Part shown: positions 1 to 29,045 of the stretch, in pieces
Position numbering within the stretch: the stretch's first letter is position 1
Layout of the letters: each line of letters opens with the position of its first letter
Virus record (IMG/VR): IMGVR_UViG_2579778652_000007
Span: 1 to 29,045 of that record
Length of the DNA stretch: 29,045 nucleotides
Reading direction: 5' to 3' (one strand)
Source of the DNA: a virus
Taxonomy: Duplodnaviria > Heunggongvirae > Uroviricota > Caudoviricetes
Made by a program: the position numbers and the translations under genes
The notes under the pieces: model-generated
Databases searched by the model: none
What the model was told of the DNA's origin: nothing
Seen by the model: the letters and a program-made list of their open reading frames with translations, nothing else

Positions 1-11547: not shown

Positions 11548-12221
11548 TGGCACCCACAATTTATCACCGTATCGACGGTACCAAATACAGGAATGTCTGG
11601 GTTGTTGGTGATCTGCATGGTTGCTACACCAGACTGATGTCCGAACTCCATCGTGTGGATTTTGACCCGGCGCAGGATTTACTGATATCGGTCGGCGACC
11701 TTATCGATCGCGGTACTGAAAATGTCGAATGTCTGGAACTATTGCAGATGCCCTGGTTCAGGGCAGTGATGGGGAACCATGAGCGGCTGATGATTGATGC
11801 GTTAAGTCCAGATGGCAACGTGAATAACTGGCTAATGAATGGCGGTCAATGGTTCTTCATGCTGGACGCTGATCAGGAAATATTAGCCAGGGCGCTGGTG
11901 GAGTTGGTAAGACGACTGCCCTATATCATTGAGTTGAACACCGGGCAAGAAACTATCGTTATAGCCCATGCCGACTATCCGGATAATGAATATCAATTCG
12001 GTAAGGAGGTGCCGCTTTTCAACGTTGTCTGGGCGCGCGAGCGTATCAGTGATTCGATGGATGATATTGGTGGCGAAATTTCTGGCGCAGATCGTTTTAT
12101 CTTTGGTCACACTCCGGTGAAAAGCCCGAAGACATTCTGGAATCAGCATTATATCGACACAGGTGCCGTATTTTGCGGAAACCTGACATTGATGAAAGTG
12201 AAAGGTGATGGTGCAGCATGA
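11544..12221 (+). CDS. ppp: Ser/Thr protein phosphatase, lambda PPase family (P1 Ppp-like)
   Basis: Near-collinear with lambda phosphatase: [30 protein letters not shown]; ATG overlaps upstream stop (ATGA); alternative start 11529 or 11547. Confidence 0.9.
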
Positions 12222-12919
12222 AGATTGCTTTAGTTCTTCGCTCTGGTGGTGACTATAACGCTTCCGATGTGCAGTGGCTGGTTAATCAACTGCCAAAAGG
12301 CTATGAAATTATTTGCCTGACAGACCTGAAGCGTTTACATGTACCTGGCGTCAAAGTTGTCCCATTGATCAACCAGTGGCAAAAGTGCCGTGGCTGGTGG
12401 GCGAAAATCGAGTTGTTCCGACCGGATATAACCGATGATCTGTTCTATCTGGATTTGGACACGGTTATTGCCGGTGATATACGCCCAATCCTAGAGAATC
12501 CACCAACCAGCTTCACCATGCTTAGGGATTTTTACCATCCACAATATCGTGGCAGCGGTGCCCTGTGGATACCAAATAGTGTAAAAGCGCATATCTGGAG
12601 TGCATTCTGGCAAGATCCGGAAGGTTGGATTGCTCGTTGTGTTACTACTGAATGCTGGGGTGATCAGGGGTTTTTGCGGAAGGTTATGGGTGATGATACA
12701 CCAGCATTTCAGGATCTGTATCCAGGATGGTTTGTAAGTTACAAGGCCGATGTTGTGGAACCTGGTTCAAAATATGCGAGCGCGCGTTACTCCAGGGGGA
12801 ATGGGGCATTACCAAAGGACTGCCGAATAATCTTTTTCCACGGCAAACCGCGACCTCGCGAAGTGTCAGAGGATTGGCTTCCCCTTATTAGCTCGTTTTT
12901 TGAGCGAGAATCAGAATAA
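12218..12919 (+). CDS. Putative GT-A fold nucleotide-sugar transferase (GT8-like)
   Basis: 233 aa; ATG overlaps ppp stop; FYLDLDTV (DxD) and C-terminal [10 protein letters not shown] resembling the H-x-x-G-x-x-KPW motif of GT8 enzymes. Confidence 0.6.
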
Positions 12920-12920
12920 T

Positions 12921-12937
12921 ATTGCTCTAATAATTCC
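12921..12937 (+). promoter_or_regulatory. C1-operator-like 17-mer ATTGCTCTAATAATTCC (14/17)
   Basis: Begins 2 nt after the stop of the GT8-like gene; forms an inverted pair with 12970-12986. Confidence 0.5.
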
Positions 12938-12945
12938 ATATTTTT

Positions 12946-12973
12946 AAAACGTGATGTACACTCATCACGTTTT
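12946..12973. terminator. Hairpin AAAACGTGATG-tacact-CATCACGTTTT, possible bidirectional terminator
   Basis: 11-bp perfect stem, T-rich 3' flank on plus strand, A/T-rich on minus; centred between the two inverted operator-like sites. Confidence 0.6.
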
Positions 12974-12986
12974 TTATTAGAGCAAT
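12970..12986 (-). promoter_or_regulatory. C1-operator-like 17-mer on minus strand (ATTGCTCTAATAAAAAA; 14/17)
   Basis: Reverse complement of 12970-12986; mirror partner of 12921-12937. Confidence 0.5.
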
Positions 12987-13000
12987 CTACAAGGTGCACT

Positions 13001-13219
13001 ATGTGGCCATTCCGACGGAAATATCACTACTGGCTGATCGCCTTTGTTACGCCGACCGGCGGTATCAGGCATGTCATCACCAGGTATCGCAACAAGAGAC
13101 TCACCTTAGCCAGAATTTTACAGGCTGCCATAGGTGAGGGACTGGATACAAATTGCGTAGTCCTTCCTCCTTCATACTTAGGAAAAATGACCGAAGCACA
13201 AGCTAATACGGAACTTTGA
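13001..13219 (+). CDS. Hypothetical small protein (72 aa)
   Basis: ATG with AAGGTG 4-5 nt upstream; stop 1 nt before next ATG (TGAAATG), suggesting translational coupling. Confidence 0.45.
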   Translation: MWPFRRKYHYWLIAFVTPTGGIRHVITRYRNKRLTLARILQAAIGEGLDTNCVVLPPSYLGKMTEAQANTEL

Positions 13220-13220
13220 A

Positions 13221-14483
13221 ATGAGCACTTCAGCACAAAACCAATCAATCGAAAATGTATCTATCCCTGATGTCCTGAATGCCGGTATCCCGGCCATTAT
13301 CCAGAACATCCGGGCCGCGCAACGCCGCGTTAGTTGTGATGACCTCACAGCACGTTTTTTTGATAATGCGGTTCAGTCAGCGGAGATGCTTCACGCACAG
13401 CTTATTGATGTTTATAACGCAGAAGCTGATAGCCATAACTCCCTGGTAGATGCAGCTGAAAATATGCAGTTGGATCTCGGTCTGAAGGGTAAAGAAATTG
13501 AAGAGCTTCAGCTGCAAATTGAACATTTGAAACGCCAGCAACAGGACGCGATCGACGATGCGACGCATGACGCCAACCAGCGTGCTGATAATGCCGAACG
13601 TATAAGCATTGAGCTGGAAACAAAACTCAATGAAATGACCGCGATGGTTGAACTGCGGAACTTACAGATTTCAACGCTAAAATCTCAATATAAAGAGATC
13701 ATGAAACTTGATCCTTTTAACCTTGAGAAACGCTATAACAAAGCTAAAAGCGAGCGACAGGAACTGCGTAAGCAGGTCGCCGACCTTAACCAACAGCTCA
13801 AAAAAACTATTAAAGATGCAAGCGAAGCGCGCGTGGCATTTGCTAATAAAAAAGCAGAGGTTACCGCGCTGGTTAATGAGAATGCCAAATTTGCGACGCT
13901 CAAGAAGGAAATGTATGGCATTACTGAGCGCCGTTTCCCTGCAAGCAAACTTCATCCGACGTTAGGGCAAATCTCCTTCTTCCCGCGCCTCCTGGCTTAT
14001 GGGATCTCATCGCCTAAAGAGTTCAATAACGAGCGTCCTTATATCGTTTCTAAGCTGGACTTTGCTTATCAGTTCTGCTGCGACATGGGCTATGCCATTG
14101 ATATCCGGATCAACGAATGGTTGATGCCAAACTTCCAGCCGTTGGCCATTTTCCGCGAGTTCCAGCCGGAAGGTTGGGTAGAGTTCTTCCATGAATTGAT
14201 CTGTAAAGAGATGGAAAGCCGCCGCCCGGAACTGGTCCGCCGTGTCGAGTGGGCGCAAGAGGTTATGTTGGCAGATGCAGAGCTGCCGTTCGAACCGGAA
14301 TTTATTGATGATCTGGCAGCTAAAGGGCTGCATACCCTGTTTGATGTGGTTACCCGCCGTCATGAGCAGTTGGTTGTCGAATTGGGTTTAGAGGAAACAG
14401 CGGCAAGAAGACTTCTCGATGTTTGCTATGCACGTAGCGATGCATGGGAAAAAGAGAACGGCGGCACTATTTACGTTCGCTGA
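13221..14483 (+). CDS. Hypothetical protein with long N-terminal coiled coil and distinct C-terminal domain
   Basis: 420 aa; residues about 60-230 heptad-like and charged (ELQLQIEHLKRQQQDAIDD...); C-terminal 190 aa Trp/Phe-rich. Confidence 0.75.
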   Translation: MSTSAQNQSIENVSIPDVLNAGIPAIIQNIRAAQRRVSCDDLTARFFDNAVQSAEMLHAQLIDVYNAEADSHNSLVDAAENMQLDLGLKGKEIEELQLQIEHLKRQQQDAIDDATHDANQRADNAERISIELETKLNEMTAMVELRNLQISTLKSQYKEIMKLDPFNLEKRYNKAKSERQELRKQVADLNQQLKKTIKDASEARVAFANKKAEVTALVNENAKFATLKKEMYGITERRFPASKLHPTLGQISFFPRLLAYGISSPKEFNNERPYIVSKLDFAYQFCCDMGYAIDIRINEWLMPNFQPLAIFREFQPEGWVEFFHELICKEMESRRPELVRRVEWAQEVMLADAELPFEPEFIDDLAAKGLHTLFDVVTRRHEQLVVELGLEETAARRLLDVCYARSDAWEKENGGTIYVR

Positions 14484-14503
14484 CAGTTACAGTGTCACTT
14501 TTA

Positions 14504-14537
14504 ATGCTGGTGGAGTGCGCCCACCAGCATTTTTTTC
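14504..14537 (+). terminator. Rho-independent terminator
   Basis: ATGCTGGTGG-agtgcgc-CCACCAGCAT followed by TTTTTTT, 21 nt after stop at 14483. Confidence 0.85.
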
Positions 14538-14555
14538 GTCCAATGAGGAGGGCAT

Positions 14556-15062
14556 TTGAGTATTTTCAATAAACACGCACACCAGGAACGTCCGTATATC
14601 GTCATAGTTGATATTGATGGAACAATATCAGAGGCAACTGAAGACAGACTGCATTTGCTTCCGCCACCAGGTAAAGGTGCATTAACAAAGGACTGGAACG
14701 AGTTTAATCTCGCCTGTGACACCGATACTCCCATCACTCCAGTTATTGATATGGTGCGCCAGTTATTTAACGTTTACACGGTCTGGTTTGTAACCGGGCG
14801 CTGTGAGATCGCAAGGGATAAAACACGAGCCTGGCTGCGGAAGTACGTAACAAACGGGGCTGAGCCTTTGCTATCTATGCGTCCTGCCACCGATGACAGA
14901 AATGACGGCCCAGCAAAGATTGATCTCCTTAAGAAAATTGGTCTAAGTAAAATCGCGTTCGCGCTGGAAGATAAGATTGAAGTGGCGCGTGTTTTCAGGA
15001 GGCACGGCGTGCTTACGTTAATGGTCAGGGAGTATGAAAACGCGCTTCTCCATCAACAATAA
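14556..15062 (+). CDS. HAD-superfamily phosphatase (DxDxT; P1 Pap-like by family and position)
   Basis: TTG start with GAGGAGG 5 nt upstream; N-terminal IVIVDIDGTISE (DxDGT motif). Confidence 0.7.
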   Translation: MSIFNKHAHQERPYIVIVDIDGTISEATEDRLHLLPPPGKGALTKDWNEFNLACDTDTPITPVIDMVRQLFNVYTVWFVTGRCEIARDKTRAWLRKYVTNGAEPLLSMRPATDDRNDGPAKIDLLKKIGLSKIAFALEDKIEVARVFRRHGVLTLMVREYENALLHQQ

Positions 15063-15078
15063 TTGCTCTAATAAATAT
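15062..15078 (+). promoter_or_regulatory. C1-operator-like 17-mer ATTGCTCTAATAAATAT (16/17)
   Basis: Overlaps last base of the HAD phosphatase stop; precedes the accessory cassette. Confidence 0.6.
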
Positions 15079-15160
15079 TGATTTTTAAAACAGAGGAAGT
15101 GAAAATAAAAACATGCCGCAAGGCGCGGCATGTATCCAATCAATCACAGGAGCTGAAAAT

Positions 15161-15247
15161 ATGAACACGGCATTCAAAATCATTATGGCCGCGATCTATT
15201 TCTGGCTGTTCTCTATCACTTTTGGCGGCATCGTCGCACATGGGTAA
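15161..15247 (+). CDS. Possible 28-aa hydrophobic peptide
   Basis: RBS CAGGAG 6-7 nt upstream; MNTAFKIIMAAIYFWLFSITFGGIVAHG; too short for ORF track. Confidence 0.3.
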   Translation: MNTAFKIIMAAIYFWLFSITFGGIVAHG

Positions 15248-15256
15248 GGGGGATGC

Positions 15257-15838
15257 ATGAAAGGCGAAGTGAAAGAGCGCGGCATGATTTTTAACGATGA
15301 GATGGTCCGGGCAATTCTTGGCGGGAATAAAACACAGACTCGCAGGATTGTTGAAGAAAAATTCTATGGACGGGCAGTGGCCGCAGAGTTGCTTGCCAAG
15401 CATTGTCCATATGGTCAACCGGGCGATCGTATTTGGGTTCGCGAAACCTACCGGGTACATGGCAAAGCGACGGACGTCGCAACGCTGGTTTATCGCGCAA
15501 GCGTGCGTAACTCCTGGACAGAACAAACGCACCGGGTTCCGGTCGAGGTTTGTAATAAACCAGTATCAGAAAAGTGGACGCCATCAATTCACATGCCGCG
15601 CTGGGCATCGCGCATTCTTCTGGAAATTACCAACGTGCGCGTTGAGCGGTTGAACGATATCAGCGAATGCGATGCAAGGGCTGAGGGCGCACCAACAGAA
15701 TCGACCCTCATTGGCGATAAGCATTACCCAGGTTTCCGTAGCCTATGGAAATCAATTTATGGCGAAGATAGTTGGAACGCTAATCCTTGGGTGTGGGTAA
15801 TAGAGTTTGAGCGTATTCAGGGGGCAACCAGTGAGTGA
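15257..15838 (+). CDS. ASCH-domain-like protein
   Basis: 193 aa; MIFNDEMVRAILGGNKTQTRR resembles ASCH G-x-K-T-x-(E/Q)-x-R signature; RBS GGGGG 5 nt upstream. Confidence 0.7.
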   Translation: MKGEVKERGMIFNDEMVRAILGGNKTQTRRIVEEKFYGRAVAAELLAKHCPYGQPGDRIWVRETYRVHGKATDVATLVYRASVRNSWTEQTHRVPVEVCNKPVSEKWTPSIHMPRWASRILLEITNVRVERLNDISECDARAEGAPTESTLIGDKHYPGFRSLWKSIYGEDSWNANPWVWVIEFERIQGATSE

Positions 15839-16091
15839 GTCAAAATGCCAAATTAATGGCAACAAGATAGAACCGTGCGCGGCGTTGGCACAATCCCTGG
15901 AGCATGACGCTGAATACACGACGCGAAAAGGTCTGCTGAAATACAAAATCTATAACCATGAATTAATTCATTCACAAGACCTGATCATGCTGCGGTCTGG
16001 TGAATTTTCTAAATCGCCTATTCGAGTTTCATTTTGCCCGTTCTGTGGTGAAAGTCTGAAAACGTGGGAAGCGGAGGCAACCAGTGAATAA
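15831..16091 (+). CDS. Small hypothetical protein with C-terminal CPFCG motif
   Basis: GTG start overlapping upstream stop (GTGAGTGA); ORF track gives 15807 (TTG) as longest start. Confidence 0.45.
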   Translation: MSESKCQINGNKIEPCAALAQSLEHDAEYTTRKGLLKYKIYNHELIHSQDLIMLRSGEFSKSPIRVSFCPFCGESLKTWEAEATSE

Positions 16092-16728
16092 CCGCTTTTA
16101 CATGATGTGCTTGCGTGAAACTGTGGGTAATAACGCCTCATTCCATTGCCATAACGGCAATGGTTACAGTTCTGATATCGATCGCGCTCATGTTTACACG
16201 CTGGAAGAAGCCCAAAAAGCCTGGAATTGTGGACGAGATATCGATCAGCCTGTTTGCGCTGATAGCGTGGATGCAATGGCTGTGTGGCACGTTGATTGCC
16301 AGTACATCCCCACAGAAAGCCTGATTGAGTCAGATTGCACTGCGTATGTGGCCTACAAAAAAGGTAGCTGGAACGGCAACGATGTTTACTGGCTTCAACA
16401 CGGTGGATTGCCAACAGATGACTTCAGTAAGGTGACCATCTTTAGCGTCGCCAACAAAAACGAACCAGGAATAGTTTGGTTGCCATTTTCCATTGCTGAT
16501 GCAGCAAAGCGTCGGACGTTCAATATCAATAACTTTAACCGCAGAACAATGGTTCAGGGCGCAGGTTTGGTCATGCCTGACTGGTTGAAAGAGCAGAACA
16601 GAAGAAAGAAGTCGCGAAGCGGGAAGGTGCGTTGGAATTGTCCGCATTGCGGAAAAATAACCTGGCAGTACAGCCCATATGATTTTGAAGGCTGTAGTGA
16701 TTACAACTGTGAAGGATGGCGAGAATGA
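16084..16728 (+). CDS. Cys/His-rich hypothetical protein
   Basis: 214 aa; GTG start with GGAGG 8 nt upstream; motifs FHCHNGNG, WNCPHCGK, CEGW. Confidence 0.6.
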   Translation: MNNRFYMMCLRETVGNNASFHCHNGNGYSSDIDRAHVYTLEEAQKAWNCGRDIDQPVCADSVDAMAVWHVDCQYIPTESLIESDCTAYVAYKKGSWNGNDVYWLQHGGLPTDDFSKVTIFSVANKNEPGIVWLPFSIADAAKRRTFNINNFNRRTMVQGAGLVMPDWLKEQNRRKKSRSGKVRWNCPHCGKITWQYSPYDFEGCSDYNCEGWRE

Positions 16729-17354
16729 CAATTGACTATCAGGCACTGCGTGAGGCGGCGGAACGTGCAATTCCAGCAATGGAACGCCTGTTAATGTTGC
16801 CAGCTGATGATGATTTGTTAAGTGAACAGGAACTTAAAGATTACGGTGTGGGTATTGATGCGCTCAACGCCTTCAAATTTCTGGCCGGACCAGAAACCGT
16901 GCTGGCACTGCTGGATGAACGGGAAAGAAACCAGCAATACATCAAACGCCGCGACCAGGAGAACGAGGATATTGCGCTAACGGTTGGGAGGCTGCTAATC
17001 GAAAACGGCCAGCTTGTTGCCGATACGCTACGCCACTTAGCTGATAACGAAATCGACTCTGATTATTTTGCTATCACCTCAACGAATGAGAACGGTACTG
17101 AAATTGATCATGAGATGGCTATTACCGATTACGCACTGCAAGCTGCCGGAACTGTAGACGAATTGGTTGCGGCGCTGGAATCCGCAGAGAAGCGCATTGC
17201 AGAACTGGAAGCGCGGGAAATACTGCTCCCGGAACGTAGCAGCATGCTTCATCGAACAGATTTTCACGATGATTACCAAACGGTAATGGCATACAAAGTT
17301 TCTGAAGTCATCGATGCAATCCGCGCTACTGGCATTCGCATCAAAGGAGAGTGA
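16725..17354 (+). CDS. Ea22-like (ead/Ea22 family) protein
   Basis: N-terminus MTIDYQALREAAERA and acidic coiled-coil body typical of lambdoid Ea22-like proteins; ATGA overlap with upstream stop (alternative start 16716). Confidence 0.7.
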   Translation: MTIDYQALREAAERAIPAMERLLMLPADDDLLSEQELKDYGVGIDALNAFKFLAGPETVLALLDERERNQQYIKRRDQENEDIALTVGRLLIENGQLVADTLRHLADNEIDSDYFAITSTNENGTEIDHEMAITDYALQAAGTVDELVAALESAEKRIAELEAREILLPERSSMLHRTDFHDDYQTVMAYKVSEVIDAIRATGIRIKGE

Positions 17355-17355
17355 T

Positions 17356-17565
17356 ATGGCTATTGCCGCAAGTTACACCATGCATCTCTACTGTGATTGT
17401 CGCCAGTGTACAAATGGTAAATATCAAACGCCAGACTTCGGTGAGTATATCGGTACGTCATGGGCTGGCTGTGCAAAAGAGGCGCGCAAGGATGGCTGGC
17501 GAATAAGCAAAGACAAAACGCGTGCTTTTGCGCCCGGGCATAAAGTTTTGAGGATTAACAAATGA
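17356..17565 (+). CDS. Small Cys-rich hypothetical protein (70 aa)
   Basis: ATG with AAGGAGAG RBS; YCDCRQC motif; ORF track gives longer 17314 start overlapping upstream gene. Confidence 0.55.
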   Translation: MAIAASYTMHLYCDCRQCTNGKYQTPDFGEYIGTSWAGCAKEARKDGWRISKDKTRAFAPGHKVLRINK

Positions 17566-18449
17566 CCACTATTACCAAAGAGCGACTGCTGACAATCAAG
17601 CAGTGGCGCGAAACATACGGACCTGGTAGCAACGTTGTACTGCCAGCAGAAGAAGCGGAAGAACTGGCACGAATTGCTCTGGCATCGCTGGAAGCAAAAC
17701 CAATAGGTGCATTCCACATTGCAGAACAGCAAGTTGACGGCACAAGTGACTACCTCAAGGATGGAGAATGGCCTATTGATAATGGAATTATTGAGGTCTA
17801 CGCCGCTCCACCCGTTCCAGTAGTACCGGAAGAAAAACCAATGCCTAATCCTCTTAGCATGTACGCGGTTGATGCTGTTGCCGCTATTGCAGAGGTGATA
17901 GGCTGGAATGCCTGCCGTGCCGCTATGCTTCAGTCCGGAAACTTTCGGGAAAACAAGAATTCGTCAACCAATAATTTTCGGGAAATCGCGGAAACGTCAA
18001 CCAACTATCCGGTAATTCCTAGTGAGGTGTTGTCCGCAATCTTGAAGGTTGCCAAGATTCGTGCCGATTTCGATGATTTTGACGGTGACAGGCGAGGTAT
18101 CGGTGATTGTCTGGATGAGGCTGAGCAAGAGCTTATCGTTACCATTAACAAATATGCCAGTCAGTTGGCAGCAGAACCTATAGCGCCTAATGACGTTCGA
18201 GAGCAGACAGCCATTCCGCAAGTTCCGGTAACTCCGGATGGTTGGATAAGCTGTAGTGAGCGAATGCCGGATACCAAAACAGCCGTTCTTGTTGCCAGGG
18301 AGTTTGACAGGAAAGGTGACTGGCGAATGAAATGGGCGACTTACATCCCGGGGCATCCTGACGCTAATGATGGGTGGGTAATACCTGGTGCGTCGTGGAT
18401 TCCATCACACTGGATGCCGCTACCAGAACCGCCGCAGGAGGCGAAATGA
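17562..18449 (+). CDS. Hypothetical protein with DUF551-like C-terminus
   Basis: 295 aa; C-terminal DGWISCSERMPD...WMPLPEPP resembles DUF551; ATGA overlap with upstream stop. Confidence 0.7.
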   Translation: MTTITKERLLTIKQWRETYGPGSNVVLPAEEAEELARIALASLEAKPIGAFHIAEQQVDGTSDYLKDGEWPIDNGIIEVYAAPPVPVVPEEKPMPNPLSMYAVDAVAAIAEVIGWNACRAAMLQSGNFRENKNSSTNNFREIAETSTNYPVIPSEVLSAILKVAKIRADFDDFDGDRRGIGDCLDEAEQELIVTINKYASQLAAEPIAPNDVREQTAIPQVPVTPDGWISCSERMPDTKTAVLVAREFDRKGDWRMKWATYIPGHPDANDGWVIPGASWIPSHWMPLPEPPQEAK

Positions 18450-18706
18450 TGGATGTAAAAGAGAAGGTTTTGCAGGTGATGCGTTCCCGTGCTGCCCTAC
18501 AAGAGAAAGCTCTCGGCGGTGAATATCCATTCACGATAGCAACCTGGAATCTGCGGTTGGCAATGGAGAAGGAATTTCCTGATGAAGAATGGCGCTCGGC
18601 AGATTTGCGCAAAATTCTTATGGAGCTGGCTAAAGACGGAACAGTATCCAAAGATACCCATGCCAGCCGGATTGGTCAGGCGGTATGGAGACTTGAGGTG
18701 CGGTAA
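18446..18706 (+). CDS. Hypothetical small protein (86 aa)
   Basis: ATG overlapping upstream stop (ATGATG); ORF track gives longer 18374 start. Confidence 0.5.
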   Translation: MMDVKEKVLQVMRSRAALQEKALGGEYPFTIATWNLRLAMEKEFPDEEWRSADLRKILMELAKDGTVSKDTHASRIGQAVWRLEVR

Positions 18707-18780
18707 TGAGCTGGCCTGAAGCATTTGCGATTGTAGGCGTAGCTATGGCGATTGCCGCTATTTTTATCTTCTGGGGGTAA
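18706..18780 (+). CDS. Possible 24-aa hydrophobic peptide
   Basis: ATG overlaps upstream stop (TAATG); MSWPEAFAIVGVAMAIAAIFIFWG; 2 nt before next ATG. Confidence 0.3.
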   Translation: MSWPEAFAIVGVAMAIAAIFIFWG

Positions 18781-18782
18781 CG

Positions 18783-19016
18783 ATGGGAAAATTAACTTTT
18801 GTTGTCGAATTTGAGGATGGCAAAGAGCCACCTGTTAGCGCCAATCTTGATGTTGCTGGTGGCAGGCTGGTTTCGGTTCTATTTGGTGATTACCGCGACG
18901 ACTTCTTTCAGCCTGAAGAAGTTGATGTAGTGCGAGAAGCATTAAACGAGCTAAGTGTTGATAACGATGATGCTCATGCGGAAATCATCAAAAAAATGGA
19001 ACTGCTAACTCACTAA
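18783..19016 (+). CDS. Hypothetical acidic small protein (77 aa)
   Basis: ORF-track ORF; tight spacing with neighbours. Confidence 0.5.
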   Translation: MGKLTFVVEFEDGKEPPVSANLDVAGGRLVSVLFGDYRDDFFQPEEVDVVREALNELSVDNDDAHAEIIKKMELLTH

Positions 19017-19064
19017 ATTATCAATTATGGTGCTATCACCTACGACACCGAGAGAAAATTTATA

Positions 19065-19187
19065 ATGTCAAAAGTAAATGTTTTGATTTTTTCAGCAATT
19101 GTTGGCTTTGGTTTTACTGCCGGAGTGCAGATTTATATTGCGTGGGAAAAAATCATCAACTACGCATGGAGTTGTTTTATTAAGTGA
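19065..19187 (+). CDS. Possible 40-aa hydrophobic peptide
   Basis: MSKVNVLIFSAIVGFGFTAGVQIYIAWEKIINYAWSCFIK; stop 8 nt before next ATG. Confidence 0.3.
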   Translation: MSKVNVLIFSAIVGFGFTAGVQIYIAWEKIINYAWSCFIK

Positions 19188-19194
19188 GGTAAGT

Positions 19195-19488
19195 ATGTGG
19201 AGAGGTAATAGTCATGGCAAAAGCCAGATGATACTTACCGAATATCAGTTTGACCATAAAACCAATAAATCACGTTCAGTATATTTGCTTCGGCACAATA
19301 GCCGCGTAAGGAATACCGTACTGGAGCAAAATCTGACTGTTGAAATGGATAATTACGGTGGCTTCAAGCCAACAATTTCGCTTGATGATTTTCCTCGTGG
19401 TTTAAGCGAAAGAGAAGCAATGCTGAAATTAGCAGAATGGCTACAAAGATTAAGCATTGCTATTGAAGATAACTGGTCTGAACCTTAA
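19195..19488 (+). CDS. Hypothetical protein (97 aa)
   Basis: ATG with GAGG 6 nt upstream; ORF track gives longer 19099 start. Confidence 0.5.
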   Translation: MWRGNSHGKSQMILTEYQFDHKTNKSRSVYLLRHNSRVRNTVLEQNLTVEMDNYGGFKPTISLDDFPRGLSEREAMLKLAEWLQRLSIAIEDNWSEP

Positions 19489-19494
19489 ATTTAT

Positions 19495-19869
19495 ATGATG
19501 ACACTAAAACATTTTCTTGACCGCCCATTATGGGCGGCAGCCGCAGGCTATGACTTTAATTATATGGATTGCATGTCTTATACTGCCAATGCATACGACC
19601 ATTCGTTCAGCCTGCTGTTTAATTCTTTAAGAATATTGCCGGAAACAGAAGTTGGAGAGCTTCATTTATGGCTATTGGGCTTTATCGCGGCTGTCGTTGG
19701 TATTGCTGTATGGCCTTTTATTTTCTGGCTGGTGGCTGTTGTAGTGTGGTTTAAGTGCAAGACGTACCGGAGAAAGTATTTCTTAGGTGATGGAATGACT
19801 GATATTGCCAAAATGAACATTGAAAAATGGACTAAGGAATGTGAAAAGAAATGGCGCAAAAAGAAATGA
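19495..19869 (+). CDS. Hypothetical membrane protein (two predicted TM segments)
   Basis: 124 aa; hydrophobic stretch LWLLGFIAAVVGIAVWPFIFWLVAVVVWF; Lys-rich C-terminus. Confidence 0.6.
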   Translation: MMTLKHFLDRPLWAAAAGYDFNYMDCMSYTANAYDHSFSLLFNSLRILPETEVGELHLWLLGFIAAVVGIAVWPFIFWLVAVVVWFKCKTYRRKYFLGDGMTDIAKMNIEKWTKECEKKWRKKK

Positions 19870-20789
19870 CCAGAATCACTGAAGAGCGTATATCAGAGAT
19901 TATTTCCCGTATCGAAATGTATGGTCACGGTGCTGGATATACGGCAGATGAAGTATTGGCACTTGCCCAAATGGTTTTGGCGGCTTGCAAAGATGATAAA
20001 AAAATGAAGTTTATCGACTTGTTAGTGAAGGAGCTGCCTAAGTGCGGCGGGTGGCCTGATGGAATGAGTTATTGTTACCTACCCAGTGTCAATTTAATGG
20101 CACCATGCGCGACTTTTGCTTTTGGCTCAGACCACAAAAAAGACACTTTCTTTGGGCGCAATTTTTGTTGTGATATTGAGCTTCCAATTGGTGACCTTGA
20201 TAGCGATGAATACCAGTCAGTTGTCACTCGCGAACAATACGAATCAGCTCTCATAGCGTCGCAGAAAGTCGAGTTCAATGGTGATGAACTTGAAAGTAAG
20301 ACTTACAGGTTGGATTTTGGGCAATGGCTGGAACAGCAACGCGGGAAAATCGATGTGGACTGTGGTTGTGTGTCCACTGAAACATTCATGCACTGGCTGC
20401 GGGTAGCTTACGAGGCTGGCAACTATCCGGATATTCCGGATAGTTCGGTGCCAGCGCCAGGAAAGGGCGTCACCGGTGAACGTATCCGCATTAAGCCGCA
20501 TGTTTATCGCGAACTGGTTAACCGTCTCCACGATACAGCGATCAAGTGTGCTGGCACCCAGCAATTACGAGAAAAAATTAGCCGTGTTTTGGGCGACGTT
20601 ATTACGCCAGATCATCATAAACAAGCCGAGAAAAGTGGCCTGGAAAGGTGTCACCTTGAGGCGGCATTAAACATTAAGCCGGGGCATACGCTTGGCATTA
20701 TTGATGCACTATTGGTTCATAAGATGGCCAGGGCTTTATTGCCGCTGGTGGCTGATAAGCATGAGGCGGGCCATGCCAACGAAAGCTGA
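19866..20789 (+). CDS. Hypothetical protein (about 307 aa)
   Basis: ATG 19866 overlaps upstream stop (ATGA); ORF track start 19851; no motif recognised. Confidence 0.65.
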   Translation: MTRITEERISEIISRIEMYGHGAGYTADEVLALAQMVLAACKDDKKMKFIDLLVKELPKCGGWPDGMSYCYLPSVNLMAPCATFAFGSDHKKDTFFGRNFCCDIELPIGDLDSDEYQSVVTREQYESALIASQKVEFNGDELESKTYRLDFGQWLEQQRGKIDVDCGCVSTETFMHWLRVAYEAGNYPDIPDSSVPAPGKGVTGERIRIKPHVYRELVNRLHDTAIKCAGTQQLREKISRVLGDVITPDHHKQAEKSGLERCHLEAALNIKPGHTLGIIDALLVHKMARALLPLVADKHEAGHANES

Positions 20790-21057
20790 GTTACAGGCGC
20801 GCATAGAGATTCTTGAAAAAGAGAATGCGAGTCTAAAAGGAATGCTGGCGCGGGCGGAAAGGGAATTATCAGGCAAATTATTGCCAGAAGAACTGCCACC
20901 AGCAGATATACCAGATCGAGTGTCCCGGTGGATGAAGTCTTTTGGTTTACCGTGGGAGGCTTTTTGGTGCTACGAGCATCGCAGATGGTGTGATGAACTT
21001 GATAGCAGTTTCCCCTACTTTGCGGAAGGGAACACCTGCCCTGAGTGTAGGAGGTAG
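20773..21057 (+). CDS. Hypothetical protein with N-terminal coiled coil and C-terminal Cys motif
   Basis: 94 aa from ATG 20773 (17-nt overlap with upstream gene); AELQARIEILEKENASLKGML; C-terminal CPEC. Confidence 0.5.
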   Translation: MPTKAELQARIEILEKENASLKGMLARAERELSGKLLPEELPPADIPDRVSRWMKSFGLPWEAFWCYEHRRWCDELDSSFPYFAEGNTCPECRR

Positions 21058-21061
21058 CGCG

Positions 21062-21322
21062 ATGTTTCGTCCTCGTCCAATACCGCCGAAAATAACTAAT
21101 GGCTATCAGCCGAATACTCCAGAAATACAAGGGAGCGAGGGGCTTAAACCACCACCAGCACCACGTATTCCGCCTGTAGCAAGGAACGTATCATTACGAC
21201 GAGAGTTAATATTAGCCTTGTCGCCCGTTCTGGCTGCCCGCCAGGATTGGGTAAGTAATGATGACCTGGCAGAAAAAATCACATCGCTGGTGGATAAAAT
21301 TCTGCATAAAGCTGATCTCTGA
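21062..21322 (+). CDS. Pro-rich hypothetical protein (86 aa)
   Basis: ATG with AGGAGG 9 nt upstream; ORF track gives 20942 start overlapping upstream gene. Confidence 0.5.
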   Translation: MFRPRPIPPKITNGYQPNTPEIQGSEGLKPPPAPRIPPVARNVSLRRELILALSPVLAARQDWVSNDDLAEKITSLVDKILHKADL

Positions 21323-21332
21323 TCACCATGCT

Positions 21333-21365
21333 AAAATCCCCTCAATTCACAGAGGGGATTTTTGT
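21333..21365 (+). terminator. Hairpin with U-tract, probable terminator ending the accessory cassette
   Basis: AAAATCCCCTC-aattcaca-GAGGGGATTTT, 11 nt after stop at 21322. Confidence 0.7.
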
Positions 21366-21367
21366 CT

Positions 21368-21634
21368 ATGTTGCATAGAGTTTTATGGAAAAGCGTTATT
21401 GTCGGCGCGATACTGGCTATATCTGGGTGTGCAATGGTGCAATACAACGACGGTGAAAAGGTAAGCATACAGTCAGATGGTTGGTATGGCCTGGATAGCC
21501 TGCAAAAAACCGCAGATAAAGCCTGTCAGCAATATGGGAAGTCTAAAGCAGTATATCAGCATAGCGCGAACGCTAACCCTCATCTAGCGCCCGGTTCGGG
21601 TGTTCAGAATACCATCTGGAAATGTGAGCCTTAA
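21368..21634 (+). CDS. Small lipoprotein (P1 Upl-like position)
   Basis: Signal peptide plus lipobox (LAISGC); ATG 21368 with AGAGGGGA upstream; ORF track start 21362 (TTG). Confidence 0.7.
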
Positions 21635-21636
21635 AT

Positions 21637-21888
21637 ATGAGCGACTGGAATATTGCAGCTAAAAGTCAGGAAGAACGGGATAAGGTTAACGTTGATCTGG
21701 CTGCCAGCGGTGTGGCGTACAAAGAGCGATTGAACATACCTGTCATAGCTGAACAGGTAGCCCGCGAGCAACCAGAGAATCTGCGCACCTATTTCATGGA
21801 ACGGCTACGGCACTACCGGCAGTTAAGCCTCCAGTTGCCAAAAGGGAGCGATCCGGCATATCAGAAAGATGATGCCGTAAAGAAATAG
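21637..21888 (+). CDS. hot: Homolog of DNA polymerase III theta subunit (HolE); P1 Hot-like
   Basis: 83 aa; [43 protein letters not shown] closely parallels E. coli HolE. Confidence 0.85.
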
Positions 21889-21894
21889 CGGTAG

Positions 21895-22467
21895 TTAACC
21901 GTTTTGAACTTCTCGTATCCTGGCAATGACAGCTTCATGCTGGGCTTGGATAGCGGCTTTTTCGTTTTCAAGCCGGGCAATAGACATCTCTAATTCTTTG
22001 CTGTACCAGGCGAGCTGGGCCAGGTTCATCCGGTTGTGGTCGAGAGTTGGAGACACTTCGACGCGATCCCTTTCTTCCTGCTTTAATGAGAAGAGATTCA
22101 TCTCATCCCTTGAGGAAAATTCAGCAACAATTTCTTGTTGATGATCCGGTCGCTGCGGCATCCTCGCCAGTATAAATGGCGGTTCTTTTGAAAACATGAA
22201 TGACGGTTTAGACCGTGTTTTGACCCATCTAGCTTGCTGTCTTTCGGCAAGTTCACAGGCTTCATCATAGTTATCTACAAAACCAAGCACGGATGGACGG
22301 TCCCACGCGCCACCATTCAGACAATAAACAAGAATTTTCCCGTCAGGTTCTGTAACTCCATAGGGATGGTCCCACCAGGCGTCCAGCTGGGCTTTGGAGC
22401 GTTTCTCGTTAGGAGTGCAGTCAAAATTTTTGGGCAATGCAGGATCGAGAGGAATGCGGGCAGGCAT
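21895..22467 (-). CDS. Hypothetical protein divergent from humD (lxr-like position)
   Basis: 190-aa ORF; RBS AAGGA 7 nt upstream on minus strand; LexA box about 135 nt upstream. Confidence 0.65.
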   Translation of the reverse strand: MPARIPLDPALPKNFDCTPNEKRSKAQLDAWWDHPYGVTEPDGKILVYCLNGGAWDRPSVLGFVDNYDEACELAERQQARWVKTRSKPSFMFSKEPPFILARMPQRPDHQQEIVAEFSSRDEMNLFSLKQEERDRVEVSPTLDHNRMNLAQLAWYSKELEMSIARLENEKAAIQAQHEAVIARIREVQNG

Positions 22468-22601
22468 GGCTAATTCCTTATTAATTGATTAGTAACGAGG
22501 TTACGCTGATCCAGCGGTGATGAATAGTAGCAAAGCGCACAAAGTCATCAGAGGGGTTAAGATCCATAACGCGTTTGCACCAAAGGTGTCTCTTTAATGT
22601 A

Positions 22602-22621
22602 TACTGTATAAATGAACAGTA
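22602..22621. promoter_or_regulatory. LexA (SOS) box TACTGTATAAATGAACAGTA
   Basis: CTGT-N8-ACAG palindrome 20 nt upstream of humD ATG, overlapping a TATAAA -10-like hexamer. Confidence 0.75.
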
Positions 22622-22640
22622 TTATTGAGGTGAAAACGCT

Positions 22641-23030
22641 ATGGGCTTCCCTTCTCCTGCGGCGGATTATGTTGAAAGCCGAATTTCTCTTGATCAGCAA
22701 CTAATCAGGCATCCATCAGCAACCTACTTCATGCGGGCAGCTGATAGCCATCACCGTGAGGGAATATTGCAGGGTGCTTTGCTGGTGGTTGATTCTTCGC
22801 TTACTCCAGTTGATGGTTCGCTGCTTGTGTGCGCTATGGAGGGTGAATATCGCATAAAGAGATACCGAAAGTATCCGCGCCAGCACCTGGAGGATTTAAG
22901 CACCGGGAAGAAAGAGGCGTTACCAGTAGATGACGATGGATGCACGGGAAGTAATGCTGTTTTTGGTGTGATCACTCATGTCATCAATGATGCCCGAAGT
23001 GGGGAATTTGATGATTGTCCGGTCATTTAA
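22641..23030 (+). CDS. humD: UmuD-prime-like SOS mutagenesis protein (P1 HumD-like)
   Basis: 129 aa beginning MGFPSPAADYVE, i.e. at the position where UmuD is cleaved (Cys24-Gly25); HPSATYF and VFGVITHVI conserved; Ser and Lys of S24 dyad region present. Confidence 0.9.
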   Translation: MGFPSPAADYVESRISLDQQLIRHPSATYFMRAADSHHREGILQGALLVVDSSLTPVDGSLLVCAMEGEYRIKRYRKYPRQHLEDLSTGKKEALPVDDDGCTGSNAVFGVITHVINDARSGEFDDCPVI

Positions 23031-23064
23031 GCTGCAAAGGGCTGGTGCTTTATGCCTGTGAGGT

Positions 23065-23094
23065 TTATAATTGTGTACACATAACGAGTACACG
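23065..23094 (+). promoter_or_regulatory. phd-doc promoter/operator: TATAAT followed by palindromes TGTGTACACA and GAGTACAC
   Basis: Perfect 10-bp palindrome 23072-23081 and related half-site 23086-23093 between -10 and the phd RBS. Confidence 0.55.
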
Positions 23095-23102
23095 AGGTGT
23101 TT

Positions 23103-23324
23103 ATGCAATCCATTAACTTCCGTACCGCGCGCGGCAACCTTTCTGAAGTGCTCAACAATGTTGAAGCCGGGGAAGAGGTTGAAATCACTCGCAGAGGCCG
23201 TGAGCCAGCAGTAATTGTCAGCAAGGCTACTTTCGAAGCCTACAAAAAAGCGGCGCTGGATGCTGAATTTGCATCCCTGTTTGACACCCTGGACTCCACC
23301 AACAAGGAACTGGTTAACCGATAA
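23103..23324 (+). CDS. phd: Phd antitoxin (Phd/YefM family)
   Basis: 73 aa [49 protein letters not shown]... matches P1 Phd as remembered. Confidence 0.95.
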
Positions 23325-23704
23325 TGAGGCATATATCACCGGAAGAACTTATTGCGCTTCATGATGCGAATATAAACCGCTACGGCGGCCTGCCGGGAAT
23401 GTCAGATCCGGGTAGGGCAGAGGCCATTATCGGGAGAGTTCAGGCCAGAGTTGCCTACGAAGAGATCACCGACCTTTTCGAAGTCTCCGCCACCTACCTG
23501 GTGGCTACAGCGAGAGGGCATATATTCAATGATGCCAATAAGCGTACCGCGCTAAACAGCGCGCTGCTATTTCTACGCCGTAACGGGGTGCAGGTATTTG
23601 ATTCACCTGAACTGGCAGACCTTACTGTAGGCGCTGCGACTGGCGAGATATCTGTATCTTCTGTCGCCGACACGTTACGTAGATTGTATGGTTCTGCGGA
23701 GTAG
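23324..23704 (+). CDS. doc: Doc toxin (Fic-fold kinase)
   Basis: 126 aa; Fic motif [11 protein letters not shown]; ATG overlaps phd stop (TAATG). Confidence 0.95.
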
Positions 23705-23708
23705 ATTA

Positions 23709-23888
23709 ATGGCACGCAAATACAACAAATTGTCCCGTGAAGCGTTAAAGATGCTTCTTGATGGCGTGAGTCGCCGCGAGGTAAAGCAATACCTGGTTGG
23801 TAAGCAAATTGGAGCCAGGGCTGCTATTGCTGTGTTATGCCGTCAGGAAATGGTTGTGCTTAAACAGAGAATGCCGGGCAGCAGATAA
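23709..23888 (+). CDS. Small basic hypothetical protein (59 aa)
   Basis: ATG 4 nt after doc stop; ORF track gives longer 23688 start overlapping doc. Confidence 0.45.
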   Translation: MARKYNKLSREALKMLLDGVSRREVKQYLVGKQIGARAAIAVLCRQEMVVLKQRMPGSR

Positions 23889-23915
23889 AGCCCAATCAGT
23901 GATGAAAGGTGTGAT

Positions 23916-24959
23916 GTGAAAGCCGTAATTACTCCCTTTGTACAAAAAGAGCTTGGCGTCGCCACATTCAAAGTGGATCAGGAAGTCAGAAAGCTGGTGG
24001 AGGCTGGCCGTAAATTTATTATGGAGCCGGTGCCGCGTGAGTTAATCGAGCACATGGAAGACGGCCTCGTTGTTACCGAGCAAACCATGGCAACAAATGA
24101 GGCGTTGCAGCCGTTTTTTAACAGCGATGAACTGTTTCGCCGTATTGGTGGAATTGACTCGCTGGTGGCGTGGTTGCGCAGGAAAGAGGGGCAATGCCAG
24201 GCCGCAGATCGTAGCTGGTGTGACAACCATATTGTCCACGCAGAACGAGACAATAGCGCGGTGTTGTTGTGCTGGCATCACGATAACCATTACCGGATGC
24301 GTGGTTTTAATGAGCTGAAAGAAACGCTGCACAATAATCGCGTTAACTGGATACTGGATGTCGCCCGTCAGGAAATGGGCCTTTCAAATAGCCATGATTT
24401 AAGTATTCAGGAGCTGTGCTGGTGGGCTTTCATGCGCAACATGATGCACCTGATGCCGGAAGAAGTCTGCCGCATATCAATAAATAAGATGAAGGCTACT
24501 CCGCAGGATAGCGGACCTCTGAAAGAGGCGGATATTCGCCCGTATGACGATCGCGCTACAGCATATGTTCAGATGATGGAAGAACGCGCCGCGCCGATGC
24601 GTGCAAAAGTATGCCCTGTGGATGTTGACTCCGACCCAGGTATGGCGCATTTCAAAATACCAAAACTTCAATCGCTAAAATTGCCCGAGTACATGGACTT
24701 TGTGGCTTCCCGTCCATGCTGTGGCTGTGGAGCTGCGGGAGCTGGCGCTCACATTACGCCTTATATCGTTCGTCATAGTCGATTATGCGCGCATGACATT
24801 TATGCTATTCCTCTGTGCCAGTCATGCCAGCGTGATATTGAGCGTGACCGCGATAATTGGGAGAAGACGCACGGTAGGCTGGCGATGCATCAACGATTGT
24901 TCTTTGATTACGCGCTTGGAGTCGGCGCTATCACAAGTCACTCGTCGAGCGTTAGATAA
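23916..24959 (+). CDS. Hypothetical protein with C-terminal Cys/His cluster
   Basis: 347 aa; GTG start with AAAGG upstream; C-terminal [17 protein letters not shown]...[18 protein letters not shown]. Confidence 0.65.
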
Positions 24960-24960
24960 A

Positions 24961-25002
24961 ATTGCTCTAATGTATTGCTATTTCTTTAATCGAGGTTATT
25001 AT
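24961..25002 (+). promoter_or_regulatory. C1-operator-like 17-mer ATTGCTCTAATGTATTG (14/17) overlapping -35 of a sigma70-like promoter (TTGCTA-16-TATTAT) upstream of lpa-like gene
   Basis: Operator 24961-24977; -35 24975-24980; -10 24997-25002. Confidence 0.55.
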
Positions 25003-25047
25003 ATTCGACGTTGATTAGTTGACATGGGCTAATCAGTAGGTGACAGG

Positions 25048-25500
25048 ATGTTACTTAACTGGCAGGGACGCCACTTCATGGAAATAAATCACTCACGAAT
25101 AACATCGTACGAGATTGCGGATTACATGATCCGCACTAAATCTCTTCTATCAGCGAAAGAACTCGCAGCAATTCTTGAAAAGGAATACCCGCATCTGGAT
25201 GTCGATAAGCGCGATGTTTATCTGCGCTTAAAGGCTATCGCTGTGTCTAAGTATTCGTCTGTTTTGATTGATGACAGTACACGCCCACGTAGATTTCAGA
25301 TCCACTCTCTGAATCCTGAATTCTTTCGCCGCAGCCGCGCTCCGCGCCGGTTTGATGAAAAACTCCAGAACGAACTCTATATGACGCAGGACGAAAAGGA
25401 ACGCCGGGAGCACCAGCCTTGGGTGATGGCGCGTCAACTTTTCAATAAGGTGGTCCGTCAGCACCGTCATTACGGTAATGCCACATCCGCACGTATCTGA
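25048..25500 (+). CDS. lpa: Putative late-promoter activator (Lpa-like) by position
   Basis: 150-aa basic ORF immediately upstream of pacA and downstream of an operator-overlapped promoter; alternative start ATG 25078; no direct motif. Confidence 0.5.
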   Translation: MLLNWQGRHFMEINHSRITSYEIADYMIRTKSLLSAKELAAILEKEYPHLDVDKRDVYLRLKAIAVSKYSSVLIDDSTRPRRFQIHSLNPEFFRRSRAPRRFDEKLQNELYMTQDEKERREHQPWVMARQLFNKVVRQHRHYGNATSARI

Positions 25501-25586
25501 TTGATTGCTTGCCCGTTCCGGGCCTTTTGACATGTGACTTTCGTTACCCTCGCGTCAAAAAGAGTTTTATACGAAAGGAAGCATAA

Positions 25587-26780
25587 GTGACCTGGGACGA
25601 TCACAAGAAGAATTTTGCTCGCCTGGCGCGAGATGGTGGTTACACCATCGCACAATATGCCGCCGAGTTTAATCTCAACCCAAACACCGCACGTCGTTAT
25701 CTCCGTGCATTCAAAGAAGACACCGGAACAGCGGACAGCCGTAAGCCAAATAAGCCTGTCAGAAAACCACTAAAAAGCATGATCATTGATCACGCTAATG
25801 ATCAACGTGCAGGTGATCACATTGTGGCTGAAATGGCTGAAAAACAAAGAGTTAATGCTGTTGTCAGTGCCGCAGTCGAGAACGCGAAGCGCCAGAATAA
25901 GCGCATAAATGATCGTTCTGATGATCATGACGTGATCACCCGCGCCCACCGGACCTTACGTGATCGCCTGGAACGCGACACCCTGGATGATGATGGTGAA
26001 CGCTTTGAATTCGAAGCGGGCGATTACCTGATAGATAACGTTGAAGCGCGGAAGGCCGCGCGCGCTATGTTGCGTCGTTCCGGAGCTGATGTTCTGGAAA
26101 CCACTCTTCTGGAAAAGTCTCTTTCTCATCTCCTTATGCTGGAGAACGCCCGGGATACGTGTATTCGCCTGGTGCAGGAAATGCGCGATCAGCAAAAAGA
26201 CGATGATGAAGGTACTCCGCCTGAATACCGTATCGCGAGCATGCTAAACAGCTGTTCCGCGCAGATAAGCAGTCTGATCAACACCATTTACAGCATCCGG
26301 AATAACTATCGAAAAGAAAGCCGGGAGGCGGAAAAGCACGCTTTGTCTATGGGGCAAGCTGGCATTGTTAAGCTGGCATACGAACGAAAGCGTGAAAATA
26401 ACTGGTCAGTTCTGGAAGCGGCTGAATTCATCGAGGCGCATGGAGGGAAAGTGCCGCCCCTGATGCTGGAGCAAATCAAAGCCGATCTGCGTGCTCCTAA
26501 GACAAATACCGATGATGAGGAAAGGCAAACTGCCGTCGGTGGCCCTTCTCTTGAAGATCTGGACAAAGTTGCGCGAGAACGGGCCGCCAACCGCCGCGCC
26601 GATGCCGCATTGTGGATTGAGCAGCGTAGGGAAGAAATCGCCGATATCGTTGATACAGGCGGTTATGGAGATGTTGATACTGAAGGTGTATCAAACGACC
26701 CATGGCTGGAACAAGACCTGGACGAAGACGAGGAGGAAGATGAAGAAGTTACCCGCAAGCTATACGGGGATGATGATTAA
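25587..26780 (+). CDS. pacA: Terminase small/pac-recognition subunit (PacA-like)
   Basis: 397 aa; GTG start with AAGGAAG RBS; gene contains the pac hexamer cluster; acidic C-terminus. Confidence 0.8.
25781..25967. other. pac packaging site: clusters of TGATCA/G hexamers, each containing GATC
   Basis: Left cluster 25781-25786, 25788-25793, 25800-25805, 25815-25820; right cluster 25911-25916, 25923-25928, 25934-25939, plus 25962-25967; about 90 bp between clusters. Confidence 0.8.
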
Positions 26781-28264
26781 TGGCCAGAAGTTGCGTAACG
26801 GATCCACGTTGGCGCGAGCTGGTGGCGCTATATCGTTATGACTGGATTGCTGCCGCTGATGTTTTGTTCGGCAAAACACCTACCTGGCAGCAGGATCTGA
26901 TTATTGAGTCTGTGCAGGAACAGGGTAGCAAGACATCTGTTTCGTCTGGTCACGGTACCGGGAAATCAGACATGACTTCTATCATGATCATGTTGTTCAT
27001 AATCATGTATCCCGGTGCCCGCGCCATTATCGTTGCGAACAAAATTCAGCAGGTAATGACCGGTATATTCAAGTACATCAAGATAAACTGGGCTACTGCC
27101 ACCAGCCGTTTTCCATGGCTTGCTGATTATTTTGTTCTGACAGAAACCGCTTTCTATGAGGTTACTGGTAAAGGTGTATGGACTGTAGTACCGAAGGGCT
27201 TTCGTCTGGGAAGTGAAGAAGCTCTCGCCGGTGAACACGCAGATCATCTTCTGTATATTATCGATGAAGCCTCCGGTGTCAGTGATAGAGCTTTCGGTAT
27301 CATCACCGGTGCTCTTACCGGACAGGATAACCGCATCTTATTACTGTCACAGCCTACACGCCCAAGCGGCTATTTCTACGATACTCACCATAAACTGGCC
27401 AAGCGTCCTGGTAACCCTGATGGCGTTTATACGGCGATCACGCTTAACAGTGAGGAATCACCGCTGGTAACGCCAGCATTTATCAAAATGAAGCTGGCGG
27501 AGTACGGCGGGCGCGATAACCCTATGTACATGATTAAGGTACGCGGCCTATTCCCTAAATCACAGGATGGCTTCCTTCTTGGACGTGATGAGGTTGAACG
27601 TGCAACGCGGCGGAAAGTCAAGATTGCCAAAGGATGGGGCTGGCTTGCATGTGTGGACGTTGCTGGTGGTACGGGAAGGGATAAGTCCGTTATCAATATC
27701 ATGATGGTGTCCGGCCAGCGAAACAAACGCCGTGTAATCAACTATCGAATGCTGGAATACACAGACGTTACAGAAACGCAGCTTGCCGCCAAAATTTTCG
27801 CAGAATGTAATCCTGAGCGATTCCCAAATATCACCATAGCGATAGACGGCGATGGCCTGGGTAAAGCAACAGCGGATCTGATGTACGAGTATTATGGTAT
27901 TACCGTACAGCGTATACGCTGGGGTAAAAAGATGCATAGCCGTGAAGATAAGAGCCTGTACTTTGATAAACGTGCTTATGCCAACGTTCAAGCCTCAGAG
28001 GCCGTAAAATCTGGTCGTATGAGACTGGATAAGGGTAATGAAACTATTGAGGAAGCGTCGAAAATCCCTGTAGGGATTAACTCCGCAGGTCAATGGAAGG
28101 TGATGAGTAAGGAGGATATGAAGAAAAAACTCAACCTGCACTCACCAGACCATTGGGATACATATTGTTTCGCTATGCTGGCGGATTATGTTCCCCAGGA
28201 TGAAGTGCTTAGCGTCGAAGACGAAGCGCAGGTTGATGAAGCTCTGGCATGGCTTAATGAGTAA
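26780..28264 (+). CDS. pacB: Terminase large subunit (PacB-like)
   Basis: 494 aa; Walker [10 protein letters not shown], Walker [11 protein letters not shown]; ATG overlaps pacA stop (TAATG). Confidence 0.85.
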
Positions 28265-28267
28265 AAA

Positions 28268-28284
28268 CTTGCTCTAATAAATTG
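28268..28284 (+). promoter_or_regulatory. C1-operator-like 17-mer CTTGCTCTAATAAATTG (15/17)
   Basis: Begins 4 nt after the pacB stop. Confidence 0.55.
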
Positions 28285-28415
28285 TGTTTTTTGACTGCCG
28301 ATGTTACATTGAACCTGACCTCTTGCGCCTTGAGGCATTTTCGGTTTATGCTTATCAGGCACCTCAGTAAAACGGGTGCCGGGATTGGAACCCCGGATAA
28401 TGTCAAAGGCGACAC

Positions 28416-28438
28416 AGACGCCAAAAGCGTCTTTTTTT
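28416..28438 (+). terminator. Rho-independent terminator
   Basis: AGACGC-caaaa-GCGTCT followed by TTTTTT. Confidence 0.75.
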
Positions 28439-28623
28439 GTGTCATGCCATCGCACGGCCATACGTAGCGTTTAGCTCAGAGATCAATGGTAGTGCTGGCT
28501 GGGCTGCCGAAAGGCAGGCCGGTTCCCTTTGACGCCGGTAGTTCCAACCCAGTCAGTGCTACCGCCATTGAGATTGGAACCTCACGCGGTAGCTCCTTAA
28601 CTTAGTCAAAGGAGGCTGCCATT

Positions 28624-28845
28624 ATGGCTACTATCCCTACCCCAACTCATCCTGAATTTATCTGGCGCTTTTACTCCTGCCAGAAACGTCACTATCACTT
28701 CGTTATTGCACCGACAGAAGATGAGGCTCGCTCTCAGCTTCCTGATGCACCCTGTATTTTCTCCGCCCGTTTTTCTACTGATTCGCGCAATTCTCTCAGT
28801 TACTGGTGCCTCCCTGTTAACGCTTCTGCTCAGGAGGGACTATGA
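28624..28845 (+). CDS. Small hypothetical protein (73 aa; possibly Coi-like by position)
   Basis: Strong RBS AAAGGAGG 8 nt upstream; stop overlaps next ATG (ATGA). Confidence 0.55.
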   Translation: MATIPTPTHPEFIWRFYSCQKRHYHFVIAPTEDEARSQLPDAPCIFSARFSTDSRNSLSYWCLPVNASAQEGL

Positions 28846-29045
28846 GAACGTCATTAGTCACCCGTGAAGAGATGATCGAGGCAATTGAACAGCACACTGC
28901 CTGTATCAGTACCAGGGATATACCAGGCGTTATAGCCAACTACTTCATGATCACCAAACAACTTTACCGGAGAAAGGACAAGAACGCTGTTCACCGCATT
29001 CTGTTGTCTGATATCCGCGAATACCTGCTCGAACAGGGTCATCTG
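28842..29045 (+). CDS. Hypothetical protein, 5' partial (runs off window end; possibly immunity-region gene)
   Basis: ATG with GGAGGG RBS, open through the window end (68 codons); absent from ORF track because no stop in window. Confidence 0.5.
   Translation, partial: MRTSLVTREEMIEAIEQHTACISTRDIPGVIANYFMITKQLYRRKDKNAVHRILLSDIREYLLEQGHL

Follow-up and report, generated by a model that had tools for sequence, protein, structure and literature searches.

The analysed stretch of DNA, 29,045 nucleotides long and referred to here as the window, was identified from its nucleotide identity as a P1-like phage-plasmid. The region 12400-13500 was 98.5% identical to P1 and 99% identical to RCS47, reaching 100% locally with the latter, and the c1 gene was absent from the window. 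The genes flanking the locus described below are all encoded on the plus strand. Upstream lies pmgQ (12218-12919), which aligns to P1 pmgQ (81449-82150), is the last gene of the pmgN-pmgQ unit and ends with a TAA stop codon at 12917-12919. The original prediction had called this gene GT8-like, a label that Pfam did not reproduce, giving no family for it at E<=0.01; its RefSeq name is 'glycosyltransferase'. No Pfam family was returned for PmgR either. The only candidate for a minus-strand gene needing termination here was a 70-aa GTG ORF (12787-12999) inside the 3' end of pmgQ, which was regarded as spurious.

Downstream lies a 72-codon ORF on the plus strand (13001-13219) corresponding to P1 pmgR, preceded by a Shine-Dalgarno-like AAGGTG at 12991-12996. 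Its core (AAGG/AGGG) is kept among near-identical contigs, in which the preceding bases (12987-12992) are free to vary. In P1, pmgR is essential, since its deletion leads to unjoined heads and tails and the knockout phenotype was complemented in trans (PMC9024508). The second gene of the unit is pmgS (13221-14483, plus strand, 420 aa), which corresponds to P1 pmgS and is followed, 20 nt past its stop codon, by a perfect 11-bp hairpin (AATGCTGGTGG agtgcgc CCACCAGCATT) with a T-run at 14503-14538 on the plus strand. This hairpin has a folding energy of -18.1 kcal/mol and is the intrinsic terminator that closes pmgR-pmgS; in published RNA-seq data at 10 min, transcript levels drop across it from 9.99 for pmgS to 8.45 for pap (PMC8201110).

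Between pmgQ and pmgR, positions 12921-12986 read ATTGCTCTAATAA-ttccatattttt-AAAACGTGATG-tacact-CATCACGTTTT-TTATTAGAGCAAT and form a 66-bp palindrome, which begins 2 nt past the pmgQ stop codon and ends 14 nt upstream of the pmgR ATG. This element is carried by 687 PLSDB plasmid records. A repeat search resolved it into an outer inverted repeat of 13 nt (12921-12933 and 12974-12986, 100% complementary, 40 nt between the arms) and an inner inverted repeat of 11 nt (12946-12956 and 12963-12973, 100% complementary, 6-nt loop). Chance expectations were obtained from 300 dinucleotide-preserving shuffles of the window. The outer repeat was the only perfect 13-nt inverted repeat in the window with arms at most 60 nt apart (0.04 expected per shuffle), and five perfect 11-bp hairpins were present in the window where 0.1 were expected. 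The composite palindrome and its perfect 11-bp hairpin, as originally predicted, are thus real, and both lie far above chance.

The outer arms belong to two 17-mers that each match the asymmetric 17-bp consensus of the phage repressor C1, ATTGCTCTAATAAATTT, for which 22 operators have been counted (PMC8546580), at 14 of 17 positions. The first, ATTGCTCTAATAATTCC, lies on the plus strand at 12921-12937 and corresponds to the protein_bind feature at 82152-82168 of P1 (OpmgRa, former Op86a) and to Op(sht a) of P7; the second, ATTGCTCTAATAAAAAA, lies on the minus strand at 12970-12986 and corresponds to the P1 feature at 82201-82217 (OpmgRb, former Op86b) and to Op(sht b) of P7. Both match the consensus perfectly at positions 1-13, with the mismatches confined to the last four positions. 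Two operator-like 17-mers are present as predicted, but they are not perfectly inverted over their whole length, the symmetry extending over 13 nt and the last four bases differing. Six operator-like 17-mers were found in the window against 0.14 expected, and three of the others are the annotated P1 operators Op83, Op88 and Op94, the pair thus being part of a dispersed operator set, a regulon. The two sites stand face to face, 32 bp apart and 49 bp centre to centre.

The P1 record AF234172 labels OpmgRa as a site of the phage repressor C1 that 'corresponds to former Op86a; controls expression of pmgR and pmgS', and OpmgRb (82201-82217, minus strand) likewise as a C1 binding site corresponding to former Op86b; the P7 record carries the same operator pair. 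By orthology, the outer arms are these known C1 operators, with C1 binding taken from the GenBank annotation, so that the prediction of operators at these positions was borne out. C1 binding at the operator sites is also reported from binding studies of 1987-1989. Both the pair of operators and the genes under its control were entered in the GenBank records of P1 and P7 some two decades ago, and no mention of Op86 or OpmgR was found in the searchable literature.

The same P1 record predicts a promoter, PpmgR (82153-82181), which transfers to 12922-12950 on the plus strand, with the -35 hexamer TTGCTC (12922-12927) inside OpmgRa, a 17-nt spacer and the -10 hexamer TAAAAC (12945-12950). Published P1vir RNA-seq data bear on this prediction. 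At 10 min after infection of a wild-type host, the log fold changes listed in Table S1 were 7.05 for pmgQ, 9.02 for pmgR and 9.99 for pmgS, with the genes from pmgN to pmgQ in the range of 5.4-7.4, and in a dksA host the values for pmgQ, pmgR and pmgS were 6.23, 9.00 and 9.09 (PMC8201110). By that table, transcript levels step up 4-8-fold at the pmgQ/pmgR junction at 10 min in both hosts. Since the rise falls exactly at this junction in two hosts, the data support the annotated prediction of a promoter within the element that is active early.

The position of the -10 hexamer is less certain. The annotated TAAAAC lacks the final T and is replaced by TGAAAC or TAAAGC in several P1-type contigs and by TGAAGC in Cronobacter phage JK004. 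An alternative candidate is the hairpin loop itself (12957-12962, plus strand), which reads TACACT in P1 and TATCAT in JK004 and in a Salmonella-type lineage, so that the three lineages with the hairpin have T1, A2 and T6 in common; TATCAT also stands between the operator arms of a distant Citrobacter plasmid. A rough position weight matrix, recovering the annotated promoters P1ban and Plpa as top matches (7.8 and 8.6), ranked the central hexamer first in five of five lineages examined. The scores of 5.6 for the loop arrangement (TTCCAT-17-TACACT) and 4.4 for the annotated one (TTGCTC-17-TAAAAC) both lie near the background median of 4.8, and a sigma-70 consensus scan at 9/12 matches found no promoter in the element. 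The loop TACACT, rather than the annotated TAAAAC, may be the -10 of PpmgR. Op86b would cover approximately +1 to +18 with the loop as the -10, or approximately +13 to +29 with the annotated hexamer. No mapped transcription start site for pmgR was found in the searchable literature. A late promoter dependent on Lpa was also considered for the 5' arm and rejected, the arm only partly resembling the -22 boxes of LPhot (AAGTTACTT) and LPpac (ATGTGACTT), with no -10 at the right distance and pmgR being expressed early.

The inner hairpin (12946-12973) begins 27 nt past the pmgQ stop codon and consists of an 11-bp stem, AAAACGTGATG / CATCACGTTTT, with four G-C pairs and a 6-nt loop. On the plus strand the stem is followed by UUUUUUAUU, and the T-run TTTTTTATT (12970-12978), which would provide a U-tract, overlaps the 3' tail of Op86b. 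This U-run arises from the last six bases of Op86b, which are AAAAAA where the consensus has AAATTT, and positions T50-T55, A56 and T57 within it are invariant in all variants of the element. Folding of the P1 hairpin as RNA gave -13.4 kcal/mol on either strand, with z values of about -4.5 to -5.8.

A consensus terminator scan of 12000-14000 did not call the hairpin. It was missed because the maximal stem, which includes four A-U pairs, leaves the tail TTATTAGA with too few T. The other terminators in the window, located after dbn, after pmgS and after the ORF ending at 21322, are stronger, with folding energies from -17.6 to -18.3 kcal/mol. An Rfam scan of 12700-13300 on both strands at E<=1 returned nothing. 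The P1 GenBank record carries no terminator features in approximately 22 kb examined, even at convergent gene ends, and their absence at this position is uninformative. At 30 min in the P1vir data, the values were 11.66 for pmgQ, 10.81 for pmgR and 11.70 for pmgS, with pmgR about 0.85 log units under pmgQ (PMC8201110); in such gene-level RNA-seq, termination is inseparable from the activity of a nested promoter or re-initiation.

To compare the element across relatives, about 200 loci were reduced to 23 distinct versions, 21 of which were aligned. The first 15 nt of Op86a were invariant in 21 of 21 distinct variants, and operator positions 1-13 were invariant with two exceptions, a single base in a single contig and, in two diverged lineages, position 1 of Op86b. 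Of the 13 outer pairs, 11 never vary among these variants, whereas positions 12987-12992, just past Op86b, vary freely, a pattern of purifying selection on the operators relative to their flanks. Where position 1 of Op86b varies, no compensatory change was observed in the outer helix.

Two diverged lineages carry the element, represented by Cronobacter phage JK004 and Salmonella plasmid pCFSAN058588, each at approximately 30% nucleotide divergence. In both, the 60-nt stretch containing the element is 77-80% identical to the query, whereas identity falls to 50-52% in the 50-60 nt that precede it and to 65-70% directly after it. The poorly conserved upstream stretch is the C-terminal end of pmgQ. 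PmgQ, PmgR and PmgS are about equally diverged in the two lineages (69-79% identity), and the gene order pmgQ-pmgR-pmgS was constant in every relative examined. Searches for further relatives added little: a scan of genome contigs with PmgS turned up two near-identical E. coli loci and no others, an IMG/VR scan with a PmgS alignment gave 80 loci at 99-100% identity, and a pattern scan with the TATCAT-type loop gave chance matches only. Later pattern scans added one new variant, a JK004-like sequence from a metagenome (L330).

The hairpin is kept in all three of these lineages, which is the comparison of the junction across P1-like genomes that the original prediction had proposed. The stem and loop read AAAACGTGATG / tacact / CATCACGTTTT in P1, AAAACATGGTG / tatcat / CACCATGTTTT in the Salmonella-type lineage and GAAGCATGGTG / tatcat / CGCCATGTTTT in JK004. 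Two stem pairs show compensatory double changes (G-C to A-U and A-U to G-C), and six vary on one side only, by way of G·U pairs. Compensatory stem changes of this kind equally keep a DNA palindrome. In the alignment of 21 variants, the cells that depart from Watson-Crick pairing comprise 12 that are G·U on the plus strand, 3 that would be G·U on the minus strand and 4 transversions, in a count made partly by hand. Counted as independent events, the asymmetry is about 9-10 to 3 (one-sided p about 0.07), which is suggestive without reaching significance, in a small sample of related sequences. In the metagenomic JK004-like variant, all departures from the stem are G·U. The folding energy on the plus strand is held at -13.4, -14.0 and -14.0 kcal/mol across the three lineages.

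From this anatomy and covariation, read as selection on the plus-strand RNA structure, the hairpin and its U-run are most likely a sense-strand intrinsic terminator that closes the pmgN-pmgQ unit. The predicted bidirectional terminator is thus retained on the plus strand, where both the anatomy and the comparative signature of an intrinsic terminator are found, and not as a bidirectional one, since JK004 keeps -14.0 kcal/mol on the plus strand and just -5.8 kcal/mol on the minus strand and the flanking genes are all on the plus strand.

More distant plasmids carry the layout in another form. In Citrobacter freundii pRHBSTW-00697_3, where PmgQ, PmgR and PmgS have 52%, 33% and 25% identity, and in Pantoea CCBC3-3-1 unnamed3, the P1 operator word is gone, and in both plasmids face-to-face repeats of 17-20 nt flank a -10-like hexamer immediately before the pmgR homologue. 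The Citrobacter plasmid contains at least 9 occurrences of its repeat word (about ACAGAMAATACTAATT), as expected of the operator set of a repressor. Because these distant plasmids keep the pair with a different word, an inverted operator pair before pmgR appears to be an old, conserved layout. Both lineages have the operator pair without the hairpin, which shows that operator-promoter function does not depend on it.

Taken as a whole, the 66-bp palindrome is best read as a compact control point in which the two C1 operators, the promoter PpmgR and an embedded plus-strand terminator are combined, a reading to which a probability of about 0.72 is given. In the lysogen, C1 bound to Op86a and Op86b would keep the pmgR-pmgS promoter shut. 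A sigma-70 promoter for pmgR, placed between the operators or overlapping them, would fire early once repression is lifted, with its -10 being either TAAAAC at 12945-12950 or, as is suspected, the loop TACACT at 12957-12962; with either hexamer, the start point would fall within the hairpin or beyond it. In the plus-strand RNA, a comparatively weak intrinsic terminator would stop transcripts arriving from pmgN-pmgQ, while transcripts from the pmgR promoter would lack the 5' arm of the hairpin and would escape termination. The 3' tail of Op86b, which is AAAAAA on its own strand, would double as the U-tract of this terminator. With the terminator after pmgS at its other end, pmgR-pmgS appears to be a unit of its own under C1 control, bounded by a hairpin on each side.

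A bolder version of this reading is tentative and rather doubtful. It would have four overlapping signals within the 66 bp, namely the two operators, the terminator of the upstream unit and the promoter of the following one, with the -10 being the terminator loop and the GenBank -10 misplaced, a layout that predates the divergence of operator specificity, and a hairpin added in the clade of P1, JK004 and the Salmonella-type lineage.

The hairpin could instead act in the RNA in another way, as a protective 3' stem-loop that remains once the pmgQ message is processed, or as a site at which RNase III or another enzyme would separate two messages, with the role of the operators unchanged. The covariation and the plus-strand G·U signature fit such a role as well as they fit termination, the stem is weaker than those of the neighbouring terminators, and the levels of pmgQ and pmgS are equal at 30 min. 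The 66 nt of a read-through transcript can also fold into a long helix of -26.4 kcal/mol, a possible RNase III substrate. However, C1 binding accounts for the outer part of this helix, which lacks compensation where position 1 of Op86b varies, and the invariant U-run, created by a departure of Op86b from its consensus, is needed by a terminator and not by a processing site. A processing or protective role is on this evidence unlikely.

The inner palindrome could also be a site at the level of DNA, bound by a second dimeric regulator or extruded as a cruciform, with no role in RNA. It is a perfect palindrome in P1, its symmetry is kept by compensatory changes in the Salmonella-type lineage, and it lies across the core promoter, a position suited to a regulator. 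The departures from symmetry point away from this: at 3 of 11 positions in JK004 and 2 of 11 in the metagenomic JK004-like variant the DNA symmetry is broken, yet the bases pair as G·U in the plus-strand RNA, and most polymorphisms within the P1-type contigs are likewise of the G·U type. In addition, the P1-type and Salmonella-type elements share their operators and differ in the stem, which would call for a second protein that evolved along with the stem, and nothing points to such a protein. A purely DNA-level function is therefore considered quite improbable.

The original prediction had combined a bidirectional terminator with an operator pair that loops or forms a roadblock; with C1 on both arms, this would halt polymerases arriving from upstream in the lysogen. 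The P1 hairpin is symmetrical, at -13.4 kcal/mol on each strand, and two bound repressors 49 bp apart would sit in the path of read-through. Nevertheless, no transcription runs toward the element on the minus strand, where the tail of the hairpin is UUUUAAAAAU and where JK004 loses the hairpin, and the upstream unit has its own C1 operator, Op83/Oppp (9297-9313), so that little read-through is expected in the lysogen and a roadblock there seems unnecessary. A spacing of 49 bp is short for a protein-mediated loop. This combination is held to be very improbable. The further suggestion of a recombination or mosaic junction between gene modules, which could draw on the low pairwise conservation (50-52%) of the 50-60 nt upstream of Op86a and on the Citrobacter identities of 52% for PmgQ against 33% and 25% for PmgR and PmgS, was dropped as extremely improbable, since in the two element-bearing lineages the proteins on either side are about equally diverged (69-79%), the gene order is kept, and the element is better conserved than its flanks.

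For the preferred reading of a compact control point, the probable terminator and the possible central -10 amount to a modest refinement of annotation and not to a new kind of system. What is added to the existing records is a probable terminator insulating pmgN-pmgQ from pmgR-pmgS, which is expressed early, a possible re-assignment of the -10 of the pmgR promoter, and the persistence of the paired operators in distant P1-like plasmids that use another operator word. These points are of use for engineering P1 phagemids and for annotating the hundreds of P1-like phage-plasmids that carry resistance genes, and since pmgR is essential for head-tail joining, designs for conditional lysis could sensibly be aimed at its control point. 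No long-standing question is opened, and beyond careful annotation the result matters little.

Compared with known systems, OpmgRa/OpmgRb with PpmgR of P1 and Op(sht a/b) of P7 have identical sequence, position between pmgQ and pmgR, orientation and spacing, and nothing essential differs. In the P1 and P7 GenBank records, the inner hairpin carries no terminator annotation, and the -10 is put at TAAAAC, which the comparative data make doubtful. The P1 operator Op72ab (Obanab) at ban likewise consists of two inverted C1 17-mers at one promoter, with the TTGCTC of the first operator serving as the -35; there, the two sites overlap within a total of 28 bp and the -10 hexamer, TAATAT, is a good one, whereas here they stand 32 bp apart, enclose a hairpin and are accompanied by weak hexamers. 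The terminators after dbn, after pmgS and after the ORF ending at 21322 share with the element an A-tract, a perfect 11-bp stem, a short loop and a T-tract near a stop codon. Compared with these ordinary terminators, the element has a less G+C-rich stem, shares its U-tract with an operator and has the promoter of the next gene nested within or around it. The Citrobacter and Pantoea pairs, built from the words ACAGAMAATACTAATT and ACAAAAGATACTAAAAT, differ from the element in having no inner hairpin and a centre-to-centre distance of 36-37 bp instead of 49 bp.

Immediately after pacB, the window carries a 17-mer that resembles the operator bound by the phage repressor C1 with two mismatches (CTTGCTCTAATAAATTG, 28268-28284, + strand). 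It starts 3 nt beyond the pacB stop codon and is followed by a T-run. At the equivalent position in P1, where c1 comes next, no operator match was found. In the window, in the close P1-like relative RCS47 and in JL22, an Icd-like/antirepressor module is encoded downstream of this site in place of the c1 gene of P1, indicating that the 17-mer is probably a C1 operator of that module.

Different operator words were found in two distant P1-like plasmids with pmgR homologues. The word in Citrobacter freundii pRHBSTW-00697_3 is ACAGAMAATACTAATT, present in at least nine copies, and that in the Pantoea plasmid (1177-1232 of locus L212) is ACAAAAGATACTAAAAT. Both differ from the P1 C1 operator, with which they have only the CTAAT core in common, and judged from these words the two plasmids look like a separate immunity specificity among P1-like phage-plasmids.

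Downstream of the pmgR-pmgS transcription unit, 20 nt after the pmgS stop codon, a perfect 11-bp hairpin followed by T7 was observed (14503-14538, + strand, -18.1 kcal/mol), which is a canonical terminator at the end of this unit; it is not annotated in the examined stretch of the P1 record (AF234172). Perfect 11-bp A-tract/T-tract hairpins were also present at 4447-4473, in the space separating dbn from gene 5 (a convergent pair), and at 21333-21362, 3' of the ORF ending at 21322, and both are probable terminators. A further perfect 11-bp palindrome, AACTATCCGGA-tat-TCCGGATAGTT (20421-20445), lies within the ORF at 19851-20789 and has no T-run.

PmgQ (pmgQ, 12218-12919) is named a glycosyltransferase in RefSeq, and the original prediction described it as GT8-like; this label found no sequence-profile confirmation, with zero Pfam matches at E ≤ 0.01.

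From the pmgV-like end to the lpa operator (24961), the window spans approximately 9 kb (~15840-24960) compared to approximately 4 kb in P1, and its accessory content in this interval is unlike that of the P1 reference.

Follow-up and report, generated by a model that had tools for sequence, protein, structure and literature searches.

Among P1-like phage-plasmids, the pmgT–humD interval is one of eight variable regions (region 8, PMC9603915). In P1 itself the stretch between pap and hot holds only pmgT/U/V and upfM/N/O, and in P7 the corresponding position after pap is taken by the 'hea' operon (upf86.8–upf90.8). Type IC hsd loci (EcoR124, EcoDXXI) are flanked by P1 DNA (Tyndall et al. 1997, as cited in PMC12707154). 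A second described system, the exo–xis ('ea') stretch of lambdoid phages, contains some of the earliest transcribed genes of lambda and Stx phages, and one of its products, Ea22, shifts the lysis-lysogeny decision (PMC10834534, PMC7093339).

The window analysed here, a stretch of 29,045 nucleotides, has a pap–hot interval of 6.6 kb with a cassette load of 6.2 kb. We consider this cassette to be an early operon, repressed by C1, of a phage-plasmid from the P1 family, with 16 mosaic, non-structural accessory genes, a reading to which we assign a probability of about 0.8. Its identity and regulation, that is, a P1-type early operon under C1 control, appear very probable. The features, with the cassette genes designated g1 to g15, are as follows.

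14556–15062, + strand: pap, left flank, HAD/PNKP-type phosphatase (Pfam HAD_PNKP, E 5.2e-12)
15062–15078, + strand: C1 repressor operator, equivalent of P1 OpmgT/Op88 and P7 Op(hea)
15063–15106, + strand: predicted sigma-70 promoters (−35 15063–15068 with −10 15086–15091; −35 15078–15083 with −10 15101–15106), P1 P2pmgT/P1pmgT annotation transferred by near-identical alignment
15111–15133, no strand assigned: leader hairpin, 9 bp, GC-rich (z −4.7 on +, −5.3 on −)
15161–15247, + strand: g1, hydrophobic micro-ORF, 28 aa, AGGAG ribosome-binding site
15257–15838, + strand: g2, predicted ASCH-fold protein, homologue of the PmgT N-terminus, YqfB-like K-T-R motif
15831–16091, + strand: g3, 86 aa, GTG start, four Cys (C6, C16, C69, C72)
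16084–16728, + strand: g4, 214 aa, GTG start, predicted C-terminal C4 zinc ribbon
16725–17354, + strand: g5, Ead/Ea22-like, ATGA overlap with g4
17356–17565, + strand: g6, 69 aa, four Cys (C13, C15, C18, C39), phrog_926 (69/69)
17562–18449, + strand: g7, 295 aa, C-terminal DUF551 domain
18446–18706, + strand: g8, 86 aa, 'eaa protein' in some annotations, phrog_2814 (86/86)
18706–18780, + strand: g8b, hydrophobic micro-ORF, 24 aa, TAATG-coupled to g8, stop 2 nt before g9
18783–19016, + strand: g9, 77 aa, phrog_3876 (77/77)
19065–19187, + strand: g10, hydrophobic micro-ORF, 40 aa, phrog_5525 (40/40, E 1.1e-24)
19195–19488, + strand: g11, 97 aa, phrog_1258 (97/97)
19495–19869, + strand: g12, membrane protein, 124 aa, phrog_2638, hydropathy 2.6
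19866–20789, + strand: g13, 307 aa, ten Cys, mosaic by its PHROG matches
20773–21057, + strand: g14, 94 aa, coiled-coil N-terminus, phrog_3797 (93/94)
21062–21322, + strand: g15, 86 aa, Pro-rich N-terminus, strong ribosome-binding site
21333–21362, + strand: operon-closing hairpin with T-run, intrinsic-terminator-like (−18.3 kcal/mol, z −4.05)
21368–21888, + strand: right flank, lipoprotein gene and hot
21368–21634, + strand: lipoprotein gene, lipobox ISGC, phrog_7757
21637–21888, + strand: hot, DNA polymerase III theta homologue (Pfam DNA_pol3_theta, E 4.7e-34)

The evidence for C1 control is the operator ATTGCTCTAATAAATAT, whose first base is the last base of pap and which agrees at 16 of 17 positions with the asymmetric 17-bp C1 consensus ATTGCTCTAATAAATTT. 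Allowing up to three mismatches, the window contains six C1-operator matches, where chance predicts 0.14. The operator aligns base for base, at the same position, with OpmgT/Op88 of P1 (one base different) and Op(hea) of P7 (none different), statements on Op88 being taken from the P1 GenBank annotation. It overlaps a predicted sigma-70 promoter directly after pap, as in P1 and P7; the alignment with both phages is nearly identical across the annotated −35 and −10 boxes, which are themselves predictions. Within the region, promoter-like sites are not in excess (7 found, 13.2 expected).

Between the predicted promoter and g1 lies a strong hairpin, which we counted against the operon reading. Its T-run is present on the minus strand only, so it looks like a terminator of leftward transcription and not one of the operon. 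The hairpin is kept in P1, P7, RCS47 and an hsd-type plasmid. The adjacent micro-ORF g1 is 100% identical at the amino acid level in 11 cassette-type P1-like loci and 96% identical in the hsd-type plasmid; it is absent from the D6-like p2_035123 and has no PHROG match. An annotated 44-aa version of g1 would start within the hairpin. All P1-like elements with pap retained here have the leader, g1 included, in conserved form.

All 16 cassette genes, 13 of 69–307 aa and three micro-ORFs of 24, 28 and 40 aa, lie on the plus strand. Coding sequence fills about 99% of the array, and the ORFs are intact and coupled. Of the junctions, eight are overlaps and six are spaced by 1–9 nt; the single longer gap measures 48 nt. 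From this tight translational coupling we argue for a single transcript. The start of g13 is supported by paralogy to that of g7, and the ATG of g11 at 19195 by its full-length PHROG match. The predicted terminator has an 11-bp GC-rich stem followed by a TTTTTGTCT tail, and GAGGGG in its 3' arm would double as ribosome-binding site of the next gene. A candidate internal terminator at 18745–18761 was rejected, as its fold is no more stable than that of shuffled sequence (z 0.37), and a putative recombination-linker motif GGCAACCAGTG before g3 and g4 was dropped after the repeat search gave no such family. Rfam yielded no known RNA at E ≤ 0.1. The first-pass annotation of this DNA had described an operator-gated, co-oriented array with overlapping junctions, several Cys-rich proteins (now g3, g4, g6, g13 and g14), three possible hydrophobic micro-ORFs (g1, g8b and g10) and a closing terminator hairpin; all of this stood, and only its count of about 19 genes had to be lowered to the 16 of the gene model.

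The same annotation had placed only a few pmg/upf genes in P1 at this position and suspected a variable accessory island, and comparison with relatives agrees on both points. The pap–hot interval ranges from 2.3 kb in P1 to 8.7 kb, gene sets differ in nine P1-like loci, and the cassette content is different in every element examined, with breakpoints recurring at identical coordinates. The exact gene combination of the window occurs in no record of three collections, the best covering 87%. P1 and P7 share with the window the position after pap, the predicted promoters, the hairpin and g1. Beyond the leader, P1 has in common only a divergent g2 allele (47% amino acid identity) and, joined to it out of frame, a remnant of g13, residues 195–295 of g13 corresponding to PmgU at 94% identity. 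In P1, pmgT/pmgU are what a deletion left of a cassette of the g2–g13 type. The condition that the first-pass annotation had named for rejecting its island reading, the same gene content in P1 with characterised functions, does not hold: the parts shared with P1 are few, and none has a characterised function. P7 shares g2, g3 and g4 at 99% amino acid identity and lacks g6 and g8–g12. Other cassettes at the locus carry an orphan adenine methyltransferase or a PAPS-reductase-family gene.

The left flank is conserved. Of 12 P1-like loci with pap, 11 have it at 93–99% amino acid identity; in pCTX_B2_4 it is truncated (77% over 82%) and adjoins an ISEcp1-blaCTX-M-15 insertion. The 3' end, consisting of g15, terminator and lipoprotein gene, is common to only one plasmid, and a D6-like element shares it from the end of g15 onwards, terminator and lipoprotein gene included. 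g15 itself is rare (one of 16 loci; pCTX_B2_4 only, 99% identity) and has no PHROG, Pfam or NCBIfam match. In at least 251 plasmids the pap–leader junction is kept and type IC hsdMSR stands in place of the cassette. This defence system occupies the same interval on the opposite strand and replaces hot, lxr and humD as well; its left joint falls at window position 15251, immediately past g1, and its right joint before phd. The variable-island reading is thus supported, but the variability of the locus is already published and the hsd link has been known since 1997.

The lambdoid flavour noticed earlier can be traced to g4–g8, which follow the same order as in the exo–xis stretch of the pL early-left operon of P22-like and Stx phages at 94–98% nucleotide identity. 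In both systems homologues of g4, the Ea22-like protein, g6, the DUF551 protein and g8 are arranged in conserved order within an early operon whose genes are small, coupled and non-essential and which a repressor controls, here presumably C1. The cassette, however, lies between pap and hot of a P1-like plasmid prophage under predicted P1 C1 control, whereas its lambdoid counterpart is under CI/N control between recombination genes and xis/int; in two lambdoid phages the block followed N and recT or bet/exo and preceded xis/int. The published exo–xis core of lambda (orf60a, orf61, orf63, ea8.5) is not represented among the Pfam and PHROG matches of the cassette. In an Stx2a phage, g6 and g8 are 94% and 95% identical, respectively. 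The 3' block g9–g14 is common mainly to P1-like elements, and the g12 family is narrow (16 clusters, P1-like elements only).

Recognizable domains bore out the Ea22-like and DUF551-like calls, both above Pfam gathering cutoffs: g5 matches Ead_Ea22 (PF13935, E 1.5e-26, 94.1 bits, cutoff 27) and residues 227–292 of g7 match DUF551 (PF04448, E 1.3e-20, 74.5 bits, cutoff 22). g5 is internally mosaic, with breakpoints within the gene and 15 PHROGs matching different parts. Repeats D1 and D2 show the N-terminal module of g7 to be paralogous to that of g13 and g7 to contain a 33-nt tandem duplication. An ASCH-like protein had also been proposed; g2 itself has no match to Pfam ASCH (PF04266) even at E 10, though its predicted fold, the PUA-like beta-barrel of ASCH, confirms the call, and six of 43 family members match PF04266 weakly (best E 2.4e-4). 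K16, T19 and R21 of g2 align with K21, T24 and R26 of YqfB, an E. coli ASCH-domain amidohydrolase whose catalytic residues are Lys, Thr and Arg plus Glu (PMC6972931). All three are invariant in the g2 family, which has 43,872 representatives. For YqfB Glu74, E54 is a tentative candidate counterpart. At 193 aa, g2 exceeds YqfB (103 aa) by an extra C-terminal part. A possible enzymatic role of g2 is a modest lead, as is g4, the first gene of the lambdoid-shared block, whose structure model is confident and has no fold match.

Searches of solved structures by sequence, with g2, g4, g5, g7, g13 and two profiles, returned nothing significant, the sole hint being a weak similarity of the g4 C-terminus to the eL43 zinc ribbon (E 0.02). 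NCBIfam gave no match, PADLOC defence models recognized no family among the ten largest proteins, and Pfam, NCBIfam and PHROGs matches included no anti-defence name. Apart from Ea22, DUF551, hot and pap, no functional name emerged from Pfam (E 0.01 and E 10), NCBIfam, PHROGs or PADLOC; none of the cassette genes matches any protein whose function has been tested, and all matched PHROGs are of 'unknown function'. g3 matches phrog_4030 over its full length and DUF6980 weakly, and g14 has a C-terminal four-Cys motif (66, 73, 89, 92). Resemblance of g12 to a CptA-like membrane toxin is slight (Pfam E 0.059) and, with E. coli YgfX, transmembrane-driven (hhalign probability 19%). Five of six antisense ORFs lack a PHROG; the sixth (18000–18356, minus strand) matches phrog_23547, which we interpret as a family assembled from antisense ORFs called in error.

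We propose that in the plasmid-prophage state C1 would keep the operon silent, and that upon infection or induction host RNA polymerase would produce one polycistronic mRNA translated by coupling. The products would act early on the host cell and not in virion assembly, with host physiology, nucleic-acid modification, the lysis-lysogeny balance or counter-defence as candidate roles; an early host-directed or counter-defence function, close to the anti-defence or host-takeover roles suggested in the first-pass annotation, is conceivable, if tentative. Cassette content would change as recombination at recurrent joints exchanges DNA with other P1-like elements and with lambdoid prophages residing in the same cell. 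A role in building or maturing virions, to which P1 GenBank alludes by naming pmgT/U/V 'putative morphogenetic function' and which the upstream pmgR/pmgS, in a separate C1-controlled operon tied to head or sheath functions in the P7 annotation, might suggest, is extremely unlikely: pmgT/U/V and upfN/O score as non-essential in P1, pmgT/pmgU are themselves a deletion scar, content varies between elements, the lambdoid homologues reside in the early-left operon and not among structural genes, and the hsd-type plasmids, which may not be viable phages, lack the whole set.

The presence of type IC restriction-modification at the same site in other elements makes a lysogeny-expressed role possible for some genes, and three small membrane peptides plus a membrane protein are sized like exclusion factors, while for YfdS, the DUF551 protein of prophage CPS-53, a link to oxidative-stress tolerance has been published (PMC4776307). 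That the cassette as a whole is moron-like cargo benefiting the lysogen through exclusion, defence or stress tolerance is nevertheless unlikely, given that no means of control is recognizable other than a C1 operator lying on the promoter, that internal promoter-like sites and PADLOC offer nothing in its favour, and that coupling favours one transcript. Decaying recombination debris devoid of current function would fit the fusion and truncated remnant in reference P1, short DUF551 fragments in relatives and the dispensability of the region in the laboratory; it is very unlikely in view of the coding density, the invariant g2 motif, and 18 invariant residues of g4 retained across genera down to 47% identity. 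The micro-ORFs argue likewise, as g8b and g10 remain open in relatives despite divergence: g10 is intact in pCTX_B2_4 with 11 nt differences, and a divergent 27-aa g8b allele in two plasmids keeps frame, hydrophobicity and tiling, which also led us to reject g8b as a recombination scar (one breakpoint falls 12 nt inside the gene).

One may also imagine a two-state site, with type IC restriction-modification on the lysogeny side and a C1-silenced early counter-measure operon on the other, in which the conserved first enzyme, g2, would be an ASCH amidohydrolase removing N4-acyl marks (such as ac4C on host tRNA, or a modified nucleic-acid base) at lytic onset and the widespread g4 family a new fold with a zinc ribbon, acting on a host nucleic-acid or ribosome target; we regard this scheme as unlikely. 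The locus is an ordinary feature of a kind already described, with modest leads, and leaves current views in place. Resistance genes in E. coli and Salmonella are commonly carried by P1-like phage-plasmids, and the locus is one of the places at which these exchange genes with lambdoid and Stx prophages. Since the same families populate the poorly understood exo–xis region, itself an influence on Stx prophage induction, assigning a function to, for example, the ASCH-fold g2 or the g4 family would extend to very many prophages. Pieces of the cassette are present in 3,658 of 5,426 complete E. coli genomes.

The stretch is part of a P1-family phage-plasmid, and the genes between pap and hot form a unit with a single operator over a predicted promoter, a single coupled array and a single terminator. 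The operator, the synteny of genes g4–g8 and comparison of the pap-to-hot interval support its initial reading, that of a variable accessory cassette gated by an operator and with lambdoid content. Earlier descriptions already cover the locus with its operator, its variability and its exchange for a type IC restriction-modification system; what is new in the cassette is therefore the way in which known modules are combined. Four findings are modest new leads: g2, with its ASCH fold and catalytic motif; g4, whose predicted fold is unmatched; the three micro-ORFs tiled into the array; and P1 pmgT/pmgU, here read as a deletion scar. The cassette is delimited by the following elements.

14556-15062, pap, P1 gene of the left flank, Pfam HAD_PNKP
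15062-15078, C1 operator-like site, ATTGCTCTAATAAATAT
21333-21362, terminator hairpin
21637-21888, hot, P1 gene of the right flank, DNA polymerase III theta; lxr and humD come next

The operator fits the consensus for the P1-type repressor C1 at 16 of 17 positions and aligns base for base with annotated P1 OpmgT (former Op88) and P7 'Op(hea)'; the predicted −35 and −10 boxes of P1 also lie within this alignment. With up to three mismatches allowed, six C1 operator-like sites are present in the window versus 0.14 expected by chance. The other five carry two or three mismatches:

9297-9313, − strand
12921-12937, + strand
12970-12986, − strand
24961-24977, + strand
28268-28284, + strand

The sites at 12921 and 12970 correspond to the P7-annotated Op(sht a/b) pair upstream of the pmgR/pmgS (shtA/shtB) operon. 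Promoter-like sites within the region are fewer than expected by chance (7 versus 13.2), and Rfam gave no match over it. The terminator noted at the end of the array is an 11-bp hairpin (−18.3 kcal/mol; z −4.05 relative to shuffled sequences) followed by a T-run. Its 3' arm contains GAGGGG, the likely ribosome-binding site of the adjoining lipoprotein gene (ATG at 21368, both within 21351-21370), and hairpin formation would therefore mask this site. We propose that the operon is kept silent by C1 while the element persists as a plasmid prophage, and that a single early mRNA would be made upon infection or induction, with products that may act on the host and not on the virion.

When start codons were chosen by ribosome-binding site, overlap with the preceding stop and full-length PHROG matches, the co-oriented array of small genes was confirmed, with a count of 16 in place of the roughly 19 first proposed. 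All are on the + strand, 13 encoding proteins of 69–307 amino acids and three being the hydrophobic micro-ORFs already suspected (g1, 28 amino acids; g8b, 24; g10, 40). Eight junctions overlap (by 8, 8, 4, 4, 4, 1, 4 and 17 nt), six are gaps of 1–9 nt and one is a gap of 48 nt, so that about 99% of the array is coding. The frames of g8b and g10 stay open and hydrophobic in divergent alleles. In cassette-type P1-like elements that retain the junction of pap with the leader (which holds the hairpin and g1), g1 is invariant; as its DNA is equally invariant, it is a putative coding gene. Five of six long antisense ORFs had no family match. The sixth (18000-18356, − strand) lies opposite the DUF551-encoding portion of g7 and has a match to phrog_23547 (E 1.9e-26), which is probably a family assembled from mis-called antisense ORFs.

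Several of the protein assignments made on first inspection hold. Both g5 (Ead_Ea22, E 1.5e-26) and g7 (DUF551, E 1.3e-20) exceed the Pfam thresholds, and g3, g4, g6, g13 and g14 are Cys-rich. DUF551 is still uncharacterised (PMC4776307). A 33-nt tandem duplication of 78% identity (17940-18004) in g7 gives the repeated 11-residue unit NFRENKNSSTN/NFREIAETSTN. For g2, the ASCH-like call is right at the level of the fold. Pfam did not recognize g2 even at E 10, and in its family, for which a library-wide search (E ≤ 0.001) returned 43,872 representatives, six of 43 diverse members matched Pfam ASCH weakly. Alignment with hhalign, however, placed the family-invariant residues K16, T19 and R21 (counted from the ATG at 15284) on K21, T24 and R26 of YqfB, which are essential for ac4C hydrolysis (PMC6972931). 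Judged from this motif, amidohydrolase activity of g2 is plausible. The small RCS47 gene named ASCH by RefSeq is not g2 and is absent from the window. The g4 family is diverse (down to 47% identity) and reaches Yersinia, Acinetobacter and Methyloprofundus; 18 residues are invariant, among them three cysteines of the C4 motif at the C-terminus, whose remaining cysteine (C209) is nearly so. The family of the membrane protein g12 is narrow and occurs in P1-like elements only; a slight resemblance of g12 to the CptA membrane toxin did not hold up. PADLOC found no defence genes among the ten largest cassette proteins.

The lambdoid content is concentrated in g4–g8. A P22-like phage and an Stx2a phage carry homologues of g4, the Ea22-like gene, g6, the DUF551 gene and g8 in this order, located 3' of N with recT (or bet/exo) and 5' of xis/int. 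In the early-left operon this position is that of the exo-xis stretch, whose transcription is very early. Published work shows that the stretch influences both lysogenisation and induction and assigns Ea22 a pro-lysogenic role, with no molecular mechanism given (PMC10834534, PMC7093339, PMC3824215). Matches to the region over 16073-18718 run into the hundreds among Stx phages and other lambdoid phages, and 3,658 of 5,426 complete E. coli genomes contain parts of the cassette, for the most part in the chromosome. By comparison with P1-like relatives, Salmonella phage SJ46 matches 74% of the length of 15062-21365 at 99.4% identity, RCS47, P7 and P1 being patchier.

The locus is hypervariable and known as such; in JL22, for example, a cluster stands in place of pmgT, with a methyltransferase gene and an Ea22 gene among its members (PMC9603915). 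Both flanks could be located in nine P1-like loci, whose pap-to-hot intervals are 2.3 (P1), 5.0, 5.1, 5.6, 6.7, 7.5, 8.1, 8.4 and 8.7 kb long. The window has 6.6 kb between the two genes, and the gene set differs in every locus compared. The exact gene combination was absent from all records in the phage, plasmid and complete E. coli genome collections, the best of which (plasmid pCTX_B2_4) covers 87%. Local alignments break at joints that repeat at identical coordinates across independent comparisons, many of them within g2, g5, g7 and g13:

5' part: 15251, 15348, 16073, 16753-16776, 16896-16995, 17337, 17562-17702, ~17900, 18408-18718
3' part: 19189, 19870, 19969, 20287, ~20410, 20751-20754, 21058, 21285, 21635

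This is the pattern of modular exchange typical of lambdoid phages, and cargo may turn over when the element recombines with lambdoid prophages resident in the same cell. Among the genes of alternative cassettes are an orphan adenine methyltransferase and a member of the PAPS-reductase family, circumstantially in keeping with a nucleic-acid modification theme. Between 19000 and 20200 (from g10 into the stretch encoding the g13 N-terminus) the G+C content is 37–41%, compared with 45–52% in the remaining cassette.

The short interval of P1 was examined by comparing P1 2202-3271 with window 15257-15793 and 20407-20750. Residues 1–232 of PmgT represent a g2-like ASCH protein (47% identity), whereas residues 232–308 are g13-like DNA read out of frame (92% identity to 20407-20637). 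PmgU equals residues 195–295 of g13 (94% identity) and is the leftover C-terminal third of that gene. Thus, the cassette of reference P1 is a deletion derivative of a larger one of the window's type.

In many P1-like plasmids the match is limited to pap, the operator and g1, with divergence from 15251 onward. In p50579417_1, which lacks the cassette, hot, lxr and humD, an opposite-strand type I hsdM-S-R system replaces the whole interval up to phd/doc. The replacement, which begins just after g1, was followed in these stretches of the window and of two comparison loci:

15251/15257, left joint in the window
9001-16224, comparison locus L009
7001-14018, comparison locus L010

The pap-leader-hsdR junction was found in at least 251 plasmids, and the leader joined to the window's g2 allele in 147. 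The same hsd and phd/doc block is present in IncF plasmids, where an 84-bp remnant of the leader adjoins IS1. The link of the locus with hsd is already in the GenBank notes of P1 and, as cited in PMC12707154 (reference 364), goes back to Tyndall et al. 1997; gene flow among P1-like elements, phages and plasmids, including restriction-modification systems, has been quantified (PMC10879196). A strong hairpin between promoter and g1 (15111-15133), with a T-run on the − strand only, looks like a terminator for leftward transcription, presumptively of hsdR in hsd-type plasmids. The SJ46-annotated start of a 44-residue 'membrane protein' falls within its stem. In pCTX_B2_4, the closest plasmid, ISEcp1-blaCTX-M-15 (within 1-2010 of the compared sequence) sits inside pap directly 5' of the operator, and the edge of the variable locus thus bears a resistance module.

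Follow-up and report, generated by a model that had tools for sequence, protein, structure and literature searches.

Is the short S24-type gene at 22641-23030 a ready-made UmuD', placed behind a LexA box and without a umuC partner, and what might such a protein do? We addressed this question in a 29,045-nt stretch of viral DNA, referred to below as the window, at a locus that runs from 22468, the first intergenic base past the start codon of the divergent gene lxr, to 23030, the last base of the stop codon of the S24-type gene. The locus is humD of phage P1 together with its annotated LexA operator, and it is already known: the P1 gene, its LexA box, and the missing umuC partner were described between 1999 and 2004 and are part of both the reference annotation and a curated NCBI family. 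A first-pass annotation had arrived at the same reading from the letters of this DNA, and that reading as a whole matches published P1 humD in the identity of the protein, in the match to family NF051876, and in the annotated LexA site. As a finding, it adds nothing new and has context value only.

The humD gene and its P1-like setting

The humD coding sequence, which specifies a pre-truncated UmuD' homologue, occupies 22641-23030 of the plus strand (129 codons plus the stop). It opens with an ATG, and the protein reads MGFPSPAADYVESR... from its N terminus. An in-frame TGA (22626-22628, plus strand) stands four codons 5' of the ATG, with GGT GAA AAC GCT in between, and this stop excludes a longer N terminus and, with it, an arm or a cleavage site. 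A Shine-Dalgarno-like GAGGTG (22627-22632, plus strand) was found 8 nt 5' of the ATG. In a phmmer comparison with the PDB, the first residue of UmuD' (1umu; E=2.2e-23) fell opposite Gly2 of the protein, as did residue 25 of the full-length UmuD 8gmt_B, and a MAFFT alignment with E. coli UmuD gave the same register. The start had been placed at the equivalent of UmuD Gly25, after the initiating Met, and this placement is supported both by the pairing of Gly2 with Gly25 and by the upstream TGA. Since Gly25 is where RecA-stimulated self-cleavage cuts UmuD, the protein is synthesized directly in a UmuD'-like form. As far as the sequence tells, the gene product is an equivalent of UmuD' and has neither the arm nor the Cys/Ala-Gly site of the UmuD proprotein. 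The term "constitutively activated UmuD-prime mimic," which had been applied to it, stands insofar as the protein is encoded in its post-cleavage form, but it claims too much in other respects, as only the RecA-mediated cleavage step is removed. The host still provides, and controls, the UmuC partner and the activation of Pol V by RecA*.

Alignment of the protein with P1 HumD showed that 127 of 129 residues (98.4%) are shared; the two differences, Y101C and C103G, both fall in a variable loop, and HumD of the phage-plasmid JL22 is 100% identical to the window protein. In profile searches, the protein scored 219.3 bits (cut-off, 120) with NF051876, the NCBIfam equivalog model named "HumD family translesion DNA polymerase," and its residues 1-129 aligned to profile positions 1-129 of 129. 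With the UmuD subfamily model NF007621 (PRK10276), it scored 87.8 bits, under the cut-off of 110, which leaves it outside that subfamily. It also matched Pfam Peptidase_S24 (PF00717; E=5.7e-9) and is classed in PHROGs as "UmuD-like protein." The best sequence matches in the PDB were UmuD' 1umu, 1i4v, the full-length UmuD 8gmt_B, and 1ay9. LexA entries matched at E=7e-4 to 1e-2, 20 orders of magnitude weaker than UmuD', and the score with the LexA model TIGR00498 was 28 bits (cut-off, 111). In an AF2 monomer model, pLDDT was 82-90 in the core and low for residues 1-23 and for the last nine, and a Foldseek search with this model placed UmuD'/UmuD at the top, with LexA C-terminal domains next.

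Loss of the Ser/Lys dyad in an alignment with UmuD had been named as a point that would speak against the assignment. We found the dyad to be kept: by alignment, Ser36 (codon 22746-22748, plus strand) occupies the position of the nucleophile, UmuD Ser60, and Lys73 (codon 22857-22859, plus strand) that of the general base, UmuD Lys97. Loss of the dyad is, however, not decisive against a UmuD' mimic, as distant proteins of this type encoded without an adjacent umuC, here called orphans, have Thr, Gln, or Tyr at the Ser60 position. Such residues are to be expected there if the need for self-cleavage has gone.

The gene had further been described as lacking a umuC partner, and our searches agree. 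With tblastn, E. coli UmuC found nothing better than E=0.69 in the 29,045-nt window, which is the stretch of this element that the absence covers, and the neighbors of humD are lxr and phd/doc, with no umuC adjacent to it. The same type of search against a phage collection matched 117 records, with no P1-like record among the best 30 of the 117; "Escherichia" was absent from the organism names tallied for the UmuC matches, yet at least 18 Escherichia records carry humD.

On gene order and nucleotide identity, we assign the window to a P1-like phage-plasmid (Punavirus). The 1.8 kb around humD showed 97% DNA identity to P1, P7, and SJ46, and 25 kb of the window was ∼98% identical to SJ46, P7, and RCS47, over 81-86% of its length. 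By blastn, window positions 57-28264 mapped to P1 69,572-93,206, with three segments replaced, and the same region is present in many E. coli plasmids. The genes follow the P1 order hot-lxr-humD-phd-doc-pdcA-pdcB-lpa-pacA, with hot, which encodes a Pol III theta homologue, at 21637-21888, phd at 23103-23324, doc at 23324-23704, pdcA and pdcB at 23916-24959, lpa at 25048-25500, and ORFs collinear with P1 pacA and pacB at 25587-26780 and 26780-28264.

Some stretches of the window departed from P1. In the stretch immediately before hot (15348-21635), plus-strand ORFs spanning ∼6.3 kb stand in place of the roughly 2-kb pmgT-upfO region of P1; they include an Ead/Ea22-like ORF (16716-17354), a DUF551 ORF (17562-18449), and several without a family, and the stretch is the counterpart of what has been called "variable region 8" in P1-like phage-plasmids (PMC9603915). 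The DNA 3' of pacB (28264-29045) is unlike P1, where c1 comes next, and gave a ∼95% match to the ant/roi-type (antirepressor/DNA-binding) region of RCS47 and JL22. Positions 592-1183 (tciA region) and 3163-3452 (ban/dbn junction) also remained unaligned to P1.

The LexA box and the divergent gene lxr

Between the divergent genes lxr and humD lies an intergenic region of 173 nt (22468-22640), as delimited from the sequence and the P1 alignment. Motif scans of this region located a LexA (SOS) box, TACTGTATAAATGAACAGTA (22602-22621), whose core, CTGT-N8-ACAG, spans 22604-22619. From the end of the core it is 21 nt to the humD ATG, and from the end of the 20-mer 19 nt, in keeping with the SOS box that had been reported about 20 nt upstream, within the divergent region that humD shares with a 190-aa gene. 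The pattern CTGT-N8-ACAG had one match in the window, with 0.31 expected, and at least one match in 27 of 100 shuffles; because of this last result, we rejected the minimal pattern alone as evidence. The 20-mer at 22602-22621, in turn, has three mismatches to the consensus TACTGTATATATATACAGTA, a level reached in 0 of 100 shuffles, and the humD box shows the TACTGT-N8-ACAGTA pattern near a start by which operators of the LexA regulon are recognized. The E. coli K-12 umuDC operator, TACTGTATATAAAAACAGTA, has two mismatches to the same palindromic LexA consensus.

The box is identical to the P1 site. Aligned with its P1 counterpart, the intergenic region showed a single difference in the 54 nt adjacent to humD, a stretch that contains the box, and about 15 differences and a 1-nt indel in the remainder. 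A LexA box was also present at the equivalent place in N15, phiKO2, BTP1, Aeromonas pAEv1818, and Hafnia yong1, within flanking DNA that could not be aligned. In the GenBank record of phiKO2, the box is labeled as a site of lexA binding, the P1 record lists a "LexA binding site in the regulatory region of lxr and humD," and humD has been stated to be LexA-regulated (PMC9603915). The LexA box thus probably ties humD expression to the SOS response; the tie to "induction of the element" that had been drawn from it goes beyond present evidence.

A scan of 22300-23200 for sigma-70 consensus promoters returned none. With relaxed settings, we obtained a candidate −10 element, TATACT (22600-22605, plus strand), that overlaps the left half of the LexA box, and the sole −35 candidate, TTGCAC (22575-22580; 19-nt spacer), was weak. 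A second promoter candidate from the relaxed scan would exclude the ribosome-binding site from the transcript. To retain this site in its transcript, a promoter has to overlap the box, so that LexA probably represses humD by occluding the promoter. In the P1 record, the predicted promoter PhumD is located within lxr, ∼480 nt upstream; the window is identical in sequence there (22138-22164), and this promoter seems to be a weak one. On the minus strand, the relaxed scan produced no promoter candidate for lxr, and LexA control of lxr therefore rests on annotation. We note that at 22601, 1 nt before the box, the window has A in place of the G of P1, which changes TGTACT to the better −10-like TATACT.

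The divergent gene that shares the SOS box, lxr (21895-22467, minus strand; 190 aa), is annotated in the P1 GenBank record as "LexA regulated function," and 10 of the 190 residues of its product differ from those of P1 Lxr. Lxr had no match in Pfam, NCBIfam, or PADLOC and belongs to phrog_6164 (function unknown). Its AF2 model (pLDDT 90) consists of two beta3-alpha units and a long C-terminal helix; searches among solved and viral structures brought up nothing significantly related to it, and we found no support for the NCBI name "DNA-binding protein." PADLOC gave no match for HumD either, and an anti-defense role for HumD and Lxr was dropped on this account.

In P1-like elements, members of the Lxr family are 190 aa long; shorter members of ∼130 aa, which contain just the N-terminal domain, occur in Salmonella, Enterobacter, Burkholderia, and Mesorhizobium. 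Residues C49, L50, G52, G53, D56, and R57 are invariant in the family and lie in a near-invariant C-L-N-G-G-A-W-D-R; a QRPD motif is near-invariant as well. No S24 gene was found near the Lxr homologues in the Burkholderia and Salmonella contigs, nor did a scan of two loci, L004 and L006, detect CTGT-N8-ACAG upstream of the Lxr homologue. A conserved lxr-humD module beyond P1 was rejected on these grounds, and the pairing of the two genes appears to be specific to the P1 lineage. In the Burkholderia gladioli contig CADEWZ010000019.1, a LexA-type box, CTGTATATCCATACAG (L004, 5358-5373), lies 14 nt 5' of a 155-aa gene without a Pfam match, which is the next gene downstream of the Lxr homologue.

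Proposed role of HumD and competing readings

The P1 GenBank record describes humD as "DNA repair; functionally complements E. coli UmuD'" and as "69 pct identical to gp26" of coliphage N15, and HumD has been presented as a shorter UmuD that is already activated (PMC7092418). The primary characterization of P1 HumD is that of McLenigan et al. (1999, J Bacteriol 181:7005). Replacement of UmuD' in SOS mutagenesis is thus a published property of P1 HumD, 98.4% identical to the window protein, and by homology the window allele is predicted to share it. We consider it highly probable that the gene is the humD of a P1-like phage-plasmid and that its product is a LexA-controlled UmuD' surrogate that pairs with host UmuC. 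P1 HumD is reportedly UmuD'-sized and without a umuC partner, complements UmuD' function, and is said to dimerize and to bind UmuC and RecA filaments.

In a lysogen, LexA on the box 19 nt 5' of the start would hold humD off, and the divergent lxr, going by its annotation, would also be repressed by LexA. DNA damage would give rise to RecA*, LexA would be cleaved, and HumD would be synthesized. HumD dimers and SOS-induced host UmuC would then form a Pol V-like translesion polymerase, so that the slow cleavage of UmuD to UmuD' would be skipped; RecA* is still required for Pol V activation. Against this explanation we count the lack of a consensus promoter, the position of PhumD inside lxr, the substitutions Y101C and C103G, and a CRISPRi screen of P1 in which hot, lxr, and humD were non-essential and humD was dispensable for lytic growth. 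Phage-plasmids of the P1 type are frequent in Enterobacteriaceae and bear resistance genes; in hosts with umuC, the UmuD' surrogate that they bring, which is SOS-inducible and independent of cleavage, could increase damage-induced mutagenesis.

Alignments revealed a C-terminal tail, G-E-F-D-D-C-P-V-I (residues 121-129; 23001-23027, plus strand), by which the orphans differ from the umuC-linked UmuD proteins aligned with them: E. coli UmuD and the umuC-linked UmuD of PHB10 and Oslo stop short of it, and that of ENT39118 has a short unrelated ending. In the 120 closest database relatives of the window protein, which have at least 67% identity to it, the tail positions were occupied by E in 116, F in 115, D in 116, D in 114, C in 107, P in 115, and V in 108. 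The pattern [GA]-E-F-D-D-C-P-V-[IM], to which the window protein conforms, is nearly invariant in orphan HumD-type proteins; as a criterion for the HumD family, the tail was derived here from alignments and is not a published one, and no mention of a conserved HumD tail was found in the literature searched. The M-G-F-P start was present in 101 of the 120 relatives, and most of the longer ones hold M-G-F-P internally, which looks like the result of upstream start calls. At the Ser60 position, Ser (75/120) and Thr (44/120) predominated, and the Lys97 position was Lys in 116/120; proteins from Aeromonas and Hafnia have Gln or Tyr at the former and Arg at the latter. Variation at Ser60 with Lys kept is consistent with a relaxed need for self-cleavage and some retained role of the Lys. 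Across the more divergent orphans, the proteins of the window, P1, N15, phiKO2, HK140, pAEv1818, and yong1 have in common an M-G-[FM]-P start, a one-residue deletion before the Ser60 position, and the ending [SG]-E-[FW]-D-D-x-P-x-x.

What might the tail contribute? It has low pLDDT in the AF2 monomer and is probably flexible. The acidic C-terminal tip of bacterial SSB reads D-F-D-D-D-I-P-F. The HumD tail resembles this tip, which we take as a lead only. That the tail is a docking peptide for an extra partner (an SSB-tail-binding protein, SSB, or a UmuC/RecA* contact), which would make the class more than a shortened UmuD and could place Lxr in the same damage-response module, seems to us improbable. 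If it were so, HumD would rewire translesion synthesis or replisome traffic, beyond skipping cleavage.

Less far-fetched, although still unlikely, is that HumD acts mainly as a modulator and, through heterodimers with host UmuD/UmuD', binding to RecA filaments, or its acidic tail, alters the checkpoint, recombination, or the replisome in SOS to the benefit of the phage, with UmuD' complementation being a side effect of overexpression. The presence of E-F-D-D-C-P-V-[IM] throughout the orphan class and its absence from umuC-linked UmuD suggest an additional interaction of this kind. The proximity of humD to hot, the gene for a homologue of a Pol III subunit, points the same way, as do the dinI homologue, encoding a RecA-filament binder, that adjoins the orphan gene in phiKO2 and HK140 and the complementation itself, which is reportedly strong only from a high-copy plasmid. 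The published functional data, however, concern UmuD' replacement (P1 GenBank note; PMC7092418), and no partner of the tail is known; the low confidence of the tail in the AF2 monomer is neutral in this matter. Modulation of this sort is compatible with the UmuD' surrogate that we favor, and may add to UmuD' replacement or outweigh it.

We regard it as very improbable that humD is a functionless, decayed remnant of umuDC, consisting of a 5'-truncated umuD left behind after the loss of umuC. Both the N-terminal arm and the umuC partner are indeed missing, but the same point of truncation, an M-G-F-P start, a ribosome-binding site, and a LexA box are met again in many divergent phages and prophages, and the reading frame is intact throughout a family for which a curated equivalog model exists. 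Moreover, much of the body is less conserved than the class-specific tail, and P1 HumD is annotated as active. We give hardly any credence to the view that the protein belongs to a LexA/CI-type repressor as its C-terminal domain, or that it is an S24 peptidase unrelated to translesion synthesis, since the generic Peptidase_S24 match, the weak LexA matches, and the name "LexA family transcriptional regulator" given to several database relatives stand against the absence of a DNA-binding domain, for which 129 aa and the upstream stop leave no room, a similarity to UmuD' that exceeds that to LexA by the 20 orders of magnitude given above, and the full-length match to the HumD equivalog.

Comparison with known systems

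The closest counterpart of the window gene is P1 HumD (GenBank AAQ14073; genome AF234172/NC_005856), which has the same place, gene order, 20-nt box, and distance from box to start. The window differs from P1 by Y101C and C103G in the protein, by the G-to-A change at 22601, and by the 6.3-kb region upstream of hot. Beyond P1, N15 gp26, phiKO2 gp23, HK140 gp28, and the proteins of pAEv1818 and yong1 share with the window protein the M-G-[FM]-P start at Gly25 and the [SG]-E-[FW]-D-D-x-P tail. Like humD of the window, the orphan genes of N15, phiKO2, HK140, BTP1/P22-like phages, pAEv1818, and yong1 have no adjacent umuC, and a LexA box lies just upstream in all but HK140. Their products are 45-70% identical to the window protein, and their loci are tail-fiber/partition or tail-fiber/integrase junctions; several have Thr, Gln, or Tyr at the Ser60 position, unlike the window protein. 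The phiKO2 and HK140 orphans adjoin dinI, whereas humD of the window adjoins lxr. In phiKO2 (L010, 1181-1884), the orphan umuD'-type gene is divergent from the dinI homologue across the annotated LexA site, and in HK140 (L011, 910-1890), dinI is next to the orphan umuD'-type gene.

With E. coli UmuD/UmuD' (1umu, 1ay9, 1i4v, and 8gmt), HumD shares the S24 fold and ∼43-45% identity over UmuD residues 25-139, and a LexA box of the same type lies about 20 nt upstream of umuDC, as it does at humD. Compared to E. coli UmuD, HumD has neither the 24-residue arm nor the Cys24-Gly25 site, so that RecA-dependent cleavage would be unneeded, and it is not part of an operon with umuC. It also has a one-residue deletion before the Ser and an extra 10-residue C-terminal tail. 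The umuDC-like operons of the phages PHB10, vB_SosS_Oslo, and ENT39118 lie directly 3' of a tail-fiber gene and encode full-length UmuD-like proteins, with an N-terminal arm, a C/A-G cleavage site, and an SGDSM motif, directly followed by umuC; unlike the HumD of the window, these proteins lack the HumD tail. Together with the plasmid-borne mucAB, rumAB, and impAB, these phage operons hold mobile-element versions of the accessory protein of SOS mutagenesis, as does humD.

Follow-up and report, generated by a model that had tools for sequence, protein, structure and literature searches.

With high confidence, we find that the window (the whole stretch of DNA analyzed, 29,045 nt) comes from an SJ46/RCS47-like relative of phage P1 that carries the P1-type Olpa/Plpa operator–promoter unchanged, and that the palindrome in the lpa leader is a separate element, i.e., a 5'-terminal hairpin of the lpa mRNA with a most likely protective role. 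Positions 24700 to 25600 are 99.7% identical to Salmonella phage SJ46 and 98.1–98.2% identical to P1 and P7, and this high identity assigns the source element, by sequence similarity, to the P1-like phage-plasmids (Punavirus). The gene order around the site (humD, phd, doc, pdcA, pdcB, lpa, pacA, pacB) is that of P1; in both elements Olpa/Plpa lies between pdcB and lpa and is followed by LPpac, pacA, and pacB. The features of this region are as follows.

24961–24977, plus strand: C1 operator, ortholog of P1 Op94/Olpa, monovalent and asymmetric, identical to P1 and P7 at 17 of 17 positions (protein_bind feature in M95666, AF234172, and AF503408).
24975–24980, plus strand: −35 hexamer TTGCTA of Pr94/Plpa, invariant in six diverged lineages.
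24997–25002, plus strand: −10 hexamer TATTAT of Pr94/Plpa after a 16-nt spacer; relatives have TATTAT or TATCAT with unchanged spacing.
25010, plus strand: predicted transcription start (G), transferred by alignment from the homologous P1 start in M95666.
25011–25036, plus strand: hairpin H1, core 25012–25018/25029–25035 with flanking G-U pairs and loop GACAUG.
25048–25500, plus strand: lpa (gene 10) with the limits of the P1 annotation, encoding the late promoter activator; an alternative in-frame start lies at 25078.
25532–25550, plus strand: LPpac, the Lpa-dependent late promoter ahead of pacA, with −22 box ATGTGACTT and −10 TACCCT, identical to the annotated P1 LPpac.

The operator reads ATTGCTCTAATGTATTG and agrees with the C1 consensus ATTGCTCTAATAAATTT at 14 of 17 positions; both this consensus and the control of Lpa by C1 have been described for P1 (PMC8546580). 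Its last three nucleotides are the first three of the −35 hexamer. Allowing up to three mismatches, the consensus is matched six times in the window, compared to 0.14 matches expected from shuffles, and five of the six fall on annotated P1 operators (Op82, Op86a, Op86b, Op88, and Op94). Because of this excess, the operator is statistically solid by itself, whereas promoter and palindrome require outside evidence. The ortholog of P1 Op83/Oppp (10204–10220, minus strand, CATGCACTAATTAATTT) was missed by the scan since it has four mismatches to the consensus. Op82, Op86a/b, Op88, and Op99a–e of P1 share the asymmetric 17-bp consensus and typically overlap sigma-70 promoters, and four of these operators were found at orthologous places in the window. 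Compared to them, Op94 is monovalent and has the most divergent 3' half (GTATTG versus AAATTT), because the same half serves as the −35 hexamer. The position of the operator over the −35 is retained in relatives whose Lpa is only 65–71% identical, and the pattern ATTG[C/T]TCTAAT..ATTG is common to all diverged lpa lineages.

An earlier note, made from the letters alone, had described a 17-mer overlapping a TTGCTA −35 with a TATTAT −10 located 16 nt downstream. Both lie exactly where it placed them; the 17-mer is base for base P1 Op94/Olpa, and the TATTAT is the annotated P1 −10. As a sigma-70 promoter, TTGCTA-16-TATTAT scores 9 of 12 hexamer positions and falls within the 16–18-nt spacing range. 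Matches of this kind occur at chance level in the stretch (two found, 1.7 expected), and the promoter is therefore called from its homology to the one mapped in P1. In P1 record M95666 (the gene 10/phd/doc submission), the same 17 bp are labeled ‘c1 repressor binding site, regulation of gene 10 expression’, and −35, −10, RBS, and gene 10 start are marked as well. The ‘Transcriptional initiation site of Pr94, G at 4030’ of this record corresponds to G25010 of the window, 7 nt past the −10. AF234172 carries the labels ‘monovalent C1-controlled operator Olpa; former Op94’ and ‘sigma 70 promoter Plpa; former P94’, and the P7 record (AF503408) notes ‘Op(lpa); regulates expression of lpa, pacA and pacB’. 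Lehnherr et al. 1992 (J Bacteriol 174:6138) reportedly determined the start site by primer extension and observed binding of C1 to Op94; in the same work, the co-repressor Bof/Lxc is said to aid C1 in P1, with Bof being needed for full repression.

A four-way alignment showed that the operator, both hexamers, the whole leader, and the lpa start are identical to P1 and P7. Differences from P1/P7 within 24930–25090 are restricted to four SNPs (24941, 24950, 24996, and 25007). Two of them distinguish the promoter region from P1 Plpa, namely T24996 (G in P1) immediately 5' of the −10, and G25007 (C in P1) between the −10 and the start. At 24996, P1, P7, and each of the 82 relatives sampled from IMG/VR and genomes have G instead of T. 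Operator identity, promoter, and start site are thereby supported through homology to the P1 experiments, and nothing in the analysis contradicts the operator–promoter reading. We also noted an antisense promoter-like site (ATGTCA-16-TATAAT, minus strand, 25025 to 24998, 10 of 12) that overlaps Plpa; it is probably a chance match, with its −35 lying in the non-conserved loop of the leader hairpin. The TTGACA in the same loop (25019–25024) was likewise rejected as a −35, as no −10 follows and the loop is not conserved.

Lpa is essential and required for the late promoters (PMC10695390; PMC8198154), and it activates the 11 late promoters of P1 (PMC8198154; PMC8546580; PMC10695390). The product encoded in the window matches Pfam BPP1_LPA (E = 2.3e-57) with residues 15–145 only. 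Based on the P1 model, C1 would bind in the lysogen to the asymmetric 17-bp operator over the −35 and exclude RNA polymerase from this moderate sigma-70 promoter. Upon inactivation of C1, transcription would begin at G25010, and the Lpa then made would activate the late promoters, among them the neighboring LPpac downstream, such that packaging and morphogenesis would be gated via the single C1 site at the lpa promoter. The proposal of the earlier note that the repressor gates the late-gene activator, and hence the pac and late operons, is supported by the P1/P7 annotation and by the intact LPpac. A C1 homolog was not found in the 29,045-nt window by tblastn. In RCS47, c1 sits beyond an icd/ant module that follows pacB, and here it would be expected past the end of the window; as the window is without a c1 gene, we infer a cognate C1 repressor for the source element from relatives such as RCS47. 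What sets the SJ46/RCS47-like source element apart from P1 is the icd/ant module, along with one additional operator-like 17-mer between pacB and c1. This C1-operator-like 17-mer (CTTGCTCTAATAAATTG) lies at 28268–28284, 4 nt past pacB, and 28285–29045 matches the icd/ant (immI-like) module of RCS47 and JL22, where P1 has c1. The C1–Olpa/Plpa switch is already known, textbook P1 biology, and its novelty here is nil; by sequence comparison, the source element is a new carrier of Olpa/Plpa with trivial differences from P1.

The palindrome TGATTAG-N10-CTAATCA had been placed under an operator heading in the earlier note and left uninterpreted. It is indeed present and exact, with 7-nt arms (25012–25018 and 25029–25035) that are 10 nt apart and transcribed as nt +3 to +26, while the operator role did not hold up, since the pairing is conserved and the sequence is not. 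As RNA, H1 folds into seven Watson–Crick and three G-U pairs (−9.3 kcal/mol, z = −4.05) and leaves one unpaired 5' nucleotide. Shuffling the 118-nt region produced a perfect inverted repeat of at least 7 nt in 5.5% of cases, and 14% of the 118-nt tiles of the window contain one; the repeat alone is thus marginally beyond chance, and its significance comes only from relatives. We therefore compared diverged lpa loci from Cronobacter phage JK004, Salmonella plasmids CP077703 and CP053320, and IMG/VR contigs L092 and L095, together with a P1-type variant from E. fergusonii. Lpa of JK004 is 65% identical (67% in the tblastn match). All diverged loci retain TTGCTA, the 16-nt spacer, and TATTAT or TATCAT.

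Six diverged lpa lineages have a hairpin at about +1 to +28 of the predicted transcript, each differing in sequence. The arms in the relatives are AUUGGUUG/CAACCAAU; UGGUUGAG/CUCAACCA; AUUAG.UGAG/CUCG.CUAAU; UGGUUAGUC/GACUAACCA; and UUGGUUAACCG/CGGUUAACCAA, and between the window and CP053320 the H1 core differs by a single A-U to G-C swap. In each of the six lineages the leader hairpin has a z-score from −3.3 to −5.5. The start sites of the relatives are predicted, and the hairpin begins 0–2 nt after the predicted start. For covariation, a covariance model was built without the P1-type sequences and then used to align nine distinct leaders; a plain MAFFT alignment sets the P1-type hairpin one column out of register, and the covariance-model alignment was used instead. 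In this alignment, seven of nine pairs of the H1 helix show changes on both sides and 96% of cells are paired, figures that come from only about six independent lineages and from a structural alignment that is fitted by the model and leans to structure. None of 500 shuffles attained the observed covariation values (computed over all three leader helices), and the signal collapsed when the 3' partners were slid by 1–3 columns. RNAalifold predicts the same H1 helix. Conservation of the hairpin by compensatory change is thus an observed result of the present comparison. Polymorphism within the P1 type (34 gaplessly aligned loci) was uninformative on H1, because the whole of lpa is equally invariant. 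Wider scans of genome contigs and IMG/VR, together with one metagenome pattern scan, yielded nothing beyond L092, L095, and a further JK004-like copy, and Rfam 15 gave no family match up to E = 10 in 24800–25300.

Several other explanations of the palindrome were weighed. One would make it a DNA-level site, i.e., a second operator for C1 or another dimeric regulator that would act as a roadblock just past the start. In its favor, the 7-bp arms are perfect inverted copies of each other across a 10-bp spacer, centered at about +14, and CTAAT, present in both arms, is also the core of the C1 operator. However, C1 operators are asymmetric 17-mers, and neither arm comes within three mismatches of the consensus. 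In the relatives, the arms are wholly different (CAACCAAT, GACTAACCA, GGTTAACCAAT) although the upstream C1 operator is conserved there, which argues against a protein operator. Furthermore, the pairing makes use of G-U, which would be mismatches in DNA, and owing to these G-U pairs folding favors the sense over the antisense strand in five of six lineages. We consider such a DNA site highly improbable. It is also improbable, if somewhat less so, that the repeat arose by chance and has no function of its own. The repeat frequencies in shuffles and tiles given above and the absent Rfam match would fit this reading, but not the retention of a hairpin at one position in six lineages despite sequence turnover and with compensatory changes.

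Two further roles were tried and rejected. An intrinsic terminator or attenuator would require a U-run, and H1 is followed by GUAGGUGACAGG; as no lineage has a U-run after the hairpin, H1 is not a terminator, and no terminator-like site was found on the plus strand of 24500–25700. An autoregulatory Lpa late promoter in the leader was assessed with a 9-bp −22 box inferred from ATGTGACTT and TAGTCATTT, followed by a −10 hexamer 4 nt downstream. The candidate AGGTGACAG agrees with the AAGTNACTT-like box at only six of nine positions, and the hexamer that would serve as −10 (TTACTT or TTGCTT) has no A at its second position.

With the pairing conserved and the sequence not, H1 is most likely a 5'-terminal RNA hairpin that stabilizes the lpa mRNA. 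The palindrome would be transcribed as part of nt +2 to +27 and form the very 5' end of the message, where H1 most likely shields it from 5'-end-dependent decay by RppH and RNase E. Secondary structures at the 5' end stabilize E. coli mRNAs, and both RppH and RNase E need single-stranded 5' ends (PMC3997798). Known 5'-terminal stabilizing stem-loops to which H1 can be compared are found in the leaders of ompA and papA (Emory, Bouvet and Belasco 1992, cited in PMC3997798). Set beside this type, H1 starts 0–2 nt from the 5' end, is without a U-run, and leaves the ribosome-binding site free; its pairing rather than its sequence is conserved, and its stabilizing role is proposed by analogy. It differs from the ompA/papA type in its short P1-type stem. 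H1 is not annotated in the P1 and P7 records examined (M95666, AF234172, and AF503408), and the leader hairpin is apparently a small, so far unannotated addition of a known kind.

Downstream of H1, the block 25037–25073 is nucleotide-invariant or nearly so across lineages, while the H1 arms and the downstream codons have diverged. Two further hairpins are predicted in it by folding and by RNAalifold.

25038–25056, plus strand: hairpin H2, AGGUGACA-GGA-UGUUACUU, with loop GGA at 25046–25048; it encloses the annotated Shine–Dalgarno sequence and ATG 25048.
25060–25073, plus strand: hairpin H3, UGGC-AGGGAC-GCCA, whose loop AGGGAC carries a second GGA at 25066–25068, 9 nt upstream of ATG 25078.

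Five of the eight H2 pairs are invariant, two show one-sided changes with the pair kept, and one is broken where the ATG has become AAG or ACG. H3 is without variation, and the comparison speaks neither for nor against it. At the place of ATG 25048, the annotated start, L092 has AAG and L095 has ACG. A frameshift by a 1-nt insertion separates this codon from the lpa frame in L095 and CP053320 (L010); in the latter, the insertion leaves an 11-codon upstream ORF whose TGA overlaps the second ATG. This second ATG (25078) is invariant, and lpa of JK004 is annotated from it. The N-terminal extension is absent from Lpa of phage D6, and Pfam BPP1_LPA begins at residue 15. Because the first ATG is lost or shifted in L092, L095, and L010, and in view of the JK004 annotation, the Pfam start, and D6 Lpa, ATG 25078 may be the functional lpa start, at least ancestrally. 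Judged from the compared sequences, the conservation of block 25037–25073 is independent of the annotated start codon.

One lead for this block is CsrA-type translational control within 25037–25077. Host CsrA, bound to the GGA motifs of the H2 loop (ACAGGAUGU) and of the H3 loop, would limit Lpa synthesis, with H1 acting as stabilizer or tether; in this scheme, the H3 loop presents CAGGGAC over the Shine–Dalgarno sequence of ATG 25078. Folding places both GGA motifs, which are 20 nt apart and unchanged in every lineage, in predicted hairpin loops. The first GGA is followed by U, A, or C, a variation that destroys ATG 25048 in two lineages yet keeps CAGGA(U/A/C)G. The H2 contexts are CAGGAUG, CAGGAAG, and CAGGACG, and the H3 context is CAGGGAC, or AAGGAC in one lineage. 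The repeats of E. coli CsrB, counted on the genomic copy confirmed by Rfam RF00018 (380 bits), include CAGGAUG six times, CAGGAAG twice, and CAGGACG, CAGGGAC, and AAGGAC once each. In the CsrA SELEX consensus RUACARGGAUGU, ACA and GGA are invariant, with GGA in hairpin loops (PMC2896534; PMC4347634). CsrA-repressed leaders such as glgC and ColE7 cel (PMC2896534), the latter a precedent on an extrachromosomal element, share with the predicted fold of the lpa leader two GGA motifs in short hairpin loops about 20 nt apart, one upstream and one over the Shine–Dalgarno sequence, and the lpa motifs are CsrB repeat variants.

However, this is a resemblance only, as the SELEX match is imperfect, lacking the R between ACA and GGA, and the motif is frequent in the window. 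CAGGAHG occurs there in 25 copies, and its chance occurrence in the 68-nt leader is about 3%. The arrangement is not shared by D6-type leaders, no link between CsrA and lpa was found in the literature searched, and the reading was formed after seeing the data. Moreover, the conservation of the block may reflect nothing more than its use in ribosome binding and translation start. We regard CsrA control as a tentative and rather unlikely reading. Equally doubtful, in our estimation, is the broader proposal that the 68 nt from 25010 to ATG 25078 form a post-transcriptional control module, in which a covarying protective hairpin is combined with an invariant pair of GGA loops, and CsrA or another RNA-binding factor would set Lpa translation from the start at 25078. 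Over the whole window, the 25 copies of CAGGAHG compare to 9.3 expected from dinucleotide shuffles; possible causes are Shine–Dalgarno plus ATG contexts and codon usage.

Other lpa loci were encountered in the searches. In D6-type phages, whose Lpa is about 32% identical, an unrelated hairpin rich in G+C lies directly upstream of the lpa start codon (L005, 1455–1497; L011; L172–L200), with about −15 to −19 kcal/mol and the Shine–Dalgarno sequence GGGGGA in its 3' arm; since the 3' arm contains this sequence, the predicted fold suggests translational masking in that lineage. Some conjugative IncF plasmids of E. coli (L269 = CP142539; H90–H92) carry an N-terminally truncated lpa (residues 39–150), which in L269 adjoins IS26 and is without the operator–promoter; judged from their sequence, these copies look like remnants of P1-like elements. 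A 2.9-kb contig labeled ‘MAG: Bacillota bacterium’ (L008, JAEXLD010000103.1) contains the P1-type pdcB end, operator, leader, and first 58 lpa codons, and its Bacillota label is most likely a binning or contamination artefact.

In P1, Olpa/Plpa is known as the checkpoint that separates the early from the late program, and the intact site only confirms the standard cascade from C1 via Lpa to the late genes in the source phage-plasmid. The modest added value lies in the leader, with its 5' hairpin kept by compensatory evolution, followed by an invariant block. If the leader elements set the level or timing of Lpa, they would add a second, post-transcriptional layer to a textbook switch; the leader module, if real, would tie the timing of the early-to-late switch of P1 to host physiology, and its elements would be useful for engineering P1 and P1-like phage-plasmids.

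Follow-up and report, generated by a model that had tools for sequence, protein, structure and literature searches.

The window (the whole stretch of viral DNA analysed here, 29,045 nucleotides in length) carries near its right end a packaging locus in which a late-promoter activator, a promoter dependent on it and the genes for two pacase subunits accompany an array of GATC-containing hexamers:

25048–25500, + strand: lpa, late-promoter activator of the pacAB operon (Pfam BPP1_LPA, E=2e-57)
25532–25550, + strand: LPpac, Lpa-dependent late promoter (−22 box and −10); its 19-mer ATGTGACTTTCGTTACCCT is that of P1 LPpac
25587–26780, + strand: pacA, pac-recognition (small-terminase-like) pacase subunit; a 397-codon open reading frame containing pac
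25780–25819: HEX4, by P1 homology the left PacA-binding arm of pac; four TGATCA, each a Dam GATC
25842–25854, + strand: IHF site, by P1 homology; AAACAAAGAGTTA, equal to the AF234172 protein_bind IHF feature in sequence and position
25862–25871: predicted pac cleavage positions, from AF234172; upper strand 25864/25865 and 25870/25871, lower strand 25862/25863 and 25868/25869
25910–25938: HEX3, right arm of minimal pac; TGATCG at 25910, TGATCA at 25922 and 25933
25961–25966: eighth hexamer, TGATCG, outside the 159-bp span of hexamers 1–7; role uncertain
26780–28264, + strand: pacB, large-terminase (nuclease/ATPase) pacase subunit (PHROG 2 terminase large subunit, E=5e-40)

All of lpa, LPpac, pacA and pacB are intact and free of frameshifts, and the cognate pacase (PacA plus PacB) is encoded at pac itself, under LPpac and together with lpa. 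PacA is identical in amino-acid sequence to SJ46 PacA (100%) and 95.5% identical to P1 PacA, which agrees with the initial annotation's placement of the array inside pacA; it matches the terminase profile PHROG 1711 (E=1e-204) and, at its N-terminus, shows a weak Pfam match to HTH_23. PacB aligns with P1 PacB over all 494 residues at 88% amino-acid identity, the corresponding interval is annotated as pacB in relatives, and lpa is annotated at the homologous position in P1, P7, SJ46 and RCS47. The pacA leader (25563–25586) carries a 1-bp insertion relative to P1 (GAGTTTTATACG versus GAGTTTTTACG) that falls between LPpac and the GTG start of pacA, and the SJ46 locus has the same offset.

Over positions 25400–28300 the window is 98–99% identical to SJ46, phiW39 and RCS47, the features beneath the match being lpa, pacA and pacB, and 87.6% identical to P1 and P7. 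P1-type genes occur elsewhere in the window as well (a ban-like DnaB, DUF968/pdcB and lpa), and about 600 plasmid records, mostly from Escherichia and Salmonella, carry the window's PacA. PLSDB holds no match to the full window, its best record reaching 96% coverage at 98.3% identity. Because of these phage identities, the Pfam and PHROG scans, the PacA and PacB identities and the plasmid-record matches, we assign the window to a mosaic SJ46-type Punavirus (P1-like) phage-plasmid, of which it is, by all of these comparisons, a part. Divergence from P1 is uneven across the region: DNA identity is 94–99% in pacA and falls to 65% in 159-bp windows elsewhere in pacAB, and the changes in PacB relative to P1 are concentrated in its first ~250 residues. 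This distribution suggests that a mosaic boundary lies close to where pacA and pacB meet.

The GATC-bearing hexamers, described in the initial annotation as clusters separated by about 90 bp, were recovered by direct counting: TGATCA occurs on the + strand at 25780, 25787, 25799, 25814, 25922 and 25933, and TGATCG at 25910 and 25961. The corresponding GATC sites start at 25781, 25788, 25800 and 25815, then at 25911, 25923, 25934 and 25962, so that all eight clustered sites are TGATCR on the + strand and each hexamer is a Dam target. Hexamer 4 ends at 25819 and hexamer 5 begins at 25910, which leaves exactly 90 bp between the two groups; hexamers 1–7 together span 159 bp, in keeping with the 161–162 bp of the published minimal P1 pac. 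Within pacA the array is confined to the 5' third, with hexamer starts at gene offsets 194–347 for the seven canonical copies and up to 375 when the eighth is included. Three to four hexamers had been proposed on the right; three stand, and the fourth (25961) is not part of the minimal P1 site, and its position is not conserved in the Cronobacter phage JK004 and Salmonella sequences considered below.

Such clustering departs strongly from the composition of the window. Within 186 bp there are eight GATC sites against 0.72 expected from the window's density of 1 per 259 bp, this is the sole place in the window with at least four GATC per 200 bp, and no second GATC cluster was found in the window. 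Eight GATC within 187 bp arose in none of 300 third-order Markov simulations and in 0.08% of 20,000 uniform placements. The hexameric context is equally distinctive: since only 24 of the 104 GATC sites outside the cluster (23%) lie in a TGATCR (+) context, the occurrence of all eight in that context has p ~8e-6.

In the element, its architecture and its methylation control, pac was defined for P1 between 1987 and 1994, reportedly in the work of Sternberg and Coulby (1987 and 1990) and of Skorupski and colleagues (1992 and 1994). P1 pac comprises 161 bp inside pacA, with seven TGATCA/G repeats arranged as HEX4 and HEX3 and, in addition, an IHF site and a central cleavage site (PMC10028697). As reference we used the curated P1 record AF234172, in which pacA contains annotated features for the IHF site and for four primary pac cleavage positions. 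At pac the window aligns with P1 and P7 without gaps, all eight hexamers falling at identical positions, and because the alignment is gapless a window coordinate equals the AF234172 coordinate minus 64942. Over the 159 bp spanning hexamers 1–7 the window differs from SJ46 at 0 positions, from RCS47 at 7, from P1 at 9 and from P7 at 11, and the hexamers differ from none of the four. The SJ46 element (P1-CTX, KU760857), with its identical PacA, thus shows no difference at the site, and RCS47, which with phiW39 is a near relative, carries all of its differences outside the hexamers. None of the nine P1 substitutions touches a hexamer, the IHF site or a cleavage-position base. The proposed match to P1 pac architecture is supported.

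The IHF sequence lies between HEX4 and the cleavage centre, as in P1, and has one mismatch to the consensus WATCAANNNNTTR. A scan of the window for that consensus returned 37 matches against 32 expected, which is no enrichment; because the motif is not enriched, it is positional identity with P1 that supports the site. Directly to its left, at 25825–25842, the window carries a perfect 9-bp tandem (TGGCTGAAA twice), which in P1 is imperfect (CGGCTGAAA TAGCGGAAA). The predicted cuts fall almost exactly midway between hexamers 4 and 5, the inner members of HEX4 and HEX3, within a run of bases (25860–25882) identical to P1. Position 25859, 3 nt left of the first cut, is T in the window and C in P1; T also occurs there in SJ46 and in 24 of 63 distinct natural variants among the matches listed. 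Sequencing of P1 virion ends with PhageTerm found two main termini 6 bp apart, corresponding to the Sternberg–Coulby sites (PMC5557969), and this spacing fits the two upper-strand cuts in AF234172. The locus therefore shares with P1 pac its position in pacA, the 4+3 TGATCA/G hexamers with their spacing and 90-bp spacer, the IHF 13-mer, the cut bases and the flanking lpa, LPpac and pacB; it is unlike P1 in its nine substitutions in 159 bp, in the perfect tandem and in a PacB that is only 88% identical.

In six of the eight hexamers the same reading frame gives x-Asp-His/Gln/Arg, and for that reason a coding artefact needed to be excluded, namely that the GATC cluster is a by-product of PacA coding (Asp-His, Asp-Gln, Asp-Arg) or of chance and plays no role as DNA. 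Against P1 alone, pac is indeed no more conserved than the rest of pacA, with third positions identical at 47 of 53 codons in pac and 297 of 344 elsewhere (p=0.83), but this comparison is uninformative because the whole of pacA is so close to P1. We therefore turned to a divergent set, Cronobacter phage JK004 (PacA 70.5% identical) and three Salmonella plasmids (~70%), and computed conservation on an eight-sequence gapless alignment with hexamers 2–7 as the core. Invariant columns make up 35 of 36 positions in the core hexamers and 45 of 116 between hexamers (p=5e-11), and the same holds at third codon positions (11 of 12 versus 14 of 39, p=8e-4); the window and JK004 agree at 100% of the core hexamer positions and at 47% of the positions in between. 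The hexamers persist through the amino-acid changes IDH>NDQ, GDH>RDQ/CDH, NDR>DDR and DDH>GDH/SDH: their Asp codon is always GAT and never GAC, and the T at the preceding third position is retained although the amino acid it belongs to changes (I/N, G/R/C, N/D, D/G/S).

The outer hexamers behave differently from the core. Hexamers 2–4 and those of HEX3 keep their exact positions in JK004 and the Salmonella plasmids, whereas hexamer 1 is absent from them and the position of hexamer 8 is not conserved; GATC occurs instead at window-equivalent positions 25951 and 25977 (JK004 and the Salmonella plasmids) and 25762 (JK004 only). P1, P7, RCS47 and SJ46 all have the eighth hexamer, as do 56 of 63 distinct natural variants among the matches listed. 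Because hexamers 1 and 8 vary, strict conservation is limited to a 3 + 3 core whose 90-bp spacer is fixed, and because these six hexamers stay fixed as neighbouring codons and amino acids change, the constraint acts on DNA: the alignment shows selection on the hexamer sequence itself, whatever amino acids it encodes. Two further observations argue against an origin in coding, a TGATCA array that in Leclercia and Citrobacter relatives occupies non-coding DNA upstream of the gene, and the approximately 9-fold lower phage titre that follows synonymous mutation of the P1 hexamers (PMC10028697). With clustering far beyond chance, conservation across divergent lineages and the P1 synonymous mutants all against it, a by-product of coding or chance is effectively refuted and retains almost no probability. 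The three Salmonella plasmids carry an extra TGATCA at window-equivalent 25861–25866, the homologue of the P1 cleavage centre (GATC at 25862).

A scan of public viral and genome collections with the core pattern (36 specified bases, with spacers of 80–100 bp allowed) found the 3+3 architecture in at least 119 viral contigs and in 2 species-representative genomes of Escherichia. All 121 matches listed are 152 bp long and so have a spacer of exactly 90 bp, and every one of these listed matches overlaps a PacA homologue of 69–100% identity, none lying outside pacA. Within what these matches cover, the 3+3 architecture is, as far as sequence can tell, specific to pacA. The window's exact 262-bp version occurs in at least 18 public viral or genome loci.

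Clusters of GATC are also a hallmark of targets of SeqA sequestration, and P1 uses Dam sites elsewhere, for example the three annotated upstream of cre, so that one might read the array as serving mainly to sense Dam methylation or SeqA for replication or transcription, in the manner of oriC, P1 oriR or the cre promoter, rather than for packaging. Those clusters likewise take their timing from the hemimethylated DNA that replication leaves behind; they differ in controlling replication or transcription and not cleavage, in being intergenic and in their repeat contexts. The site here lies inside a coding gene, has a GC content of 0.49 without an AT-rich segment, and shows no iteron-like array, the repeat search having returned, beyond the hexamers, only short low-copy chance-like matches and the one 9-bp tandem; an origin-like or iteron identity was rejected on these grounds. 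The site is moreover orthologous to the mapped P1 cleavage site, and its architecture is confined to pacA among the matches listed. We consider a primary role in replication or transcription very improbable.

We are thus highly confident that 25780–25938 is the pac of a P1-like (SJ46-type Punavirus) phage-plasmid, situated inside pacA and working by the mechanism carried over from P1. The orthology and intactness of all sequence parts of the site, the selection on its hexamers as DNA and the exclusivity of its architecture to pacA among the matches listed are read from the sequence here; protein binding, IHF/HU bending, cut positions, methylation gating, direction and headful packaging are taken from P1. 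Late in the lytic cycle, Lpa would activate LPpac and PacA and PacB would be made, PacA then binding the HEX4 and HEX3 arms. IHF with HU would bind between HEX4 and the centre and bend the ~90-bp spacer, bringing the arms together, and PacB would cut both strands, staggered over about one helical turn at 25862–25871. For P1, binding and bending by IHF/HU are required for faithful cleavage, according to Skorupski et al. (1994) as cited in PMC10028697. Cutting would depend on host Dam or phage Dmt having methylated the adenines of the hexamer GATC sites on both strands, and newly replicated, hemimethylated copies would be bound and left uncut, giving one initiation per concatemer. This expectation follows P1, in which pac is bound in the hemimethylated state and becomes open to cleavage once fully methylated (PMC10028697). 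From the cut, processive headfuls of ~110% of the genome each would be filled.

P1 requires Dam methylation at pac, and its dmt is therefore essential in dam− hosts (PMC12707154). In the 14 open reading frames of the window that were scanned with Pfam, a selection that is not exhaustive, no methyltransferase gene was detected, and methylation would accordingly be supplied by the host or by a phage gene beyond the window. In P1, dmt presumably lies outside the span homologous to the window.

The initial annotation held that the hexamers mark both the start and the direction of packaging. They do mark the start; direction cannot be read from them and follows only by homology with P1. In the record the P1 lox site is centred at position 1; going right from the cut, it is reached after 3,990 bp, past pacB, c1, coi and imcBA. 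The terminal redundancy of the first headful includes lox, and packaging in P1 therefore runs from pac to lox, which corresponds to rightward in the window. A loxP sequence is absent from the window with up to 3 mismatches allowed; by homology lox would be expected near 29860, ~800 bp past the right end. On this analysis packaging most likely proceeds to the right, passing pacB and c1 on the way to lox. We found no explicit statement of the packaging direction in the literature searched.

An intact pac need not be a working one, and the element could be a relic, a P1-like plasmid that is defective or cointegrated, has stopped packaging DNA and leaves the site idle. The element is visible over 29 kb only, and the prophage could for that reason be defective elsewhere; the missing full-length match in PLSDB and the occurrence of P1-like pacAB–pac modules in non-phage contexts point the same way. 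Against this stand the uninterrupted lpa, LPpac, pacA and pacB, the P1-type genes in the rest of the window and a pac identical to that of an infective phage, SJ46, which (under the name P1-CTX) is inducible, forms plaques and complete particles, and transduces (PMC11117986). We judge a relic improbable and a working P1-type pac much the likelier reading.

One such non-phage context is NZ_OM179752.1 (pT2-4-4-ndm), a 139-kb conjugative IncF/IncHI1B NDM plasmid in which positions 22904–29260 hold a P1-type module of coi, c1, pacB, pacA, lpa, pdcB, doc and phd, the same part carrying qnrS1 and tet(A). It looks like a cointegrate of a phage-plasmid and a conjugative plasmid, and since it retains pacA it probably retains pac. 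Its pacA coordinates are numerically those of the window by coincidence, the gene lying on the opposite strand in a different context.

A pac with this architecture is already known from P1, and the window's own site shows nothing new. Its value is practical: the site fixes the start of headful packaging and probably its direction, and therefore the genes that fall in the terminal redundancy of the first headful. It can be used to predict the transfer of cargo, such as the resistance genes on SJ46- and RCS47-type elements, as well as for building phagemids and as a sensible genome start for annotation. Among other headful phages, pac likewise lies inside the small-terminase gene, that is, the gene of the protein that recognises it, in P22 (gene 3), SPP1 (gene 1) and Sf6, and in these phages, which are capable of generalized transduction, a single initiating cut leads to processive headful packaging. 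The P22, SPP1 and Sf6 sites are not known to contain GATC or TGATCA arrays or to have a methylation gate or an IHF requirement. Membership of PacA in the P22, SPP1 or Sf6 TerS families was not detectable, the only match being a weak one to PHROG 370 (E=5e-4).

Mildly new material lies outside the window, in the TGATCA arrays of PacA relatives of 25–33% identity and in a D6-like group that has none. PacA-like genes at that level of identity in Serratia, Pantoea, Xenorhabdus, Leclercia and Citrobacter carry TGATCA arrays phased at ~12 bp (genes at L006 2492–3694, L010 1001–2230, L011 1001–2338, L012 1010–2176 and L013 1010–2266). Pantoea has six TGATCA at exact 12-bp steps (gene offsets 154–214), Serratia a left group of five or six and a right group of about three, and Xenorhabdus a 3 + 2 array. 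The Leclercia and Citrobacter genes are preceded by four or five hexamers in non-coding DNA (offsets −125 to −59), and two or three further copies occur at +175 to +192. The D6-like plasmid prophages of E. coli and E. fergusonii (L014, gene 1001–2365; L015, gene 1001–2323) have no TGATCA array. Their gene, annotated 'DNA pacase A subunit' and encoding ~450 aa, adjoins an lpa-like gene and contains five mixed NGATCN sites at gene offsets 316–447, and this sequence pattern suggests a different type of pac in the group.

A tentative and, in our estimation, unlikely extension would be that phased (~12-bp) TGATCA arrays form a family-wide recognition code of PacA-type terminases in Enterobacterales phage-plasmids, with the number and location of the hexamers drifting. 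If packaging specificity depends on such differences, pac would be a determinant that evolves fast and is gated by methylation, and co-resident P1-like elements would sort into packaging-incompatibility groups.

Beyond pac, the distribution of GATC in the window is uneven. A stretch of 3.4 kb (17110–20539) is free of GATC where ~13 sites would be expected, a gap with a chance of ~2e-4; it partly overlaps a low-GC segment (GC 0.37–0.42 at 19000–20000) and includes a DUF551 open reading frame (17562–18449) and several small ones. Over the whole window and both strands, TGATCR is over-represented, with 64 matches against 36 ± 7 expected, and the 50 that remain once the 14 matches inside pac are set aside are still ~2 sd above expectation.

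Follow-up and report, generated by a model that had tools for sequence, protein, structure and literature searches.

A C4-type antisense RNA gene downstream of pacB, with complementary sites flanking it upstream of icd and ant homologues

In the window (the whole 29,045-nt stretch of DNA that was analysed), the pacB gene ends at 28264, and no well-supported gene follows until 28624. Public records leave the stretch between them blank or name it 'ash family protein'. Two questions arise for this locus: (i) does the stretch encode an RNA or a protein and (ii) what would its product act on. The original prediction, made for 28440-28620, was of a structured regulatory RNA or leader that controls downstream, possibly immunity-region, genes. 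This expectation is borne out by a match to Rfam family RF01695 located directly upstream of icd and ant homologues: what follows pacB is a genuine structured RNA gene and belongs to a known class, the C4 antisense RNAs. We consider it very likely that this gene and its targets constitute an immI-type secondary immunity module, like the c4-icd-ant module of P1 and P7, and that it operates by the mechanism proposed below. Family membership, the fold with its covariation, the complementarities and their coordinated change, and the identities of the downstream genes were established in this analysis. The features of the locus are as follows.

28268-28284 (+): site resembling a C1-repressor operator, CTTGCTCTAATAAATTG, immediately 3′ of the pacB stop; aligns with annotated P1 Oc4, AATGCTCTAATAAATTT
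28323-28352 (+): candidate promoter; -35 TTGCGC (28323-28), 18-nt spacer, -10 TATGCT (28347-52)
28359-28437 (+): IsrK-type leader RNA that carries a1 and b1; its parts are two hairpins, single-stranded sequence and an intrinsic terminator
28385-28391 (+): a1, TTGGAAC, in the loop of the hairpin CCGGG-AUUGGAAC-CCCGG; complementary to a′
28402-28409 (+): b1, GTCAAAGG, complementary to b′
28416-28438 (+): intrinsic terminator, AGACGC-CAAAA-GCGTCT then T7, found by a terminator scan; the 3′ hairpin of the isrK model
28482-28569 (+): C4 antisense RNA gene (RF01695); predicted mature RNA 28488-28566
28526-28533 (+): b′, CCUUUGAC, recognition segment 2, in the loop of the second C4 hairpin
28541-28547 (+): a′, GUUCCAA, recognition segment 1, unpaired, at the junction that connects the second hairpin to the closing helix
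28574-28580 (+): a2, TTGGAAC, mRNA target within a small hairpin loop whose stem pairs 28569-72 with 28581-84
28605-28612 (+): b2, GTCAAAGG, mRNA target overlapping the icd Shine-Dalgarno (SD) sequence AAGGAGG (28609-15)
28624-28845 (+): icd homologue, cell-division inhibitor of 73 aa, 80% identical to P1 Icd
28842-29045 (+): ant, 5′ portion of the antirepressor gene, with a start codon that overlaps the stop of icd (ATGA); continues beyond the window

The C4 RNA gene and its fold

An Rfam scan of the whole window at curated thresholds returned three matches: RF01695, RF01394 and one tRNA (1427-1499). The RF01695 match covers 28482-28569 (+) and runs end to end (model positions 1-87 of 87), with a score of 77.1 bits against a threshold of 45 (E = 1e-13); RF01695 is also the top match of a sensitive Rfam scan. 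The structure consists of a 17-bp closing helix (28487-28503 with 28548-28564) and two hairpins enclosed by it. The first inner hairpin (CUGCC at 28504-08, GAAA at 28509-12 and GGCAG at 28513-17) is the GAAA-tetraloop hairpin that had been noticed in the sequence, now placed at 28504-17, and the second pairs 28518-22 with 28535-39 around a 12-nt loop. The minimum free energy (MFE) fold of the 88-nt core is the Rfam structure, at -46.5 kcal/mol (z = -5.0), and the entire 181-nt stretch (28440-28620) folds with z = -3.95; in both cases 0 of 200 shuffles were equally stable. Column alignment with the annotated P1 C4 (48343-48419) would place the ends of the mature RNA at 28488 and 28566, giving a predicted length of 79 nt.

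The covariation analysis is based on a search of IMG/VR with the Icd protein, which gave 80 loci. A covariance model constructed from 11 representatives then identified a C4, one per source, in 70 of 72 sources (the window, P1, RCS47, D6, phiP27, TL-2011c, a Klebsiella plasmid, a Pantoea plasmid and the IMG/VR loci), and these 70 homologues, 19 of them distinct, make up the alignment. In this alignment, which was fitted to the model and is to that extent biased in favor of the structure, 93.8% of the cells of the whole C4 structure are paired, and both partners have changed in 14 of the pairs (70 sequences, 19 distinct). The closing helix is 100% paired in the 19 distinct sequences, with both-sided changes at 9 of its 17 pairs. 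Neither the observed pairing nor the covariation score was equaled in any of 500 shuffles. When the partners were slid by 1-3 columns as a control, pairing dropped to 30-55%, and this result, together with the independent MFE fold, argues that the covariation is not an alignment artefact. Pairing of the segments is thus conserved with covariation, and the lack of conservation that was looked for in homologous regions was not found.

A different hairpin had been proposed for the 3′ half of this region, with CGGTAG (28536-41) and CTACCG (28559-64) paired across 17 nt. The letters are present, but the fold is not conserved: pairing reaches 63% across the 19 distinct homologues, and none of the changes is compensatory. 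We rejected this hairpin. CTACCG pairs instead with UGGUAG at 28487-92, as part of the closing helix that is paired in every distinct sequence. With CTACCG in the closing helix, GTTCCAA (28541-47) becomes an unpaired junction of a three-helix RNA rather than a hairpin loop. The exact complementarity of GTTCCAA to TTGGAAC (28574-80), from which a pseudoknot with the hairpin loop had been suggested, stands as described, but the contact is the classical antisense contact between a′ and a2.

The end of the helix also deserves attention. In the window it is followed by GCCA, and the CC directly 3′ of the closing helix is invariant across the homologues, two features that fit what would be expected of an RNase P substrate. 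The element can be described as a textbook example of a C4-type antisense RNA, preceded by an IsrK-type leader, and is of a kind that is already known and recognized by existing Rfam models; both C4 and c4-a1b1 figure in the motif catalogue of Weinberg et al. 2010 (PMC2864571).

Flanking elements, target sites and the recognition code

The operator-like site that follows pacB has a 13-nt core, TGCTCTAATAAAT, which is identical to that of P1 Oc4 and occurs in the window only here and at 15064, and C1 may bind at 28268-28284. The hexamers of the candidate promoter align with those of the annotated P1 promoter P1c4/P51b (TTGACC / TATAGT). A sigma-70 consensus scan of 28150-29045 called no promoter, so the assignment is made solely by alignment to P1. 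Transcription is predicted to start at ~28359, and the isrK match begins 7 nt after the -10 hexamer.

This match, to RF01394 (isrK), covers 28359-28437 (+) and all model positions (1-77 of 77) with 61.9 bits against a threshold of 50. The leader hairpins are kept with different sequences in four of the homologous loci (L033, L088, L089 and L090). The c4-a1b1 model RF03163, which scores 51-58 bits at P1-type loci, remains below threshold in the window (23.1 bits versus 46.7, E = 0.0013, at 28346-28399). The window leader takes the same role as the P1 c4-a1b1 leader but is of the IsrK type, and details of the P1 mechanism may consequently not transfer. The terminator noted at the outset of the region was correctly recognized: it is intrinsic, is formed by a hairpin at 28416-32 and a T-run, and marks the end of the IsrK-type leader. 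Since C4 lies downstream of it, C4 must come from transcripts that read through. Such read-through is likely here by analogy with Gifsy-1 IsrK (PMC4825925), and with a strong terminator between the presumed promoter and C4, the supply of C4 would depend on it.

Downstream of C4, the SD sequence AAGGAGG (28609-15) is located 8 nt before the ATG at 28624, in agreement with the strong ribosome-binding site that had been read from the sequence. The protein that starts here matches NCBIfam NF033153 (phage_ICD_like, 49.8 bits) and phrog_1426. The antirepressor was identified from the full-length pTB502 Ant, which shows 56% identity to P1 Ant1 and a match to phrog_63, 'anti-repressor Ant'. Matches for these genes came from NCBIfam and PHROGs; a Pfam search matched neither Icd nor the N-terminal part of Ant. 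The ATGA overlap suggests that icd and ant are translationally coupled and, by analogy with P1, translation of icd would be the step that C4 blocks. On the opposite strand, the ORFs over the region have no Pfam match; one of them matches phrog_16848, a PHROG of unknown function.

The two recognition segments of C4 each have one complementary site upstream and one downstream. Complementarity is exact between a′ and both a1 and a2 (7 nt) and between b′ and both b1 and b2 (8 nt); in summary form b′ is written CCTTTGAC and contacts b2, GTCAAAGG. Each of the four complementarities occurs in 0.3-4.5% of shuffled flanks, and all four occur jointly in 0 of 20,000. The small hairpin that presents a2 covaries as well, with all 4 stem pairs changed on both sides across relatives. 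When RNAduplex was applied to the whole C4 and its targets, the entire RNA was opened.

Support for a function of these segments in recognition also comes from their variation. In every locus a1, a′ and a2 change together, as do b1, b′ and b2, and more than 12 combinations are present among the relatives. The window code is TTGGAAC for a and GTCAAAGG for b, that of RCS47 is TTGAGAC and GTCAAAGG, that of D6 is TTGAGAC and GCAAAAGG, and that of the homologous locus L033 is TTGGAAC and GCAAAAGG. Thus, all four combinations of (TTGGAAC or TTGAGAC) with (GTCAAAGG or GCAAAAGG) are found in backbones that are 94-100% identical to the window. A lineage of 77% identity, represented by locus L007, has TTGGCCT and GTCTAAGG, with pairings that include G-U wobbles; because of these wobbles its triples were missed by an exact-word search for a and b, and they were resolved by alignment and a wobble-aware search. 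P1-type loci have a codes of TTGACAG or TTAGCAG and five b codes: GTTAGTG, ACTTACG, ACGAATG, GTACATG and GATTGTG. Coordinated changes of this type are the pattern that would be expected of an antisense recognition code under selection for heteroimmunity. The heteroimmunity of P1 and P7, reportedly explained in this way by Citron & Schuster in 1990, is a precedent for such a code.

A proposed mechanism and the alternatives to it

In the mechanism that we propose, transcription would start just after pacB, at a promoter adjoining the C1-operator-like site, and would first yield an IsrK-type leader of ~79 nt that ends at the intrinsic terminator. Transcripts that read through would hold a C4 precursor, which RNase P would cut between U28487 and G28488, by analogy with P1. 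The helix end and GCCA could mimic a tRNA acceptor end, and trimming would leave a stable RNA of ~79 nt. Its a′ (GUUCCAA) and b′ (CCUUUGAC) segments would then pair with a2 and b2 on the mRNA of the same operon and cover the icd SD sequence. With icd untranslated, the coupled ant (ATGA overlap) would not be made, C1 would stay active and the prophage would remain silent, and repression would extend to a superinfecting phage whose a/b code is the same. For P1, Biere, Citron & Schuster are said to have found in 1992 that C4 pairs with a2 and b2 and blocks translation of icd and of the coupled ant, with premature termination. Finally, a1 and b1 on the short leader would bind the same C4 segments, and the leader probably acts as a decoy that relieves repression, as for Gifsy-1 IsrK.

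The processing steps, repression in trans, the coupling to termination and the role as a decoy are thus drawn by analogy from P1/P7 and Gifsy-1. The C4 of P1/P7 is an RNase P substrate whose 5′ end is made by RNase P, according to Hartmann et al. 1995 as cited in PMC2190699, and a passage in PMC12710915 states that RNase P substrates depend on an RCCA 3′ motif. Full repression of ant requires C4 (PMC8198154). The decoy role of the short leader, which we infer for a1 and b1 from the findings on Gifsy-1 IsrK (PMC4825925), may be regarded as the least certain step.

One further pairing could add a layer of control to this mechanism. The segment at 28586-28593 (+), GCGGTAGC, lies just 3′ of the a2 hairpin and is complementary to GCTACCGC (28558-65), which belongs to the closing helix as part of its 3′ strand. 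Among nine IsrK-type sequences, 96% of this pairing is retained and 4 of 8 pairs have changed on both sides; the sample is small, the GCGGTAGC segment necessarily resembles the 5′ strand of the helix, and we build no conclusion on it. By eye, P1-type loci keep 8 of the 9 pairs of the alternative helix. In the MFE structure of 28440-28620, an SD-sequestering hairpin (28588-98 with 28609-20) includes the GCGGTAGC segment. Alternative pairing and SD masking suggest a switch in the unprocessed transcript, which is possibly a new detail. A more ambitious reading would take the pacB-c1 module as a second, orthogonal antirepressor switch, in which a leader that titrates C4 and a cis-acting SD-masking helix form layers outside the P1 immI paradigm; we regard this as unlikely. 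If it were true, (i) release of a leader that titrates C4 through a1 and b1 would provide P1-like plasmid prophages with a route of induction that responds to host signals, as in Gifsy-1, (ii) translation of icd and ant would depend in cis on the folding or excision of C4 and (iii) the 2 x 2 reshuffling of a and b in near-identical backbones would be a combinatorial immunity code.

Could the structure act entirely in cis, as an attenuator or switch in the 5′ UTR of icd, with all pairings within one transcript and no free RNA? All of the pairing partners are indeed on one transcript, the alternative pairing of 28558-65 with 28586-93 is conserved and uses a segment that also sequesters the SD, and alternative structures in cis have been described for the read-through RNA of Gifsy-1 (PMC4825925). 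However, the P1 homologue is a mapped, trans-acting RNA of 77 nt (P1 annotation; PMC8198154), a processed species of ~80 nt is seen in Gifsy-1 (PMC4825925) and the tRNA-like helix end with its conserved CC(A) argues for excision. Diversification of a and b in backbones of 94-100% identity is, moreover, the product expected of selection for trans immunity. A purely cis-acting element is very improbable on these grounds, but action in cis and in trans is not mutually exclusive.

We also consider it highly improbable that the functional product is a small protein, encoded by a 39-aa ORF (28486-28605) as the counterpart of Gifsy-1 orf45. The stretch had been described as free of a convincing ORF, and this is correct insofar as the ORF is not conserved but not insofar as its translation, from an ATG, passes the Pfam threshold for Phage_ASH (PF10554, 32.2 bits versus 26). 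PGAP annotates a CDS, 'ash family protein', in related plasmids such as pTetA_020022, and in Gifsy-1 a tagged orf45 protein was detected and translation of orf45 is needed for antirepressor translation (PMC4825925). The Pfam match spans only profile positions 49-86 of 107, however, and an NCBIfam search with the 39-aa ORF gave no match. The ATG is invariant across homologues, but it is located at the base of the closing helix and at the predicted RNase P site, which accounts for its conservation, and by eye no good SD sequence precedes it. From this same ATG the reading frame extends for 14 aa in P1 and in the homologous locus L075, for 28, 31 or 46 aa elsewhere and for more than 65 codons in others, and the stop of the P1 counterpart is inside the variable b′ loop. 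Substitutions over the ORF preserve base pairs and not amino acids. Gifsy-1 orf45 itself has a conserved nucleotide sequence and a variable amino-acid sequence, yet translation of the orf45 region there leaves room for a coding contribution here (PMC4825925). We concluded that the RNA is the conserved functional unit and that translation of the 39-aa ORF is possible but unsupported.

The remaining idea, of a tRNA-like element or decayed tRNA gene, came from the tRNA-D-loop-like motif TAGCTCAG (28472-79) followed by GGTAG and has a negligible probability: TAGCTCAG does resemble a D-arm and the closing helix with GCCA an acceptor end, but ARAGORN and the Rfam tRNA model (RF00005) find no tRNA there and only one, at about 1427-1502, in the window, the 21-nt segment that holds TAGCTCAG is deleted in L007-type homologues, TAGCTCAG is absent in P1 and the motif is dispensable, and the acceptor-like end would be accounted for by RNase P processing of C4, so that a tRNA gene is refuted by ARAGORN, the Rfam model and the L007 deletion.

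The module among related prophages and known systems

The C4 antisense RNA module, as we favor reading the locus, appears by analogy with related genomes to have been inserted between pacB and c1 of a P1-like plasmid prophage; in P1 the c1 region presumably follows pacB directly. Insertion at this position has been reported (PMC6906374). A near-identical plasmid, pTB502, aligns to the window with about 96-99.5% identity per aligned segment, with gaps, and with 100% identity over 28340-28640 (301 nt). The window is close to pTB502 but not identical, and what is said of the rest of its source genome is said by analogy. RCS47, D6 and pTB502 carry the module alongside a canonical immI, and the presence of a second module in related prophages has already been noted in the literature; canonical P1-type c4-icd loci are also present elsewhere in each of RCS47, JL22, D6 and 673R5. 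The code of the canonical copy in pTB502 (a′ CUGCUAA, b′ CGUAAGU) is unrelated to that of the window.

For annotation, these results mean that the stretch can be labeled as a C4 antisense RNA gene with a1/b1 and a2/b2 sites. They also mean that some related P1-like and D6-like plasmid prophages have a pair of antirepressor modules, each gated by a C4 RNA, whose recognition codes are unrelated. Resistance genes are present on many of these elements, and the existence of at least four a/b code combinations in the window-type module bears on which plasmids exclude or tolerate one another. This extends a mechanism known since 1990 and does not reveal a new one.

The closest parallel is the C4 system of P1 and P7 (immI, Citron & Schuster 1990; RF01695). 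The annotated P1 order is Oc4, P2c4 and P1c4, a1, b1, C4 (77 nt, 48343-48419), a2, b2, icd (73 aa) and ant1, with b2 over the icd ribosome-binding site and ant1 overlapping the icd stop, and the window module is collinear with it from the operator through ant. Both have the three-helix fold, in which a′ occupies the junction and b′ the second hairpin loop, and both have a1 and b1 upstream, a2 and b2 just downstream with b2 over the icd SD sequence, a 73-aa Icd whose gene overlaps the following ant gene at ATGA, a C1-operator-like site upstream and CC after the closing helix. In contrast, P1 immI is located between sim and kilA and the window module between pacB and c1, and the recognition sequences are unrelated (GUUCCAA and CCUUUGAC in the window, CUGUCAA and UCACUAAC in P1). 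The first hairpin has a GAAA tetraloop in the window and UUCG in P1, and the mature RNA is predicted to be 79 nt in the window as compared with 77 nt in P1. The leaders differ as well: that of the window belongs to the IsrK type and has a strong intrinsic terminator, whereas that of P1 matches c4-a1b1 and the terminator scan finds none in it. P1 immI was not retrieved by blastn with the window stretch because overall nucleotide identity is too low.

For the leader, the corresponding system is IsrK/STnc1160/orf45-anrP of Gifsy-1 (Hershko-Shalev et al. 2016, PMC4825925; RF01394). There, some isrK transcripts read through the terminator into an RNA that is translationally inactive, and STnc1160, a stable species of ~80 nt, is processed from it (PMC4825925). 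The short IsrK, an Hfq-binding RNA, activates translation of the antirepressor in trans through the upstream ORF on its own read-through mRNA, a finding made for Gifsy-1 only (PMC4825925). Shared with the window are a terminated leader of the 77-nt class that is complementary to downstream RNA, a processed RNA of ~80 nt from read-through (predicted in our case) and control of an antirepressor gene through translation of an upstream ORF (likewise predicted). Gifsy-1 orf45, which starts from a C4-like helix base, reaches and overlaps anrP and no icd is described; the 39-aa ORF of the window ends at 28605, and ant is preceded by a separate icd that has an SD sequence of its own. The authors of the Gifsy-1 study compare their system with P4 CI and not with P1 C4. 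The P4 CI RNA (seqA - cI/seqB - seqC) is likewise a small RNA, processed from the leader of its own operon, that pairs with two complementary sites, one upstream and one downstream (per PMC4825925), but it acts by premature termination of replication-gene transcription and not by masking the ribosome-binding site of icd-ant.

The second c4-icd regions of RCS47, pTZ20_1P, D6 and pYU39_89 represent the same module, with 88-96% nucleotide identity to that of the window. In RCS47 it occupies the same position between pacB and c1, whereas in D6 it is located elsewhere, between ref and pmgF. The specificity code of the window differs from those of the second c4-icd regions in both RCS47 and D6.

Alternative pairing and coding annotation at C4

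In the C4 closing helix, the 3′ strand (28558–28565) can pair with a downstream segment at 28586–28593, and this pairing is conserved: across nine sequences it is 96% paired, with four of its eight pairs changed on both sides. In the MFE structure, the partner of the downstream segment is the icd SD. The alternative pairing may constitute a cis switch.

Protein resources hold translations of the conserved C4 RNA (28486–28605 in the window and 747–866 in locus L092). The 39-aa ORF at these window positions is matched by Pfam Phage_ASH, is labelled ‘ash family protein’ by PGAP in related plasmids and is matched, at internal profile positions, by phrog_6928, 995 and 3960, for which PHROG gives ‘transcriptional repressor/regulator’. 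The members of these Phage_ASH and PHROG families probably include translations of an RNA gene. A second ORF lies on the opposite strand:

28189–28461, minus strand, 91-aa ORF overlapping the pacB 3′ end and the IsrK-type leader

Its PHROG match is phrog_16848 (function unknown, 119.7 bits), and it has a comparable annotated counterpart, orf84, in D6. We regard this ORF as probably another call over conserved non-coding sequence.

The annotated phiP27 regulator CDS (1451–2110 of its locus) spans the whole C4 RNA at 1606–1693; its start is probably mis-assigned, and the true start would come after the b2/SD site. The TL-2011c Rha CDS starts ~55 nt 3′ of C4, and this start looks correctly placed.

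Apparent mosaicism at C4–icd and mosaic structure of ant

Icd is 97–100% identical to that of the window in the IMG/VR loci L007–L031, and the two lineages are nearly identical from the SD onward. The leader and C4 upstream of icd in these loci are only ~77% identical to those of the window, and the a/b code (the C4 recognition segments and their target copies) differs. A mosaic boundary seems to lie near the icd start. Two, and even three, C4–icd modules with differing recognition codes occur a few kb apart on single viral contigs:

L013/L078/L084, one 42-kb IMG/VR contig
L018/L074; L072/L079; L054/L080; L063/L081, further multi-module contigs

The pTB502 ant gene occupies positions 5062–6171 of its locus; of ant, the window holds codons 1–68, at 28842–29045. 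The N-terminal ~95 and C-terminal ~140 residues of its product are highly similar to those of P1 Ant1, and the middle is an unrelated segment, in place of that of Ant1, that matches other antirepressor PHROGs. Compared with P1 Ant1, the pTB502 protein is a mosaic.

Other features of the window

15061–15077, second C1-operator-like site, ATTGCTCTAATAAATAT, just 3′ of an ORF ending at 15062
1427–1502, tRNA gene, anticodon CAT, Met by ARAGORN

The 13-nt operator core occurs twice in the window, at the second site and at 28270, and nowhere else in it. Candidate identities for the CAT-anticodon tRNA are initiator Met, elongator Met and Ile (lysidine), as in the tRNA cluster that P1-like phages carry.
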